A DNA stretch of 64,000 nucleotides from Candidatus Binatia bacterium. GTDB lineage: Bacteria > Desulfobacterota > Binatia > UBA9968 > JAJDTQ01. This document shows, one piece after another, positions 1 to 64,000 of the stretch; within the stretch, counting starts at the first letter, position 1, and every line of letters begins with the position of its first letter. The notes below the pieces were generated by a model, which was not told where the DNA came from, did no database searches, and saw nothing but the letters and a program-made list of their open reading frames with translations. Position numbers and translations under genes: made by a program. The stretch is taken from NCBI GenBank assembly GCA_963666515.2, contig OY762897.2, forward strand, positions 1,024,001-1,088,000, in the 5' to 3' direction.

Positions 1-1251
1 CACGTCGAAGATGCTGGTCCGCAGCATGTACATGCCGACGAACACCAGCACGAGGACGAACGGCGCGATGGCCCGCGAGGGGAGGGTGCTGAGCCGCGCC
101 AGCCAGGGCACCGCCATGAGTCCCAGCCCGCTGGTGAGGATCTGGCTGATGACGATTCCCAGCAGCAGGGCATAGACCAGGTCCATGTGATCCCGAAGCA
201 GGAGCGGCCCTGGTTGCAGGCCATGTAGCACGAAGGCGCCGAGGAGCAGGGCCATGTCGGCGCTGCCTGGGATGCCGAAGGCCACCGTCGGCAGGAGCGA
301 GCCCCCGTCCTTGGCGTCGTTGGCGGTCTCGCTGGCGATGATCCCTTCGAGGTTTCCCGAGCCGAAGGTCTCGGGCTTGTCCGAGCCCTGGATGGCGACG
401 ACATAGGAGAGGAATGATGCCACACCGGCGCCCACCCCGGGGATCACGCCGATGCCGGCGCCGATGGCCGTGGCGCGCCCCACGGCGAGGGGTCTGGAGA
501 ACGTATCGCGGATTCCCTGGAGGGTCTGGCGCCGCCAGTCCGCGCCGGTGGCGCCAGCCGCGGCGCTCGCGGTTACGCCGCCGCTGGCCGAGTAGCTGAT
601 CAGCTCGCTGACGGCCAGCATCCCCACCACGAAGGGGACCATGGGAATGCCGTCCCACAGGTACTCGCTATCCAGGGTGTAGCGGTAGACGCCGTACATC
701 TCGGTGTACCCGATGAGGGACAGCAGTATCCCCAGTCCGCCGCCCACAAGCCCCTTGACCATGTTGCCCTTGGCCGCGAACGCGATGGTGACGAGCCCGA
801 ACACCACGAGCCAGAAGAACTCCGGCGGGCCGAAGGCGTACACCACGGGCTTCACCACGGGCAGGAGGGCGAGGAGGATGACCGCGCCGCCCAGGGAGCC
901 CACGAAACAGGCCGTGGCGGACACGGCCAGCGCCCGGGCGCCCTCGCCCCTGCGGGTCATTGGATAGCCGTCGAGGCAGGTGGCGGCGTTGGGAGGGGTG
1001 CCGGGGGTGTTGAGGAGGATGGCGGGCACGGACCCGCCGAAGGTGCCGCTGCTGATGATGCCCGAGTACATGAACATGGCCAGCATGGGGTCCATGCCGA
1101 ACGTAAACGGGAGCACCACCGCCAGGGCCGTGATGGTTCCGAGCCCGGGAAGCGCCCCGAAGATGACGCCCAGCGTCGTCCCCATGAAAAGCATGAGGAC
1201 CGCGGCCGGGTCGGCCACCCTCAGGGCGGCTTCTGCGAGTGCCGTCTGCAT
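1..1251 (-). CDS. tctA: Tripartite tricarboxylate transporter permease TctA (3' end outside window)
   Basis: Manual minus-strand translation from ATG 1251: MQTALAEAALRVADP...GVIFGALPGLG...ILLNTPGTPPNAATCLDGYPM...SETANDAKDGGSLLPTVAFGIPGS, typical TctA motifs. Absent from the ORF track because it is truncated. Confidence 0.9.
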   Translation of the reverse strand, partial: MQTALAEAALRVADPAAVLMLFMGTTLGVIFGALPGLGTITALAVVLPFTFGMDPMLAMFMYSGIISSGTFGGSVPAILLNTPGTPPNAATCLDGYPMTRRGEGARALAVSATACFVGSLGGAVILLALLPVVKPVVYAFGPPEFFWLVVFGLVTIAFAAKGNMVKGLVGGGLGILLSLIGYTEMYGVYRYTLDSEYLWDGIPMVPFVVGMLAVSELISYSASGGVTASAAAGATGADWRRQTLQGIRDTFSRPLAVGRATAIGAGIGVIPGVGAGVASFLSYVVAIQGSDKPETFGSGNLEGIIASETANDAKDGGSLLPTVAFGIPGSADMALLLGAFVLHGLQPGPLLLRDHMDLVYALLLGIVISQILTSGLGLMAVPWLARLSTLPSRAIAPFVLVLVFVGMYMLRTSIFDV

Positions 1252-1283
1252 CGCGTCCGTCGAGACGCTTGCTTATCGGTAGG

Positions 1284-2243
1284 CTACTTTTTCTTCAGCA
1301 GCGGCTTGAGCCCTTCCATGATCTTGGCGTTGGCCTGCAACACCTTCCAGGTTGCGTCGGGGCCGTCGGGATTGAGGAAGAAGCCCCCCTTCAAGGCCCA
1401 CTCCTTGAAAGCGGCGTCGTCCACGATCTCCTGCATCGCCTTGCGGATGACCTGCAGCTTGTCGTCCGGCGTTCCCGGCGGCGCGGCCATGATGCGCGGG
1501 ACTCCCAGCACCGACAGTTGCGAATACCCCAGCTCGGTGGTGGTGGGGATGTCCGGCAGGTTGGGATCCTTCTTGTCCGAGATGAAGGCCAGTATGCGCA
1601 GGTCGTCCAGCACGTTGCGGACGTGCACATAACCGCCGGCTCCCGCCTCGGCGTCGCCGCGGGCCACGGCAAGCGCCGCCTTCGGGAGGTTCTTGTAGCC
1701 GGTGACGAACTTGACCGGGAACCCCAGGGTGGCGCCCAAGGCGTTGGCCTCGACCCAGGTGACGGCGCCGACTCCGGTGGTGGCGAACTTGATGGGGCGC
1801 CCGGCTTTCTTGAAGTCCGCCAGGCTCTTGATGGGCGATTTCTTGTTGACGAAGACGAACTGCTTGGCGTCCGTGAGCTTCAGGATGATCTTGAACTTGT
1901 TGTAGTCGATGGACGCCTTCTTGCCGCGAAGGATCTCGTTCGACTGGAACGAGACGAAGTGGACGAAGCCGATGGTGTATCCGTCGGGCTTGGACTTGAA
2001 CAGCACCACCGCGCCCTTGCGTCCACCCGCGCCCGGGTTGTTCTTGACCACTACGGGCACGCCGAGCTTCTTCTCCAGGTCCGCGCCCATCTTGCGCCCG
2101 AGGCGGCCGTAGGCGCCGCCGGCGCCGAACGGCACGATGACGGTGATGGGCTTGTCCGGGTAGGCGGCCGGCGTTTCGGGGGCGTTCGCCAGCACCAACG
2201 CGCCTGACACCAGGCCGATTGCCAACAGTTTCACAAAATGCAT
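1284..2243 (-). CDS. tctC: TctC/Bug family periplasmic substrate-binding protein
   Basis: Signal peptide, YPDKPITVIVPFGAGG, VVVKNNPGAGG, KPDGYT, APPGTP. Confidence 0.92.
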   Translation of the reverse strand: MHFVKLLAIGLVSGALVLANAPETPAAYPDKPITVIVPFGAGGAYGRLGRKMGADLEKKLGVPVVVKNNPGAGGRKGAVVLFKSKPDGYTIGFVHFVSFQSNEILRGKKASIDYNKFKIILKLTDAKQFVFVNKKSPIKSLADFKKAGRPIKFATTGVGAVTWVEANALGATLGFPVKFVTGYKNLPKAALAVARGDAEAGAGGYVHVRNVLDDLRILAFISDKKDPNLPDIPTTTELGYSQLSVLGVPRIMAAPPGTPDDKLQVIRKAMQEIVDDAAFKEWALKGGFFLNPDGPDATWKVLQANAKIMEGLKPLLKKK

Positions 2244-2298
2244 GTTCCCTCCTTGAAACAGGTGTTTGAGTAATTCGCCGGCGAGGATGAGCCGCGGC

Positions 2299-4086
2299 TC
2301 AGCCGGCGGGGTTACGGCATATCACGTTCAACAGGGCCTGTCGCCCATCTTCCTTGACGGCCTTGAGGCTGCGCTGCAGGGCGGACGGGAGGTCCGCCGG
2401 ATCGTCCACGCGCTCGGCGTAGGCGCCGCACGCCTGCGCGGTCAGCTCGAACTGCGGCGACGGCGACAGGTCCGTGCCCGGGAAGTTGCTGGTCTGGTGG
2501 GCGACCCCGTCCGGGTACAGCTCGCGCACGGTGCTGAGCGTCGCGTTCCAGGCCTGGTTGTTGTAGATGACGGTGAGGAACGGCACCTGGTACTTCTGCG
2601 CGGTGAAATGGCATGCGGTGGGGACGCAGAACATGTAGGAGCCATCCCCCTCGCAGGCGATGACCGTGTGGTCGGGGGCCGCCAGCTTGGCGCCGATGGC
2701 CGCGCCCATGCCCCAGCCCAGGTGGCCCGCCGGCGCCTGGTCGAAGAACGATCCGGGCCGCTCCAGCCCCAGCACGGGACCCAGGGGCGAGGTCACGGCC
2801 TCACCCATGACGATGGTCTTCTCGTCCACCACGTCGGCGATGCAGCGAGACACCCACAGGGGATGGATGGGGCGCTCGTCCTTCACCTTGTCGATGCGCG
2901 CCGCCATCTCCGCGCGCGTCTCTTCGTGCGCGGCCCTGACCCGTGCGCGCCGCTCCTCCACGGCCTTGCGTAGCGTGTCCGAGCCCTCCAGTCCCTGCCG
3001 GACCAAGCCGTTGAGCACCGGCAGCGTCACGTCGGACGAGCCGGTCATGGCGTGATCCACCGGGAATCCCCACACCGGAATGGACGAGAACAGCGGGTCC
3101 ACCTCCAGTTGCAGCACCGCGGCCTCGGGCCGGAGAATGTCCCGGGTGGCGGGCGTCCACGGCACGTCGATGTCCACCAGAAAGACCACGTCCGCCTTCT
3201 TCACGTGCCCGGGAATGTCGTGGCCGCCGTGGCATGGGTGGCTCGACGGAAAGTTCATGTACGGCGACTGCGGGTGCTGCACCACCGGTATGGCCAACAG
3301 GTCCGCCAACTCCACCAGCGGCGCCACCGCGCCGGGGGTCTTTCCCAGGTAGCGCGTCACGATCACCGGCTCGGACGCACCCATGAGGACTTCCGCGGCG
3401 CGCTCCAGGTCCCCTGCGGGCGTCTGGATCTTGCTCGGCGGCTCGAATACCTCCGCGGACACACGGGTGGTCTCCATGGACTCGTACAGCCATTCACGAG
3501 GGAGCGAGAGGTACACGGGGCCGCGGGGCTCGGCCATGGCGATCTTGAAGGCGCGAGGCACGATGGCGCCGAGCTGCTCGTTGGCGCGGTTCTCGAAGTC
3601 CCACTTGACGAACTCGCGCACGATACTGCCCTGGTCGCGGGACTCCTGGCGCCAGTGGATGTGGCGGCTCTTGCCGCCCGCCACCTCTCCCTCGGTGACC
3701 GGCGTCCTTCCCGCCACAAACAGCATCGGCACCTGGCACGCCTTGGCGTTCATGAGCCCGCCCAAGCCGTTGGCGGTGCCCGGCAGGGTGTGCACCAGCA
3801 CCACCTGCGGCTTGCCCGAGGCGCAGTAGTAGCCGTGGGCCATGGACACCGCGGCCTGCTCGTGCGGTACCACGACGATCTCCGCCCCCTTGGACTCGCT
3901 GCGGTGCATCTTGGCCAGCGCCTCCAGGATCGGGCCGTGGTCCGTCCCGGTGTTGGCGAAGATGTAGTCCACGTCGGGATTGGCGTTGAGTTGCGCCAGA
4001 AAGGCTTCGGCGCCGTTGGCCACGGTCACGTCTTCGAATTGAGGTCCCGGCATATTGAGTTCTCCGTTCGTTTCGGTGCTCATCAA
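2299..4086 (-). CDS. Thiamine pyrophosphate-dependent enzyme (acetolactate synthase/decarboxylase-like)
   Basis: PHEQAAVSMAHGY catalytic Glu motif and GDGSY...NNQ ThDP motif; start codon uncertain. Confidence 0.88.
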   Translation of the reverse strand: MMSTETNGELNMPGPQFEDVTVANGAEAFLAQLNANPDVDYIFANTGTDHGPILEALAKMHRSESKGAEIVVVPHEQAAVSMAHGYYCASGKPQVVLVHTLPGTANGLGGLMNAKACQVPMLFVAGRTPVTEGEVAGGKSRHIHWRQESRDQGSIVREFVKWDFENRANEQLGAIVPRAFKIAMAEPRGPVYLSLPREWLYESMETTRVSAEVFEPPSKIQTPAGDLERAAEVLMGASEPVIVTRYLGKTPGAVAPLVELADLLAIPVVQHPQSPYMNFPSSHPCHGGHDIPGHVKKADVVFLVDIDVPWTPATRDILRPEAAVLQLEVDPLFSSIPVWGFPVDHAMTGSSDVTLPVLNGLVRQGLEGSDTLRKAVEERRARVRAAHEETRAEMAARIDKVKDERPIHPLWVSRCIADVVDEKTIVMGEAVTSPLGPVLGLERPGSFFDQAPAGHLGWGMGAAIGAKLAAPDHTVIACEGDGSYMFCVPTACHFTAQKYQVPFLTVIYNNQAWNATLSTVRELYPDGVAHQTSNFPGTDLSPSPQFELTAQACGAYAERVDDPADLPSALQRSLKAVKEDGRQALLNVICRNPAG

Positions 4087-4204
4087 GTATCAACCGCATC
4101 CCTCGCCTGTCAAATCGACGTTCCGGCGTGGTTCGGGTTTGACCGGGTATTCGAATCATTTTATGTTCGACGTTCAGCACACGGGAGACACGGAGGGAGC
4201 GGCC

Positions 4205-4567
4205 ATGAGCGAGTCTGGAAAGGATTCGGAGAAGATCGAGGGCACCTACGTGTTCGACGGAGCCCAGTCGCGCAAGGGCTACCGCCTCAACAGGTTCTTC
4301 TTCTCCCTCAACAAGGCCGAGAACCGCGCGGCCTACAAGGAGGATGCCGAGGCGCTGATGGACAGCTTCGGGCTGTCCGACTGGGAGAAGGAGAAGCTGC
4401 GCGAGAAGGACTGGCTGGCGTTGGCGCGGGAGGGCGGCGCCAACATCTACTTCATGTACAAGATGGGCTCGGTGACGGGCGACAGCCTCCAGCATATCGG
4501 CGCGGCGTTCCGCGGGGAGACGCTGGAGGAGTTCCTCAGCACGCGAAAGGTCCAGGGGGCCAGGTAA
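4205..4567 (+). CDS. ligA: Protocatechuate 4,5-dioxygenase alpha subunit-like
   Basis: GTYVFDGAQSRKGYRLNRFFFSLNKAENR and GANIYFMYK; RBS GGAGGGAG upstream; directly precedes a ligB-like gene. Confidence 0.85.
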   Translation: MSESGKDSEKIEGTYVFDGAQSRKGYRLNRFFFSLNKAENRAAYKEDAEALMDSFGLSDWEKEKLREKDWLALAREGGANIYFMYKMGSVTGDSLQHIGAAFRGETLEEFLSTRKVQGAR

Positions 4568-4568
4568 C

Positions 4569-5417
4569 ATGGGCAGGATCGTCGCAGGAATCGGATCGTC
4601 GCACGTCCCCGCCGCGGGCGCGGCGTTCGACCAGGGCAAGCAGGACGCTCCCGAGTGGAAGCCGCTGTTCGACGGCTACCGGCCGGCCATGGAGTGGCTC
4701 CGGGAAGCCCGCATCGACGTGGCCGTCTTCATCTACAACGACCACGGCTCGGGCTTCTTCTTCGACAAGTACCCCACCTTCGCCATGGGCGTGGCCGACA
4801 GCTACCCGCCGGCGGACGAGGGCTGGGGCCCGCGCCCGCTGGAGCCGGTGCCCGGTGACCCCGAGTTCTCGTGGCACGTGGCCGAGTCGCTGATCCGTGA
4901 GAGCGAGTTCGACATGACCGTGTGCCAGGAGCTGACGGTGGACCACGGGCTGCTGACGCCGTTGCCGATGCTTTGGGCCCACCAGCCCAGTTGGGACATC
5001 AAGGTGGTGCCGGTGGCGGTCAACGTGGTGCAGCACCCGCTGCCCACGGCGCGCCGCCTGTGGAAGCTGGGGCAGGCCCTGCGCTTGGCCGTGGAGAGCT
5101 ATACCGAGGACATCCGCGTGGCAGTCCTGGGCACCGGCGGGTTGTCGCATCAACTCCACGGCGAGCGCTTCGGCTTCCGCAACGAGGAGTGGGACCGGCG
5201 CTTCATGGAGCGCATCGTGAACGACCCCGAGGAACTGGTGGGACTGTCGCACCACGACTACATGGTGCAGGGGGGCGCAGAGGCGGTGGAGATGATCATG
5301 TGGCTGGGCATGCGCGGCGCCATGTCCCCCGAGGTGAAGCTGGTGCACCAGAACTACTACGCGCCGATGCTGACCGGCATGGGCCTGCTGCTCCTGGAAG
5401 ACACCGCGACGTCGTGA
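4569..5417 (+). CDS. ligB: Class III extradiol dioxygenase beta subunit (protocatechuate 4,5-dioxygenase-like)
   Basis: SSHVPA, YNDH, VDHG, GTGGLSHQLHGER, EAVEMIMW. Confidence 0.9.
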   Translation: MGRIVAGIGSSHVPAAGAAFDQGKQDAPEWKPLFDGYRPAMEWLREARIDVAVFIYNDHGSGFFFDKYPTFAMGVADSYPPADEGWGPRPLEPVPGDPEFSWHVAESLIRESEFDMTVCQELTVDHGLLTPLPMLWAHQPSWDIKVVPVAVNVVQHPLPTARRLWKLGQALRLAVESYTEDIRVAVLGTGGLSHQLHGERFGFRNEEWDRRFMERIVNDPEELVGLSHHDYMVQGGAEAVEMIMWLGMRGAMSPEVKLVHQNYYAPMLTGMGLLLLEDTATS

Positions 5418-5419
5418 AT

Positions 5420-6301
5420 ATGGAGCGCGCGCAGGAAGGAACGGACGCGCTCCGGGTGACGCTTCTGGGCACGGGCCGGCCCAAGCCCCAGCCGGGGCGC
5501 ACGGGTCCTGCGGCCATGGTGGAGGCGGCCGGAAAGTATTTCGTCTTCGACTGCGGCCGCTGCACCCTGCAACGTCTGGAGGAAGCCGGGGTCCCCATGG
5601 GCGAGCTTCGGTACCTGTTCCTTACCCACCTCCACTCCGACCACATCGTGGGCATCCCCGATTTCTGGCTGACGCCGTGGATCTTCGGCCGCGGCGACCG
5701 TCCGTTGCGCGTGTGGGGACCTGAGGGCACCAGCCGGATGATGTCCAAGCTGGCAGAGGCCTTCGAGTACGACATCCACCTGCGCCGGGACGTGGACGAG
5801 CGCCTCGACCCCGGCGGCGTGGAGGTCATCGCCGAGGACGTGAAGCAGGGCTTCGTCTATGAGGAGGAGGGCCTGAGGATCACCGTCTTCGACGTGGACC
5901 ACGCGCCCATCAAGCCCGCCTTCGGCTACCGCATCGACTACAACGGACGGTCTGCGGTCCTTTCCGGCGACACCCGCTACAGCGAGAACCTCATCGAGTT
6001 CTCGCGCGGCGTGGACCTGCTGGTGCACGAGGTCGCCGCCGCCCCTGCGGCCGAGCTTCAACGCTCCGAGCGGCTGGCCCACGTCATCGGCCACCACACC
6101 TCGCCCGAGGAAGCCGCATCGGTCTTCTCCCAGGCCAAACCCAAGGTCGCCGCCTTCACCCACGTGGTCGCGTACGGCGTCGAGCGCGGCGAGATCCTCG
6201 AACGGACGCGGGCAGGCTACTCCGGCGAGTTGGTCATGGGCGAGGACCTGATGCGGTTCGAGATCACCGACGAAGTGACGGTCGTCCCGCCGGGGTCGTG
6301 A
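5420..6301 (+). CDS. MBL-fold metallo-hydrolase (RNase Z/AtsA-like)
   Basis: VTLLGTG, FDCG, THLHSDH, SGDT, HE, HTS; ATG 5420 lies in the frame of ORF 4922..6301. Confidence 0.88.
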   Translation: MERAQEGTDALRVTLLGTGRPKPQPGRTGPAAMVEAAGKYFVFDCGRCTLQRLEEAGVPMGELRYLFLTHLHSDHIVGIPDFWLTPWIFGRGDRPLRVWGPEGTSRMMSKLAEAFEYDIHLRRDVDERLDPGGVEVIAEDVKQGFVYEEEGLRITVFDVDHAPIKPAFGYRIDYNGRSAVLSGDTRYSENLIEFSRGVDLLVHEVAAAPAAELQRSERLAHVIGHHTSPEEAASVFSQAKPKVAAFTHVVAYGVERGEILERTRAGYSGELVMGEDLMRFEITDEVTVVPPGS

Positions 6302-6426
6302 CGGCTGCCATGTCGTTGCGTTCGAATCACGAAAACGGTTTACTTGGAAACCGCATTCGCGGTAGAGGGGGGGTATTCCGGTGGGATAAGCCAAGACCAT
6401 TTTTCCCGAGCAGAAAGGTGCTGAAG

Positions 6427-8997
6427 ATGAAAACCAAGACCTCCGTATTGGTTATTGTCGGCGTGCTCCTGCTGGCGAGCGTCCTTTCCAATGCACGCCA
6501 AGCCTCGGCACAGCAAGCCTGTCCGCCCCTTCCCGATGGATCCCCTTCTGCGAACCTGAGTGTCACGGCACAACAGGTAGAGGCAGGCGACGCTAGCCTC
6601 AAGGACTTCGTGCTGGCTGCGAGAGATCGATATAGCGCCTTGGCCAAAGAATTCCCGCCTATGGAAGCAGTAGCACGCTTCGGATGTCTCGTCAGGCACG
6701 AGGTTTCTCCTTCTCGTTCCACCTACATTGTGGCGCTGACGCTTGACGGCAGGGTGTTTGTTCACGCGAAGGACATGTCCTTGTCGGGCAGGCAGATAAA
6801 CTTCTTGATATACGGCGAAATTCTTTCCGCGCTCGGAGCATCCTCCAGCGATCTATTGGGCCTGGCTTCCTCCGATCCCGGTGTCCGCGACCAAGCTGGT
6901 GCCTCCATCTTCAGGACGCTTGCTCAGCAACTGGATGGCCCGTTCGATGCAACCACTGCCGTGCCAGGCCTGCGGCCAGGGATTCCGGGTGCCTCCGGAT
7001 ATGCTGGCGTATACCTGTCGGGCAATGTAGGGGTTCCGCTGGTGCTGGTCGCCGGTTTCGACCTCAATGAATCTCATGTGACCCGCGAAGACATCGACTA
7101 TGGCGATCCGGCCATAACTGCCAAGGACGTAGTGGATCGCGAAACCTTGAAAGCCTTCGTCGCGGAGGCATCCAAGTTCATTGTCGATACCATCGAGAGC
7201 AGCGATCCAAACGCTCTTTCGAAAGCCCGGATCGCCTTGCGGGATCCGGACGGCCCTTGGCGACACGGTTCGGTGTACCTCTACGTACTGGATCGCAACA
7301 GCAACATCATCCTGTCCCACGGCGCGTTTCCGGACAGATTTGAGCTTCGACCTCTGGTACCGACGGTCCGAGATGTCGTGACCGGAGAGTTCGTCCTGTC
7401 CCAGGTCCTCGCCGCGGCGGCCAGCAGCCCGGAAGGCGGCTTCGTGCAGTATTACTTCGACAATCCCACCGACGACACCGACAGCGCCGACATCCCCAAG
7501 GTGGGCTACGCCCGCCAGGTCACCGGTGTCACCAGTAGAGATGCAATCCCCTACGACTACGTCATCGGGTCGGGTTTCTATCTGAGCGCACCCAACGTGA
7601 CCGCCGCGCGCCAGAACACTGCCGTCACGGTCGTGCTGCCCCAGGTCATGCGGGCCATGACCGCGAGCACGGTCGATGCCGTCTCCGGCCGCATCCAGCA
7701 GGCCACCGCCGCCGGCGCCGCGCCGGCCAAAGGCTTCCGCCTCGGCGGCGCCTCCACGCTCTCCGATGCCCTGCTGGCCAACGGGCGGGCACTGGGGAAC
7801 GGCACTTTCGACCTCAGCCGGCTGCTCGCGGGCTCGTCCTTCACCCTGCCGCTCAACGCGGCGAGGACCAAAGGGAGCGGGCCGTTCGGGAACCTGACGC
7901 TCTGGGGCAGCGGCGACTACCGCAACTTCGACGGCGGCAACAGTAATACGATGACCTACGACGGCAACGTGGTCAGCGCCAACCTCGGGGTCGATACCCG
8001 GCTGGGCGCGGACCTGCTGGCGGGGATGGCGGTGGCGTGGGCGCGGGGGGCGGTGGATTACATCGACTCCAGCCTGACGGGCGAGTTCACCACCACCGTG
8101 ACGAGCGTCAACCCCTACGTGGGCTGGCAGGCGCCGAGCGGCATGAACCTGTGGGCCACGGCCGGCTATGGCTGGGGCGAGGTGGAGATCGACGATCCGG
8201 CGGAAGACGCGCAAGCGAGCGACCTGACGCAGCGGATGGTCGCGGCGGGGGTGAGCGGGCCGCTGGCGTCCAGCGATCAGTTGATCGAAGGCGGCACCAC
8301 GAGCCTGCGGCTGAAGGGCGAGACGGCCTTCACGTGGGCTGATATCGAGGGGGCCGGAACCCTCCAAGGCGTGAAGTTGAATGCCAGCCGGCAACGGCTG
8401 ATGGTCGAAGGGGTGCACGACCGGACACTCGCCTCGGGGGCCACCCTCACCCCCTCGGTCGAGGTGGGCATGCGGTATGACGGCGGGGACGGCGACACGG
8501 GCCAGAGCCTGGAGATCGGAGGCGGCCTTCGCTATGCCGACCCGGCCACCGGGTTGACCGTCGAAGGCCGTGCCCGGACCGTGCCGGTGCATGGCGGCGA
8601 CTACCGGGAATGGGGCGTGAGCGGGCTGGTGCGGCTCGATCCCGGCGCGTCTGGTATCGGGCTCGCCCTCAGCGTGCAGCCGGCGTGGGGCCGGACGGCC
8701 AGCGGGGTGCAACGGTTGTGGGAGACCGGCATGACCGGAGGCGTGGCAGCCAACCCGGCGGCCGGGCGCGTGGACGCGCGGCTCGCCTATGGCATCGGCA
8801 CCACGTGGGGCGGCCAAGGTGTGCTGACGCCCTACACCGACGTGTCGCTGTCCGGGGAAGGGTCCCGGCGGCTGAGCGTGGGCGGGCAATTCAACATCGG
8901 GCCGTCAGTGAGGATGAGCCTGGAAGGCGTGCACAACCGGCCGGCGCGGGGCCTCACAAGCCACGGCGTGATGCTGCGCGGCAGCATGAACTGGTAG
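6427..8997 (+). CDS. Autotransporter with tandem Cache-like passenger domains
   Basis: Sec signal peptide; Cache-like segment (GPWRHGSVYLYVLD...HGAFP...GGFVQYYFDNP...PKVGYAR...IGSGFY); C-terminal beta-barrel (LWGSGDY...TPSVEVGMRYDGGD) ending in Trp. Confidence 0.85.
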   Translation: MKTKTSVLVIVGVLLLASVLSNARQASAQQACPPLPDGSPSANLSVTAQQVEAGDASLKDFVLAARDRYSALAKEFPPMEAVARFGCLVRHEVSPSRSTYIVALTLDGRVFVHAKDMSLSGRQINFLIYGEILSALGASSSDLLGLASSDPGVRDQAGASIFRTLAQQLDGPFDATTAVPGLRPGIPGASGYAGVYLSGNVGVPLVLVAGFDLNESHVTREDIDYGDPAITAKDVVDRETLKAFVAEASKFIVDTIESSDPNALSKARIALRDPDGPWRHGSVYLYVLDRNSNIILSHGAFPDRFELRPLVPTVRDVVTGEFVLSQVLAAAASSPEGGFVQYYFDNPTDDTDSADIPKVGYARQVTGVTSRDAIPYDYVIGSGFYLSAPNVTAARQNTAVTVVLPQVMRAMTASTVDAVSGRIQQATAAGAAPAKGFRLGGASTLSDALLANGRALGNGTFDLSRLLAGSSFTLPLNAARTKGSGPFGNLTLWGSGDYRNFDGGNSNTMTYDGNVVSANLGVDTRLGADLLAGMAVAWARGAVDYIDSSLTGEFTTTVTSVNPYVGWQAPSGMNLWATAGYGWGEVEIDDPAEDAQASDLTQRMVAAGVSGPLASSDQLIEGGTTSLRLKGETAFTWADIEGAGTLQGVKLNASRQRLMVEGVHDRTLASGATLTPSVEVGMRYDGGDGDTGQSLEIGGGLRYADPATGLTVEGRARTVPVHGGDYREWGVSGLVRLDPGASGIGLALSVQPAWGRTASGVQRLWETGMTGGVAANPAAGRVDARLAYGIGTTWGGQGVLTPYTDVSLSGEGSRRLSVGGQFNIGPSVRMSLEGVHNRPARGLTSHGVMLRGSMNW

Positions 8998-9080
8998 ACG
9001 TACCCGGTTAGATGGATAAATCCAGGTAACTCCACTCTGGGACTCGGTCTAAGCGCATACAGGGGGAATGTGATCGTCTA

Positions 9081-9166
9081 TAATTCATGTAATATTCATG
9101 TAAAAACCATGATTATTAGTGCTAAGTTCACACATTTTTGATATACTAACAAATGCAATTTATAAA
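9081..9166 (+). promoter_or_regulatory. AT-rich promoter region with 11-bp-phased direct repeats and a sigma70-like promoter
   Basis: ATTCATGTAA at 9083 and 9094, third CATG at 9108; TTGATA(9138)-17 bp-TATAAA(9161). Confidence 0.5.
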
Positions 9167-9231
9167 TTTACAAAGACACGCGGGCAGAGTCATGCGCGCT
9201 CACACGGAGGTAAACCGAGGAGGAAACGATC

Positions 9232-10314
9232 ATGAAGGTTCCGGGCTGCGTTTATAAACTGGCTGTTTTTCTGGTTGTCTGTACTTGCGGGTTTTTCTCG
9301 GGCGCGCCCTCCGCCTTCGCAAGCGAGAGTGACTGCCCACGCCCTGCGGGCGTGACCATTAATCCTCTTGCCACGCCGGCGGTAAGGGCGGACAGCGGCG
9401 ACGTGACGGGCCTGGCGCTGGCGGCAAGATCATACAGGAGTGTCATCACCAATCACCTGGAACGAACCTACTTCTATTGCCTCATCAGGGAGGACAACGG
9501 CGTCTGGCGTGCCGGCGATACCTACCTCATCTTCCTTCTCCCGGAAGACGCCAGCGGCTCGCCCGGTTCGCCCGGGTGGCGGGTGTCTGTACACGCGAAG
9601 GACATGGGCTTGGGCGGCAGGCTGCTCAATCCCGCTGCCACCAAGGCCATCCTTCAAGCGATCGGTGAAGTCGATAGCGACGGCGGCCGGGTATCCGGGG
9701 GAGGGCACGCCGTCTGGTATAAAACCCCCCTGTCCCATATTCCCGGTATCCTGCTCGCCGGCGTGGATATTCAGGAATCCGACCTGGTGGACGAACCATA
9801 CGACCCCGCAATTATCCCGGACGTAACGGCCAGAGACGTGGTGGACCGCCAAACGCTGAAACAATTCGTGAACGGGGCGATAGCCGAAGTGGCCGAGATA
9901 TACTTGGAGGAAGATATTATTGGCCAGGCAAAAATAAGGCGTGTCCTCCGGGACCCGAACGGCCCCTGGAGGCACGGCTCCGTCTACCTGTTCCTGATGG
10001 ATGACACCGGCTACGTGACCGTTCACGGGGCGTTCCCGGACAAATACGAATACCAGAGGCCCACGGACACCCTGCGGGACGCCGTCACCGGCAAGCTCAT
10101 CCTGCCGCAGATCATCGAGGCGGCGAAAAGCAGCCCGGAGGGCGGCTTCGTGGAGTATTACTTCGACGACCCGAACGACGACACCGACAGCGCCGACATC
10201 CCCAAGGTGACCTTCGCCCGCGCGTATGAATTCGAGGCCGACTTTGCCGGAAGGCTTGTAAAATTTGAACGAATCGTGGGCGCGGGCATTTACTTGGCCT
10301 CACCCAACAGGTGA
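9232..10314 (+). CDS. Secreted Cache-like domain protein (passenger of a truncated autotransporter paralog)
   Basis: Signal peptide; HAKDM, DVVDRQTLKQFV, GPWRHGSVYLF, GGFVEYYFDDP shared with 6427..8997; RBS GAGGAGG. Confidence 0.85.
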   Translation: MKVPGCVYKLAVFLVVCTCGFFSGAPSAFASESDCPRPAGVTINPLATPAVRADSGDVTGLALAARSYRSVITNHLERTYFYCLIREDNGVWRAGDTYLIFLLPEDASGSPGSPGWRVSVHAKDMGLGGRLLNPAATKAILQAIGEVDSDGGRVSGGGHAVWYKTPLSHIPGILLAGVDIQESDLVDEPYDPAIIPDVTARDVVDRQTLKQFVNGAIAEVAEIYLEEDIIGQAKIRRVLRDPNGPWRHGSVYLFLMDDTGYVTVHGAFPDKYEYQRPTDTLRDAVTGKLILPQIIEAAKSSPEGGFVEYYFDDPNDDTDSADIPKVTFARAYEFEADFAGRLVKFERIVGAGIYLASPNR

Positions 10315-10800
10315 TCCCGGGCGGCACCACGAGCCTCAGACTCAAGGGCGAGACCGCGTTCACCTGGGCCGAGATCGACGGGGCCGGGAGCCTGGAAGGC
10401 ATGAACTTGAATGCCAGCCGGCAGCGGCTGATGTTCGAAGGGGTCCACGCCCACACCCTCGCCTCGGGGGCTACTCTCACCCCCTCGGTCGAGATGGGGA
10501 TGCGGTATGACGGCGGGACGGGGACACCGGCCACAGCCTCGAGCTTGGGGGCGGCCTGCGGTATGCCGACCCGGCCACGGGGTTGACCGTCGAAGGCCGG
10601 GCCCGCACCGTGCCCATCCATAGCGGCGCGTACCGGGAATGGGGCGTGAGCGGGCTGGGGAAGGGTCCCGGCGGCTGAGCCTGGGCGGGCAATTCAACCT
10701 CGGCTCGGCGGTGCGGATGAGCCTGGAAGGCGTGCACAGCCGGCCGGTGCGCGGCCTCACAAGCCACGGCGTGATGCTGCGTGGCAGCCTGAACTGGTAG
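10309..10800 (+). pseudogene. Degraded autotransporter beta-barrel remnant
   Basis: Colinear nucleotide similarity to ~8278-8997; preceded by a large deletion, with a second internal deletion and a 1-nt frameshift near 10515. Confidence 0.88.
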
Positions 10801-10827
10801 TCGTGCCGGTGAAACGCCAGCCGGCCG

Positions 10828-11595
10828 CTACTCATCGGCCGGCAGCCCCACCGTGTCCGCTACGCGTTGGGCGTAGTGGTTCCAGGTCCACTCGTAGACC
10901 TTCGATACCGCGGCCTGAAGGCCCTGCTGCACCACGAAAGCGAAGGCGTCGATGTCCTCCTGAGGAAGCGGCTCCGGCGCACGTCCGCCGGTGGCGCGGG
11001 CGGCGTCCAGGGTGATCTTCGCCAGCATCTCCAGGCGGAGCGCCAGCAGGGTCACGGCTTCCACGGTGGGTCCGATGACGGTGAGGCCGTGCCCGCGCAT
11101 GAGGCAGCAGTCCCGGTCGCCCATGACCGCGATGAACTCCGCGGCCAGCTCCGGGGTGTCGATGAGCACCGAGCGCGGATAGAGGGGAATTCCCTGGATG
11201 GCCCTGCTCAGGCTCAACGGATCGTAGGAGCCGTAGATGGGCTTGAGTTCCAGGCCGGCGATGGTGGCGATGAGGCAGTGGTAGGGATGGGCGTGGAGGA
11301 CCACCTGTGCTTCCGCCCGCGCCTTGTAAAGCTCGCCGTGGATCGGCAGTTCCAACGGCACCCGGTATCCGTCCACCTGCTCCACGGTGCGGTCGAAACC
11401 CAGCCTGCGCACGTGGCGCACGTCGCTGTAAAGAAGCCCCTTCTCCTCGTCCCCGAGCAGCCGCATGAACATCTCGTCCGTGCCCGGAATGCGCGCCGAC
11501 AGGTGCCCCAGTATGTCGCCCAGGCATCCCTGGCTGGCCAGGATGCGGGTGCCCAGCGCGATCTTGCGCCGAAGGATCTCGAGCGATTCATCCAT
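10828..11595 (-). CDS. Class II aldolase/adducin family protein
   Basis: GHLSARIPG, PLELPIHGELYKAR, VLHAHP, LMRGHG. Confidence 0.88.
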   Translation of the reverse strand: MDESLEILRRKIALGTRILASQGCLGDILGHLSARIPGTDEMFMRLLGDEEKGLLYSDVRHVRRLGFDRTVEQVDGYRVPLELPIHGELYKARAEAQVVLHAHPYHCLIATIAGLELKPIYGSYDPLSLSRAIQGIPLYPRSVLIDTPELAAEFIAVMGDRDCCLMRGHGLTVIGPTVEAVTLLALRLEMLAKITLDAARATGGRAPEPLPQEDIDAFAFVVQQGLQAAVSKVYEWTWNHYAQRVADTVGLPADE

Positions 11596-11683
11596 GGGTT
11601 ACTCCGATGGCGTGGTCCATCCAGACGTGTAAACCGTGAACCCGGCGGGGTGTCAACCATCATTCGCCCAACCCCGAACCTGA

Positions 11684-11794
11684 CATTCCCGCGGAACAAG
11701 CTGTGTCAAACCCGAGGGCAGGGACGTACCGAACCCGTCATTCCCGCGGAACAAGCTGTGTCAAACCCGCAGGGCAGGGGCGTACCGAATACGT
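11684..11794. repeat. Tandem 55/56-bp direct repeat (2 copies) running into a CGTC REP
   Basis: CATTCCCGCGGAACAAGCTGTGTCAAACCCG...CGTACCGAA at 11684 and 11739. Confidence 0.9.
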
Positions 11795-11886
11795 CATTCC
11801 GGCGAAAGCCGGAATCCAGAGGCGGTGGAGCGGCGGAAGCCTCCCAGCCCCGCCCCTCCTGGATTCCGGCTTTCGCCGGAATGACG
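11792..11886. repeat. Inverted dimer of CGTC-type REP palindrome
   Basis: CGTCATTCCGGCGAAAGCCGGAATCCA (11792-11818) and its exact reverse complement (11860-11886). Confidence 0.92.
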
Positions 11887-11952
11887 GAGGGGGCTATCGG
11901 GAATGACGGTTGGTGCTCCGTGTCACAATTGAAACGAAGGTTGCCTTGATCT

Positions 11953-13527
11953 ATGGTCGGTTCGTTCATGATCGTGTATTCCACCCTGTCGCAACTGTTG
12001 TCCCGTCAGGTCGAAGAGAGGCCCGATGCGCCGTGTCTCGTCCACGAGGATCGGAGGTGGAGCTATGCTGAGTTCGCCGGCGAGGTGGAATGGGTGGCGC
12101 GGGCCTTTGCGGCGTTGCCCCTACGGCCCGGAGACAGGGTCGCGATGCTGTTGCCCAACTGTCCGGAGTTTCTCTGGACGGTGTTCGCCATGGCCCGCAC
12201 CGGCGGGGTGTTCGTTCCTCTGAACACCGCCCAGACGGCCGACGAGCTGCGATACCTTCTGGCGCACTCCGAGGCGCGCTTTCTGCTGACCACGGATGCG
12301 TTCCTGCCGGTGATCGAGAGCATCCGGGGCGGCTGTCCCTGGCTGGAACACGTGATCACACTCGACGCCGGTAGCGGCGGCGACGTGACGGGATGGGATG
12401 CGTTCATTGGAGCGGCCCGTCCTGGAGCGAAACTCGCCGATGCGTCCCCCGAGGACCTCGCCTCGATCATCTACACCTCCGGCACCACCGACCGCCCCAA
12501 AGGTGTCATGCTCAAGCACTATGCTTTCGCTTTTGCTCCGAGCCACCGTGCCCGGGCGCTCGGTTGGACCGAGGACGACCGGGTGATGGTAGTGATGCCG
12601 CTGTTCCACGTGAACGCGCTGTGCCACATGACCATCGCCATGATGTCGGTGGGAGGGGTGGCGGTCCTGAAAGAGCGCTTCAGCGCCTCACGTTTCTGGA
12701 ACGACGTCAGGAAGCACGGCGTTACCACCTCCAGCATCATGCAGACGATTCCGCGCATCCTGCTGAACCTGCCGCCGGACCCCGCGGACGCGGACACGCC
12801 GTTGCGGCAGGTGATGGCGCTGCTGCCGCCGGACGTGCACCTGGAGTTCGAGCGCCGTTTCGGCGTCACCGCGGTGCCGTCCTACAGCCTTACCGAGGAC
12901 CTGCTGAGCGTCCTCGGGCCGCTGGAAACGTCCGTGCGGAAGCTCGGCAGTTGCGGCGTCGCCATCGCCCCGGGCGTGCACCGGCTGCGCATCTGCAACG
13001 AGGAGGGGGAGAGCTGCGCCCCCGGCGAGCTGGGTGAGATCGTCAAGCAAAGCCCTGCGGTCATGATGGGCTACTACAAGAACCCGGAGGCGACGGCCGC
13101 GGCTCTCCGGGACGGCTGGCTCCACACCGGCGACCTCGGCTACCTGGACGAGGACGGCTTCCTCTACTTCGTCGACCGCAAGAAGGACATGATCAAGCGA
13201 AGCGGGGAGAACATCGCCTCCGCCGAGGTGGAACGGGTGCTGAACTCCCATCCGCTCATCGCCGAGTCCGCGGTGGTGGCGGTGGACGATCCCATCCGCC
13301 AGGAGGAGGTCAAGGCGTGCATCGTGCTGGCGGAGGGCGCTTCTTCGGACGGCCTGCCGCCGGCGCAGCTCTGGGAATTCTGCGCGGAGCACTTGGCGCC
13401 GTTCAAGATCCCCCGCTATCTCGACTACCGGCCGGAACTCCCTAAGACGCCCAGCTCCAAGGTGCAGAAGAACCTGCTCCGGGAAGAAGGGCTGGCCGCG
13501 GGCGTGGTGGATCGACAGGCGCCTTGA
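11953..13527 (+). CDS. AMP-dependent acyl-CoA ligase (CaiC-like)
   Basis: IIYTSGTTDRPKG, YSLTE, WLHTGD, VDRKKDMIKRSGENI, LPKTPSSK. Confidence 0.92.
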   Translation: MVGSFMIVYSTLSQLLSRQVEERPDAPCLVHEDRRWSYAEFAGEVEWVARAFAALPLRPGDRVAMLLPNCPEFLWTVFAMARTGGVFVPLNTAQTADELRYLLAHSEARFLLTTDAFLPVIESIRGGCPWLEHVITLDAGSGGDVTGWDAFIGAARPGAKLADASPEDLASIIYTSGTTDRPKGVMLKHYAFAFAPSHRARALGWTEDDRVMVVMPLFHVNALCHMTIAMMSVGGVAVLKERFSASRFWNDVRKHGVTTSSIMQTIPRILLNLPPDPADADTPLRQVMALLPPDVHLEFERRFGVTAVPSYSLTEDLLSVLGPLETSVRKLGSCGVAIAPGVHRLRICNEEGESCAPGELGEIVKQSPAVMMGYYKNPEATAAALRDGWLHTGDLGYLDEDGFLYFVDRKKDMIKRSGENIASAEVERVLNSHPLIAESAVVAVDDPIRQEEVKACIVLAEGASSDGLPPAQLWEFCAEHLAPFKIPRYLDYRPELPKTPSSKVQKNLLREEGLAAGVVDRQAP

Positions 13528-13610
13528 CATCGAAGCGATCAACGGACGATGATGACCCGAACCCGAAGCGGCGATGCCGCAACCATTCCGAACGGAGAAA
13601 GGAAGACGCA

Positions 13611-15434
13611 GTGGCAAAACGCAACAGCACCGCACTGAAGCATCGCCCCGAGAGCCTGGGCACTCCCAAGATGAGGTGGGGCAGCGACGTGGTGGCCGCG
13701 GTGGCCCGCACGCTGGACCTCAAGTACATCGCGCTGGTCCCGGGGGCCAGCTACCGGGGATTTCACGACAGCCTGGTGAACTATCTCGGCAACGAGAACC
13801 CGCAGATGGTCACCTGCCTTCACGAGGAGCACGCGGTCTCCATCGCCGACGGATATGCCAAGGCCACGGACGAGCCCATGGCGGTGGCGCTGCACTCCAA
13901 CGTGGGGCTGATGCACGCCACCATGACCATCTTCAACGCCTGGTGCGACCGCACCCCCATGGTGATCTTCGGCGCCACCGGCCCGGTGGACGCGCACAAG
14001 CGGCGCCCGTGGATCGACTGGATCCACACGGCCGCGGACCAGGGGGCGATCATCCGCAACTACACCAAGTGGGACGACCAGCCGGCGTCGCCGCAGGCCG
14101 CGGTGGAGTCCGTGCTGCGGGCGAACCAGATGGCGCGGACGGCCCCCTGCGGCCCGACGTACGTCTGCCTGGACGTGGGTCTTCAGGAAGAACAGCTCAC
14201 CGAGGAGGTGCTGATCCCGGACGCTTCCCGTTACGCTCCGGCGGACCCCCCGTGCGCGCCGGCGGCCGCGGTCAAGCGGGCGCGCACACTGCTCAAGAGG
14301 GCGAAATTCCCGGTGATCCTCATGGGGCGTGTGTCCCGGAGCAAGGCCGACTGGGAGCGCCGGGTGAAGCTGGCCGAGGCGCTGAACGCGCCGGTGCTGA
14401 CCAGTTCCAACGATCCGTCCTCCTTCCCGACCACGCACGCGTTGCACCTGGCCCCGCCGGGACTGCGGCCTTCCAAGCAGGCGACGGCGCTGGTCCAGAA
14501 GGCCGACGTCATCCTGAGCCTGGACTGGCTGGACTTGGCGGGCTTCCTGCGAGGCTGCCTGGGGTCGTCGCAGACCCAGTCGCCGCCCGACAAGACCATC
14601 ATCCACTGCTCCATGGACACCTACCGCACCAACGGCTGGAGCATGGATCACCAGGCGCTGCCCGCGGTGGACGTGCCGGTGGCGTCAACCCCGGACACCT
14701 TCGTCGAGCAACTGCTGGAGGGCTTCGGCCGCAAGCGCGCCGCGGCCGCGGGCTTGAAGTACATCACCCACTGGACCCGCACGCCCACCGGCAAGGCGCG
14801 GCCCAGGCAAGGCAGCCCCATGACGCTCATGGACATGGCCCTGACCGTGCGCGAGTTCGCTCGCAGCAGGCCCGTCAGCTTCGCGCGCCTGCCCATCGGC
14901 TGGCCCGGCGAAGGGGCAGAGCACAGCGGCCCCTTGTCCTTCATGGGCAACGACGGCGGCGGCGGCGTGGGCAGCGGACCGGGACACGCGGTGGGGACCG
15001 CGCTGGCGCTCAAAGGCAAGGGCCGGTTGGTGGCGGCCGTTCTTGGCGACGGCGATTACCTGATGGGCTGCAACGCGCTGTGGACCGCCACACACATGGA
15101 CCTGCCGCTGCTCGTGATCATCGCCGACAACCGTTCCTACTACAACGACGAGATGCACCAGGAGCGGGTAGCGCAGATCCGCAAGCGCCCGGTGCAGAAC
15201 CGCTGGATCGGCCAGCGGCTGGACGATCCCCCGGTGGACCTCATCGCCATGGGCCGCGCCCAGGGCTTCGACGGCGAGGATCCGGTGTCCACGTCTGAGG
15301 ACTTGGCCGCCGCGCTGGAACGCGGGGCCAAGGTGGTGGCTCGGGGCGGCCGCTACGTCATCGACGCGCTGGTGGAGCCGGGCTACGCCGAAACCGGCGT
15401 GGACCAGCGGGTGGGGATGACCAAGAAGAAGTGA
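13611..15434 (+). CDS. Thiamine pyrophosphate-binding enzyme
   Basis: LHEEHAVSIADGY and GDGDY...DNRSY; start is GTG 13611 or ATG 13671. Confidence 0.88.
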   Translation: MAKRNSTALKHRPESLGTPKMRWGSDVVAAVARTLDLKYIALVPGASYRGFHDSLVNYLGNENPQMVTCLHEEHAVSIADGYAKATDEPMAVALHSNVGLMHATMTIFNAWCDRTPMVIFGATGPVDAHKRRPWIDWIHTAADQGAIIRNYTKWDDQPASPQAAVESVLRANQMARTAPCGPTYVCLDVGLQEEQLTEEVLIPDASRYAPADPPCAPAAAVKRARTLLKRAKFPVILMGRVSRSKADWERRVKLAEALNAPVLTSSNDPSSFPTTHALHLAPPGLRPSKQATALVQKADVILSLDWLDLAGFLRGCLGSSQTQSPPDKTIIHCSMDTYRTNGWSMDHQALPAVDVPVASTPDTFVEQLLEGFGRKRAAAAGLKYITHWTRTPTGKARPRQGSPMTLMDMALTVREFARSRPVSFARLPIGWPGEGAEHSGPLSFMGNDGGGGVGSGPGHAVGTALALKGKGRLVAAVLGDGDYLMGCNALWTATHMDLPLLVIIADNRSYYNDEMHQERVAQIRKRPVQNRWIGQRLDDPPVDLIAMGRAQGFDGEDPVSTSEDLAAALERGAKVVARGGRYVIDALVEPGYAETGVDQRVGMTKKK

Positions 15435-15463
15435 TGCGGGAATGACGGAGGAGAGGCGGCAGT

Positions 15464-16048
15464 CTACACGTCGAAGAAAACCGTCTCCTGCGGTCCCTGG
15501 AGGTGAATGTCGAACTCGTAGACAGGCGGTGTGCCGTCGCCTTCCTGCTTGACGGCCAGGAGCGTTTCGCGCCGATCGGCGTCGTCAATGGATAGCAGCA
15601 CTGGGTCCTTGTCGTTGGCGGCTTCCTCGTCCGAGAAGTAGATCCGCGTCACCAGGTGTTTCAGCAGCCCCCGGGCGAATACGCACAAGGCGATGTGCGG
15701 CGCCTGCACCGTGTCGCTAGGTCCGGGGACGCAGCCCGGCTTGACGGTGACGATGGTGAACCGGCCCTCGCCGTCGGCGATGGCGCGGCCGAAGCCGTCG
15801 AATCCCGCCACAAGGGGCACTTCGCGCGTGTCCTCGGTATGGGCGTAGCGGCCGTGGACGTTGGCCTGCCAGACCTCCACGACGGAGTCGTCCACCGGTT
15901 GTCCCGCGCCGTCGAGGATCCGTCCCTCGATGCGTATGGCGTTGGGATCGTCCGGTGCCACCAACTCGGCGCCGCCTTCCCACGGCACCATGATGCGGTG
16001 GAAAGGGCCGACTGTCTGTGAAGGAGTGGTTCCGCGCCGCGCCGACAT
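15464..16048 (-). CDS. pcaG: Protocatechuate 3,4-dioxygenase alpha subunit
   Basis: TPSQTVGPF, EVWQAN, QAPHI, FARGLL, ETVFFDV. Confidence 0.95.
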   Translation of the reverse strand: MSARRGTTPSQTVGPFHRIMVPWEGGAELVAPDDPNAIRIEGRILDGAGQPVDDSVVEVWQANVHGRYAHTEDTREVPLVAGFDGFGRAIADGEGRFTIVTVKPGCVPGPSDTVQAPHIALCVFARGLLKHLVTRIYFSDEEAANDKDPVLLSIDDADRRETLLAVKQEGDGTPPVYEFDIHLQGPQETVFFDV

Positions 16049-16051
16049 TTC

Positions 16052-16762
16052 TCAACCCTCCATGGGCGTGGCGTCCCGTCCCCGCAGCACGATGTCGAAC
16101 TCATAGGCCAGCGCCCACTCGGGTTCCGTGTGTTCCAGGTCCAGGCTGCACACCAGCCGTTCCCTCGCTCCCGCGTCGGGAATGGATTGGAAGATCGGGT
16201 CGCAGGCAAGCAGTGGATCGCCGGGGAAGTACATCTGCGTGATCAGCCGGGTGGCGAAGGCCGTGCCGAAGAGCGAGAAGTGGATGTGCGCCGGCCGCCA
16301 GGCGTTGGGGTCGTTGCCCCAAGGATAGGCGGCGGGCTTGATGGTCACGAAACGGTAGCGGCCGTCCGCGTCGGTGGTGCAGCGTCCGCCGCCGCTGAAG
16401 TTGGGGTCCAGCGGGGCAGGGTGGTTGTCGGCGTCGTGGCGGTAGCGCCCCGCGGAGTTGGCCTGCCAGATCTCCATGAGCGCGTCCGGTACCGGCCTGC
16501 CGTTCGAGTCCATCACCCGTCCGAGCACGATGATCCTTTCGCCCAGCGGTTCCCCGTCATGCTGGCGAGTGAGGTCGTGGTCCAGCGGCCCCACCTTCTC
16601 GTGCCCGTACACCGGCCCGGTGATCTCCGACAGCGTGTGGGGCAACGGCACCAGCGGCCGCTTGGGCGCCCGCAGCACCGTGGAGCGGTACTCTGGATGG
16701 AGATAGGGCGGTTGCTCGCCCGCTTCGTCGCGTTTGTATCCGATTGGCTGGTCCATGGTCAC
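16052..16762 (-). CDS. pcaH: Protocatechuate 3,4-dioxygenase beta subunit
   Basis: LSEITGP, EIWQANSAGRYRH, YPWGN, WRPAHIHFS, ITQMYF. Confidence 0.95.
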   Translation of the reverse strand: MTMDQPIGYKRDEAGEQPPYLHPEYRSTVLRAPKRPLVPLPHTLSEITGPVYGHEKVGPLDHDLTRQHDGEPLGERIIVLGRVMDSNGRPVPDALMEIWQANSAGRYRHDADNHPAPLDPNFSGGGRCTTDADGRYRFVTIKPAAYPWGNDPNAWRPAHIHFSLFGTAFATRLITQMYFPGDPLLACDPIFQSIPDAGARERLVCSLDLEHTEPEWALAYEFDIVLRGRDATPMEG

Positions 16763-16780
16763 CTCTCCTCCTCCAAGGGA

Positions 16781-17905
16781 TTACGCCGTATGCCGGGCCT
16801 TGTAAAGCAGCGCCACAAATGCCCCCGCAAGCGTGAAGACGCCGACCCAGACGAAGCCCATGTCGAAGGCGCCCAGGTCGCCGCACAGGCCCAGGAACCA
16901 GGGGGTGGCGCCGCCGCCGATGACGAACGCCATGGGCACCACCAGGGACACGGCGGTGCCGCGGGTCTGCATGTCGCCCAGGGTGGACAGGGCGGTAAAG
17001 CCGGCGGGGAAGAAGCCCACCGCCACCATCGGCTGGATGACCACCGCCAACGTCAGCCAGGAATCCGGGACCAGCCCCACGAGGGCCACGGTGACACCGC
17101 TCAGGGCCAGTGTTGTCGACAGGGTGCGGCGGACTCCGAAGCGGTCCGCCGCCCATCCCGCCACCAGGGCCAGGACCGGACAGGCGCCCCGGGAAAGACC
17201 AACCAGCGCGTTGGCCCAGCCTTCCCCCAGGCCGCGTTCCGATACCAGGTAGAGGGGGAGCATGGTGAACACGCCCAGGGTGATGGCGACTCCCAGGATG
17301 AAGAGCGCGAGGATGATCCACAGCATGGGGTCCTTCAGAAACCGCCAGACCACGGCAGGGACGGGAGGTTCGCCCGCGAACCGGCCGCCGCGGCCGAACG
17401 CGGCGTAGAGCCCGGTCGCAAGGAAGTTGACGAGGCCGAAGTAGAACAGGATGGCCCGCCAGGAGAGACTTCTGAGCAGCAGCTCCCCGAGCAACGGCAC
17501 GACGACGAAGCTTGTGTTGGGCGCCAGTTCGTGGATGGAGATGGCCTTGCCCCAGTGCGGCCGGGTGACCAGCGAGGTGATGGTGGCGATGGCCGACGGA
17601 AGGTACAGGCCGGCCCCCAGGCCCATGGCGAAGAGCCCGAGCCGGATGCCCGTCAACGTGGAGGCTTGCGCCACCCACAGTGTCGAGAGTCCCAGGAGGG
17701 CGAAGGACAGGACGATGGTCCGGTGGTGCATCAAGCGGGCCGACACGTAACCGGCCCCGGACATGGCGGTCAGGTACCCCGCGGAGATGAACAGGAAGAA
17801 CATGCCGGCCTGAGCATGGGTGATGCCCAGGTCCGTCTCCACGGAGGGCAGCAGCGGCGCCAGGATGACGCGGCCGGTGAAGTTCAGAAAGAAGATCACC
17901 GCCAT
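16781..17905 (-). CDS. MFS transporter
   Basis: About 12 hydrophobic segments, GWAADRFGVRR motif A; start uncertain (ATG 17905 or slightly upstream). Confidence 0.85.
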   Translation of the reverse strand: MAVIFFLNFTGRVILAPLLPSVETDLGITHAQAGMFFLFISAGYLTAMSGAGYVSARLMHHRTIVLSFALLGLSTLWVAQASTLTGIRLGLFAMGLGAGLYLPSAIATITSLVTRPHWGKAISIHELAPNTSFVVVPLLGELLLRSLSWRAILFYFGLVNFLATGLYAAFGRGGRFAGEPPVPAVVWRFLKDPMLWIILALFILGVAITLGVFTMLPLYLVSERGLGEGWANALVGLSRGACPVLALVAGWAADRFGVRRTLSTTLALSGVTVALVGLVPDSWLTLAVVIQPMVAVGFFPAGFTALSTLGDMQTRGTAVSLVVPMAFVIGGGATPWFLGLCGDLGAFDMGFVWVGVFTLAGAFVALLYKARHTA

Positions 17906-17964
17906 CAGCAGCACCGCGGCGGCCTGCTGCCGGAAGGCGTCTTCGGTGAGGGCGTGGGAGAGGC

Positions 17965-18633
17965 CTATTGCCTGCCTCCGTCCTTGAGCATGGATTCGTA
18001 GCTCAGGCCCATGACCTCGCTGACGGCGCGGCCCTTGCGGATCTCCGCGGCCATGAGGCTTTCCCGGTGGGCGATCTGCTCGGCCGCTTCCAGCACTTCC
18101 GTTTCCTTCTGGCGCGGAACGAACACCACGCCGCTGCCGTCGGCGATGACGACGTCTCCGGGGTGCACCTGGACGCCGGCGAACTGGACCTCCTCGTTGC
18201 AGGACTGCTCCAGGATACGGCCCCGCGCGGTCATGGGCGCGGCGCTCCTGGCGTAGACGGGGAACCCCAGCTCGCGGCTCTCGTCCACGTCGCGGCAGGC
18301 GCCGTCCACGATGACGCCGGCGACGCCCTTCAGCTTGGCCGCCAGCGACAGCAGCCCGCCCCACGCGGAGATCGGTCGTCCGGCGTTGTCGATGACGATG
18401 ATGTCGCCTCCCTCGGCGGCTTCAATGGCGCGGGTGCCCAGGTGCTGCTTCGACTGGTCCAGCCCCGCGGGCTTGAGCTTCATGGTCACGGCGCGGCCGC
18501 AGATCCTCGGGCACGGCCAGAGCGGGCCGACGCCGGTGGTGGCGCCGCGCAGGCCGAGACGATCCAGGGCGTCGGATACGGCGCAGGTATCGAGGCGGGA
18601 AAGGCGTTCGATGATATCTCTTTCACCGGACAT
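17965..18633 (-). CDS. RraA family / 4-hydroxy-4-methyl-2-oxoglutarate aldolase-like
   Basis: VSDALD, GRAVT, WGGLL, DGACRD, PGDVVIADGSGVV. Confidence 0.88.
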   Translation of the reverse strand: MSGERDIIERLSRLDTCAVSDALDRLGLRGATTGVGPLWPCPRICGRAVTMKLKPAGLDQSKQHLGTRAIEAAEGGDIIVIDNAGRPISAWGGLLSLAAKLKGVAGVIVDGACRDVDESRELGFPVYARSAAPMTARGRILEQSCNEEVQFAGVQVHPGDVVIADGSGVVFVPRQKETEVLEAAEQIAHRESLMAAEIRKGRAVSEVMGLSYESMLKDGGRQ

Positions 18634-18664
18634 GGTTTGTCGTGTTGTTTGGAGCCGGAGGTGG

Positions 18665-19606
18665 TCAGGTCCAGTAGGCGAAGCCCATCCCGCAGCCCGT
18701 GCCCGCCGGGGAGCGGTATCCGGGCACGTAGTCCACCAGCGTCATTTCCATGGGCTCCACGGCGCCGCCCAGCGCCACCCAGTTGAGAATCTCGGAGGTG
18801 CCGCTCCGTAGCTTCTCCCGCGGAAGCGAACGGAGTCCGTTCACGTCCTTCTCGGCAAGGGCCTTCAACGTGGCCCGGTCGATTTCCTCGTCGACCACGA
18901 AGTGGCTCAGGCCGCCGGAGGCCATGACCGCCACCCGGGCCTCGGAGTCCCAGGATTCGATGGCGTCGCGGATGCACCGTCCCAGCGCGTAACAGCGCCC
19001 GGGCGTGGGCTGGTTCGGCGGGTAGTAGGTGTTGACCATCACCGGCACCATCGGCAACGTGCAGCCGGGCAGTATCCGCCGGTAGAGGAAGCTGAACGCG
19101 TGTCCGATGCCCTCGCGCAGCCGGTTGGTCCGGGCGATGTCGAACTCGTGGTCCGAGAGCCACGCGATGAGATGCTCGGCCAGCTCCGTATGGTTGGCAT
19201 ACACCAGGGCGGTCTCGGCCCAGCCCCGCTGCTCCGCCTGTTTCCATTCCGGCATGTCCCCCGTGCGCGGGGGCACCGGCAGCTCCGCCCCGTGATAGAC
19301 GGCGAAAGTGGGCATGTTGTCGTCCAGGAACTGCTCGTGTTGGTCGTCTCCCAAGGTGACGACCACGTCCGCTTCGGCCGCCGTCAGCTTCTCGCCAAGA
19401 ACCCTCAGCGCGCTCTGACACGCCTCGTACCGCTCCCGGAATCTCTCGGGCGTGGTCTCCCGGCGGATGTTCGCTCTTGCCGCGGCCACCAGCCCCGGAT
19501 AGTCCAGCCGGGGGTCCGTCTCGTCCTTGACCTGCAGCAGGCGCCAGTCGGCGATGCTCAACTGTGGGGTGTGGGAAGTCGCCAGCGCCAGAACGATTTC
19601 TGCCAT
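18665..19606 (-). CDS. LigB-superfamily extradiol dioxygenase, DesZ-like (3-O-methylgallate 3,4-dioxygenase type)
   Basis: MAEIVLALATSHTPQL, GDDQHE, GHAF, YYPPNQPT, SGGLSHFVVDE, SGTSEILNW, GCGMGFAYW. Confidence 0.8.
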   Translation of the reverse strand: MAEIVLALATSHTPQLSIADWRLLQVKDETDPRLDYPGLVAAARANIRRETTPERFRERYEACQSALRVLGEKLTAAEADVVVTLGDDQHEQFLDDNMPTFAVYHGAELPVPPRTGDMPEWKQAEQRGWAETALVYANHTELAEHLIAWLSDHEFDIARTNRLREGIGHAFSFLYRRILPGCTLPMVPVMVNTYYPPNQPTPGRCYALGRCIRDAIESWDSEARVAVMASGGLSHFVVDEEIDRATLKALAEKDVNGLRSLPREKLRSGTSEILNWVALGGAVEPMEMTLVDYVPGYRSPAGTGCGMGFAYWT

Positions 19607-19769
19607 GGTGGGTCTTTCAGGCGTGGCCCGGTATCGTGTCCCATGAGCGCACTCCCGTCTACGAGAGCGCTTATTGGAAAAGGAAGGGGCTGTCAAGTTG
19701 AGAGGTTAGCGCCGCTCGCGCACGGCACACACGGTCCATCGAACACCACAACCATCGAGCCAACCCCTG

Positions 19770-19797
19770 TTGACTTGCTCCCCGAGCTGTGTATGAT
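19770..19797 (+). promoter_or_regulatory. Putative sigma70 promoter for the surface-protein island
   Basis: TTGACT-16 bp-TATGAT. Confidence 0.5.
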
Positions 19798-19877
19798 CGG
19801 CGCTTCAGATGATGCTTTCAATTGCGACCAAGGTTCTACTCAGTTCCGTAATCGACAGAAGCGAGGACGCTTCAGTG

Positions 19878-19888
19878 CCCCCCCCCCC
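19878..19888. repeat. C11 homopolymer tract
   Basis: 11 consecutive C between the putative promoter and ORF 20139. Confidence 0.9.
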
Positions 19889-20138
19889 AACTTATTGATT
19901 TATAACGGCTTTTCCTCAAAGTCCGCGTCTTTCTTTCAATCAGTTCCTTTTCCGTTCCACGCGGGTACAAATTCGCCTGAAGGAGCCGACGGGCATTCCC
20001 GTTGCCGCCCGCTTCACTTCACCCGGCCGTACACGGAACTTGCGCTCCGCCCTGCCAATACGCACACCGGCACGGTCGATACGCTTCTGCACTCGTTTGC
20101 GTACGGCACGGGTCCCGGATGGTCGTTTGTGACTCACG

Positions 20139-21488
20139 GTGACTGACGGAGGGTACGAGATGGTTACGACAGTGCGACGGATGGCTCGCTACGCGCGTTT
20201 CCTTTGGCTCATGGCGGGATTGGCCGGCGCCTCTTCCCCCGCGCTTGCCGACATTGTCGAGCGGCTTCAGGCGGAGTCGTGGACCGTGGCGAGTAGCTGC
20301 GGGACGGAGTTCACCGATGATGCGTCCGTGGGCGCCCGCTGTCTCCTTCGGCACGGCCTTGATTTCATGGTGGACGAAGGGCTGCGCTATGCCGACGCGA
20401 TGGGAAAGGGGGCGTTCGGGGAGCGCTTCCAACTCGTCGGCGACTTGGCTTGGTCTTCGACTTCGACCGGCGTGGGGTTCGAGGGCGTTCTCGATGCCGT
20501 GGTTCCATTCTCCATCTCCGCTTCGTCGGACGGTCCGAGCGCGGGTTCGTCCCTGTTCTTACAGCAGGGAATCACGCGCTGGCAGGACGGTGGCGGCTCA
20601 ATCCGCAACGACCTGCGCCACGGCGTGACCCGCCGTTTCGCGTTGTCGGGTGGTCCGAATCTGGCAGTTGTCGGCGTGTCGCTACTGTACTTGCACAGCG
20701 CAGAATTAGGTCACCGGGTGATGACTCCCGTCGTTGACTACGCGGGACGTTGGGGAACGGGTTCGTTGCGCTACTTCCTGCCGACGACGAGTTGGCGGGC
20801 CGCGCGTCGCGGTTACGAAGAGCGCGCTCTGGAGGGCCTCGAACTCGTGATGCGCCTTGACCTGACGACGACCATCGGGTTGAAAGCGTCCGCCCATCGC
20901 TGGGAGGACGCAGACGGATCAGCTCGGTGGACCACCGGCGCCCGGGTGGGCCTCGACTGGCGTCCCCATCCGTGGCTGAAGCTGGGCGCGGGTTATCATG
21001 GGATCGGCCGGGACGACGATTCTGCATCGTTCCGCGCGATGCTGACGATTCCGTTGGGAGCCGGGTCGAAGCCGCCTCGCTGGGACGGCCTGGGTGTGGT
21101 AGCGCGAGGCTCTTCGCTCGATTACTCGGCACTATGGCGGAGGGTTGAGGACATAGGCCCGATCCGGGTCGCCACACGCGTTAGGACGTTTGACTCCTCC
21201 GGCGACGTAAAGGCCCGATTCCTGCAAGATAGCGTGGGCAGCGGTGAGGCCGTCCAAGTGGAGGTTTCACTTCGAGACGCGGTCCCGCAAGACGTCAAGG
21301 TGATCGTACGCCTAGTGCCGGGGCCGGGGAAGCACCCTGCCGTCGCCGGAGAAGACTTCTTCGATGAGCCAGTCGAGACGACGATAAGGGAAGGCACGAA
21401 GAGTACGGTGGTCTCGATTCCACTCCCGCGAAACCAGCATATCCAGGAGGTCCGAAGCCTGGGCGTTACCGCGTCGGTGGCGTCGTGA
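20139..21488 (+). CDS. Inverse autotransporter (intimin/invasin) beta-domain protein with C-terminal Calx-beta-like domain
   Basis: Signal peptide ending ALA; RYFLPTTSWR...YEERALEGLEL invasin-barrel motif; RRVED..PI; C-terminal VQVEVSL...AVAGEDF. Confidence 0.72.
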   Translation: MTDGGYEMVTTVRRMARYARFLWLMAGLAGASSPALADIVERLQAESWTVASSCGTEFTDDASVGARCLLRHGLDFMVDEGLRYADAMGKGAFGERFQLVGDLAWSSTSTGVGFEGVLDAVVPFSISASSDGPSAGSSLFLQQGITRWQDGGGSIRNDLRHGVTRRFALSGGPNLAVVGVSLLYLHSAELGHRVMTPVVDYAGRWGTGSLRYFLPTTSWRAARRGYEERALEGLELVMRLDLTTTIGLKASAHRWEDADGSARWTTGARVGLDWRPHPWLKLGAGYHGIGRDDDSASFRAMLTIPLGAGSKPPRWDGLGVVARGSSLDYSALWRRVEDIGPIRVATRVRTFDSSGDVKARFLQDSVGSGEAVQVEVSLRDAVPQDVKVIVRLVPGPGKHPAVAGEDFFDEPVETTIREGTKSTVVSIPLPRNQHIQEVRSLGVTASVAS

Positions 21489-22031
21489 CGGGTTGTCACA
21501 ACGGTCCGTATCCTTGCCAAGGAGTCTTGTTGCAATGTCTTGGAAACGCTTCTCGATACAGTCGTTGGCACTCGTCGGTATTGTGGTATCAGGATGTTCT
21601 GGCTCAGGCCCTGATCCATACCGCGGCCCCGTCGTCGGGATAACTCCACCGGGCCTGTCGGTGACTTGGCGGGACGGGTGCGCCGACGGCCGTGAGATCG
21701 ATACGCGTTTCTTCGAGTTCTCGGGTGGAAGACGGACCCGGACGTGGCCATCGGACAGCTCCCGGGTGTACAGGGTCGGGACATCTTCCCGCACGGTCCG
21801 GTTGGACTGCACTCCGGGTCGCACTGTCGCCTACGGCGCACGTCCTCGGGGTATGAGCCAGGGGCAGTACTGGGGACTGGGCTTGGCTGGCGACCAATCC
21901 TGCCCGGCCGGAGTTTCCTGTTCGGTCACGTGTCCGCAAGGGAGTGAAACCTGGAGCATTGGTGCGCTTGTCTGCACACAGCCCACGAACAACCGGCCGG
22001 AGGTGCGGCGGTCGATCCCGAACACTAGAAT

Positions 22032-23891
22032 CCTTGATCGACAGGATCTTGACTCAGGAAGACAAGATATTTGAACTGGACTTCGTTCGTACATGAATAC
22101 TATCGTAGGCCATCGCGAGTTGTAACGCTCGGTAGTTTAAGCGACGAGCTTCGCCTCATCGCAAATGGCATCGAGGTTCCTGGTGATGGCGGCAAAGCGC
22201 CGATGGGTCTTGGTATTGCCGCTCACGGCGTCGGGCGCAAGATGGGCCAGGCCGGGGCGAAGGATGCGGTTGTAGACACGCGTGTAGAACATCGCCACCT
22301 TGAGGCCGTGTTCGGTCAAGTGGTAGCGGTAGGCGCCGGGGATGCGCTCGATCAGGCCGTGCAGGCGCAGGCGTCTCAGGTCGTAACTCATTCGGCCCGG
22401 GCGCATTGGACTGGGATCGAGGCCCAGGAGTGCACCGAGGTGCCCGCGCAGGTCGCGGTTGGAGAAGCCGCGGGCCGAAAGAGTGAACAAGAGCAGGGCC
22501 TGCATCAGAGCCTGCACGCGCTCATCGGCGAAGCGCAGGGCCGAGGCGCGTTGTCCGTGGAACTCCAGGCCGCGTTGATGGCGTTGGAGTTCGTCTTCAC
22601 CCAGGGCACAGTCGTGGCTGATGGTTTCTATCTGCAACAGACGACGGTTGGCTGTGAAGCCGACCTGGCACAACGCCGCCAGGTTAGACAGCCGCCGGCC
22701 CAGGGCGAAGTCATAGGTGTCGTTGACGGTGGTCTCGGTGCGCAGCGCCTGCCCTTCCTTGTGGTACTGCTTGATGCGCGAGTGCTTGTAGTCCACGTGC
22801 AAGGAAGGGGTGACGCCTGCGGTGATGACCCGGGTACGGAACCGACCGGGGGTGCGCCGGGTGACCCGGCGCTGGAAGATCAACTGCACCTGGCTGGGGC
22901 GACCGAGATCGAGGTTCTCGCGGATCACGTCCTCGAAAAAGACGCGGCCCGAGGCCGGGCGGTCGAGCACCTGGGTCAGGCTGAACTCCGCTTGCAGGAT
23001 GGAGATGTCGTAGCGCAGACCGGCGCGACGGTCCTGAGGCGTATACGGATGCGGCAGGCGATCGAACCACTTGCGCGCCAGTCTGTCGATGAAAGCGGCA
23101 TCGAAGCCTTCGCAGATCTGTTGCAGCGCCTCGGGGTCTCCGCAGCAGCGCACGCCGTTGTCCAAAGCCTCGAACGGGATGCCGCGCTCGCGCAACTGGC
23201 ACTTGGCGTACTCGTTGCCGTTGAGGCACAGCTTGCCGTTGTACGGGAAGTAGGTGCAGAACTTGATGAAGAACGGCCCCGCCTGTTTGTCCACGCAATA
23301 GAAATACACATGGTTGACCATCGCGGTAGACGAGACCACCCACGGATAGGTGACCCCGGTGTCCGGGTTCCGGCGCCGCTCGGTGCGCATCACACGGGCC
23401 TTCTCCTGCGCTATCCCGATGTACAAAACCCCTTCGGTTCCCTTGAACCGCCCCAGGTACTCCTGCGTCACCTCGTCCTTGCGCTGGCCCTTCTTGAAGT
23501 GCACCACCTCGATCTGCTCCCGCTCCGCAAAGTCCTTCACCGCCTGCACGAACTCCCGACTCTTGGGCGCCAGCGCCACCGTCGACGCAAACCGCTGGCC
23601 ATGGTGCTTGTGCAGATACCCCACTACCCCGCCCACGCTCTGCAACTGCGGCACATACAGGTTCAAGTACAGGCGATCCACCGACTCGTATTCCAGCGTC
23701 ACGTGATCGCGCAATACTTCCGCTACGGTTTGTGGTAGGCTCATGTCCGGCTCCGGTTGCTTCGGGCTTTTATGCCCATTTGACCCTTTGAGGTCCGACC
23801 TTGCAAGGTCCCATGACCAGGGATTCAATCCCTGCTACAAGCGACCGGAGCCAATCCCCTTACCCCCTCGTCGGTCTGAGGCGAAGCCTCG
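22032..23891 (-). mobile_element. Unclassified IS-like element, 1860 bp, flanked by CTAGAAT direct repeats
   Basis: CTAGAAT at 22025-22031 and 23892-23898; splits a gene; no terminal inverted repeats; hairpins at both ends; single ORF. Confidence 0.9.
22137..23744 (-). CDS. Putative transposase/replication-initiator-like protein (535 aa) with C-terminal winged helix
   Basis: Only credible ORF in the element; ATG 23744 with GGAG RBS; motifs VDRLYLN, QAEFS, IKQYHK...LRTET; wHTH-like RGFSNRDLR...SYDLRRLRLHGLIERIPG..RYHLT. Confidence 0.8.
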   Translation of the reverse strand: MSLPQTVAEVLRDHVTLEYESVDRLYLNLYVPQLQSVGGVVGYLHKHHGQRFASTVALAPKSREFVQAVKDFAEREQIEVVHFKKGQRKDEVTQEYLGRFKGTEGVLYIGIAQEKARVMRTERRRNPDTGVTYPWVVSSTAMVNHVYFYCVDKQAGPFFIKFCTYFPYNGKLCLNGNEYAKCQLRERGIPFEALDNGVRCCGDPEALQQICEGFDAAFIDRLARKWFDRLPHPYTPQDRRAGLRYDISILQAEFSLTQVLDRPASGRVFFEDVIRENLDLGRPSQVQLIFQRRVTRRTPGRFRTRVITAGVTPSLHVDYKHSRIKQYHKEGQALRTETTVNDTYDFALGRRLSNLAALCQVGFTANRRLLQIETISHDCALGEDELQRHQRGLEFHGQRASALRFADERVQALMQALLLFTLSARGFSNRDLRGHLGALLGLDPSPMRPGRMSYDLRRLRLHGLIERIPGAYRYHLTEHGLKVAMFYTRVYNRILRPGLAHLAPDAVSGNTKTHRRFAAITRNLDAICDEAKLVA

Positions 23892-25284
23892 CTAGAATAG
23901 AGGAGAGGCAGACTGCGAGCCTGTCCGGTGTCTTCGTTGACCCCGACGGCGATACGCTCAGCATCTCGGCGACATCGAGCGCGATCGAATACGTGACCGT
24001 GAGCGTGTCGGGAGGTGAGGTCAGGTTTACCGGGAGAAAGGCCGGCTCCGCGACCATAACGGTGACCGCGCGGGACCCCGGCGGCCTGAGCGCCCAGGTT
24101 CGATTTGTCGTGACCGTCAGCACAAGCACAACACCGCCCCGGAACGGCGGCACTAACCTGTTCGCGAAGCATTGTATTCGGTTTGAAAGGAAAGGACAAG
24201 TCGGGTCTCTTAAGGATCCTGACAAGTACGGTTTCCGAAACATTTGCAATCGTAAGGTTATTGTAAACTGGTGTACAGTATCCGGCGCTTCAAGGCTGTG
24301 GCACCGCTGCGTTGGTGAGGGGTATGAGGCTGCGACGACTTTGGACCCTCATGAGATAGCATGGTCTTATAATCCCATTATTGGTGAAGATGATGAACGT
24401 CGTTATACTTACGGTGTCCATTATGCGGCATGTTACTGGCATCACCATGCGGTGGCGGCCGAATTCAATGGAGTTATTCCGACCAAGTACAGGTGCCGTT
24501 GAATGCGGTCTCAACACATGCTGGATTATTCCGCTCGCTCGCCGTGGCGTGGCGACTTTGCCCACACCGGTTGATTACGACATGAAGAGGGGAAAGTGAC
24601 AGATACCCCACCCTCAGGACGACGAGAGTCGTCGGAGCTTTGCTGCTGTAGCTTTCTGGACGCTGAGCGCCGTGCCCTTTTCATTGCAGTTTCACGCTAC
24701 TGGTGGTAGGTTTCGCGAGTTTCGTGGAATTCGGAGACGCAACTTCAGCGCCGTGGTCTGTCGAGCCTGAGGTCTTGGACACCGATGACAATAGGCGCCT
24801 CCGCTCTCTTCTTACGGCGCGATGCGAAAACGCGCCGAAGTCTTCGCGGAAGAGTGAACACCAGGGCCAGGGCGAAGAGACAAGTGAGGGCCGGGACAGG
24901 CGCTGGCCCGACGCCAGTCGCTATGAAAGAGGCATGAAACTCGTTTTGAGCATCGCAGGCGTTTCCGTCGGCGTCATGGGATTGTTCGGTGATTCCCTGC
25001 AGCCGGCCCGGATACCCGACGTCCTCGTCCGCATTCTCGGAACGGGGAGTTCGGTTTCGACCTACCTGGCCGTGCTTCTGTTCCTGGCCTTTCTCCACTT
25101 CCCGAATATCCTCAGACTCGCGGCTCCAGGTAGTCGGCAGGACTCTGTAGGGGCGCTGGTCGCCACCACAGGGGTCTATCTCAACGCAGGCTCCCTGCGT
25201 GCGCTGTTGAAGGTGGAGGCGAGGCATGGTGCGGCCGGTTGTGGATGTTGAACTGTACAAGTTGAAAAGCTCCCCCGCTCTGGC

Positions 25285-25314
25285 TTGACACCCCGAAAGA
25301 TACGTGGATAAAGT
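25285..25314 (+). promoter_or_regulatory. Putative sigma70 promoter of the tctC array
   Basis: TTGACA-18 bp-TAAAGT upstream of AGGAGG RBS. Confidence 0.45.
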
Positions 25315-25352
25315 CTCCCGGTGCGAAAGATCAACCCTGACAGGAGGTACCG

Positions 25353-26372
25353 ATGAGACTATTCATGGCCATGATGGCCCTGCTTTTGGCTGTCATGATA
25401 TCGAGTCCGCTCCACGGCGCGGATTTCTACAAGGGCAAGAAGATACGCCTGATCGTGTCGTCGTCTCCGGGCGGCGGTAACGATACCTACTCCCGGCTCA
25501 TCGCGCGGCACATCTCCCGGCATATTCCGGGCAATCCTTCCATCATCGTTCAGAACATGCCGGGCGCGGGCGGCGTCATGGCGGCGGATTACCTTTACCG
25601 CAAGGCCAAGCGGGACGGCACCGTGATGGAGCAGATCAACTGGGGCGTGTGGTTCCACCAGGTGGTCGGCGACAAGCGCGCCCGTTTCGACTTCAACAAG
25701 ATCAACGCCCTCGGCGTCGCCGCCATCGAGAGCGCCATCCTTTTCACCCGCAAGAGCGAGTTCCCCACCTGGGAGTCGGTGATGGCCTCCAAGAAGCTCA
25801 TCACCAGCGGCAACAGCGGGCGCCAGTCGCTGGGCCACACCATGGGCAAGGTGATGGAGAAGCTCGTCGGCAAGAAGATCTTCGACTACATCTTCGGTTA
25901 TCCCGGCGCGCGCCAGTACAGTCTCGCGTTCCGGCAGGGCGAGGTGCAGTCTTCCGGCAACACCCCGGGCTCGTTCAGGGACCAGCTAGGCGACATGTGG
26001 GACGATGGCAAGATTGCCATGCTGGTGCAGGCCCCCACGCCCGAGGGAGGCAGGACCAAGGAGTTCCCGAACACGCCGACGTTGCTGGACTTCGCCAAGA
26101 CCGCCGAGCACCGGCAACTCATCAAGGTGACCTTCGGCCTCACGCACTACGGCCGTCCGTACGCGATGCCGCCGGGCACGCCCAAGGACCGTGTCGAGCT
26201 CATGCGCAAGGCCTTCACCGCCACCATGAACGACCCCAAGTTCCTGGCGGAGGCCAAGCGGCTCAAGCGCGACATCATCCCGTCCACGGGCGCCCAGCTC
26301 CAGCAGCTCTGGAAGGACGTCCTCAGCGCGCCACCCGAGAACGTGGCCATCATCAAGGACATCTGGCTGTAG
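25353..26372 (+). CDS. tctC: TctC/Bug family substrate-binding protein (copy 1)
   Basis: Signal peptide, FYKGKKIRLIVSSSPGGGND, VQNMPGAGG, GRPYAMPPGTP. Confidence 0.92.
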   Translation: MRLFMAMMALLLAVMISSPLHGADFYKGKKIRLIVSSSPGGGNDTYSRLIARHISRHIPGNPSIIVQNMPGAGGVMAADYLYRKAKRDGTVMEQINWGVWFHQVVGDKRARFDFNKINALGVAAIESAILFTRKSEFPTWESVMASKKLITSGNSGRQSLGHTMGKVMEKLVGKKIFDYIFGYPGARQYSLAFRQGEVQSSGNTPGSFRDQLGDMWDDGKIAMLVQAPTPEGGRTKEFPNTPTLLDFAKTAEHRQLIKVTFGLTHYGRPYAMPPGTPKDRVELMRKAFTATMNDPKFLAEAKRLKRDIIPSTGAQLQQLWKDVLSAPPENVAIIKDIWL

Positions 26373-26410
26373 GGTATCGACACGCTGTTGAGCGGTACTT
26401 ACTGTAAGGC

Positions 26411-26447
26411 GGCGCCGGGAGTGAAGGCTCCCGGCGCCTCAAAAAAA
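26411..26447. terminator. GC-rich stem-loop between tctC copies 1 and 2
   Basis: GGCGCCGGGAG/CTCCCGGCGCC followed by A7; no U-tract on the + strand. Confidence 0.55.
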
Positions 26448-26461
26448 CCAGGGAGGTAACA

Positions 26462-27502
26462 ATGAAGGCAGTATTGGGTCTCGCGACGCTCGCGTTGTTC
26501 CTTTTCGGAGTTGGAAACGCGGCGGCGGCGGACTTCTACAAGGGCAAGAAGATCCGGCTGATCGTTTCGTCTTCGCCCGGCGGCGGCAACGACACCTACT
26601 CGCGGCTGTTGGCGCGTCACATCGGCCGGCACATACCGGGAAACCCCTCCATCATCGTGCAGAACATGCCGGGAGCCGGCGGCGTCCGCGCGGCCAGCTA
26701 CCTTTACAACAAGGCGAAGCGCGACGGCACCGTCATGGAGCAGATCAACTGGGGCGTGTGGAACTGGCAGGTGGTGGGTGACAAGGCTCGTGGCAGCCAG
26801 TTCGACTTCAACAAGATGCAGGCCATCGGCGTCATCATCATCGAGAACGGTCTGATCTACAGCCGCAAGGACCGCTTCAAATCGCTGGACGACATCAAGA
26901 AGTCGGGCAAGCTGGCCAGGGTGGGCATCAGCGGCAACCAGTCCAGCGGCTTCGTGATCGGCAACATCCTCGAGAAGCTGCGCGGCGAGACGCTGTTCGA
27001 GTACGTCTTCGGCTATCCCGGCGCGCGCCAGTACAGCCTCGCGTTCCGGCAGGGCGAGGTGGACGTCTCGGGCAACGTGACTTCCTCGTTCATGGATCAG
27101 CTCGGGGACATGTGGAAGGCGGGGGACATCATCATGCTCGCCCAGACCGGTACGGTGAAGGGAGAGAAGGCCCCGGAGTTCCCGAACGCTCCGTTGCTCG
27201 AGGACTTGGCCAAGACCGAGAAGCAGAAGAACCTGGTGCGGGCGACTTTCCTGCTTTCTCGCTACGGGCGGCCGTACGCCTTCCCCCCGGGAGTTCCCGC
27301 GGACCGCGTCGCGCTCGTGCGCAAGGCGTTTGACGCCACCATGAAGGACCCGAAGTTCATCGCGGAAGGCAAGAAGCTCGGCCGCGACGTCGACCCCACC
27401 AGCGGTGCGGACCTGCAAAAGATGTGGAAGGATTCGCTGGGCGCCTCGCCGGAGGACAAGGCCATCGTGTCGCAGATCTTCAACCCCAAGGGCAAGAAGT
27501 AG
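26462..27502 (+). CDS. tctC: TctC/Bug family substrate-binding protein (copy 2)
   Basis: Same motifs as copy 1; RBS GGAGG. Confidence 0.92.
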   Translation: MKAVLGLATLALFLFGVGNAAAADFYKGKKIRLIVSSSPGGGNDTYSRLLARHIGRHIPGNPSIIVQNMPGAGGVRAASYLYNKAKRDGTVMEQINWGVWNWQVVGDKARGSQFDFNKMQAIGVIIIENGLIYSRKDRFKSLDDIKKSGKLARVGISGNQSSGFVIGNILEKLRGETLFEYVFGYPGARQYSLAFRQGEVDVSGNVTSSFMDQLGDMWKAGDIIMLAQTGTVKGEKAPEFPNAPLLEDLAKTEKQKNLVRATFLLSRYGRPYAFPPGVPADRVALVRKAFDATMKDPKFIAEGKKLGRDVDPTSGADLQKMWKDSLGASPEDKAIVSQIFNPKGKK

Positions 27503-27534
27503 CACCTGTCAGGACTGCCGGGTGCAGTAAATCG

Positions 27535-27572
27535 GGGTGCCGGGGGCCGAGTGTCCCCGGCACCCTTCGTTT
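27535..27572 (+). terminator. Stem-loop/weak terminator between tctC copies 2 and 3
   Basis: GGGTGCCGGGG/CCCCGGCACCC followed by TTCGTTT. Confidence 0.6.
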
Positions 27573-27590
27573 GAAAGCCGGGAGGTGACC

Positions 27591-28631
27591 ATGAAGGCTG
27601 TACTGAGTCTCGTAATGCTCGCGCTGTTCCTGTTCGGCGCGGGCCCGGCAGGGGCGGCGGACTTCTACAAGGGCAAGAAGATCCGGCTGATCGTCTCGTC
27701 TTCGCCCGGCGGCGGCAACGACACCTACTCGCGGCTGCTGGCGCGTCATCTTGGCAGAAACATTCCGGGAAACCCTTCCATCATCGTGCAGAACATGCCG
27801 GGGGCCGGCGGCGTGCGCGCGGCCAGCTACCTCTACAACAAGGCCAGGCGCGACGGCACGGTCATGGAGCAGATCAACTGGGGGGTGTGGAACTGGCAGG
27901 TGGTGGGCGACAAGAAGCGCGGCGGCCAGTTCGACTTCAACAAGATGAACGCCATCGGCGTCATCGTCATCGAGAATGGCCTCTTCTACACCCGGAAGGA
28001 CCGCTTCAAGTCGCTGGACGAGATCAAGCAGTCGGGCAAGCTGGCCCGGGTCGGCATCAGCGGCAACCAATCCGGCGGCTTCGTCATGGGCAACATCCTG
28101 GAGAAGCTGCGCGGCGAGAAGCTGTTCGAGTATGTCTTCGGCTATCCGGGGGCGCGCCAGTACAGTCTCGCGCTCAGGCAGGGCGAGGTGGACGCCTCCG
28201 GCAACGTGACCTCGTCGTTTCTGGATCAGCTCGGCGACATGTGGCACGAAGGGAAGCTCGTCATGCTCGCCCAGACCGGCACGGTGGAGGGCAAGAAGGC
28301 TCCCGAGTTCCCGGACGCTCCGTTGCTGGAGGACATGGCCAAGACCGAGAAACAGAAGAACCTCGTAAAGGCCACCTTCCTGCTCTCGCGCTACGGGCGT
28401 CCCTACTCCATGCCGCCGGGAGTGCCGGCGGAGCGCGTCGCGCTGGTGCGCAAGGCCTTCGACGCGACCATGAAGGACCCCAAGTTCCTGGCGGAGGCCA
28501 AGAAGCTCAAGCGTCCGGTCAACCCCACGAAGGGCGCGGACCTCCAGAGGATGTGGAAGGATTCGATCGCCGCCTCACCGGAAGACAAGGCCATCGTGTC
28601 GCAGATATTCAACCCCAAGGGCGGGAAGTAG
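27591..28631 (+). CDS. tctC: TctC/Bug family substrate-binding protein (copy 3)
   Basis: ATG 27591 with GGAGG RBS; close paralog of copy 2. Confidence 0.92.
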   Translation: MKAVLSLVMLALFLFGAGPAGAADFYKGKKIRLIVSSSPGGGNDTYSRLLARHLGRNIPGNPSIIVQNMPGAGGVRAASYLYNKARRDGTVMEQINWGVWNWQVVGDKKRGGQFDFNKMNAIGVIVIENGLFYTRKDRFKSLDEIKQSGKLARVGISGNQSGGFVMGNILEKLRGEKLFEYVFGYPGARQYSLALRQGEVDASGNVTSSFLDQLGDMWHEGKLVMLAQTGTVEGKKAPEFPDAPLLEDMAKTEKQKNLVKATFLLSRYGRPYSMPPGVPAERVALVRKAFDATMKDPKFLAEAKKLKRPVNPTKGADLQRMWKDSIAASPEDKAIVSQIFNPKGGK

Positions 28632-28657
28632 TACCGGTCGAGAACAACCGGAGTCAC

Positions 28658-28702
28658 AAAGAAGGGCGCCGGGGACATGCAGTCCCCGGCGCCCTTTGTA
28701 TT
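28658..28702. terminator. Bidirectional intrinsic terminator
   Basis: AAGGGCGCCGGGGAC/GTCCCCGGCGCCCTT with A-rich 5' and T-rich 3' flanks, between convergent genes. Confidence 0.75.
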
Positions 28703-28713
28703 CTGGTCGGAAT

Positions 28714-28740
28714 CGTCATTCCGGCGAAAGCCGGAATCCA
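28714..28740. repeat. CGTC-type REP
   Basis: Identical to 11792-11818. Confidence 0.92.
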
Positions 28741-28772
28741 GGGGGTGGGGGAGGGGCGGGGCCGAACCCCGG

Positions 28773-29288
28773 TCAGCCCAGCCAGGGCATGATGCTCTTG
28801 AGGAAATTCTCCGGCCCCGTAATCAACGGCTCCAGCCAGTGGATGTGCAGGATCTGGTCGAATACGCCGACGAAGAACACCAGCATGATGGCGGTCAGCC
28901 ACAGGGTCAGCGTCCATCCCTCCTTGGCCTGGTACTTGAGGTACAGCAGGGTGAACACGGGCACGGTGATGAAGAAGCCGATCAGCAGGATGCCGAAGAA
29001 CATGCCCAGGAGCCACCCGGCGAAGGCGAGGCCCCGGGCCGCCACCTCGGCGGCCGACATGGTCCAGTCCACCTGCAGGTCGCCGGTTTCCCGCTCCTGG
29101 CTGGCGGTTGTCTTCATGGAGCGGTAGGCGTCCATGACCAGTTGAATCAGCGCCATGACCAGGACCGGGACGCCGACGGAAAGGGGAAACAGGCCGGTGC
29201 CCATGGGCCAGTCCCTGGCGGTGTAGACCATGGCGGCGGCCACCACGGCGACGAACAGCGTGAACAGGAGCGACGGTGTAGCGCGCAT
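28773..29288 (-). CDS. tctB: Tripartite tricarboxylate transporter small permease TctB
   Basis: Four to five TM segments, GLFP and IGFFITVP motifs; directly downstream of tctA. Confidence 0.82.
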   Translation of the reverse strand: MRATPSLLFTLFVAVVAAAMVYTARDWPMGTGLFPLSVGVPVLVMALIQLVMDAYRSMKTTASQERETGDLQVDWTMSAAEVAARGLAFAGWLLGMFFGILLIGFFITVPVFTLLYLKYQAKEGWTLTLWLTAIMLVFFVGVFDQILHIHWLEPLITGPENFLKSIMPWLG

Positions 29289-29290
29289 GG

Positions 29291-30790
29291 CTAATCTCCC
29301 TCCCGCGTGTCGCCGGTGAGCTGCCGGACCTTACGTTCCTGCTTGACGCTGTAGTAGATGGTCGCGATGGTGACCGCGAGAACCACCAGCACCAGCGGCT
29401 GGATCAGGAAGGAGGCGCCGTAGGCGCGGACGGAGATGAACAGATACCGCTCGATGAGCCCGCCCAGCAGGAACCCCAGGAGGAGCGGCGGCCGGGGCCA
29501 TCCGCACCGTTTCATGACCCATCCCAGCAGCCCGAAGAGCAGCACCGTCACCAGGTCGAAGATGCTGGCGGTGGCCTGGTAGGCCGCCAGGAACACCACG
29601 ACGGTCACCAGCGGCGCGAGGATGTTGATCCGTACCGAAGAGATCTTGGCGAGCTGGTTGGTGAAGCACAGCGCGATGACCGTGGCCATGATGTTGGCGA
29701 TGGCCGTGCTCCAGACGATGGCGAAGGTGATGTCCAGGTGCTGCTCCAGCATGGCCGGCCCCGGTTGCAGGCCGTGGATCATGAAGGCGCCGATGAGCAG
29801 AGCCATGGACGCGCTGCCGGGAATGCCGAAGGCCAGCGTGGGCACCAGCGCGCCGCCCTGCTTGGCGTTGTTGGCGCTCTCCGGCGCGATGACGCCGCGC
29901 ACGTCGCCCGAGCCGAAGGTCAGGGCAGCGTCCTTGCAGGTGGACTTGGCGTGTCCGTAGGCGAGCCAGTCCACCACCGCGGAGCCCAGGCCCGGGATGA
30001 TGCCGACCCAGGTGCCCAGGAAGGCGCAGCGGAGCATCAGCCACCAGTTGGTGAACACGTCACGGATGCCGTGGCCCACGCCTTTCATGGCCTGCTTGGG
30101 CACGCTGCTGATCTGCTTGCCCTCGATGACCATGTCGGCCAGCTCGGGCAGCGCGAAGATCCCCAGGCTGATGACGATGATGTTCAGGCCGTCGAACAGG
30201 TAGAGCGAATCGAAGGTCCAGCGCAGCAGCCCTTCCTGCTTGTCGATGCCGATCATCGACAAGAGCAGCCCCATGCCGCCGGCGACGATGCCCTTGAGAG
30301 GCACCCGGCCGCTCAGGATGGCCACCATGGAGATGCCCATGATGCCCAGGGAGAACAGCTCGGGGGCCCTGAACAGCAGCACCAGCGGCTTCAGGATGGG
30401 GATCAGCATCCCCAGGATGACGGCGCCGATGACGCCCCCCAGCAGGGAGGAGAAATACGCGGCCCCGAAGGCCCGTCCCGCCTCGCCTTTCCGGGCCATG
30501 GGGTGGCCGTCCAGGATGGTGGCCTGGGAGCCGACGGTCCCGGGCACGGCGAACAGCACCGAGGGGATGGTGTCGGTGGTCACCGGCACCGAGGACAGGG
30601 CCACCAGCATGGCGATGGCCGCGGTGGGATCCATGTCGAACGTGAACGGCAGCAGCAGGGCCAGGCCGACGACGCCTCCCAGCCCGGGTATGGCTCCCAG
30701 CGCCATACCCACCACGACGCCGAACATCATGAATAGAAACCGTTCCACGCTCAACAGCGCGGTCAGGCCATCGGCCATTGCTTCGAACAC
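29291..30790 (-). CDS. tctA: Tripartite tricarboxylate transporter permease TctA
   Basis: GAIPGLGG, ATILDGHPMA, PESANNAKQGGALVPTLAFGIPGS. Confidence 0.93.
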   Translation of the reverse strand: MFEAMADGLTALLSVERFLFMMFGVVVGMALGAIPGLGGVVGLALLLPFTFDMDPTAAIAMLVALSSVPVTTDTIPSVLFAVPGTVGSQATILDGHPMARKGEAGRAFGAAYFSSLLGGVIGAVILGMLIPILKPLVLLFRAPELFSLGIMGISMVAILSGRVPLKGIVAGGMGLLLSMIGIDKQEGLLRWTFDSLYLFDGLNIIVISLGIFALPELADMVIEGKQISSVPKQAMKGVGHGIRDVFTNWWLMLRCAFLGTWVGIIPGLGSAVVDWLAYGHAKSTCKDAALTFGSGDVRGVIAPESANNAKQGGALVPTLAFGIPGSASMALLIGAFMIHGLQPGPAMLEQHLDITFAIVWSTAIANIMATVIALCFTNQLAKISSVRINILAPLVTVVVFLAAYQATASIFDLVTVLLFGLLGWVMKRCGWPRPPLLLGFLLGGLIERYLFISVRAYGASFLIQPLVLVVLAVTIATIYYSVKQERKVRQLTGDTREGD

Positions 30791-30917
30791 GTCATGCTCC
30801 TATTTCATGGAATACGGGTGCGCCATCGGAGGGAATCGGCCGATACCCCCATGGGCCGATATCAGCCGAGGTTCTTAACGGTTAAGCCGCGAGTCTGTCA
30901 AGGCGAGGGGCGGCGCC

Positions 30918-33743
30918 TCACGGCTTGAACTCATACGCCTCCGGCGCCGGCTTGTAGGCGCGCAGGAGCCACAGGGGACGGCGCAGGTTCCCCGGACCGG
31001 GGGCCGGCCGCGTCAGCGTGAGCCAGCGCTTGTAGACCTCGTGGGACTTGTTGGTGTCCACGAAGATGTCGCCGTAGCGGTCGTCGGCGCCGGGCTTCTC
31101 CACCCGCACCTTCTGGTGCCAGCAGTGCTGGCCGCTGATGTTGTCCGGCTGCACCGGGAAGGTCAGGTTCTGGTGCACCCCGGCCTCCTGCCACCACACC
31201 CGCCCGGAGTCCTTGTCGTCGCTCTCGAAGGGCTGGACGCCGTGGAGTTGGCGCATCATCCACTGTCCGGGCTCCACCTGCTCCAGGTTCACCAGCGCGG
31301 TGGCGAAACGGCCGCCGCCGGTCTCCTCCTGGAGGCGCCAGCGCCCCAGGTGGTGCGAGCACGCCACCACGCCCGGCCGGATCCCCTCGGTCACCCACAC
31401 CCGGTCCACGAAGTAGCCGATCTCGGTGTGCACCTTCACCAGGTCGCCGGTGTCCACCGCGAGCCGCTGGGCGTCCTGTGGATGCAGCCACACCGGGTTC
31501 TTGTGGGATATCTCGTAGAGCCACTTGGCGTTGGCCGAGCGGCTGTGGATGAGGGTCGGCAGCCGGAAGGTGGGCAGCAGCAGCATCTCGCCCTTGGCGG
31601 CGTCGATGTTGGAGCGGTGGACGTGGCTCTTGATGTAGCCCGGGTAGCGGTGCTCGGGCCACTTCCAGTCCTTCAGGGTCTCGGAGTAGAACTCCAGCTT
31701 GCGCGACGGCGTCGGGAAGCCGGCGTAGCCCTTGCCGTCCACCTCCACGCCGATGACCGCGCCGCCCTTGGATACCACCTTGGTCACCGGGTCCACCGCG
31801 GCCTCGGCCATGTCCGCTTCCTTGATCTCGGTGGCGTGGCTGCTGTAGATGTTCTCGGCCACCAGGAAGGCGCCGTACCGGCGCATGTATTCCAGCGGCG
31901 AGATGCCCTCCGCGGCCGCGGCCTCCGGCAGTCCCGGCACGCTGTTCTCGAACATCCACTGGTAGTACTCGGACACGGTGAGCTTCTCGCCCGGCCGGTA
32001 GGGCGACTCGAAGTACTTGCGGATGCCCAGGGAACCGTCCGGGTCGATGCGCCAGGACAGCTCGATCCAGAACTCGTCCTCCTCCCACACCTCTCCGAGC
32101 CCGGCTTCCGCGTGCGCCTCCCAGGTGGTGTCGAAGGTCTTGCCCTGCCGTTCCAGGGCCACCCGCAGCACCGGCTGGCGGAAGCCGATCCAGCGCGCCG
32201 AGTGGGTTTCCTGGCTCATGAGGTCGTGGCGCTCGGAGGCAAGCCCCATGGGCAGCACGTAGTCCGAGAACCACGCGGTCTCGCTCCAGGTGGGGGTGAG
32301 GCAGGCGTGGCGCTCCACCTTGGCCTCGTCGCTCAGCATCTCGATCCAGCTCATGCCGTCCGGGTTGGTCCACACCGGGTTGTAGACCCGGGTGAAGTAC
32401 ACCGAGAGCTTGCCCCGGCCCTCCTTGACGAGGTGCGGCAGCAGGAAACTCATCTCGAAGAAGGCCAGCGGGTATTCCGGCGGGTACATGAGCGTGTTCC
32501 AGACCTTGGCCGGCGGCGGCATCATGGGCGGGGCCGGGATGAACTTGTTCCAGGCGTTGGGAGCGGTGCCGCCGGGAGTGCCGACCGCGCCCATCAGCAC
32601 CACCAGGAACTCCAGCGCCCGGGCCACCTCCCAGCCGCCCAGGTTGCCGGCCGCGGCGTTGCGCCACACGTGGGTGGCCAGAGCCGAGCCGGCGCGTGCC
32701 ACCTCGCGGGCAACCTCCACGATCATGGCCGCGTCCACGCCGGACTCGGCCGCGGCGAACTCCGGGGTGTATTCCCCGTAGATGTCCTTCAGGATCTCCT
32801 CGAACCGTTCGAAGGTCTGCGGCCCGTCCGGGTGCTCCTGCCGCAGGAACTGCTCCCAGTTGACCCACTTCCGCACGAACTCGCGGTCGTAGAGGCCCTC
32901 CTGGAGCAGCACGTTGCAGATGGACAGCAGCACCGCGGCCTCGGTGCCGGGCCAGGTGGGCAGCCAGTAGTCGGCCTTGGACGCGGTGTTCGACAGCCGG
33001 GTGTCGATGACGGCGACCTTGGCGCCCCGTTCCTTGGCCTCGATGATGCGCTGGGCGTGGGGGTTGAAGTAGTGGCCGGTCTCCAGGTGCGAGCTGAGCA
33101 GCAGCATGAAGCGGGCGTTGGCGTGGTCCGGCGACGGGCGGTCGATGCCGCACCAGAAGGCGTAGCCCGTGCGCGCCCCCGCGGAGCAGACGTTGGTGTG
33201 GCTGTTGTGGGCGTCTATGCCCCAGGCGTGCATGATGCGCTGGTGGTAGAGCAGCTCATGGCCGGGGCGTCCCACGTGGTACATGATCTCGTTGCGCCGG
33301 TCTTCCTCGATGGCCTTGCGGATCCTTCCGGCCAGGTCGTCCAGGGCCTCGTCCCATGTCACCCGCTCCCACTGGCCGCCGCCGCGCTCGCCCACCCGCT
33401 TCATGGGGTAGAGGATGCGCTCGGGGTCGTAAACCTGGTTGATGGTGGCGGGTCCCTTGGCGCAGTTCCGGCCGCGGCTTCCGGGGTGCTCCGGGTTGCC
33501 CTCGAACTTGCGCACCTTGAGCGTTTCCTTGTCCACGTAGGCCAGCAGCCCGCAGGCGGCCTCGCAGTTGAAGCAGATGGTCGGCACGAGGTCGTAGTTG
33601 CGTTCCACGCGCCTGGGCCAGGCGGCCGCGTCGTATTCGGTCCAGTCCGACCAGCGTTCCCGGGGCGGAAAGCTCCGGAGTCCTCCCTGCGGCGGCTCGA
33701 GGTTGGCGGCGTCGGGGCTCAGAGGTTGCGGTTCGTTCTTCAT
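30918..33743 (-). CDS. DMSO-reductase-family molybdopterin oxidoreductase catalytic subunit
   Basis: CFNCEAAC...NCAKG [4Fe-4S] motif, DPERILYPMKR, SETAWFSDYVLP, C-terminal molybdopterin dinucleotide domain; likely start MKNEPQ at 33743. Confidence 0.9.
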   Translation of the reverse strand: MKNEPQPLSPDAANLEPPQGGLRSFPPRERWSDWTEYDAAAWPRRVERNYDLVPTICFNCEAACGLLAYVDKETLKVRKFEGNPEHPGSRGRNCAKGPATINQVYDPERILYPMKRVGERGGGQWERVTWDEALDDLAGRIRKAIEEDRRNEIMYHVGRPGHELLYHQRIMHAWGIDAHNSHTNVCSAGARTGYAFWCGIDRPSPDHANARFMLLLSSHLETGHYFNPHAQRIIEAKERGAKVAVIDTRLSNTASKADYWLPTWPGTEAAVLLSICNVLLQEGLYDREFVRKWVNWEQFLRQEHPDGPQTFERFEEILKDIYGEYTPEFAAAESGVDAAMIVEVAREVARAGSALATHVWRNAAAGNLGGWEVARALEFLVVLMGAVGTPGGTAPNAWNKFIPAPPMMPPPAKVWNTLMYPPEYPLAFFEMSFLLPHLVKEGRGKLSVYFTRVYNPVWTNPDGMSWIEMLSDEAKVERHACLTPTWSETAWFSDYVLPMGLASERHDLMSQETHSARWIGFRQPVLRVALERQGKTFDTTWEAHAEAGLGEVWEEDEFWIELSWRIDPDGSLGIRKYFESPYRPGEKLTVSEYYQWMFENSVPGLPEAAAAEGISPLEYMRRYGAFLVAENIYSSHATEIKEADMAEAAVDPVTKVVSKGGAVIGVEVDGKGYAGFPTPSRKLEFYSETLKDWKWPEHRYPGYIKSHVHRSNIDAAKGEMLLLPTFRLPTLIHSRSANAKWLYEISHKNPVWLHPQDAQRLAVDTGDLVKVHTEIGYFVDRVWVTEGIRPGVVACSHHLGRWRLQEETGGGRFATALVNLEQVEPGQWMMRQLHGVQPFESDDKDSGRVWWQEAGVHQNLTFPVQPDNISGQHCWHQKVRVEKPGADDRYGDIFVDTNKSHEVYKRWLTLTRPAPGPGNLRRPLWLLRAYKPAPEAYEFKP

Positions 33744-33799
33744 TGCGGGGGATTTCCTTGTTCGAAGTCTGTCCGAGTCGAGTTGGCTTGTTCGGCAGC

Positions 33800-35335
33800 C
33801 TAGCTGAGCGGCACGGACTGCCCGGCCTCGACCCACAGGTTCTCGAACGCCCAGAGTCCTACCAGGGCCAGCACGGCGGACAGGGGATGCAGGAACCATG
33901 CGGCTTCCGCCTGCATGCACGCCCACAACAGGAACACCGCTGGGAGAAGAACGCCCACGGCCATGAACAGGCCCCAGAACTTCTCTCGCAGCGCGCCGCA
34001 GGTCAGCAGTTCGGTGGCGCGACGGACGTCCTCGCTGACAGGCGTCAGAAACACCTCACCGAGCACCAGGCCGCCGGTCATGGCCAGCGAGACCAGCAGG
34101 ATGGTGCCGACGGCCGTCATCACCTGGGCGTCGAGGCCGGCCGCCAGCCCCACCAGCAGCAGCGTGGCGGCGCCGGCGCTGACCGCCTGGGCCAGCAGGT
34201 GCCAGAAGAAGAGTGGACTCTGCCACAGGTCGCGGCCCTTGGCTTGGGCGAAGAGGAACGCGGTATAGCCCGCTGCGCCGATGCCGAAGACGACGCAGGC
34301 AGCGACCACCCATTCCGGCATCCCGCCTGTGCCGATGCCATAGCCCAGCCACAGGAGGCTGGCGAGCGAGTAGGCCATGAGGATGTAGCCTCCAAGCACC
34401 AGCCACGAGCGCGGGTTGGGCTTGGTCAGCAGGTAGTAGAAGCGGTCGGGCCGCTTGAGGTCGAACACCAGAAGGCCGGTGGTGAGCACGGTGAAGACCA
34501 GCGCGATGAGCGGACTCACGGTGGTCAGCACCGCACCTTCCTGAAGGCGCCCCAGGACCATCAGCAACGCCGCTACCAGCAGGACGCCCGAACCGATGGA
34601 CTTGGTCCACAGGTAGGCGGCGATCTTCGACCCCCAGGGCCGCGGGTGCGGCACGTCGTAGACCTCGCGGGCGCCGCCCGGCACCGGGCTCCCGTGTCTG
34701 GAAGCGGAGAGGGCGTACAGGTCTTCGCCGGGATACTTGTCGGCCCAGAAGTGGGTGTCGCCGGTCTCCGTCATGGTGGGCTGGAGCGCGTCTTCCTCGA
34801 CGCCTACGTAGAAGAGCTTGGGGTGGGTGCCCTTGTGGGGTTTTCTGAGAGACACCTTGCGCGTCGCCACGGTGCGGGCGATGGGGCTCTCCGGATCGTC
34901 GAGGTCGCCGGACATGATGGCCTGGGTGGGACACACCACCTCGCAGGCCGGCTGCAGCCCCAACTCCACCCGGTGCGCGCAGAAGTTGCATTTGGCCGCG
35001 GTGTTGTGGTCGGGGTCGATGTACAGGGCGTCGTAGGGGCACGCCTGCATGCACGACTTGCAGCCGATGCAGCGGTCGTTGTCGAAGTCCACGATGCCGT
35101 TGGGGCTCCGGTAGAGCGCCACCGTGGGACAGATCTCGATGCACGGAGCGTCGTCGCAATGGTTGCACCGGAGCACCGCGAAATGGCGGCTGGTGGCCGG
35201 AAAGGCGCCCTTCTCGATGTACTTGACCCAGGTCCGGTTCACCCCCACGGGCACGTCGTGCTCGTCCTTGCAGGCCACGGTGCAGGCGTGGCAGCCGATG
35301 CAGCGGTTCTGGTCGATGACAAATCCATAACGCAT
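33800..35335 (-). CDS. 4Fe-4S ferredoxin (DmsB/NrfC-like) fused to NrfD/PsrC membrane anchor
   Basis: CIGCHACTVAC, CNHCDDAPCIEICP, CIGCKSCMQACP, CNFC...CEVVCP; then PWGSKIAAYLW, DLKRPDRF and several TM helices. Confidence 0.9.
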   Translation of the reverse strand: MRYGFVIDQNRCIGCHACTVACKDEHDVPVGVNRTWVKYIEKGAFPATSRHFAVLRCNHCDDAPCIEICPTVALYRSPNGIVDFDNDRCIGCKSCMQACPYDALYIDPDHNTAAKCNFCAHRVELGLQPACEVVCPTQAIMSGDLDDPESPIARTVATRKVSLRKPHKGTHPKLFYVGVEEDALQPTMTETGDTHFWADKYPGEDLYALSASRHGSPVPGGAREVYDVPHPRPWGSKIAAYLWTKSIGSGVLLVAALLMVLGRLQEGAVLTTVSPLIALVFTVLTTGLLVFDLKRPDRFYYLLTKPNPRSWLVLGGYILMAYSLASLLWLGYGIGTGGMPEWVVAACVVFGIGAAGYTAFLFAQAKGRDLWQSPLFFWHLLAQAVSAGAATLLLVGLAAGLDAQVMTAVGTILLVSLAMTGGLVLGEVFLTPVSEDVRRATELLTCGALREKFWGLFMAVGVLLPAVFLLWACMQAEAAWFLHPLSAVLALVGLWAFENLWVEAGQSVPLS

Positions 35336-35420
35336 GAGTGCCTCCAAGCGGCTATATATCCACCTGCACTCCGGGCAGTCAAACAGCGGGGCAGTGAGAT
35401 GGGTCCAGAATGTCCGAAGA

Positions 35421-35467
35421 TTGCCGGATGCATACCTCTTGCGCTATGGTACTCCATCAGAGCACCA
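35421..35467 (+). promoter_or_regulatory. Putative TA promoter with overlapping operator inverted repeat
   Basis: TTGCCG-18 bp-TATGGT; TGGTACTC-N5-GAGCACCA. Confidence 0.4.
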
Positions 35468-35500
35468 CAGCGAAGGAGTCCCACGGCGAAAGGATCGGTC

Positions 35501-35794
35501 ATGGGTGTCCACAAGCAGAGCGTCTCTTTCACCGAAGCGGCATTCGCATTTGCCCGGGAACTCGTCGATCGGGGCGAATACCCGAATGTCAGTGCTGCGG
35601 TTTCTGGAGAACTCGTGCGTGCAAAGGCGGTAAGGGAGAGGGAGCGGACACTTCTCGACGCAGAAGTCGAACGCCGCCTGCGCCTGCCGCTCGACCGGTG
35701 GGAGCCGGTTGGCGCACTTGATGAGGTGACCCGGGGCGCCCGCGCCCTTCTCGGCAAGATCGCCAAGTCAAAGGACGGCGTCTCGCAAGAATGA
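35501..35794 (+). CDS. ParD-like ribbon-helix-helix antitoxin
   Basis: KQSVSFT...ELVDRGEYPNVSAAV; overlaps the toxin start. Confidence 0.75.
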   Translation: MGVHKQSVSFTEAAFAFARELVDRGEYPNVSAAVSGELVRAKAVRERERTLLDAEVERRLRLPLDRWEPVGALDEVTRGARALLGKIAKSKDGVSQE

Positions 35795-36123
35795 TGCGCC
35801 AGATTCGGCATCCCCTTGTCGAGCGAGATGTCATCGCGATAGCCGAGCACATCGTGGAGACTACGGGCGGGGACATCGGCGCCGCAGAGCGCCGGCTCGA
35901 TGAGATCGACGACCTGTTGTCCGACATCGCCCGAAATCCGTTTTCCGGCGTCCGTCTGTCCGGCCAGCTCGAAGGCTGGCTTGTACGCCATGGCGGGCGA
36001 GATCGCAGGATCACGATCGTCTTCCGTCCGGATCCCATCGCGCAACACCTCCATATCGCACTCATCGCCTTCGGGGGTCAGGACTGGTTGAGGAAAAGCA
36101 TCGCCAGACGAGACGTCGAGTGA
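35791..36123 (+). CDS. RelE/ParE family toxin
   Basis: HPLVERDVIAIAEHI...AAERRLDEIDDLLSDIARNPFSG...IAFGGQDW. Confidence 0.75.
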   Translation: MMRQIRHPLVERDVIAIAEHIVETTGGDIGAAERRLDEIDDLLSDIARNPFSGVRLSGQLEGWLVRHGGRDRRITIVFRPDPIAQHLHIALIAFGGQDWLRKSIARRDVE

Positions 36124-36211
36124 GTGGTCGAGGCGGCAACAGATTTTCGCGGTCGGATGGCTGCTCATGGCAGCTTGCCTCGCCGCGGCCGAACCGGTAG
36201 AACCTTCCGCC

Positions 36212-37123
36212 ATGCCGAAGCTCCGCAGTCTTCGAGAGGCCATTGCCGAGGAGATCGAGGACGGCATGTCCGTCTTCATGGGGGCTGCGTTGGAGTCGCT
36301 CATCCCCTTCGCCGCCGGCTACGAGATCATCCGCCAGCGCAAGCGCGATCTCACGCTGATGACCACCATCTCCGACATGCAGTTCGACCAACTCATCGGC
36401 GCGGGCTGCGCCGCCAGGGTGTGCGGGGCATGGGTCGGCAACGTGGCGGCGGGCCTTGGGCACAACTACCGGCGCGCGGTGGAGCGGCAGGAGCCGGGGC
36501 CGCTGGCGGTGGAGAACCATTCCAACTTCTCCATGGCCCTGGGCCTCAAGGCCGCGGCCTTGGGCGTGCCGTTCCTGCCCACGCGGACGCTTATGGGCAG
36601 CGACTTCCGGGAGGAGAAGTCGTTCGCCAGCGTGGTGTGTCCGTTCACCGACGAGAATATGCTGGCGGTGCAGGCGGTCAAGCCGGACGTCGCCATCCTG
36701 CACGTGCAGCGCGCGGACGAGGAGGGCAACGCTCACGTCTGGGGCAATCTCGGAGTCACCCAGGACGCGGCCATGGCGGCGGGGAAGGTGGTGCTTACCT
36801 GTGAGGAGATCGTCTCTCACGAGGTCATTTTGAGCGACCCCAACCGGACGTTGGTTCCGGGATTCCTGGTGGCGGCGGTGGCGTGCGTCCCGTTGGGCTC
36901 CCATCCATCGCCGACACAGGGATACAGCCGCCGCGATGACGACTTCTATTTCAGCTATCATGCCCAGTCCCGCGACCGCGCCGGATTCGACGACTGGCTC
37001 GACCGATGGGTGCTGGGGGTAGACGCGCACGACGGCTACCTGGAGCGGCTCGGGAGCGAGCGGGTGGCGCAACTCAAACCCGCGCGCAGCCACATGGCCG
37101 CGCCGGTGAGCTATGGCTACTAG
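36212..37123 (+). CDS. CoA-transferase subunit A (GctA/CatI-like)
   Basis: IEDGM, EIIRQ, GVPFLP, PDVAILHVQRADEEGN, GSHPS. Confidence 0.9.
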   Translation: MPKLRSLREAIAEEIEDGMSVFMGAALESLIPFAAGYEIIRQRKRDLTLMTTISDMQFDQLIGAGCAARVCGAWVGNVAAGLGHNYRRAVERQEPGPLAVENHSNFSMALGLKAAALGVPFLPTRTLMGSDFREEKSFASVVCPFTDENMLAVQAVKPDVAILHVQRADEEGNAHVWGNLGVTQDAAMAAGKVVLTCEEIVSHEVILSDPNRTLVPGFLVAAVACVPLGSHPSPTQGYSRRDDDFYFSYHAQSRDRAGFDDWLDRWVLGVDAHDGYLERLGSERVAQLKPARSHMAAPVSYGY

Positions 37124-37215
37124 CGGCCTGCCCATTGAAACCCGTCGCCGGGAATGCTACCGGGAACGGAACGCGGCGGCGGTGGAGGCATCGTGACCCT
37201 TCCGTTACGGACCCC

Positions 37216-37971
37216 ATGGACTACACGCGGCGAGAGTTGATGGTCATTGCAGCGGCCCGCGAGATTCGCGACGGCGAGCGCGTGTTCGTAGGCATGCGGC
37301 TGCCGCTGCTGGGGTTCGCGGTGGCGAAGGAGCTGCACGCGCCCGGCGCCATCGGCATCTTCGAGAGCGGCGTGGTGCGGGACTGGCCGGCGCTGGAGCC
37401 GATCTTCACCATGAGCGACCCGCCCAACGTGGCCGGCGCGCTGTTCTGCTGCGGCCTGATCGAGGTCATGAGCCTGCTTCAGAGCGGACGTGTGGAAATG
37501 GGATTCATCGGCGGCGCGGAGGTCGATTGCCACGGCAACCTCAACACCCATTGGGTCGGAGACGACGGCAAGCGGCTGCGCCTTCCGGGAAGCGGGGGCG
37601 CCGCGGACATCGCCACCCTGGCGGGCCGGTGCGTCATCATCATGAACCACGAGCGGCGCCGTTTCGTGCCCCGGGTGCAGTACATCACCTCGCCGGGTTA
37701 CGGCGACGGCGCCGGCTGGCGCGAACAGCACGGCCTTTCCGGCGGCGGACCGAGCCGGACCATCAGCAGCCTCGGCATCTTCTCGTTCGACCCGGCGACC
37801 CGCGAGATGCAGATCGAATCCTATCATCCCGGAGTGACGGTGCAGGAAATCAGGGACGAGACGGACTGGCCGCTCAAGGTGGCGCCGGACGCCGCCGAGA
37901 CCCCCGAGCCGTCACGGGAAGAGATCCTGGCCGTGAGAAAGTACGACCCACAAGGGGTCTGGACGTCATGA
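37216..37971 (+). CDS. CoA-transferase subunit B (GctB/CatJ-like)
   Basis: ELMVIAAAREI, FESG, GAEVDCHGNLN, LPGSGGAAD, SYHPGVT. Confidence 0.9.
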   Translation: MDYTRRELMVIAAAREIRDGERVFVGMRLPLLGFAVAKELHAPGAIGIFESGVVRDWPALEPIFTMSDPPNVAGALFCCGLIEVMSLLQSGRVEMGFIGGAEVDCHGNLNTHWVGDDGKRLRLPGSGGAADIATLAGRCVIIMNHERRRFVPRVQYITSPGYGDGAGWREQHGLSGGGPSRTISSLGIFSFDPATREMQIESYHPGVTVQEIRDETDWPLKVAPDAAETPEPSREEILAVRKYDPQGVWTS

Positions 37972-38000
37972 CCGCCGACCGCGCCGCCGGATAATCTCCC

Positions 38001-40295
38001 ATGCTCATCGTCGTCCTCTCCGGTTTCGTCCTGGCCCTGCTGGCGCCGACTCTGTACCGACTGAGCGCGCGCTGGTCGGGATGCGTCTTCTCGCTGTTCC
38101 CCGCGGTCCTGGCGCTCTGGTTCCTGAGCCACATGGGAGAGGTGGTGGGCGGCCACGGGCTCCGGTTCACCTATCCCTGGATCCCGGCCATGGGGCTGGA
38201 GCTGTCCTTCAACCTGGACGGCCTGGGGCTGCTGTTCGCCCTGGCCATCACGGTGGTGGGGACGCTGATCATCACCTACGCCGGCAGCTACCTTCACGGC
38301 CATCCGTCGCTGCCGCGTTTCTACCTGTTCATCCTCATGTTCATGGCGTCCATGCTGGGCGTCGTCCTGTCCGACAACCTCATCGCGCTATTCGTGTTCT
38401 GGGAACTGACCAGCGTCACGTCCTACTTCCTGATCGGCTTCGAGCACGACAAGGACACGGCCCGGGCCGCGGCGCTGCAGGCGCTGATCGTGACCGGCAC
38501 CGGCGGCCTGGCGCTCATGGCGGGCGTGCTGCTCATGGGGCAGATCGGCGGCAGCTTCGAGATATCCGCGCTGGCCGCGGACAGCGCCGCGGTGCAGGGG
38601 CATCGCCTCTATCCGCTGGTGCTGGCGCTGGTCTTCGCCGGCGCATTCACCAAGTCGGCCCAGGTGCCGTTCCATTTCTGGCTGCCGTCGGCCATGGAGG
38701 CGCCCACGCCGGTGAGCGCGTACCTCCACTCCGCCACCATGGTCAAGGCCGGCGTCTATCTGCTGGCGCGGCTCAGCCCGGTGCTCGGCGGCAGCGACAT
38801 CTGGCTCTACGTGGTCACCGGCTTCGGCGCCGCCACCATGCTGGCAAGCGCGTACCAGGCGCTCTACCAGACCGATCTCAAGAAGATCCTGGCCTACTCC
38901 ACGGTGAGCGTCCTGGGCACCCTCACCATGCTGCTTGGCCTCGGCAGCAAGTATGCCATTCAGGCGGCCATGGTCTTTCTCATGGCCCACGTGCTCTACA
39001 AGGCGGCGCTGTTCCTGGTGGCCGGGTCCATCGACCACGAGACCGGCACCCGCGACGTCCGGCAGCTCGGCGGGCTGCGCAAGACCATGCCCATCATCTG
39101 CGCCGGCGCCGCGGTGGGCGCGCTCTCCATGGCCGGTCTGCCGCCGTTCTTCGGCTTCATCGGCAAGGAGGCGCTCTACGAGGCGCTGACCCACGACAAC
39201 GTGCTGGTGACAGTGGTGGGCGTGTTGACCAGCATGTTGCTCTTTGCCGTGGCTTGGCTGGCGGGCATCCGGCCGTTTTCCGGTGAGGAGACCCACACGC
39301 CCAAGCACCCCCACGACCCGCCCTGGACCATGTGGCTCGGTCCGGTGTTCCTGGGTTGCCTGAGCGTGCTGTTCGGGCTGATGCCGGCGCTGCCGGAGAA
39401 GCTCCTGTCGGCCGCCGCGGGGTCGGTGCTGGCCAAGGAAGTGCACATGCACCTGGCGCTGTGGCACGGGTTCAATGCGCTACTGGTGCTGAGCCTGGTG
39501 ACGTTCGGGCTGGGGGTGCTGGTATACCTGAACCTTGCCAAGCTGCAGAAGGTCACGGAGTTCGCGCTGCCGGCAGTCCGATGCGGACCGTCCCACTGGT
39601 ACGCGTTGTGGCTCCGTTTCCTCAACTGGTCGGCGGTGGGCCAGACCCGGGTGCTTCAGAACGGCTACCTGCGGCTCTACCTCGCCACAATCATGACGGT
39701 CACCGCGGTGCTCGCCTGGTACACCTTTCTCGCCCACGGGGACGCCGGCGTGATCGAGTTCAACTGGGGCGACATCGGCGTCCACGAGTGGGTGCTGGGT
39801 CTCGTGGCGCTGGCGGCGGCCATCGCCACGGTCAGGGCGAAGACCTTCCTGCGCGCGGTGGTGGCCCTCGGGGTGGTGGGCTACAGCGTGGCGCTGTTCT
39901 TCGTCCTCTACGGCGCCCCCGACCTCGCCATGACGCAGTTCCTCATCGAGACCCTGTCGCTCATCCTGTTCGTGTTCGTCTTCTACTACATGCCCCCGTT
40001 CAAGCGGTTCTCCACCCGCCCGGTGATGGCGCGGCACGCGGCCATCGGCGCCGCGGTGGGCGCGCTGTTCACGCTGCTGGTGCTGGTGGCCACCTCGGTC
40101 CAGTGGCATCCGACCATCTCCACCTACTTCTCGCAGAACTCGTACCTGATGGGGCAGGGACGGAACATCGTGAACGTGATCCTGGTGGACTTCAGGGGCT
40201 TCGACACGCTCGGCGAGATAACGGTGCTGGCGGTGGCCGGCATCGGCGTCTACTCGCTCATCAGGCTCAGGCTCGGGAAGAGGAGGGACTCGTGA
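38001..40295 (+). CDS. mrpA: Mrp Na+/H+ antiporter subunit A
   Basis: [58 protein letters not shown]. Confidence 0.95.
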
Positions 40296-40714
40296 ACTCG
40301 CTGATTCTCAGGACGGCCAGCCGTTTCCTGCTGATCCTGCTGTTCCAGTTCTCCATCTTCCTGCTGCTGCGGGGGCACAACGACCCCGGCGGCGGCTTCG
40401 TCGGCGGGCTGGTGCTGGCCGCGGCGCTGACCCTCTACGCCATCGCCTACGACGTGCGCTCCATGCGCCGTTTCCTGCCGTGCCGGGCCCAGACCATCAT
40501 CGCCTGGGGCCTGCTGGCCGCGGGCGGGAGCGGCCTGTGGTCCATGTTCAAGGGGCAGCCGTTCATGACCGGCCAGTGGGCGCACGTCTACATCTTCGGC
40601 CTGGACCTGCACCTGGGCACGCCGCTGCTCTTCGACATCGGCGTCTACCTGACGGTGGTGGGGGTGGTGCTCATCATCATCATCAGCCTGGCGGAGGAAG
40701 TGGAGGACGACTAG
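40292..40714 (+). CDS. mrpB: Mrp antiporter subunit B
   Basis: [23 protein letters not shown]; GTG start overlapping the mrpA stop. Confidence 0.93.
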
Positions 40715-41061
40715 TGGAAGCCCTGCTCGCCATCGTCATCGGCGTTCTCTATGCCTCCGGCGTCTACATGCTCATGCGCCGGAGCATCGTGAAGCTCATC
40801 ATCGGGCTGGCGCTCCTGGCCCACGGCGCGAGCCTGCTGGTGTTCACCGCCGCGGGCCTCACCCGCGCGGTCCCGCCGGTGATACCCGAGGGGGCCAAGG
40901 CCATCACCGGAACGGTGGCGGACCCGCTGCCCCAGGCGTTGATCCTCACGGCCATCGTCATCAGCTTCGGCGTGCAGGCCTTCGCCATGGTGCTGGCCTA
41001 CCGGGCGTATCAGACCGTGGGCACCGACGACCTCGACGACATGAAGGCAACCGACACGTGA
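40714..41061 (+). CDS. mrpC: Mrp antiporter subunit C
   Basis: [17 protein letters not shown]. Confidence 0.94.
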
Positions 41062-42557
41062 ACTCGCTCATCGCCCTGCCCATACTGATCCCCCTGTTCG
41101 TGGGGGCCGCCTGCGTGGTGGTGTGGCGCTACGTGAGCGCACAGCGGATCCTCACCCTGGCCGGCAGCATCGTCTACCTCGCGGTCGCCGTGGTGTTGCT
41201 GGAACGCGTCGCCTCGGAGGGAATCCAGGCGGTGCAGAAGGGCGCCTGGATCGCCCCCTTCGGCATCACGATCGTGGCCGACATGTTCAGCGCCGTCATG
41301 ATCGCCACCACCGGGGTGGTGACGCTGGTGATCGTCGTCTACTCGCTGGGCTCCATGGACCGCGACCGGGAGGCCTGGGGCTACTACCCGCTGTTCAACA
41401 TCCTCATCATGGGCGTGTCCGGCGCCTTCCTGACCGGCGACATCTTCAACCTGTTCGTCTGGTTCGAGGTGCTCTTGATCTCGTCCTTCGTGCTGCTGGC
41501 GCTGGGCGGCGAGCGCGCGCAACTCGAAGGCGCCATCAAGTACGTCACCCTCAACCTGGTGGCGTCGGCGTTCTTCCTGGCCGCGGTGGGCATCCTCTAC
41601 GCCATGGCCGGCTCCCTCAACATGGCGGACCTGTCGGTGCGGCTCCGGGACGTGGCGCAGCCGGGCCTGGTGACCACCCTCGCCATCCTGTTCCTGGTGG
41701 CTTTCGGCATCAAGGGCGCCATCTTCCCGTTGTTCTTCTGGCTGCCGGCCTCCTACCACACGCCGCCGGTGGCGATCTCCGGAATCTTCGGCGGGCTGCT
41801 GACCAAGGTCGGCGTGTACGCGCTGATCCGGGTGTTCACGCTGCTGTTCCTGAACAACGTGGACTACACCCACACCATCATCCTGTGGGTGGGCGCCATC
41901 ACCATGGTCACGGGCGTGCTGGGCGCGGTGGCCCAGTACGAGTTCCGGCGGCTCCTGTCGTTCCACATCGTGAGCCAGATCGGCTACATGGTCATGGGCC
42001 TCGGGTTCTTCACCCCGTTGGCCTTGTCGGGCACGGTGTTCTTCATCGTCCACAACATCTTCGTCAAGACCAACCTGTTCCTGGTGAGCGGGGTCTCGCA
42101 CCGGTTCCACGGCACCTACGACCTGAAGAAGCTGGGCGGCCTCTACCGGGCTCACCCGTGGGTGTCCATGCTGTTCCTGCTGTCGGCGTTCTCGCTGGCC
42201 GGGGTGCCGCCGCTTTCCGGGTTCTTCGGCAAGCTGGTGCTGGTCAAGGCCGGGCTCGGCCTGGAGCAGTTCGTGGTGGTGGCCGCGGCCCTGGGGGTGA
42301 GCCTGCTGACGCTCTTTTCCATGACCAAGATCTGGGCCGAGGCGTTCTGGAAGCCCCTGCCGGAGGGGACCGCGGTGAACGCGCCGGGCGGCGGCTTGGC
42401 GCTCATGCTGGGCGCCATCGTGACCCTCGCGGTCCTGGCCGTGGTCATGGGCGTGGCCGCCGGACCCTTCTTCGAGCTGGCGCAACAGGCGGGCGACCAG
42501 TTGACGAACCCGGAGCCGTACATCCGGGCCGTGCTCGGAGCGAGGGGGGGATCATGA
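41058..42557 (+). CDS. mrpD: Mrp antiporter subunit D
   Basis: [42 protein letters not shown]. Confidence 0.95.
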
Positions 42558-43027
42558 CCGTTCTCCTTTGGAACATCCTGCTGGCGGTGAGCTGGGCCGC
42601 GTTGACCGGAGAGGTGACGGCGCTGAGCCTCGCCGTGGGCTTCGTCTTCGGCTTCGTGATCCTGTACGCGGTGCGGCGGCTGCTGCGGCCCTCCCGGTAT
42701 TTCGAGAAGCTGTGGCAGAGCGTCCGGCTGGCCTCGCTGTTTGCCTGGGAGCTGCTGCTGGCGAACCTGCGCATCGCCTACGAGGTGGCGACCCCGTCCC
42801 ACAACATGAAGCCCGGGGTGGTGGCGATCCCGCTGGACGCCGAGACCGACGCCGAGATCACGCTGCTGGCGAACCTCATCACCCTGACCCCCGGCACCTT
42901 GAGCCTCGACGTGTCGGACGACCGGCGGGTGCTCTACATCCACGCCATGTACGTGGACGACGCCGAGGAGATGGTCCGGTCCATCAAGGACGGGTTCGAG
43001 AAACGCGTCATGGAGTTGCTGCGATGA
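42554..43027 (+). CDS. mrpE: Mrp antiporter subunit E
   Basis: [19 protein letters not shown]. Confidence 0.93.
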
Positions 43028-43293
43028 CGACCCTGGCTTTCGTTCTGCTCGCTGTCATGAGTCTTGGCATCGTGCTGGTCTTCATCCGCCTGCTGCGGGG
43101 TCCCAACATCCCGGACCGGCTGGTGGCGCTGGACCTGCTGACCACCGTGGGGGTCGGGGTCGCCGCCCTCTACGGCATCGCCTTCGACGAGCCGGTGTAC
43201 CTGGACGTGGCCATCGTGCTGGCGCTGGTGGCCTTCCTGGGCACGGTCACGTTCTCCCGCTACATCGAGAAATGGGCACACCATGGTGACTGA
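43024..43293 (+). CDS. mrpF: Mrp antiporter subunit F
   Basis: RLLRGPNIPDRLVALD, AFLGTV. Confidence 0.93.
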   Translation: MTTLAFVLLAVMSLGIVLVFIRLLRGPNIPDRLVALDLLTTVGVGVAALYGIAFDEPVYLDVAIVLALVAFLGTVTFSRYIEKWAHHGD

Positions 43294-43630
43294 CATCATC
43301 TGCGCCGCGTTCATGATCATCGGCACCGCCTTCATGTTCCTGGGGTGCCTGGGCATCCTGCGCATGCCGGACCTGCTCACCCGCATGCAGACCGCCACCA
43401 AGCCCCCGACCTTGGGTGTGGCTTGTCTGATGGTGTCGGTGGCGCTCTACTTCCCGGACATCGGCGTCACCGTCCGGGTTCTGGCCATCACGCTGTTCGT
43501 CTTCCTCACCGCGCCCGTATCCGCGCACATGATCGGCCGCGCCGGCTACCAGGTGGGGGTCAAGTTCTGGAAGGGCACGGTCCAGGACGACCTCAAGGAC
43601 AAGTACCGCGGCACGTCCCTCGATTCGTGA
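43283..43630 (+). CDS. mrpG: Mrp antiporter subunit G
   Basis: GILRMPDLLTRMQTATK, LTAPVSAHMIGRA. Confidence 0.93.
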   Translation: MVTDIICAAFMIIGTAFMFLGCLGILRMPDLLTRMQTATKPPTLGVACLMVSVALYFPDIGVTVRVLAITLFVFLTAPVSAHMIGRAGYQVGVKFWKGTVQDDLKDKYRGTSLDS

Positions 43631-43653
43631 AAGGGCGGAGCGCGCCCGCGCGA

Positions 43654-44595
43654 TCATACGTTGGCGAGGGGGCCGTATTCGAGGATGACGTACACGGCAT
43701 AGACGGCGAGGAAGAGCACGCCCGCCGGACGTCCGAGCCGCCCCTGCAGCGCCAACCAGGGGATCAGCACAATCGTCGCGCCCATCATCGTCCAGACGGC
43801 GAGATGGAGCAGGTGCGCCGGAATGTCGAGCGGATGGACGACCGCCACGAGACCGCCGATGGCCAGCAGGTTGAAGATGTTGGCGCCGAGCACGTTGCCG
43901 ACCGCCACCTCGGAATGGCCGCGGTAGGCGGAGACCACCGCGGTGGCAAGCTCCGGCAGCGAGGTCCCTACCGCGACGACCGTCACGCCGATGACCGCCT
44001 CGGACACGCCCAGCAGGCGGGCAAGCCCGATGGCGCCTTCGACCAGCAGGTGCGAGCCCAGGACCACGCCGCCCAGACCGATGGCGAGCGTGCCGACGGC
44101 CATCCAGGTCGGCCGGCCGCTCCCGTCGGCCTCCGCCTGAGCCTCCGGGGGGTTGCGGAGCGCCCGCCGGTAGGAGATCACCGTGAACGCGGCCAGACAG
44201 GCCAGCAGCAGCACGCCGTCGAGACGGCTCAGACTGCCGGCCATTCCCAGCACGAGGAACAGCGCCGCCACGCCGATGGCGGCGCCGCCCTCGAAGCGGA
44301 CCTCGCGCGGGTTCACCACAATGGGAGAGACGCAGGCGGCCGCGCCGAGAATCAGGAGCAGGTTGCAGATGTTGCTGCCGACGATATTCCCGATGGCGAT
44401 TCCGGGCGCGCTGCGGATGGCCGCCTCCAGGCTCACCAGCAACTCCGGCATGGTGGTGCAATAGGCGACCACGGTGAGCCCGATGATCAGGGGCGAGACG
44501 CCGAGACGCCGTGCGAGCTGCACCGCGCCGCGCAACACGAACTCCGCACCGCCCAGGAGCAGGACGAAGCCGCCGGCCAATTCCAGGTAGATCAT
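43654..44595 (-). CDS. yrbG: Calcium/sodium antiporter (YrbG family)
   Basis: Alpha repeats TTMPEL...GNIVGSN and GTSLPEL...GNVLGAN. Confidence 0.9.
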   Translation of the reverse strand: MIYLELAGGFVLLLGGAEFVLRGAVQLARRLGVSPLIIGLTVVAYCTTMPELLVSLEAAIRSAPGIAIGNIVGSNICNLLLILGAAACVSPIVVNPREVRFEGGAAIGVAALFLVLGMAGSLSRLDGVLLLACLAAFTVISYRRALRNPPEAQAEADGSGRPTWMAVGTLAIGLGGVVLGSHLLVEGAIGLARLLGVSEAVIGVTVVAVGTSLPELATAVVSAYRGHSEVAVGNVLGANIFNLLAIGGLVAVVHPLDIPAHLLHLAVWTMMGATIVLIPWLALQGRLGRPAGVLFLAVYAVYVILEYGPLANV

Positions 44596-44780
44596 GAGGG
44601 TCAGCTTTGATGGATCGGGAAAGCCCCAAGGTTCTCCATTTGAATAATATGATCCCCGCCGTCGGTCAATCGCGCGCGTGGAACGCTCGTGCTTGAAGCG
44701 CCGGGGTCCCGCCGGACGGTGGATTACCCGTAACGCGATCTGGTAGTGTCGGAACCGGACCTTGAAGGGGAGAAGGGGAC

Positions 44781-45701
44781 ATGGGAATCGGCATTGGCAT
44801 CGGCTTCACCGGCTGGCCCTTCGGGGAGCCCGACCCGGAGGCGTTCTGGAGCGCCGTGGACCTGGCGGAGGACTTGGCCATCGACTCGCTGTGGCTGAGC
44901 GACCGGGTGGTGTCGGAGACGTTGAGCCTGGAGCCCGTGGTGGCCCTGTCGTGCGTGGCGGCGCGCACGCGCAAGATGAAGTTCGGCACCAGCGTCATGG
45001 CCCTCCCGCTCAGGAACCCCACGGTGCTGGCCAAGGAGCTCGCCACCCTGGACTTCCTGTCGGGCGGGCGCCTGCTGCTGGTCGTGGGCCTCGGGCGCGA
45101 CGACGACACCGAGCTGCAAGCATGCGGCATCCACCGCTCCGAGCGCGCCGGCCGCACCGAGGAAATGGTGCACCTGCTGCGCGCTCTGTGGTCGGGGAAC
45201 GGGGTCAGCTTCGAGGGAAAGTACTACCGGCTCGAGGACGTGTCCATTCAACCCAAGCCCGCCCAAGCCGATCCGCCGATCTGGGTGGGGGGCCGCAGCG
45301 GCCCCGCCTTCCGGCGCACCGCCCGTCTGGCCGACGGCTGGCTGGCCTCGCAGATGATTCCCTCGGAAGTGGAGACCGCCATCGCGCGCATCCGGAAGCA
45401 CGCCGCCGACTACGGCCGCCGGATCGACGACGACCACTTCGGCGTGCTCTTCAACTACTGCTTTGCCAAGGACACCGAGGAAGCCGCCCGCCTCGCCCGC
45501 CCCTACGCCCTCCGCAACCGTACGGACGTCGATTTCACCGAAACCTCGGCTCTGGGAACCGCCCAGGACATCGCCGCCGCCGTCCAGCGCTTCATCGACG
45601 CCGGCGCCTCCAAGTTCGTCGCCCGCCCCGCCTGCCCGCCGGAGGCTGTCCACGACCAACTCAGGCGTCTCGGCACGGAGGTCATCCCACGGTTTGTGTG
45701 A
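44781..45701 (+). CDS. LLM-class flavin-dependent oxidoreductase
   Basis: DSLWLSDR, LAKELATLDFLSGGR, PKP...PPIWVGG, ADGW. Confidence 0.9.
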   Translation: MGIGIGIGFTGWPFGEPDPEAFWSAVDLAEDLAIDSLWLSDRVVSETLSLEPVVALSCVAARTRKMKFGTSVMALPLRNPTVLAKELATLDFLSGGRLLLVVGLGRDDDTELQACGIHRSERAGRTEEMVHLLRALWSGNGVSFEGKYYRLEDVSIQPKPAQADPPIWVGGRSGPAFRRTARLADGWLASQMIPSEVETAIARIRKHAADYGRRIDDDHFGVLFNYCFAKDTEEAARLARPYALRNRTDVDFTETSALGTAQDIAAAVQRFIDAGASKFVARPACPPEAVHDQLRRLGTEVIPRFV

Positions 45702-46071
45702 AGGCGGCCCTTCCCCCGTGGAGCTTTTCGTCGTCGGGCACCGTGTCGGTCACCAGGTCGCGGATCAGAGGCCGCTTGGGCAGCGGCTCGACCTTGGCCC
45801 CGGCAGGGGCCAGGCGGGCGGTGCACATGTAGGCGACCTCGCCGTCCACCAGCGCCATGCAGGTCTTGCACGCGTTGGCGTTGACGCACCCGTAGCGGAA
45901 GGCGAGGCTCGAGTCCACGTGACCGCGTATCCATACCAGCGCGTCCAGCACGGACATGCCCTCTTCGTAGGGAACGCGGTACACGTCGTAGCGGCCGTCG
46001 TCCTCGCTCCGGCCGCGCCACACGCGAAGCTCCGTCGTTTCGGCGGTGGCTGTGGTAGTTTCGTCGGTCAT
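45682..46071 (-). CDS. Stand-alone 2Fe-2S protein (SdhB/FrdB N-terminal domain-like)
   Basis: SVLDAL..IR...DSSLAFRYGCVNANACKTC...MC...VEPL...IRDLV; ATG 46071 overlaps the upstream stop. Confidence 0.85.
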   Translation of the reverse strand: MTDETTTATAETTELRVWRGRSEDDGRYDVYRVPYEEGMSVLDALVWIRGHVDSSLAFRYGCVNANACKTCMALVDGEVAYMCTARLAPAGAKVEPLPKRPLIRDLVTDTVPDDEKLHGGRAAFTQTVG

Positions 46072-47771
46072 CGGGAATTCTCGCTGCGTGCCCGCCAGAG
46101 TCCGGCCTCGCGCGGCCACCGGGCGGTGATCTCCGCGCCCCTCATCTCCACCGCCTGGTTGCTGACCAATCGTGGGTCGCTGTCCGGGAAGTCCAGACGC
46201 TGGTGCGCGCCGCGGCTCTCGGTGCGGCCAATGGCGGCCCGCACCACCGCTTCGGCGGTGGTGAGCATGGCCCTGAGCTCCAGCCGGTCCTGGAGGTCGA
46301 GGTTGAAGCCCTCGGCGGGACGGACGGCAACCGGCGATTCCCGCAGCGCGTGGATGTCGTCGAGCGCCTGCCGGAGTTGGTCCCCGGTGCGGAAGGGTCC
46401 GGCGTTCTCCCACATGATGCCCTGCAGCTTTCGTCCCAGCACGTTGGCGGGCGCGCCGCTGTCGCCGTCGGCGCCCAGAGCCAAGTGAAGGCGCTCCACC
46501 GCGCCTTCGGCGGCCCGCGCGTTCCACCCGTGCGGAACACCGGCGACCGCGGCGGCGGCTTTCTGGCCGGCGCGCTCCCCGAACACCAGCGCCTCGGTGA
46601 TGGCGTTGCCCGACAGCCGGTTGGCGCCGTTGGCGCCGCCCACGGCCTCTCCGGCGGCGTAGAGGCCGGGGACGCGGGTCTCCATGCGGCCGTTCACGCG
46701 GATGCCGCCCATGTGGTAATGGGCCGTTGGCGCCACCTCCACCGGCGTCTGCGTGAGATCGATTCCGTTGTGAGCCAACCGGTCGATCACGGGACCGAAG
46801 GCCAACCTCAGGGTCTCGTCGGGCACGTGCCGGAAGTCCAGGTAGACGCCCCCGTGCGGCGAGCCGCGGCCGGCCTCTACTTCCTTCAGGATGGCGTAGG
46901 AGGCCTGGTCCCGTACAGTGGTGTAGGTGCCGCTGTCCTGGCCGCCGTACCGGTGCATGAACTCTTCGAAGTCGCCGTTGAGCAGGCGTCCGCCGAGCTT
47001 GTAGCGGAACGGGTCCCACATGATGGGGTCCATGCCCACCAGCCGCGGCGCCAGGTGGGCGATGGGAAAGAACTGGACGAACTCCATGTCGATGAGATCG
47101 GCCCCGGCCCACAGGGCCAGGGCGTAGGCTTCGCCGCCCATGTTGGTGGACGCGCTGTTGCGGCGGTAGATCTTGGTGAGGCCGCCGGCGGCCAGGACCA
47201 CGGCCTTGGCGGCGAAGGTGACCACGTCGCCGGAGACCACGTCCATGCCAACCGCGCCCACGGCGCGGCCTTCGTGCACCACGATGTCCGTCACCGCGAC
47301 GTTGCTCACGCGACGCACGGAACCCAGGGTGCTCACCTGCCGCCGCAGGGTGCCCGCCACCCCCGGGCCGGTGTTCAGGAAGTCCACGTAGCAGCAGCGG
47401 GCGCGGCCGTGTCCGGGCGCCTTGACCTGGCGGATGCGGTCGTCGGCGCCGCGCGCCCAGTGGGCGCCCCAGCCGTCCATCTCGAAGATCCTTGCCGGGC
47501 CGTTCTCGCACAGCAGCCGGGCCAAGCCCTCGTCGCACAGCTCGCGGCCCGCGGCCAGGGTGTCCTGGAGGTGGTCGGTCCAGTGGTCGGGCTCTTCGTG
47601 GCCGATGGCCGCGGCCACGGTCATCTGGGCCATGATGGTGGCGCCGCCGCGGCCCACCAGGGACTTGTCCAGCAAGAGCACCGACGCGTCCTCCCGGGCC
47701 GCGGCGATGGCCGCGTACATTCCCGCGCCGCCTGCTCCCACCACCAGCACGTCTGCCGTCAAATGGGTCAC
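46068..47771 (-). CDS. SdhA/FrdA/NadB-family flavoprotein
   Basis: VVGAGGAG, DMEFVQFFP, RD, AHYHMGGI, GANRLSGN, RTESRGAH. Confidence 0.9.
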   Translation of the reverse strand: MTHLTADVLVVGAGGAGMYAAIAAAREDASVLLLDKSLVGRGGATIMAQMTVAAAIGHEEPDHWTDHLQDTLAAGRELCDEGLARLLCENGPARIFEMDGWGAHWARGADDRIRQVKAPGHGRARCCYVDFLNTGPGVAGTLRRQVSTLGSVRRVSNVAVTDIVVHEGRAVGAVGMDVVSGDVVTFAAKAVVLAAGGLTKIYRRNSASTNMGGEAYALALWAGADLIDMEFVQFFPIAHLAPRLVGMDPIMWDPFRYKLGGRLLNGDFEEFMHRYGGQDSGTYTTVRDQASYAILKEVEAGRGSPHGGVYLDFRHVPDETLRLAFGPVIDRLAHNGIDLTQTPVEVAPTAHYHMGGIRVNGRMETRVPGLYAAGEAVGGANGANRLSGNAITEALVFGERAGQKAAAAVAGVPHGWNARAAEGAVERLHLALGADGDSGAPANVLGRKLQGIMWENAGPFRTGDQLRQALDDIHALRESPVAVRPAEGFNLDLQDRLELRAMLTTAEAVVRAAIGRTESRGAHQRLDFPDSDPRLVSNQAVEMRGAEITARWPREAGLWRARSENSR

Positions 47772-47965
47772 GTCGAGAGTCTAGTCAAAAGCGGGGAGAC
47801 CGTCCAGCCGGCGGCTTGCGCGGCAACTGCCCTGACCGGCTCCGGGAAGCCTCGGGGTTCGGCTCCGCGCCCGCGCTTTCCTTGACGCAACCGAGACTTT
47901 CGGTCTAACTAAGGGAATCGGAAGGGCAGCTACGAATTCCACACCCGGCAAAGGGGGAACAAGAC

Positions 47966-49639
47966 ATGGCGCATGATCTGGTTGTGAAGAACGGGCTCGT
48001 GGTGGACGGCACCGGCAGTCCCGGTTTCGAGGCGGACGTGGCGGTAGACGGGGGAACCATCGCGGCCATCGGCAAGGACGTGGGGCAGGGCGCGACCGAG
48101 ATCGACGCCCGCGGACAGGTGGTGGCCCCGGGCTTTATCGACTCCCACACCCACATGGACCTGTTCATCGTGCAGTATCCCCACGGCAACCCCGTGGTCA
48201 ACTACGGCGTCACCTCCATAGTCATCGGCGACTGCGGCGCCTCCATCGCGCCGGTGCCGCCCAAGGGCGAGCCGCGCGACGTGCTGATCGCCTACCTGCG
48301 CCGGGTGCTCGACGACTACGTCAACGACAACGACTGGAAATGGACGACTTTCCCCGAGTACCTCGACTACCTGGAGGGCCGGGTCGGCGTGAACGTCGCC
48401 GCGCTGGTGCCGCACTCTCCGGTGCGGCTGATGGTGATGGGCGAGGCCGCCTACAAGCGGGAGTCCACCCCGGAGGAGCTGGAGAGCATGAAGCAGATGG
48501 TCCGGGAGGGCATGGAGGCCGGCGGCATCGGCTTCTCGTCCAGCCCGCGCGGCGGCCCGGCCATCCATGCCGGCACCCCCAGCACGCTGGCCACCCAGGA
48601 GGAGATGGCGGCCCTGGCCAACGTAGCAGGCGAGTACGGCGGCTGCTTCCAGTTCAACGGTTTCGGCAACCTGCTCAAACCCGAAAGCGGGTTCCCCGAA
48701 CTGGTGGAGAAGATCAACGTGCCGATGATCGGCAACGAGTTCCGGGTCAGGCCCGGCGAGAAGGAAGACGGGCTGCGGGCCATCCAGCTCATGAAGGAAG
48801 CCAGGGAGAGGGGCAAGGACATCTACGGCGTGGTCATCCCCTACTCGCACATCCGCCGCTTCAACCTCGACGATTGCTTCATCCTGGACGGGCTGCCTCT
48901 GTGGGAGGAGATCAAGGGCGACCGCAAGGAGCTGCCGCGCAAGCTTCAGGATCCCGAGGTGCGGCGCAGGCTGGACGAGCAACGGCGCGAGAACGCGGGC
49001 GAGCCGGCGTATCCCGAATGGCTCGGATGGGGCGGCGTGTACTTCGATGTGATGCAGCGCGAGGACCTCAAGTCCCTGGAAGGCCAGAACGTGGCGCAGA
49101 TCGCCGGGGGCAACGGCAAGTCCGAGGTGGACGTCTTCTTCGACACGTGGCTGGAGGACGGCTTGGCTTCCAAGCTCTACTACCAGGGCTTCGCCAACGG
49201 ACACCAGGATCTGCTGGCCGAGATGATCAAGACCACCGAGGGGCTCATCGGCACCGACGCCGGCGCGCACCTGGACCGCTTCTTCTGGCACGGCGCGCCC
49301 ACCCGTGTGCTGGGCTACTGGCGCCGCGACAAGAACCTGTTCAACCTCGAGGAGGCCGTCCACAAGGTGACCGGCCATCCCGCGGCCAAGCTCAGGATGA
49401 ACCGCGGCATCCTCAAGACCGGCCTGCCGGCCGACGTCACGGTGTTCGACCCCGACAAGATCGACGATTTGGCCAGCAAGCGCATGCCGGCCAAGCTCGA
49501 TGAGGAGGAGATCCACCGCCATCCGCCCGGCATCGCCGCGGTGGTGGTCAACGGGGAGGTAGTGCTGGAGAACGGCGAGTGCAAGGACGTCTTCCCCGGC
49601 CAGGTGAGACGCCAGGATCTCTTCGTTCAGGGACAGTAG
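47966..49639 (+). CDS. N-acyl-D-amino-acid deacylase family amidohydrolase
   Basis: VVDGTG, APGFIDSHTHMD, GVTSIVIGDCG, TDAGAH, ADVTVFDP. Confidence 0.9.
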   Translation: MAHDLVVKNGLVVDGTGSPGFEADVAVDGGTIAAIGKDVGQGATEIDARGQVVAPGFIDSHTHMDLFIVQYPHGNPVVNYGVTSIVIGDCGASIAPVPPKGEPRDVLIAYLRRVLDDYVNDNDWKWTTFPEYLDYLEGRVGVNVAALVPHSPVRLMVMGEAAYKRESTPEELESMKQMVREGMEAGGIGFSSSPRGGPAIHAGTPSTLATQEEMAALANVAGEYGGCFQFNGFGNLLKPESGFPELVEKINVPMIGNEFRVRPGEKEDGLRAIQLMKEARERGKDIYGVVIPYSHIRRFNLDDCFILDGLPLWEEIKGDRKELPRKLQDPEVRRRLDEQRRENAGEPAYPEWLGWGGVYFDVMQREDLKSLEGQNVAQIAGGNGKSEVDVFFDTWLEDGLASKLYYQGFANGHQDLLAEMIKTTEGLIGTDAGAHLDRFFWHGAPTRVLGYWRRDKNLFNLEEAVHKVTGHPAAKLRMNRGILKTGLPADVTVFDPDKIDDLASKRMPAKLDEEEIHRHPPGIAAVVVNGEVVLENGECKDVFPGQVRRQDLFVQGQ

Positions 49640-49675
49640 CGCCGGACGTGCCGGAAGCGGGGGACAGGAGGTAGC

Positions 49676-50422
49676 ATGGAGGTCCTTGAGCCGGAAGCGC
49701 TGATCGACGATCTCCGCCGCGTCCTGCGCGGCCGGTATCCGGTCCATCCCCTGCGCACGTTGCTCCTGGGCGGAGACCTTACCCGGGAGCAGTTGCATGG
49801 GTGGGCCAAGAACCAGTTCCACGAGTTCCGCAACATCCATCGGTTCTTCGGCATCCGCTACCAGAAGTGCCCGATCCAGGCGTTGCGGCGCATGCTGCTG
49901 GAGAACATGGTGGAGGAGGAGGGCGAGGACCTGTTCGGCGGCGAGTACCCCAGCCACGCCGAGTTGTGGACCCGCTTCGGCGAAGGGCTGGGAATCCCGC
50001 GTGAAGAGATGCAGGGCTACGAGCCCCTGCCGGGGATCAAGGCGGCGCTGGAGATGTACGTGCAGCTCGTCCAGCAGAGCCACTGGGCCGTCGCCATCGG
50101 CACCGGCCTCGTCTTTGAAGGAGAGGGGCCCAAGCGCATGGGCGAGGAGCGCCAGGCGCTGGAGGAACGCTACCCCTGGATACCCTCCGACTCCCTGGCC
50201 TTCTTTCGGGCCCACGAGTATCACGACGAGGGACACGGAAACTTCATCGTGGACGTGATCAAGGATCACGTCATGGACGGCGGGCTGCAGGAGGAGATGC
50301 GGGCCGCGGTGCGGACCCGCGTGGACATCATGTGGCTGCAGAACGAGACCATCTACCAGGCATTCGTTCGCCCGCAGCTCAGCCCCGAGACCGTTGCCCG
50401 ACTCGAAGCCGCCTCGAACTGA
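49676..50422 (+). CDS. Heme-oxygenase-like diiron protein (TenA/PqqC/CADD family)
   Basis: ENMVEEEG...SHAELW, FEG, FFRAHEYHDEGH. Confidence 0.82.
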   Translation: MEVLEPEALIDDLRRVLRGRYPVHPLRTLLLGGDLTREQLHGWAKNQFHEFRNIHRFFGIRYQKCPIQALRRMLLENMVEEEGEDLFGGEYPSHAELWTRFGEGLGIPREEMQGYEPLPGIKAALEMYVQLVQQSHWAVAIGTGLVFEGEGPKRMGEERQALEERYPWIPSDSLAFFRAHEYHDEGHGNFIVDVIKDHVMDGGLQEEMRAAVRTRVDIMWLQNETIYQAFVRPQLSPETVARLEAASN

Positions 50423-50456
50423 CGAGTCCCGGTCCGAGTCGAGTACGCGCAGGCCG

Positions 50457-51341
50457 ATGAGTTCACGGAGCGGTAGAGCCCTCACATTCCTGGTCCTGGT
50501 GTTGGCGGTTGCGGTCGCATACACGGCGTGGGAGACCCGGAACCTCACGGTCTCCCTGGACGGGATGGCCGTGGGCAACGAAACCAACATCACGGAGATG
50601 ATGATCTCTCTCGCCCGCACGGAAGGGCAGATCGCGAGAGTACGGGAAACCGTGGAGTTGCTTGGCAGGGACGGCGCGGCCGGAACGGCCCCGGGCGCCG
50701 ACGCGGCCGCGCTGGAAGGGAAGCTCACCGCCGCCCTGACGGCCGTTCAGCGGGAGGTCCTTCAGCAGGAACTGAACAAGTGGGTCCGGCAACTCGAGGA
50801 CCGAAGGGAGAAGAGCTGGGCCGCGTTGCGCAAGGGCCTGGAGGAGAAGCTGGGCCGCGGCGACGCCGGTTCCGGGGAACGGGACCAGCGCTGGGCGGAG
50901 TTGAAAGCGCTCGTGCAGCAGAACCGGAAAAGCCTGACGGCGGGGTTGAAGGAGCTGGGCGACGGCCTCTCCGATCCCTCCGGCGCCATCGAGAAGCAGG
51001 GCGCGACCCTGACGAACCTGGAGAAGCGCTTGGCCGCGGTCATGAAAGCCGCGGAGGAGAATCGGACGGCGCTGGCTCGGCGGAACGAACGTGACGAAGA
51101 GCGCTGGAAGGAGTTGTTCCTGGAGTTGCGGGAGAGCAAGGAGGCAACGCAGCAACGCTACGCCGAGCTGGCGGCCCGCCTGGAGCGGAGTCAGGGCGAG
51201 GCAGGGCAGCCGGCGAATGCGCCGGCGGCCGGGCAGCAGGAACAAGGCTCCCCCCAGCAGCAGGACGAGATCATGCAACGCGAGAGGCTGGAGGAGTTTT
51301 GCGCAGAGGTGCCGCAGTCCTTGCTCTGCAGGAACCTCTAG
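50457..51341 (+). CDS. Hypothetical membrane-anchored coiled-coil protein
   Basis: One N-terminal TM helix, heptad-rich body, C-terminal C-x8-C; collinear with the flanking operon. Confidence 0.65.
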   Translation: MSSRSGRALTFLVLVLAVAVAYTAWETRNLTVSLDGMAVGNETNITEMMISLARTEGQIARVRETVELLGRDGAAGTAPGADAAALEGKLTAALTAVQREVLQQELNKWVRQLEDRREKSWAALRKGLEEKLGRGDAGSGERDQRWAELKALVQQNRKSLTAGLKELGDGLSDPSGAIEKQGATLTNLEKRLAAVMKAAEENRTALARRNERDEERWKELFLELRESKEATQQRYAELAARLERSQGEAGQPANAPAAGQQEQGSPQQQDEIMQRERLEEFCAEVPQSLLCRNL

Positions 51342-51362
51342 GCACGTGGCTTGGGAGCCGCC

Positions 51363-51983
51363 ATGCGGTACTATGACATTTCGCTCAAGCTCAGCCCCGA
51401 CACCGCGCGCTGGGTGACCGCGGCGCCGTTCGAGTTGGTGGACCGGCGGCGGATGCAGCGGGGCGACCACAACAACTCGTCGAGCGTGAACATGAGCGTC
51501 CACAGCGGCACCCACATGGATGCTCCGTTCCACTTCGTCCCCGATGGGGCGGCCATCGACCAGCTTCCGCTGGACCTGTTCATCGGGCCGGCGCTGGTGC
51601 ACGAGGTGGCCGCCGGCCGTTACATCACCGCCGAGCACGTGTCGGCGCTACCGCCGGGAGAGCGCGTCCTGTTCAAGACCGGCAACTCGGGGCTTCTCCG
51701 CCGCGCCGAGTACGATCCGGATTTCACGGCGTTCTCGGTGGAGGCGGCCGCCGCCCTGGTGGCCAAGGGTTACAGGCTCGTGGGGCTGGACTACCTCTCG
51801 GTGGCGCACGCGGACGAGCAGGTGCCGGTGCACCGGGCCTTTCTGGATCACGGGCTCGCGCTGCTGGAAGGGGTGGACCTGACGGAGATCCGGCCGGGCC
51901 GTTACGAGTTGATCTGCTTCCCCGTGTGCATTGCCGGCGCCGACGGCGCTCCGTGCCGCGCGGTCCTCCGCGACCTGCCATGA
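51363..51983 (+). CDS. Cyclase family protein (kynurenine formamidase-like)
   Basis: HSGTHMDAPFHF, GLDYLS, DGAPCRAVL. Confidence 0.9.
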   Translation: MRYYDISLKLSPDTARWVTAAPFELVDRRRMQRGDHNNSSSVNMSVHSGTHMDAPFHFVPDGAAIDQLPLDLFIGPALVHEVAAGRYITAEHVSALPPGERVLFKTGNSGLLRRAEYDPDFTAFSVEAAAALVAKGYRLVGLDYLSVAHADEQVPVHRAFLDHGLALLEGVDLTEIRPGRYELICFPVCIAGADGAPCRAVLRDLP

Positions 51984-52939
51984 ACAAGGTGCAAGCCGCC
52001 ATCCTGGACGACTACCAGCACGTCGCCCGGTCCCTGCTGGATGCGAGGGAGATCCCGGGGAACCTCGATTTCACGGTGTTCCACAACCACCTGGATGACG
52101 AGGACGCCCTGGCCGAGCGGTTGCAGCGGTTCGAGATCGTCTGCGTCATGCGGGAGCGCACGCCGTTTCTGCGCACCCTGCTGGAGCGTTTGCCCAACCT
52201 GAGGCTGCTGGTGACCAGCGGCATGAGGAATGCGTCCATCGACGTGGCCGCAGCCGGGGAACGGGGCGTGACGGTCTGCGGAACTCCCAGCGTCGGCGGG
52301 CCCACGGCCGAGCTGGCCTGGGGCCTGATCATCGGGCTGCTCCGGCACATCCCGCGAGAGGACCGGGCCACGCGCGAGGGCCGCTGGCAGGAGACGCTGG
52401 GCGGAGGCCTCCTGGGCAAGACCCTTGGAGTGGCCGGCCTGGGCAAGCTGGGGGCGCGGGTGGCCCGCGTGGGCTTGGCTTTCGAGATGGACGTGATCGC
52501 GTGGAGCCGGAACCTCACCGAGGAACGTTGCCGGGAGGTCGGCGTGTCCCGCGTGAGCAAGGAGGAACTGCTGTCGCGCTCCGATGTCCTGACCATCCAC
52601 CTGGTGCTGAGCGACCGCACCCGCGGCCTGTTCGGCGCCGCCGAGCTTGCGATGATGAAGCCCACCGCGGTGCTGATCAACACCTCCCGCGGCCCCATCG
52701 TCGAAGAGGATGCGTTGGTGGAGGCGCTGGAGCGCGGCGCCATCGCCGGCGCCGGCCTCGACGTCTATGATACCGAACCGTTGCCCCCGGACCATCCGCT
52801 CCGGCGTTGCGGCAACACCGTCATCACGCCCCATCTGGGTTACGTGGAGGAGGCGAACTACGGCGCCTACTTCGACGGCTACCTGGCCGCCATACGAGGC
52901 TACATCGAAGGCGCTCCCGTAAACGTCATCAAGGGGTGA
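51980..52939 (+). CDS. D-2-hydroxyacid dehydrogenase family protein
   Basis: AILDDYQ, MRERTP, GLGKLG, INTSRGPIV, LDVYDTEP, TPHLGY. Confidence 0.92.
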   Translation: MNKVQAAILDDYQHVARSLLDAREIPGNLDFTVFHNHLDDEDALAERLQRFEIVCVMRERTPFLRTLLERLPNLRLLVTSGMRNASIDVAAAGERGVTVCGTPSVGGPTAELAWGLIIGLLRHIPREDRATREGRWQETLGGGLLGKTLGVAGLGKLGARVARVGLAFEMDVIAWSRNLTEERCREVGVSRVSKEELLSRSDVLTIHLVLSDRTRGLFGAAELAMMKPTAVLINTSRGPIVEEDALVEALERGAIAGAGLDVYDTEPLPPDHPLRRCGNTVITPHLGYVEEANYGAYFDGYLAAIRGYIEGAPVNVIKG

Positions 52940-52942
52940 GCC

Positions 52943-53866
52943 GTGGCCGAGAAAGCACAGAACGAAAACATGACCCCAACACAGACCGAAAACATGACAC
53001 AAACAGAAAACCTGGCACTCTATTGCGACTTCGAGAACATCGCCATCGGCGTGCGCGACGCGCGCTACGCCGACTTCGACATGCGGAAGGTCCTGGACCG
53101 GCTGCTGGTCAAGGGCAAGATCGTGGTCAAGAAGGCGTACTCCGACTGGGAACGCTACCGCGAGTACAAGCCCGCCATGCACGAGGCGTCCTTCGAGCTG
53201 ATCGAGATTCCCCACGTGCGCCAGTCGGGCAAGAACTCGGCCGACATCCGCATGGTGGTGGACGCGCTGGACCTCTGCTACACGAAGTCCCACGTGGACA
53301 CCTTCGTGATCATCAGCGGCGACTCCGATTTCTCCGCGCTGGTGAGCAAGCTGCGCGAGAACAACAAGGTGGTCATCGGCGTGGGGGTGAAGAACTCCAC
53401 CTCCGACCTCCTCATCGCCAACTGCGACGAGTTCATCTACTACGACGACTTGGTGCGGGACTCCAAGCGCCGTAGCGGGGCCAAGCGCACGAAGTCCACG
53501 GGACGCAGCCCGCGCAAGACGGCCGCAGCGCCGGCGGAGGAAAAGGAGAAGGAGGCCAAGGAGGAGAAGGAGGCCAAGGAGGAGAAGGAGGCCAAGGAGG
53601 AGAAGAAGGAGGCGCAGGAGGCCCTGGACCTGGTGGTCGAGACCGTCACCCACCTCTTCGACGAGCGTGGCGAGAAGGACAACATCTGGGGCTCCATGGT
53701 CAAGCAGGCGCTGAAGCGGCGCAAGCCCGGCTTCAACGAGCGCTACCACGGCTTCCGCTCCTTCGGCCGGCTGCTGGAGGAAGCGCAGTTCCAGCGGCTG
53801 CTGGACCTGGAGGCGGACGAGAAGTCCGGCGATTACCTGATCAAGGGGCTCGTCCAGGAAGACTGA
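52943..53866 (+). CDS. NYN domain protein with C-terminal OST-HTH/LOTUS domain
   Basis: CDFEN, GKNSADIRMVVDA, SGDSDF, CDEFIYY; GSMVKQALKRRKPGFNE..HGFRSF. Confidence 0.92.
   Translation: MAEKAQNENMTPTQTENMTQTENLALYCDFENIAIGVRDARYADFDMRKVLDRLLVKGKIVVKKAYSDWERYREYKPAMHEASFELIEIPHVRQSGKNSADIRMVVDALDLCYTKSHVDTFVIISGDSDFSALVSKLRENNKVVIGVGVKNSTSDLLIANCDEFIYYDDLVRDSKRRSGAKRTKSTGRSPRKTAAAPAEEKEKEAKEEKEAKEEKEAKEEKKEAQEALDLVVETVTHLFDERGEKDNIWGSMVKQALKRRKPGFNERYHGFRSFGRLLEEAQFQRLLDLEADEKSGDYLIKGLVQED
53546..53605. repeat. In-frame 18-bp tandem repeat (about 3.3 copies; EKEAKE)
   Basis: GAGAAGGAGGCCAAGGAG three times plus GAGAAG. Confidence 0.92.
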
Positions 53867-53906
53867 CGGATGCGCCGGCGGGCCTCCCTCCCGATGAGAA
53901 CCATTC

Positions 53907-55415
53907 GTGGGCAAACCCCTCACTCGGCAAGCCCGCGCTCGTGAAATCCGGGTGCTGAGCGTTCTGTCCGCGGGCACCTTCCTGTTCTTCAACAGCTACG
54001 GCAGCATCAACGTCGCCATCCCCATGATCCAGGCCGAGTTCGGCAGCAGCCTCTCGGCCGTCCAGTGGATCGCCACCATGGGGCTCGTGCTGTCCGCCAG
54101 TGTGGCGCTGTGCCTGGGACGGGCCGGCGACATCCTGGGCAGGAACCGCCTCTACAAGCTGGGGGTTACGCTCTACGGCGCCGGCGCGGCGCTGGCCGCG
54201 GCCTCGCAGACCTTCGCGCAACTGGTGGTTTGCCGGGTGGTGATGACCGTGGGCCTCGCCATGGCCATGCCCATGTCCACGGCCATCACGGCCGCGGCCT
54301 CGCATCCGGAACGGACCGGGCGGAGCCTGGGCATCCTGCTTTCGGCCGCGGGCGTGGGGCGGGCCACCGGACCGGCCCTGGGCGGTTTTTTCATCCACCT
54401 GGCGGGTTGGCGCGCGGTGTTCCTCGCCAACGCCGTGATCGGCTTGGCCGTAAGCGTCGCGGTCTGGCAGATGCTCCGGGGCGGAGAACGCCGCAGCGGC
54501 GAGTCCTTCGACTACCCCGGCGCCGCAGCGCTGATCCTGGGCTATCCGTCGATCCTGGTGGGCCTGAGCCTGGGCGCCAACAGCGGCTGGAGCTCTCCGT
54601 TGGTGCCCTGGTGGTTCCTGCTCGGCGGCGCCGGCATGGCGGCCTTCGTGCTGCGGCAGTGGCGCGCACGGCGGCCCTTGATACCGTTGCGGCTCATGAC
54701 GGATATTCCTCTAGTGCTCGCGTTCCTGACTATGGTGCTGTTCTCCGCGGCTTACTTCCCGATCTTCATGCTGTCCCCGTTGTACATGAACAACGTCTTG
54801 GAACTGGCGCCGCTTCAGCTCGGGCTCATCCTCACGACGCTGCCGGTGGTGGCCGCACTCTGCTCGCCCGTGAGCGGCCGTCTGTCGGATCGTGTGGAAA
54901 CCTGGATCCCGGTGGCGGCGGGACTCGCCGCAGGCGCAATCGGGATTGCGATCTACGCCGGCCTGAAGGACGGATCGAGTCCGGTCACCGTGCTGCTGGC
55001 GCTCGCACTGGTGGGAATCGGCGTGGGCGTCTTCCTGCCCGCCCATCAGAAGATCGTGTTCACGCTGGCTCCCCGCGAACACTACGGCCTCGCCGGCGGG
55101 TTGCTGTCGGCGTGCGGGCCGGGGGCGGGCGCCTTGGGCATCGGGCTGGCGGTATCCCTGATGGAGGGTACAGCCCCGGTCGATGCGGCTGGGTTCGTAG
55201 CGGCGCAACGGGTCGCCATGTTCACGCTGTTGCCGCTGCCCTTCCTTGCGCTCGGTCTCGTTATCATCGGGCGTTTGCGTGGGAGGGAGAAGACGCCCGC
55301 CACGCCCGCATCCACACCTGCCACGTCCCGGTCATTGCGGACGCCAAGTTCCCGTCATTCCGGGCTTGACCCGGAATCCAGGCCGCCCGCGCCCCGAACT
55401 ACCGGTAGGGAATGA
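53907..55415 (+). CDS. MFS transporter (EmrB/QacA-like)
   Basis: GRAGDILGRNR, GPALGG, WRAVFLAN, FDYPG, GRLSDR. Confidence 0.88.
   Translation: MGKPLTRQARAREIRVLSVLSAGTFLFFNSYGSINVAIPMIQAEFGSSLSAVQWIATMGLVLSASVALCLGRAGDILGRNRLYKLGVTLYGAGAALAAASQTFAQLVVCRVVMTVGLAMAMPMSTAITAAASHPERTGRSLGILLSAAGVGRATGPALGGFFIHLAGWRAVFLANAVIGLAVSVAVWQMLRGGERRSGESFDYPGAAALILGYPSILVGLSLGANSGWSSPLVPWWFLLGGAGMAAFVLRQWRARRPLIPLRLMTDIPLVLAFLTMVLFSAAYFPIFMLSPLYMNNVLELAPLQLGLILTTLPVVAALCSPVSGRLSDRVETWIPVAAGLAAGAIGIAIYAGLKDGSSPVTVLLALALVGIGVGVFLPAHQKIVFTLAPREHYGLAGGLLSACGPGAGALGIGLAVSLMEGTAPVDAAGFVAAQRVAMFTLLPLPFLALGLVIIGRLRGREKTPATPASTPATSRSLRTPSSRHSGLDPESRPPAPRTTGRE
55353..55380. repeat. CGTC-type REP variant inside the MFS coding tail
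   Basis: CGTCATTCCGGGCTTGACCCGGAATCCA. Confidence 0.85.
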
Positions 55416-56566
55416 TGCGCAACCTGCTCTATTCGTTGTCCGCCGTCTGCATGGCCTCGGGCGCCATCGGGGCCTCCATGCTGGCGCCGTTCTACATGGA
55501 CGCCAAGGGATTCCCGCTGGCGGTGGTGGGTATGCCGCTCCTGGTCAACGGCGTCGGCGCGCTGTGCTCGGATGTGGTGTCCGGCACGCTGGCGTCGTAT
55601 TTCCGGTCGAGCTTCCTGCTGCTGGCGTCAATGGTCATCGCCGTGGTCACGGCGCTTCTGGGTTTCGCCTTCCGGGACAGCCTGACCGTGTTCCTGGTGG
55701 CCTTCACCATCCTTGGCCTCACCGAAGCCATGTTCAGCCTCGCCATCCGGCGCATCGTGTTCGTGCAGTCCGCGCCGGAAGAGCAGGGAAAGGCGCAAGG
55801 GCAGGTGGCCGCCGCCCTGGGGCTCGGCTTCGCCCTGGGTCCCACCATGGGCGGGTTCGTTGGCGAGTGGTGGGGGCTCGACAAGCTGTTCCTGCTGGTG
55901 GCAGTCCCGCAGAGCATCGGTCTGGTCTTCATCCTGCTGGCCCGGGGGCACCGCACCGAGAAGCCGGTGGAGCGCAGCTCGCTGCCGCTGTGGCGGGTGG
56001 GCACGGGGCTGATGAGCCGGCCCGGCTTTCTCGGCGCCTGGCTGGCCATCTTCCAGTCGTTCCTCTGCCTCATCGGCGTGACCCGCATCGCCTTCCCGTT
56101 CCTGGCGGTGCGCCGGGGCCTGACCCTCGACATCATCGGCACCATGGTCAGCATCTCGCGCCTGACCGACACCGCCGGCAGGCTGGGCGGCGGCTGGCTC
56201 TCCGACCGAATCGGCACCCGCGCGGTGATCCTCCTGGGAGTCTTCGTCACCGTCCCCGCCTTCGTCCTCCAGATCTTCGGCCAGAGCTACATCGCGCTGC
56301 TCCTTCCCCTGTGCCTCATGACCGCCGGCTTCGGCCTCTCCAACGTGGGCTCCACCACCCTGGCCCTGCAACTCGCCGACGACTCCAGCAAGGGCGTCGC
56401 CCTGGGACTCATCCGCGGCGGCAGCTCCATGGGCCGCACCTTCGGCCCCCTCTTGGCGGGCATCCTCGTGGCCGACCTGGGCTTCCACTGGGGATTCGTG
56501 GCGCTGGGTGTGATCTCGTTCGTTATCGGCGGGGGCGTCGCGGGGCTGTTCCGGCGGCAACCCTAG
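55412..56566 (+). CDS. MFS transporter
   Basis: About 12 TM segments, GPTMGG, GWLSDRIGTR. Confidence 0.88.
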   Translation: MMRNLLYSLSAVCMASGAIGASMLAPFYMDAKGFPLAVVGMPLLVNGVGALCSDVVSGTLASYFRSSFLLLASMVIAVVTALLGFAFRDSLTVFLVAFTILGLTEAMFSLAIRRIVFVQSAPEEQGKAQGQVAAALGLGFALGPTMGGFVGEWWGLDKLFLLVAVPQSIGLVFILLARGHRTEKPVERSSLPLWRVGTGLMSRPGFLGAWLAIFQSFLCLIGVTRIAFPFLAVRRGLTLDIIGTMVSISRLTDTAGRLGGGWLSDRIGTRAVILLGVFVTVPAFVLQIFGQSYIALLLPLCLMTAGFGLSNVGSTTLALQLADDSSKGVALGLIRGGSSMGRTFGPLLAGILVADLGFHWGFVALGVISFVIGGGVAGLFRRQP

Positions 56567-56707
56567 CCGTCTGGACAAGCGACTCATTGTGACATCCCTA
56601 CAAGACGGAGCCGAAGCGGTGACTCCTATTGACAGTCGCTGAGATTTTTCTAACAGTTGCTCTTGGCAACAGTACTGGCGTGGTCAAATGGGGAAGGAGG
56701 TCCAGGG

Positions 56708-56899
56708 GTGCAGACTGCAAAGGAGTCCGCTCGTCAGGCCATCGACCGGCTGTCGGATCAGGCGACCTGGGAAGACATCATGTATGAACTATATGTGAAG
56801 CAGAAAGTCGACGCAGGAATTGAGGCGGTCGCAGAAGGTCGTACGATCCCTCACGAGGAAATGAAACGGCGGTTGCTCGCCAAGAAGCGCCACGTATGA
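56708..56899 (+). CDS. Small putative antitoxin
   Basis: GTG start after GGAGG; LSDQATWEDIMYELYVKQKVDAG...GRTIPHEE; ATGA overlap with a RelE/ParE remnant. Confidence 0.75.
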   Translation: MQTAKESARQAIDRLSDQATWEDIMYELYVKQKVDAGIEAVAEGRTIPHEEMKRRLLAKKRHV

Positions 56900-57053
56900 A
56901 GCTCTTTGGTCGGATGTCGCCGAGGCCGATCTCGACAATATCTACGACCACATTGCGCGCGACGTGCCCTACTACGCCGAACTGTTCATAGATCGACTCA
57001 TTGAAGCCACAGACAAGCTCCAAGACCATCCAAGAATCGGACGGCAGGTGCCA
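56896..57053 (+). pseudogene. RelE/ParE toxin pseudogene (frameshifted and truncated)
   Basis: MKL, then a 1-nt shift to WSDVAEADLDNIYDHIARDVPYYAELFIDRL...HPRIGRQVP, after which toxin similarity ends. Confidence 0.8.
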
Positions 57054-57097
57054 TGCACCGCAAACACCCGCGCCGGTGCTGACGGCGCCGAGAATCC

Positions 57098-57385
57098 CTA
57101 CGCTGCAATGATGGACTCCACTCTTAGCTCTTTCCTGCGCTGCTCGGCGTGCCACAAGTCATAATTGGACTGCATGTTCATCCACAGCTCGGAGCTGGTT
57201 CCCAAGGCTATAGAGAGCCTTACCGCCATCTCGGGACTGATCCCGGTGTGCTCGTTGACGATCTCGGAAAGCGCCTTCCGGGAAACGCCGAGGTGCTTGG
57301 CAGTCTGGGTAATGGAGATACCCAAAGGCGAAATCCACTGTCTCAACAGTACACCGCCGGGATGAGGCGGGTTGTGCATTCTCAT
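57098..57385 (-). CDS. higA: HigA family antitoxin
   Basis: [41 protein letters not shown]. Confidence 0.95.
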
Positions 57386-57485
57386 GATTGTCTCCTAATT
57401 TGTATCCAATCTGGTGTAGATGGAACCAGGGGCCGATCGACAAGCGCTTGTTTGTCGTCTTGTTGAGAAGTTCACAGGTCTGGGA

Positions 57486-57764
57486 CTAATGGTGATCCAC
57501 GTAATCCACTGCTTCGGCGTGCCCGCCAACGAAACGAAAGTCTACACTCCAGTTCTTGGCGACATACACTGACCAGATATTGGCGCCACGAGGCTCCAGA
57601 GGATGCAAACGGAAACTGGGTGCACCCATGTCCCTGGGAGATGTAGCGGCGTCCAGAGCGGCCAAGACATCCCTCAAGTGGTTGGCGTGCCTGGGTTGTA
57701 TACCCTTCTTGCTCCCGGTCTCGAAGAACGTCTGTAACCCTTTATGTTTGAAGCCTTTTATCAC
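57486..57764 (-). CDS. higB: HigB (plasmid maintenance killer) toxin
   Basis: IKGFKHKGLQTFFETG, FRLHPL, WSVYVAKNW, VDYVDHH; GTG start at 57764. Confidence 0.9.
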   Translation of the reverse strand: MIKGFKHKGLQTFFETGSKKGIQPRHANHLRDVLAALDAATSPRDMGAPSFRLHPLEPRGANIWSVYVAKNWSVDFRFVGGHAEAVDYVDHH

Positions 57765-57771
57765 GTGGCAG

Positions 57772-57800
57772 AGTATCACATATCACGTAACGGGTTACAA
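57772..57800 (-). promoter_or_regulatory. higBA promoter with palindromic operator
   Basis: TTGTAA-17 bp-GATACT with TGn extension; GTAAC-GG-GTTAC (57787-57798) overlaps the -35. Confidence 0.65.
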
Positions 57801-58005
57801 CACCTGACAAGAAACTTGGCTCAAGGCACTGGAGCGGGAGAACCGAGAGCCTCGAAGGATGAAGACAACCAGGGGAGCGAAAGAACTTCCCGTCTCCGAT
57901 AAACCCGGCGCGGTTCACATTGAGAAATGCCTCCAGACGTTGTAGGTTCCAGGTTCCGGTAACAAAGCGCTTCATGCCTCCAGGAAACGATTGAGTCCAC
58001 GAACC

Positions 58006-58854
58006 ATGCGCAACTTCGATCTCCTTGAACCCAAGACCGTCGCCGAAGCCTGCCGGATGCTCGGCGCGGGTGGCGACGACGACGTCCGGCCCGTCAGCGG
58101 CGGGACGGCGTTGCTCATTCTCGTGAAGCAGGGGCTTCTTCGACCCCGCGCCCTGGTGAACCTCAAGAAGTTGGAGGGCGCCAGCGCCATCACACGGGAC
58201 GACGCCGGGGCCGTCCGCATCGAGGCCATGGCGACCATCCACGAGGTGGAGACCTCGCCGGTGGTGCGGGAGCATCTGCCGGTGCTGGCGGCGGCCTGTC
58301 ATCAAGTGGCGAACATCCGTATCCGCCACTTGGCGACCATCGGCGGAAACTTGGCCCACGGAGACCACCAGTCGGACCCGCCGGGGGTGCTGGTGGCGCT
58401 GGACGCGGAGGTGGAGTTGAGCGGCGCCGGCGGCACGCGCACGCTCAAGCTCGCCGACTTCCTCTTGGGCACCTACGAGACGGCGCTGGAGCCGGGCGAG
58501 ATGGTCACCGCGGTGACAGTGCCGCCGGTGCAGGGGCGGCTGGTGGGGGACTACCTCAAATTTACCACCGGCTCGTCGGAGGAACGGCCATGCGCGGGCA
58601 TCACCGCGCTGGTGCGGCTGGAGGGGGACCGTCCGGTGGAGGCGCGGCTTGCGGTGGGGGCGGTGGCGGCTCGGCCGCTGCTGCTGTGCGAAGCCGGTCC
58701 GACCGAAGCGGCCCTGGAGTCGATGGCCGATCGGGCCGCAGACGACATCGATCCCATTCCCGACCTGCGCGGCTCCGCGGACTACAAACGCCACTTGGTG
58801 AGGGTGCTGGGCCGCCGGGCGCTGACTGCGGCGTGGAAGGAGGCGTGCCCGTGA
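58006..58854 (+). CDS. Xanthine dehydrogenase family FAD-binding subunit (CoxM/CutM-like)
   Basis: SGGTAL, IRHLATIGGNLAH, DLRGSADYKR. Confidence 0.92.
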   Translation: MRNFDLLEPKTVAEACRMLGAGGDDDVRPVSGGTALLILVKQGLLRPRALVNLKKLEGASAITRDDAGAVRIEAMATIHEVETSPVVREHLPVLAAACHQVANIRIRHLATIGGNLAHGDHQSDPPGVLVALDAEVELSGAGGTRTLKLADFLLGTYETALEPGEMVTAVTVPPVQGRLVGDYLKFTTGSSEERPCAGITALVRLEGDRPVEARLAVGAVAARPLLLCEAGPTEAALESMADRAADDIDPIPDLRGSADYKRHLVRVLGRRALTAAWKEACP

Positions 58855-61187
58855 GCGCGGTGGGCAGCGACACCCCGCGGGTGGACGGCAACGCCAAGGT
58901 TTCCGGCGCCGCGCAGTACACCGCCGACATCGATCTGCCGGGGATGCTTCACGCCAAGGCGCTACGCAGCCCGCATCCACACGCGAAGCTCGTCAGCATC
59001 GACGTGAGCAAGGCCGCGGCGTTGCCGGGCGTCATCGCAGTGGTGACCCGCGACGACCTCAACGGCCTGAACCCGTACTACGGCGCGGTGGTGGAGGACC
59101 AGCCGGTGCTGGCCATGGACCGGGTGCGCTGCGTCGGCGACATCGTCGCCGCGGTGGCGGCGGAGGAACGGGAGATCGCGGAGGAAGCGGTGGAACTGAT
59201 CGAGGTGGAGTACAAGCCTCTCCCCGCGGTCTTCGACGTGGTGGAGGCCGCGCAAACGGGCGCGCCCATCATCCACGAGAAGCGTTTCGAGACCCAGGCG
59301 GCCATTTTCCGGGAGCAACTCAACCTGAACGCCGGCGGCAACGTCTGCAGCGTGTTCCGGGCCGGAGACGGCGACGTGGACGCGGGTTTCGCCGAGGCCG
59401 ACGAGGTCTTCGAGAACACCTACCGAATGCCGCCGGTGCAGCATGGCCACATCGAGCCCCACGTGGCCGCAGCGGTGTGGGAATCCCCCAACCGGCTGGT
59501 GGTGCACACGCCGTGCCAGAACGCCGTGGGGCTCCAGGAGCAGTTGGCGCGCATCTTCAACCTGCCCGAGAGCGGCGTGCGGGTGGTGGTGCCGCACGTG
59601 GGCGGCGGCTACGGCGGCAAGACCCATGCCCGCCTGGAGCCGGTGACGGCGCTCCTGGCCCGCAAGGCCGGACGCCCGGTCCAGTGGGTGCTCACCCGCG
59701 AGGAGGTGTTCCTCACCGGCCGCCGCTACGGCGCGTTCGTGCGGATGAAGACCGGCTTCAAGCGCGACGGCAGCCTGGTGGCGCGGGAGGTGGAGGTCTT
59801 CTACGACCTCGGCGCCTACGCCCTGTCCGGGCCGGCCAACGCCAAGACCGGCTCCTATGTTGCCAGCGGGCCGTACCGGGTGCCCAACCGGCGGCTGACC
59901 ACGTACGCCGTGTACACGAACCTGCCGCCCGCCGGCCCCTACCGCGGCGTGGGCGTCCCGCACGTGGCCTGGGCCTACGAATCCGAGATGGACCGCATCG
60001 CGCGGCATCTCGGCATGGACCCGGTGGAACTCAGGCTCAAGAACTTGCTGCAGGAAGGGGACGTTTTCGTCACCGGCGAGTCGCTGGTGTCGGTGGGCAT
60101 CTCGGACTGCCTCCGGCAGGTGGCCTCGGGTATCGGCTGGCGCGGTCGGGAAGAGCAGGGCAACGGCGCCTCTGAAGGGTCGCTCCGGCGCGGCAAGGGC
60201 GTGGCGGTGATCATGAAGAGCACCACCACGCCTACGGCCTCGGCCGCCAGCGTGCGGCTCAACGGCGACGGCTCGGTGATGCTGCTGACCAGCAGCACCG
60301 AGATGGGCCAAGGGGTGCGCACCTGCCTGGCGCAGATCGTCGCCGAACGCCTCGGCTTTCCGGTGGAGCGGGTGACCGTGTCCGCACCGGACACCGACGT
60401 GACGCCCTACGACAAGTCCACCAGTTCCAGCCGCACAACCTTCCACATGGGCAACGCCGCGCTGCGGGCGGCCGAGGAAGTGCGCGAGCAGCTTCTGGAG
60501 GCGGGCGCCCAGGCGCTGGAGGTGGACAAGGCGGACATGGAACTGGGCGCCGGCGGAGTGCGGGTCAAGGGCGTGCCCGACCGCAGCCTGACGATCCCGC
60601 AACTGCTGCGGGTGAAGTACGGCGATTCGGTGGGCAGCATCTTCGGGAGCTGCAACTTCCAGGTCAAAGGCGGGCTCGACCCCAGGACCGGCAAGGGCAA
60701 GGCCGCGGCCTTCTGGTTCTTCTCGGCCTGCGGCGCCGAGGTGGAGGTGGACGTGGAGACCGGCAAGGTGCGCGTGGTCAACGTGGCCACCTCGGTGGAC
60801 GTGGGCAAGGCCATCAACCCGCTCCAGTGCGGGCTCCAGAACGAAGGTTCCATGCTGGAAGCGCTGGGGGCGGCGTTCTTCGAGGAGATGGTGTTCGAGC
60901 AGGGCCAGCCCGTGAACGGCACCCTGCTGGAGTACATGCTGCCCTCCATGGAGGACCACCCCGAGCGGTTCCAGTCGCTGCTGGTGGAGACCCCGCATCC
61001 GGACGGCCCGTTCGGCGCCAAGGGGGTGGGGGAAGCGGTCATCCCCGCGGTGGTGCCCGCCATCGGCAACGCTGTGGCCAACGCCCTGGGCGGGATCAAC
61101 ATCACCGAATTGCCGCTCCGGCCGGAGCGGGTGGTGGCGGCGCTGGCCGAGCGCGAAGCCGGCGTAACCGGAGAGCAGCAGCCATGA
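58851..61187 (+). CDS. Xanthine dehydrogenase family molybdopterin-binding subunit
   Basis: RSPHPHA, VGGGYGGK, PYRGVG, EMGQG, DVGKAINP, GAKGVGE. Confidence 0.93.
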   Translation: MSAVGSDTPRVDGNAKVSGAAQYTADIDLPGMLHAKALRSPHPHAKLVSIDVSKAAALPGVIAVVTRDDLNGLNPYYGAVVEDQPVLAMDRVRCVGDIVAAVAAEEREIAEEAVELIEVEYKPLPAVFDVVEAAQTGAPIIHEKRFETQAAIFREQLNLNAGGNVCSVFRAGDGDVDAGFAEADEVFENTYRMPPVQHGHIEPHVAAAVWESPNRLVVHTPCQNAVGLQEQLARIFNLPESGVRVVVPHVGGGYGGKTHARLEPVTALLARKAGRPVQWVLTREEVFLTGRRYGAFVRMKTGFKRDGSLVAREVEVFYDLGAYALSGPANAKTGSYVASGPYRVPNRRLTTYAVYTNLPPAGPYRGVGVPHVAWAYESEMDRIARHLGMDPVELRLKNLLQEGDVFVTGESLVSVGISDCLRQVASGIGWRGREEQGNGASEGSLRRGKGVAVIMKSTTTPTASAASVRLNGDGSVMLLTSSTEMGQGVRTCLAQIVAERLGFPVERVTVSAPDTDVTPYDKSTSSSRTTFHMGNAALRAAEEVREQLLEAGAQALEVDKADMELGAGGVRVKGVPDRSLTIPQLLRVKYGDSVGSIFGSCNFQVKGGLDPRTGKGKAAAFWFFSACGAEVEVDVETGKVRVVNVATSVDVGKAINPLQCGLQNEGSMLEALGAAFFEEMVFEQGQPVNGTLLEYMLPSMEDHPERFQSLLVETPHPDGPFGAKGVGEAVIPAVVPAIGNAVANALGGINITELPLRPERVVAALAEREAGVTGEQQP

Positions 61188-61654
61188 GACATCTCATCAC
61201 CGCCAACGTGAACGGACGCGAGCGCGAGCTTTCGGTCAAGTCCAATCAGACCTTGCTGGAGGTGCTGCGCGACGACCTCCGGCTCAAGGGCACCCGGGAG
61301 GGGTGCAGCGTGGGCGTCTGTGGCTCCTGCACGGTGCTGGTGGACGGCAAGCCCGTCAGTTCGTGCCTGATGCTGGCCAGCAACGCCGAGGGCCGGGAGG
61401 TGCTGACCATCGAGGGGCTTGGCGCCGGCAACCTCGACCCGGTGCAGCAGGCGTTCCTGGACCACCAGGCGTTCCAGTGCGGCTTCTGCACCCCGGGCAT
61501 GATCATGGCGGTCAAGGGGCTTCTCAACGAGAACCCCAAGCCTGACGAAGCCGAGGTGCGCGACTACCTGTCGGGCAACATCTGCCGTTGCGGCACCTAC
61601 GTGGAGGTGATGGCCGCGGTCGAGGACCTGACCCGGAGGAACGACAATGGCTGA
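61184..61654 (+). CDS. Xanthine dehydrogenase family 2Fe-2S subunit (CoxS-like)
   Basis: GCSVGVCGSCTV, QCGFCTPG, NICRCG. Confidence 0.94.
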   Translation: MRHLITANVNGRERELSVKSNQTLLEVLRDDLRLKGTREGCSVGVCGSCTVLVDGKPVSSCLMLASNAEGREVLTIEGLGAGNLDPVQQAFLDHQAFQCGFCTPGMIMAVKGLLNENPKPDEAEVRDYLSGNICRCGTYVEVMAAVEDLTRRNDNG

Positions 61655-62693
61655 ACGGATACTGGCCGGAACGCAGGAAGGCTTGCAAATCTGGCGCGGC
61701 AACGGAAGCGCCTGGGAGGAGTTGGACGTGCATCTTCCTCCCGGCACGGTGGACGCCATCGACGGCCCTGCGCAACGGCCCGGGACCGTGTACGCCAGCG
61801 TGGCAGGCGAGGGTCTCTGCCGCAGCGACGACGGCGGGCAACGCTGGCGCACCGTCTTCTCCGGCAATGTCCGCGCCGTGACCGTGGACCCCACGGACGC
61901 CGACGTGGTCTACGTGGGCACCGAGCCCATCCACCTTCATCGGAGCGAGGACGGAGGCGAGAGCTGGGAAGATCTGGACGCCCTTCAGGAGCTGCCCTCC
62001 GAAGTGCGCGCCAAGTGGACCTATCCCCGCCCGCCGCACCGGGAGCACGTCCGGCACATCTTCGTCTCGCCCGACGACCCCCGCATGATCTACGTCTGCC
62101 TGGAGCACGGCGGCATCGTGCGCACTTTCGACCGCGGCGCCTCCTTCGAGGACGTCAGCAGCGGCATCGACTACCTCGACATCCATCACATCAGCACCAC
62201 GCCAGCGGGGGCGGGGCCCATGTTCGTGGCCACGGCCAGGGGCTTCTTCCGTAGCGACGAACCGGGCGCGGGCTGGCAGCGGGCGGAATACGGCATGACC
62301 CGGGACTACTTCCACGACTTCGTCTTCCTGCCGGGAGACCCGCCCGCGATGCTGGTGGCCACCGCGGACAAGTCGCCCGGCTACTGGGACCGTCCCGAGA
62401 AGGCCCAGGGGGCGGTCTTTCGCAGCCGCGACCTGGGCTCCAACTGGGAGCGGGTGGGCGTGGGCCGGGGTCTGCCCGATCACATGCTGCAGATGGTCTG
62501 GGCGCTGGCCCAGCACCCCGCGGAGCCGGAACGGGTCTACGCCGGACTCGGCGCGGTCTCGCGCGGGCGTTCCAGCGACGCGAGCCAGAAAGGGAAGGGC
62601 GACATCCTGGTCTCCGAGGACGAGGGCGAGTCCTGGGAGCGCCTGCCGCTCGACCTTCCGGCCGACCGGGTGCTTCTGGTGCGGCCGGAGTGA
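61647..62693 (+). CDS. BNR/Asp-box beta-propeller protein
   Basis: Repeated RSDDGGQRW, RSEDGGESW, RSRDLGSNW, SEDEGESW. Confidence 0.85.
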   Translation: MAERILAGTQEGLQIWRGNGSAWEELDVHLPPGTVDAIDGPAQRPGTVYASVAGEGLCRSDDGGQRWRTVFSGNVRAVTVDPTDADVVYVGTEPIHLHRSEDGGESWEDLDALQELPSEVRAKWTYPRPPHREHVRHIFVSPDDPRMIYVCLEHGGIVRTFDRGASFEDVSSGIDYLDIHHISTTPAGAGPMFVATARGFFRSDEPGAGWQRAEYGMTRDYFHDFVFLPGDPPAMLVATADKSPGYWDRPEKAQGAVFRSRDLGSNWERVGVGRGLPDHMLQMVWALAQHPAEPERVYAGLGAVSRGRSSDASQKGKGDILVSEDEGESWERLPLDLPADRVLLVRPE

Positions 62694-63442
62694 TGAACTA
62701 CGCGATCTTCGACATCGAGACCCGCATCGACAAGGCCCTCGTCAAGTCGGTCTACGCCCCCAACGAGGAGGTCTCCGAGCGGGTGGCCTACGAGCGCTTC
62801 CGCGCCGAGCAGGTGGCGAAAACCAGCAGCGACTTCCTCCCCATCTCCTTCCATGTCCCCGTCTCCATCGCCGTGGGCATCGTCAACGCCGACGGCGTCC
62901 TGGCCAACGTCGAGACCCTGTGCGAGGACGACTACAGCGAGGAGGCCATCGTCCGCGACTTCTGGGAGCGGGTGGAGCGGTTCACCGGCACCCTGGTGTC
63001 GTTCAACGGACGCAACTTCGACCTCCCGGTGCTGGAGCTGCACGCGCTCAAGTACGGCTGCCGGGCGCCGCGCTACTTCAACGAGCGCTTCGGGCACCGC
63101 TACCGCTACTCGGAGGACGGCCACTACGACCTCTACGAGTTCATCGGCAACCACGGCGTCAACCGCATCCGCGGCGGCTTCAACCTCCTGTGCCGGCTCG
63201 TCGGCCTGCGCGGCAAGGGCGATATCGACGGCTCCATGGTCCAGGGGCTGTGGGAAGAGGGCCGGCTCGCGGAGATCCACGAGTACTGCCGCCAGGACGT
63301 CATCCAGACCTACTTCCTGCTGCTCCGGGTGGAACTGATGCGGGGCCGCATCGACCAGAGTCGGCACGAGGCGGCATGGGCCGCCACAGAAACCTTCCGC
63401 GAGCAGTTGATTGAGGAAGGAGGTACACGCGAGGAGCCATGA
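62690..63442 (+). CDS. PolB-related 3'-5' exonuclease
   Basis: FDIET (ExoI), FNGRNFDLP (ExoII), YCRQD (ExoIII). Confidence 0.9.
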   Translation: MMNYAIFDIETRIDKALVKSVYAPNEEVSERVAYERFRAEQVAKTSSDFLPISFHVPVSIAVGIVNADGVLANVETLCEDDYSEEAIVRDFWERVERFTGTLVSFNGRNFDLPVLELHALKYGCRAPRYFNERFGHRYRYSEDGHYDLYEFIGNHGVNRIRGGFNLLCRLVGLRGKGDIDGSMVQGLWEEGRLAEIHEYCRQDVIQTYFLLLRVELMRGRIDQSRHEAAWAATETFREQLIEEGGTREEP

Positions 63443-64000
63443 CGGTCCCGACGATATTCGACACATGCCGTCCACGGGAGGACGTCCTTCAGGGAGCCAT
63501 TGCCGAAGCCGATTTTGCGGCCGATCTGGCTCAGGTCATAGTGGGGAAGGGCAGCGTTGAGTACCTGGACCCCGTGCGGTTCTTTGCTCATACGTGGCCC
63601 ACGCGGGGCCTCAAGAACCTGCTGGCCAACGTTTGCCGGCGCTTGACGGGTTCCGGTGGCGAGGTTGCCGCGATCTTTCGCCTCGACACTTCATACGGCG
63701 GCGGCAAGACCCACGGGCTCATCGCGCTTGCCCACGCGGCCCGCGGCATGACGGACGTGCCCAACGCCGCGGAGTTCATCGAACCTGCTCTGCTTCCACA
63801 ACGCCCCGTCCGTATCGCGGCGTTCGACGGCGAGAACGCGGACCCGGCCAACGGGCGCGCCATGGGCGACGGCGTTCTGGCTTTCACGCCCTGGGGTGAA
63901 ATCGCCTACTCTCTCGCCGGACGGGAAGGATACGAACGGGTCCGCAACAGCGACGAGCACCGGGTCGCGCCGGGCGCCGAGACCCTGCGGGAACTGTTCG
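63439..64000 (+). CDS. DUF499 family AAA+ ATPase (5' part only)
   Basis: Manual translation MTVPTIFDTCRPREDVL...DFAADL...YLDPVRFFAHTWPTRGL...LDTSYGGGKTH...TPWGEIA. Confidence 0.88.
   Translation, partial: MTVPTIFDTCRPREDVLQGAIAEADFAADLAQVIVGKGSVEYLDPVRFFAHTWPTRGLKNLLANVCRRLTGSGGEVAAIFRLDTSYGGGKTHGLIALAHAARGMTDVPNAAEFIEPALLPQRPVRIAAFDGENADPANGRAMGDGVLAFTPWGEIAYSLAGREGYERVRNSDEHRVAPGAETLRELF

Follow-up and report, generated by a model that had tools for sequence, protein, structure and literature searches.

The 5' end of a one-gene, insertion-sequence-like mobile element in this genome folds into a dense set of hairpins that takes in the ribosome-binding site of the gene, and the locus raises the question of whether this structure serves the element as DNA, as an RNA with a function of its own, or as a control on the translation of its message. 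The window, by which we mean the whole 64,000-nt stretch of Candidatus Binatia bacterium contig OY762897.2 that was analysed, holds one copy of the element. The original prediction had offered three readings of the fold: a recognition origin in single-stranded DNA, a translational lock against read-through, and an element-encoded structured RNA analogous to IS110 bridge RNA or omega RNA. The results presented here suggest that the folded stretch most likely conceals the ribosome-binding site and in this way silences the mobility protein that the element encodes.

The mobile element and its flanks

The element is 1,862 bp long (22030..23891, minus strand), carries a single gene and is without long terminal inverted repeats. 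Its own genome contains nine copies with 100% identity, and the shared part stops exactly at the flanking CTAGs, which in the window lie at 22026..22029 (the 3' end in gene sense) and 23892..23895 (the 5' end) and which are present on both sides of 9/9 copies. The element is mobile and is flanked by CTAG. Among homologues, the element side reads ...CTAG at the 3' end in every locus read, the ends having the form AAACTTGACTCAA...TCAGTCAAGGAAT-CTAG. The tetranucleotide at the 5' flank, in 53 distinct ends, is CTAA in 44, CCAG in 5, CTAG in 2 and TTAG in 1, with one end cut by its contig.

The reading frames of interrupted genes at four loci (L004, L008, L001, L018) are restored if exactly one tetranucleotide is kept, and at L004 both gene halves map colinearly onto one gene of a relative. 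This restoration fits insertion next to a fixed tetranucleotide without duplication, the IS200/IS605 pattern, and duplication inside CTAG equally well; flanks of the form CTA-A...CTAG are compatible with a 2- or 3-bp duplication inside CTAG. Searches for an empty site returned none: the left flank of the window copy matched nothing among 30 relatives, the flank of L079 led to a relative that is without a larger segment and so offers no clean empty site, for L121 all sites in the plasmid collection were occupied, and the contigs of runs X1-X4 included none bridging the element. With replication direction set by GC skew (origin near 3.70 Mb, terminus near 1.45 Mb), six copies are co-directional and three head-on, which shows no bias and is weak evidence at n = 9.

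The two tips of the element differ, and a repeat search found no terminal inverted repeats; an imperfect subterminal likeness between the two ends was seen by eye. At the 3' non-coding end (22030..22136, minus strand) a hairpin ATCCT/AGGAT (22031-35 / 22044-48) adjoins the tip, and folding of this region in the window was no better than that of shuffles (z = -0.6). L077 and L032 carry partial duplications of the 3' end. In one large subgroup, 24 nt comprising the tip and the flanking CTAA recur as a perfect inverted copy a few tens of bases inside the element, and this copy could fold with the tip into a long hairpin.

The encoded protein

The ORF of 535 aa, which with its stop codon occupies 22137..23744 on the minus strand in the ORF list (ATG at 23744-23742), is the presumed transposase. 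Its product had no match among Pfam, NCBIfam, PHROG or PDB sequences (0 Pfam families at E <= 0.01; 0 in NCBIfam), and a Pfam search with 26 family members at E <= 10 gave only weak winged-helix matches. Judged by sequence comparison, the element family is unclassified, as it matches no transposase family in Pfam or NCBIfam. Counted as 50% clusters, its relatives nonetheless exceed 10,000 and are spread over many phyla; the element family spans Proteobacteria, Acidobacteriota, Actinomycetes, Verrucomicrobiota and other phyla, and its proteins are everywhere annotated as 'hypothetical protein'. The 5' region is different in L104, a distant paralogue with 27% identity.

An AlphaFold2 model of the protein (pLDDT 85) predicts an N-terminal part with a long-stranded beta-sheet and a C-terminal winged helix. 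Its fold matches are weak and point to TBP and Rep_trans, with MarR-like matches at the C-terminus; the best interpretable one is the Rep_trans rolling-circle initiator 4cij (probability 0.99, E = 2.2e-3, TM 0.36, a weak match). The Rep_trans sequence model PF02486 matched neither the protein nor the genome, while the control genome of Bacillus subtilis was matched. A second model, of residues 1-350, was poor (pLDDT 61.9) and was set aside. A first Atlas search with the protein returned unnamed clusters only, and a search of the named clusters with residues 1-400 gave no usable match.

The leader fold in the window

The leader region comprises the first 150 nt of the element in gene sense, on the minus strand. 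Direct reading of the sequence recovered every part of the fold that had been predicted. The closing stem, P1, is formed by 23749-23762 and 23839-23852 (14 nt, 93% complementary) and encloses four hairpins, namely GGGC/GCCC (23764-77), GACC/GGTC (23782-95), the palindrome GACCTTGCAAGGTC (23797-810) and CAGGGATT-C-AATCCCTG (23818-34). The Shine-Dalgarno sequence GGAG (the complement of 23751-23754, the gene being on the minus strand) does lie inside the closing stem, where it belongs to the 3' strand of P1, is paired in the fold and precedes the ATG by 6 nt. This multibranch structure (23749..23852, minus strand) is supported by folding, by a covariance model and by covariation, and a short spacer (23853..23866, minus strand), longer and variable in homologues, separates it from the end motif of the element.

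Minimum-energy folding of the leader sequence in the window gives back the closing stem and the four hairpins. The minus-strand RNA folds at -65.7 kcal/mol, compared with -53.5 +/- 3.9 for shuffles (z = -3.09), and the plus-strand DNA has z = -3.73. As 0/200 shuffles were as good in either case, the window's fold exceeds chance within this single sequence. Rfam covariance models applied to 21900-24000 of the window at E <= 1 found nothing in the leader and two chance-level matches inside the coding region.

The leader region is non-coding, and the stems lengthen by 2 nt between subgroups, so that the upstream reading frame changes. In the window, a candidate upstream ORF of 12 codons (23741..23779, minus strand) begins with an AUG at the foot of the last hairpin and ends in a UGA that overlaps the start codon of the main ORF (AUGA); this candidate is not universal in the family.

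Conservation and covariation of the leader

Among 80 homologous loci, 74 in which the match starts within the first six query residues were used. Nine without the end motif within 300 nt and eight with the motif outside 130-205 nt from the ATG were dropped, and the remaining 57 loci and the window together gave 50 distinct leader sequences. In independent minimum-energy folds, at least three of the four GGAG bases were paired to a partner at least 50 nt upstream, around at least three hairpins, in 41/50 leaders, compared with 37/500 shuffles. In each subgroup read, the 3' strand of P1 carries the GGAG 5-9 nt ahead of the ATG, and folding sequence-divergent subfamilies separately gave the same architecture.

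A plain MAFFT alignment of the 50 distinct leaders was too poor for comparison (RNAalifold predicted 0 pairs), and therefore a covariance model, R1, was built from 22 sequences of one subgroup. The model matches the window at 23742-23861 on the minus strand (31 bits, E = 3e-5). From 81 sources, 35 loci were taken at E <= 0.004 in the R1 search after removal of duplicates, and in 35/35 of the loci so selected, the window included, the motif is in sense orientation. In their model-fitted alignment, 92.5% of cells pair and 24/31 pairs change on both sides, a combination of pairing and covariation reached by 0/500 shuffles (slid controls were 21-48% paired); the strength of this covariation comes from setting subgroups against each other in a model-fitted alignment, from which the selection of loci had removed most of the acidobacterial subgroup. 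Covariation is thin within single subgroups: RNAalifold gave 24 pairs for group A, four of them with two-sided change, and two-sided change in 3/29 pairs for group B, whose covariation score was reached by 39/500 shuffles. R1 barely detects the acidobacterial subgroup (one match at E = 0.058), and the case for that subgroup rests on the folds and on the group B alignment.

Comparison of homologous 5' ends bore out the expectation of a conserved, covarying structure with an architecture shared across subfamilies. The leader is structured, the structure is conserved, and it is tied to the ribosome-binding site. It also travels with the element: R1 marks 9/9 of the copies in their own genome and has no orphan match there, and in five other genomes it occurs only on elements or truncated relics. 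The locus L127 is a truncated relic. R1 found no non-autonomous derivatives in these six genomes.

RNA or DNA

Evidence on the strand that acts is mixed. The last hairpin has a U-G wobble at its base, an A-C mismatch on the opposite strand, in 25/35 sequences of the model-fitted alignment (columns 131-164) and in 16/16 of group B (columns 68-84), and 37/50 leaders fold more stably in the sense than in the antisense orientation. Wobble counts in the model-fitted alignment (G-U 47 versus A-C 41) favour neither strand, and in the window and its nearest relatives, L012 and L087, the antisense fold is equally or more stable.

The last of these observations would suit an antisense RNA opposite the leader, which would own the structure and pair with the leader to block translation. 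Each stem on one strand is also a stem on the other, L042, L048 and L064 join the window, L012 and L087 in having an antisense fold at least as stable, and IS200 has an antisense RNA of this kind, art200, according to PMC4513863. Such an RNA would, however, turn the conserved U-G pairs into A-C mismatches and would own the less stable fold in most leaders. A consensus scan of 21950-23950 found no sigma-70 promoter on either strand, which also speaks against it, and we consider an antisense origin of the structure quite improbable. In one subgroup, a -10-like TAAGGT adjoining P1 was spotted by eye.

The multibranch fold might instead work as DNA, with single-stranded or cruciform hairpins recognised by the element's protein, in a manner that could be likened to the subterminal hairpins of IS200/IS605 or to the hairpin origins of rolling-circle replicons. 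The plus-strand DNA fold is as unusual as the RNA fold, the wobble counts show no strand preference, and the adjoining end motif is itself a hairpin with compensatory changes. The inverted tip copy of the large subgroup with its possible long hairpin, the partial duplications at the 3' ends of L077 and L032, and the 4cij match of the protein (TM 0.36) together with its TBP-like saddles would fit as well. This reading, however, gives no reason for the outer stem to lie on the ribosome-binding site in every subgroup, and as DNA the conserved U-G would be mismatched on one strand, the other having a weak T-G pair. Single-strand transposition of the IS608 type would predict an orientation bias, in contrast to the 6 versus 3 orientations seen; the fold matches of the protein are weak, and the Pfam model for Rep_trans is without a match. 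Given the link between the outer stem and the ribosome-binding site, the predicted role in single-stranded DNA recognition is less likely for the multibranch fold, which we regard as unlikely to act in this way, whereas it is plausible for the terminal mini-hairpin, which forms part of a conserved end motif.

A third possibility is that the leader is a functional RNA, either one that the transposase binds as cofactor or guide, in loose analogy to IS110 bridge RNA or TnpB omega RNA, or a processed small RNA. The structure is more conserved than a simple lock requires, one inner hairpin carries a constant CGA loop, and an RNA partner is conceivable for a protein of no known family. IS200 sets a precedent, as a processed 5' tnpA RNA is reported in 10.1101/2024.06.26.600842. 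A guide would nevertheless be unnecessary for a target that consists of CTAG only, and the unpaired junction bases vary between subgroups. The suggestion that loop sequences follow the flanks found no support: in 39/41 distinct elements, those with a usable leader, the leader was complementary to the circle junction or ends over at most 5-9 nt, a length that shuffles reached in 16 to 200 of 200, with the exception of L055, where 3/200 did so. With no IS110, TnpB or IscB domains, no match to an Rfam family and no excess complementarity, the analogy to bridge RNA and omega RNA is not supported, and a functional RNA of any of these kinds is in our judgement improbable.

The terminal mini-hairpin

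The tip of the element is a conserved end motif of 25 nt, CGAGGC-TTC-GCCTCAGACCGACGAG (23867..23891, minus strand), which holds the predicted mini-hairpin. GAGGC-GAA-GCCTC is indeed present at 23878-90, followed by G and then by CTAG at 23892-95. The stem is complementary in 53/53 distinct versions, as GAGGC/GCCTC in 47, GGGGC/GCCCC in 4 and GGGGT/ACCCC in 2, and the AGACCGACGAG that follows it is nearly constant. DNA mini-hairpins of the d(GCGNAGC) class are unusually stable and consist of a G-C closing pair and a GNA triloop on one strand. Read opposite the gene strand, the loops belong to the GNA class in 37/53 versions (GGA 21, GAA 11, GCA 3, GTA 2) and fall outside it in 16/53 (AGG 8, AGA 5, ATG 2, AAA 1). 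The likeness to d(GCGAAGC) is partial, the GAA loop itself occurring in 11/53. No U-run follows the tip hairpin on either strand. The end motif is most likely a DNA site that the transposase would bind and cut beside CTAG.

A model for control of the transposase

Of the three readings first offered, the translational lock is the best supported, by the folds of 41/50 leaders and by covariation, and its 'against read-through' part is our inference. We consider it probable, on balance, that the leader is a translational lock on the transposase mRNA, like that at the left end of IS200, standing beside a hairpin that serves end recognition at the DNA level. That the fold acts as RNA and represses translation is inferred from sequence and its comparison. 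We propose that 23749-23852 would be the leader of the transposase mRNA, in which the 14-bp GC-rich stem would pair GGAG with an anti-Shine-Dalgarno strand that lies some 90 nt upstream. The three or four hairpins enclosed by P1 would make up a compact junction that keeps the stem closed, and as GGAG would be paired in this stem, the default state would be no translation. The closed leader would keep the transposase scarce and would stop transcripts from neighbouring genes from turning the element on. Opening may occur in either of two ways: transcripts may start inside or after the anti-Shine-Dalgarno strand, or ribosomes may initiate on a conserved AUG/GUG at the foot of the last hairpin and, moving on to the main AUG, melt the stem. 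The tip at 23867-23891, with its 5-bp mini-hairpin and then AGACCGACGAG, lies ahead of this leader as the conserved end of the element. One stem would be enough to hide GGAG, and a lock by itself does not account for the conserved inner hairpins or for the constant CGA loop. The promoter scan of 21950-23950 also counts against the lock, as it gave no candidate start for the message.

A broader proposal, which we hold to be rather doubtful, is that the element represents a new class of prokaryotic transposon, in which a protein with a TBP/Rep_trans-like beta-saddle and a winged helix, and without known transposase domains, would cut beside CTAG at hairpin ends, and the leader would be a cis-acting, protein-bound RNA or a folded single-stranded DNA needed by the reaction or its control.

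Insertion sequences are already known to hide ribosome-binding sites in their leaders, and the most likely function is thus not new. What appears to be undescribed is chiefly the element family, and with it the conserved hairpin end and the RNA motif of the leader; a literature search found no description of the element or its leader. The element splits genes and breaks assemblies in many genomes, and recognising the family would better the annotation of many of them. The leader covariance model marks the 5' end and the orientation of the element, the leader stems are clear targets for mutation, and a possibly new transposition chemistry is opened to experiment.

Comparison with known systems

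IS630/Tc1-mariner elements use CTAG as a target, with TA duplication. The present element likewise inserts into CTAG, but has no DDE family match and no terminal inverted repeats. Rep_trans initiators of the pT181 type act at hairpin origins, and the element resembles their replicons in that a hairpin adjoins the presumed cleavage point and that Rep_trans is the best interpretable fold match of its protein; it differs in its chromosomal multicopy insertion, in the lack of a sequence-model match and in the weakness of that fold match (TM 0.36). In the fold-back inhibition of IS10/IS50, outside transcripts pair with the ribosome-binding site, whereas transcripts from the element's own promoter are without the pairing sequence. 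The leader structure described here is far larger, and escape of the element's own transcripts is here a proposal only.

With IS110/IS1111 the element shares a structured, conserved non-coding 5' stretch, a single gene and the lack of clear terminal inverted repeats, but it has no DEDD (RuvC-like) or Transposase_20 domains, its loops show no complementarity to target or donor beyond chance, and its target is 4 bp. In ISPpu9, an IS110-family element with two small RNAs, PMC8450116 describes control of transposase expression by secondary structure in the mRNA 5'-UTR; the likeness lies in this 5'-UTR structure, which here is a candidate for control.

[quoted passage not shown] Both elements have a tip hairpin followed by a leader structure that pairs the Shine-Dalgarno sequence of a single transposase gene. 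They differ in that IS200 has a single stem-loop, compared with a junction of three to four hairpins inside a long-range stem here, and in that the IS200 tip hairpin is a terminator, in contrast to the tip here with no U-run on either strand. By Pfam and NCBIfam, the protein of our element is no Y1 HUH TnpA and no TnpB, which sets it apart from IS200/IS605. What the element has in common with the Shine-Dalgarno-sequestering leaders of the IS200 and IS10 kind is the pairing of the Shine-Dalgarno sequence within a stable and conserved structure, as seen in 41/50 leaders.

Organisation of the element and its insertion site

The window's own genome, searched with window 21900-24000, holds the sequence at nine places with 100% identity, and because these copies share only the stretch from CTAG to CTAG, outside which their flanks are unrelated, the element proper is placed at 22030-23891 on the minus strand. 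It is 1,862 bp long with a single gene, and its two tips are not inverted repeats of each other. In four public runs, the contig depth of the element exceeded that of the flanking sequence by a factor of approximately 11 to 14 (e.g. 194 versus 16.9 and 378.5 versus 28.1), and the nine copies showed no orientation bias with respect to replication (six co-directional, three head-on). At copy L004, the two flanking open frames, one of them with a Sacsin domain, are colinear and in one frame with a single large gene of a relative, and the reading frames at loci L004, L008, L001 and L018 are restored when exactly one tetranucleotide stays at the site. Since no true empty site was found among relatives, in the plasmid collection or in the contigs of the four public runs, the site may reflect duplication inside CTAG or may be of the IS608 style, with the target on one side and the element's own CTAG on the other. 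Loci L020 and L040 appeared to prefer zero bases left; this is an artefact, as removal of CTAG there takes out an in-frame stop.

Around the element, a lipoprotein-like ORF on the left (21493-22074, plus strand) runs into it, and the open frame of the ORF on the right (23801-24502, plus strand), with the bacterial Ig-like domains Big_9 and Big_2, begins inside it. Further on, at 25353-28631 (plus strand), lie three tandem paralogous ORFs of approximately 340-365 aa with signal-peptide-like starts and near-identical N-terminal motifs. A relic of a related copy (90-92% identity) is present in the same genome at G000:C1:2645461-2645643 (L010/L011), without the 327 nt between window 23388 and 23716; the same joint occurs in contigs of all four public runs.

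A widespread protein family

The gene (minus strand; ATG at 23744-23742, stop at 22137-22139) encodes a presumed transposase of 535 aa, which has no match in Pfam, NCBIfam, PHROGs or the sequences of the PDB. At E <= 10, 26 family members returned only weak winged-helix families from Pfam, at approximately residues 427-472, and a profile search of the PDB gave only weak MarR-like matches at residues 446-520. In an AlphaFold2 model (pLDDT 85.2, pTM 0.74), very long beta strands are arranged in two sets, ahead of a winged helix at the C-terminus. Foldseek found nothing in the PDB at E <= 0.001; the interpretable matches, all beyond that threshold, were 4cij, a rolling-circle initiator of the Rep_trans type (probability up to 0.99, TM 0.36), archaeal TBP and, at the C-terminus, MarR-type regulators. 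The named matches among viral models were TBP-like proteins, and the Pfam Rep_trans model has no match anywhere in the window's genome.

Relatives are numerous: at least 8,000 at E <= 0.001 in one search, in which all scored candidates passed, and 10,355 representatives of 50%-identity clusters at the same threshold in an exhaustive search, 1,214 of them at E <= 1e-30. The contigs holding them are mostly approximately 1.8-2 kb, the size expected where a repeat element breaks assemblies. Of 215 candidate stretches in species-representative genomes, 130 code for a relative; the 80 loci kept (55-74% identity) belong to Gamma-, Beta- and Alphaproteobacteria, Acidobacteriota, Actinomycetes, Verrucomicrobiota, Myxococcota, Gemmatimonadaceae, Anaerolineae, Armatimonadetes and others. 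The plasmid collection holds 28 records with a relative, labelled 'hypothetical protein' or unannotated, and one distant match is named ArsR family. The most conserved protein motif, around RIKQYHKEGQALRTETT, is encoded at window 22743-22853. In each of the four runs, the summed contig depth there stands at 3 to 6 times the level elsewhere in the element; this stretch is probably common to other family members in the same samples.

The likely function is of a known kind. No earlier description appears to exist of the leader motif, the end signature or the element family. Public records name the relatives only 'hypothetical protein', and searches of the open full-text literature gave no description of the family or its leader. 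The family may already have a name, for example in ISfinder or the subscription literature.

Conserved ends and the terminal hairpin

Read in gene sense, the 5' side of the homologues runs from CTAA (more rarely CTAG) through CGAGGC-NNN-GCCTCAGACCGACGAG, a variable spacer and the multibranch fold to the ATG and the ORF; on the 3' side, the ORF is followed by AAACTTGACTCAA, 15-20 variable nt, TCAGTCAAGGAAT and CTAG. In the window the conserved 25-nt end lies at 23867-23891 (minus strand), with its hairpin at 23878-23890. Of 75 ends examined, nine lacked the motif within 300 nt, and the others gave 53 distinct versions. In every one of these, the two strands of the 5-bp stem are complementary (GAGGC/GCCTC in 47, GGGGC/GCCCC in 4, GGGGT/ACCCC in 2), and two positions have therefore undergone double changes. 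The original prediction had read this tip as the GCGAAGC mini-hairpin; its stem holds throughout, while the GAA loop of the window is not fixed. On the strand read there, opposite to the gene, the loop is of the GNA kind, GAA included, in 37 of 53 versions (gene-sense loops TCC 21, TTC 11, CCT 8, TCT 5, TGC 3, TAC 2, CAT 2, TTT 1). GNA loops closed by C-G form unusually stable DNA mini-hairpins.

In a large acidobacterial subgroup, the first 24 nt, counted with the flanking CTAA, recur as a perfect inverted copy some tens of bases further in; the arms vary in concert from one element to the next and are able to form a long hairpin (L051, L054, L059-L063, L066-L069, L073, L074, L076, L078 and L084; also L046 and L085). 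By eye, GCCTCAGACCGACGAGG, which follows the 5' hairpin, looks similar to the 3' end when that end is read as its reverse complement (in the window, the 3' end is CCTTGATCGACAGG); this would constitute an imperfect subterminal inverted repeat with indels. A distant paralogue, L104 (G032:C148; ORF 1432-2949, minus strand, 505 aa, 27% identity), has different ends and still carries CAACGAGGTGTAT upstream, similar to the segment after the family's terminal hairpin. In five ends (L017, L034, L048, L064 and L083), some of them alike further upstream, the motif is preceded by CCAG rather than CTAA. At L017, the 7-nt sequence TGCGGTG occurs as a direct repeat on either side of the unit 'AACACCAG + element + CTAG', an arrangement at odds with insertion into CTAG. 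The 3' end unit is duplicated in tandem at L077, and at L032 the 3' part of the gene is duplicated, the first copy ending just before CTAG; both could have arisen through aberrant termination or nested events.

The multibranch fold and its conservation

The structure predicted just upstream of the gene was recovered in full: a closing stem, P1 (23749-62 with 23839-52; 14 nt, 93% complementarity in a repeat search), around hairpins at 23764-77, 23782-95, 23797-810 and 23818-34. The gene-sense strand folds into it as RNA (-65.7 kcal/mol, z = -3.09), as does the plus strand as DNA (z = -3.73), and in each case 0 of 200 shuffles were as good. The ribosome-binding GGAG, 6 nt ahead of the ATG, is the complement of 23751-54 and sits within P1, as had been proposed.

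Minimum-energy folds of 50 distinct leaders, each computed separately, revealed the same plan in subgroups of differing sequence, namely a long-range stem with GGAG on its 3' strand around three hairpins, a number that rises to four in the window and the relatives nearest to it. The fixed criterion asked that at least three of the four GGAG bases pair 50 nt or more upstream and that at least three hairpins be enclosed; 41 of 50 leaders qualified, compared to 37 of 500 controls with all but the last 23 nt shuffled; the nine others were L018, L020, L023, L029, L045, L053, L064, L066 and L074. R1, a covariance model of the leader built from 22 sequences of one proteobacterial subgroup, recognises the window in sense orientation (31 bits, E = 3e-5), as well as actinobacterial, verrucomicrobial and other loci, with E <= 0.004 for all 35 chosen sources. 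Covariation was found: 92.5% of 1,035 cells pair and 24 of 31 pairs show two-sided changes, counts that rest on an alignment fitted to R1 itself. None of 500 shuffles reached any of five measures, and sliding the partners by 1-3 columns reduced pairing to 21-48%. R1 nearly misses the acidobacterial subgroup (one match, E = 0.058). Within the subgroups aligned for RNAalifold there is little covariation because the sequences are too alike: 4 of 24 predicted pairs changed on both sides in group A, and 3 of 29 in group B (94.1% paired). No Rfam family matches the leader. Weak antisense R1 matches (E = 0.005-0.14) occur inside the coding region of several alphaproteobacterial copies (L038, L030, L032 and L024 at 2760-2860; L091 at 2367-2467; all minus strand).

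RNA or DNA

The leader region is not coding; paired 2-nt changes in stem length shift the upstream frame between subgroups. Three features favour gene-sense RNA as the acting molecule. P1 is tied to the ribosome-binding site throughout the subgroups; the last hairpin has a U-G pair at its base in 25 of 35 and 16 of 16 sequences, where the opposite strand would have an A-C mismatch; and the sense fold is lower in energy than the antisense in 37 of 50 leaders. The antisense fold is as good or better in the window, L012 and L087, and on the fitted alignment G-U cells are as frequent as A-C cells (47 versus 41); neither result decides the strand. A consensus promoter scan found none on either strand around the element. 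The multibranch region most likely acts as a translational lock on the transposase mRNA. This alone does not account for the inner hairpins, which are conserved and in one case have a constant CGA loop, and so leaves room for two alternatives: that the fold acts as a DNA site, or that the leader is an RNA bound by the protein.

The original prediction had also entertained an element-encoded RNA of the bridge-RNA or omega-RNA type. Leaders were compared with the joined 3'-CTAG-5' ends on both strands in 41 distinct elements, two of them without a usable leader. The longest complementary words measured 5-9 nt, and shuffles reached them in 16 to 200 of 200; the sole exception, L055 (3 of 200), has no counterpart in other elements. 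The target is only 4 bp long and the protein matches no IS110, TnpB or IscB domain, which leaves the analogy without footing.

Proposed mechanism and its precedent

We propose that the multibranch region, as a translational lock, would limit synthesis of the transposase, and that the tip hairpin is most likely part of a putative DNA site recognised by the protein next to the CTAG cleavage point. P1 is so stable that some opener seems to be needed. Transcripts could start inside or beyond the anti-SD strand, just upstream of which a -10-like TAAGGT was noted by eye in one subgroup. Alternatively, ribosomes could start at an AUG/GUG at the base of the last hairpin, and the ORF beginning there may act as a coupling ORF, opening the lock. 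In the window this ORF (23741-23779, minus strand) starts with AUG and ends at a UGA overlapping the main AUG. Such a codon lies 35-39 nt ahead of the main AUG in 38 leaders: it is in frame with the main ORF in 23, leads to the overlapping UGA in 11, the window among them, and falls in the third frame in the remaining 4, a distribution that is a hint and no test, because the sequences are related.

The closest documented case to this layout of leader and tip is IS200, the left end of which is described as having a terminal hairpin together with a 5'-UTR stem-loop shown to sequester the SD, block 30S binding and limit transposition (PMC4513863).
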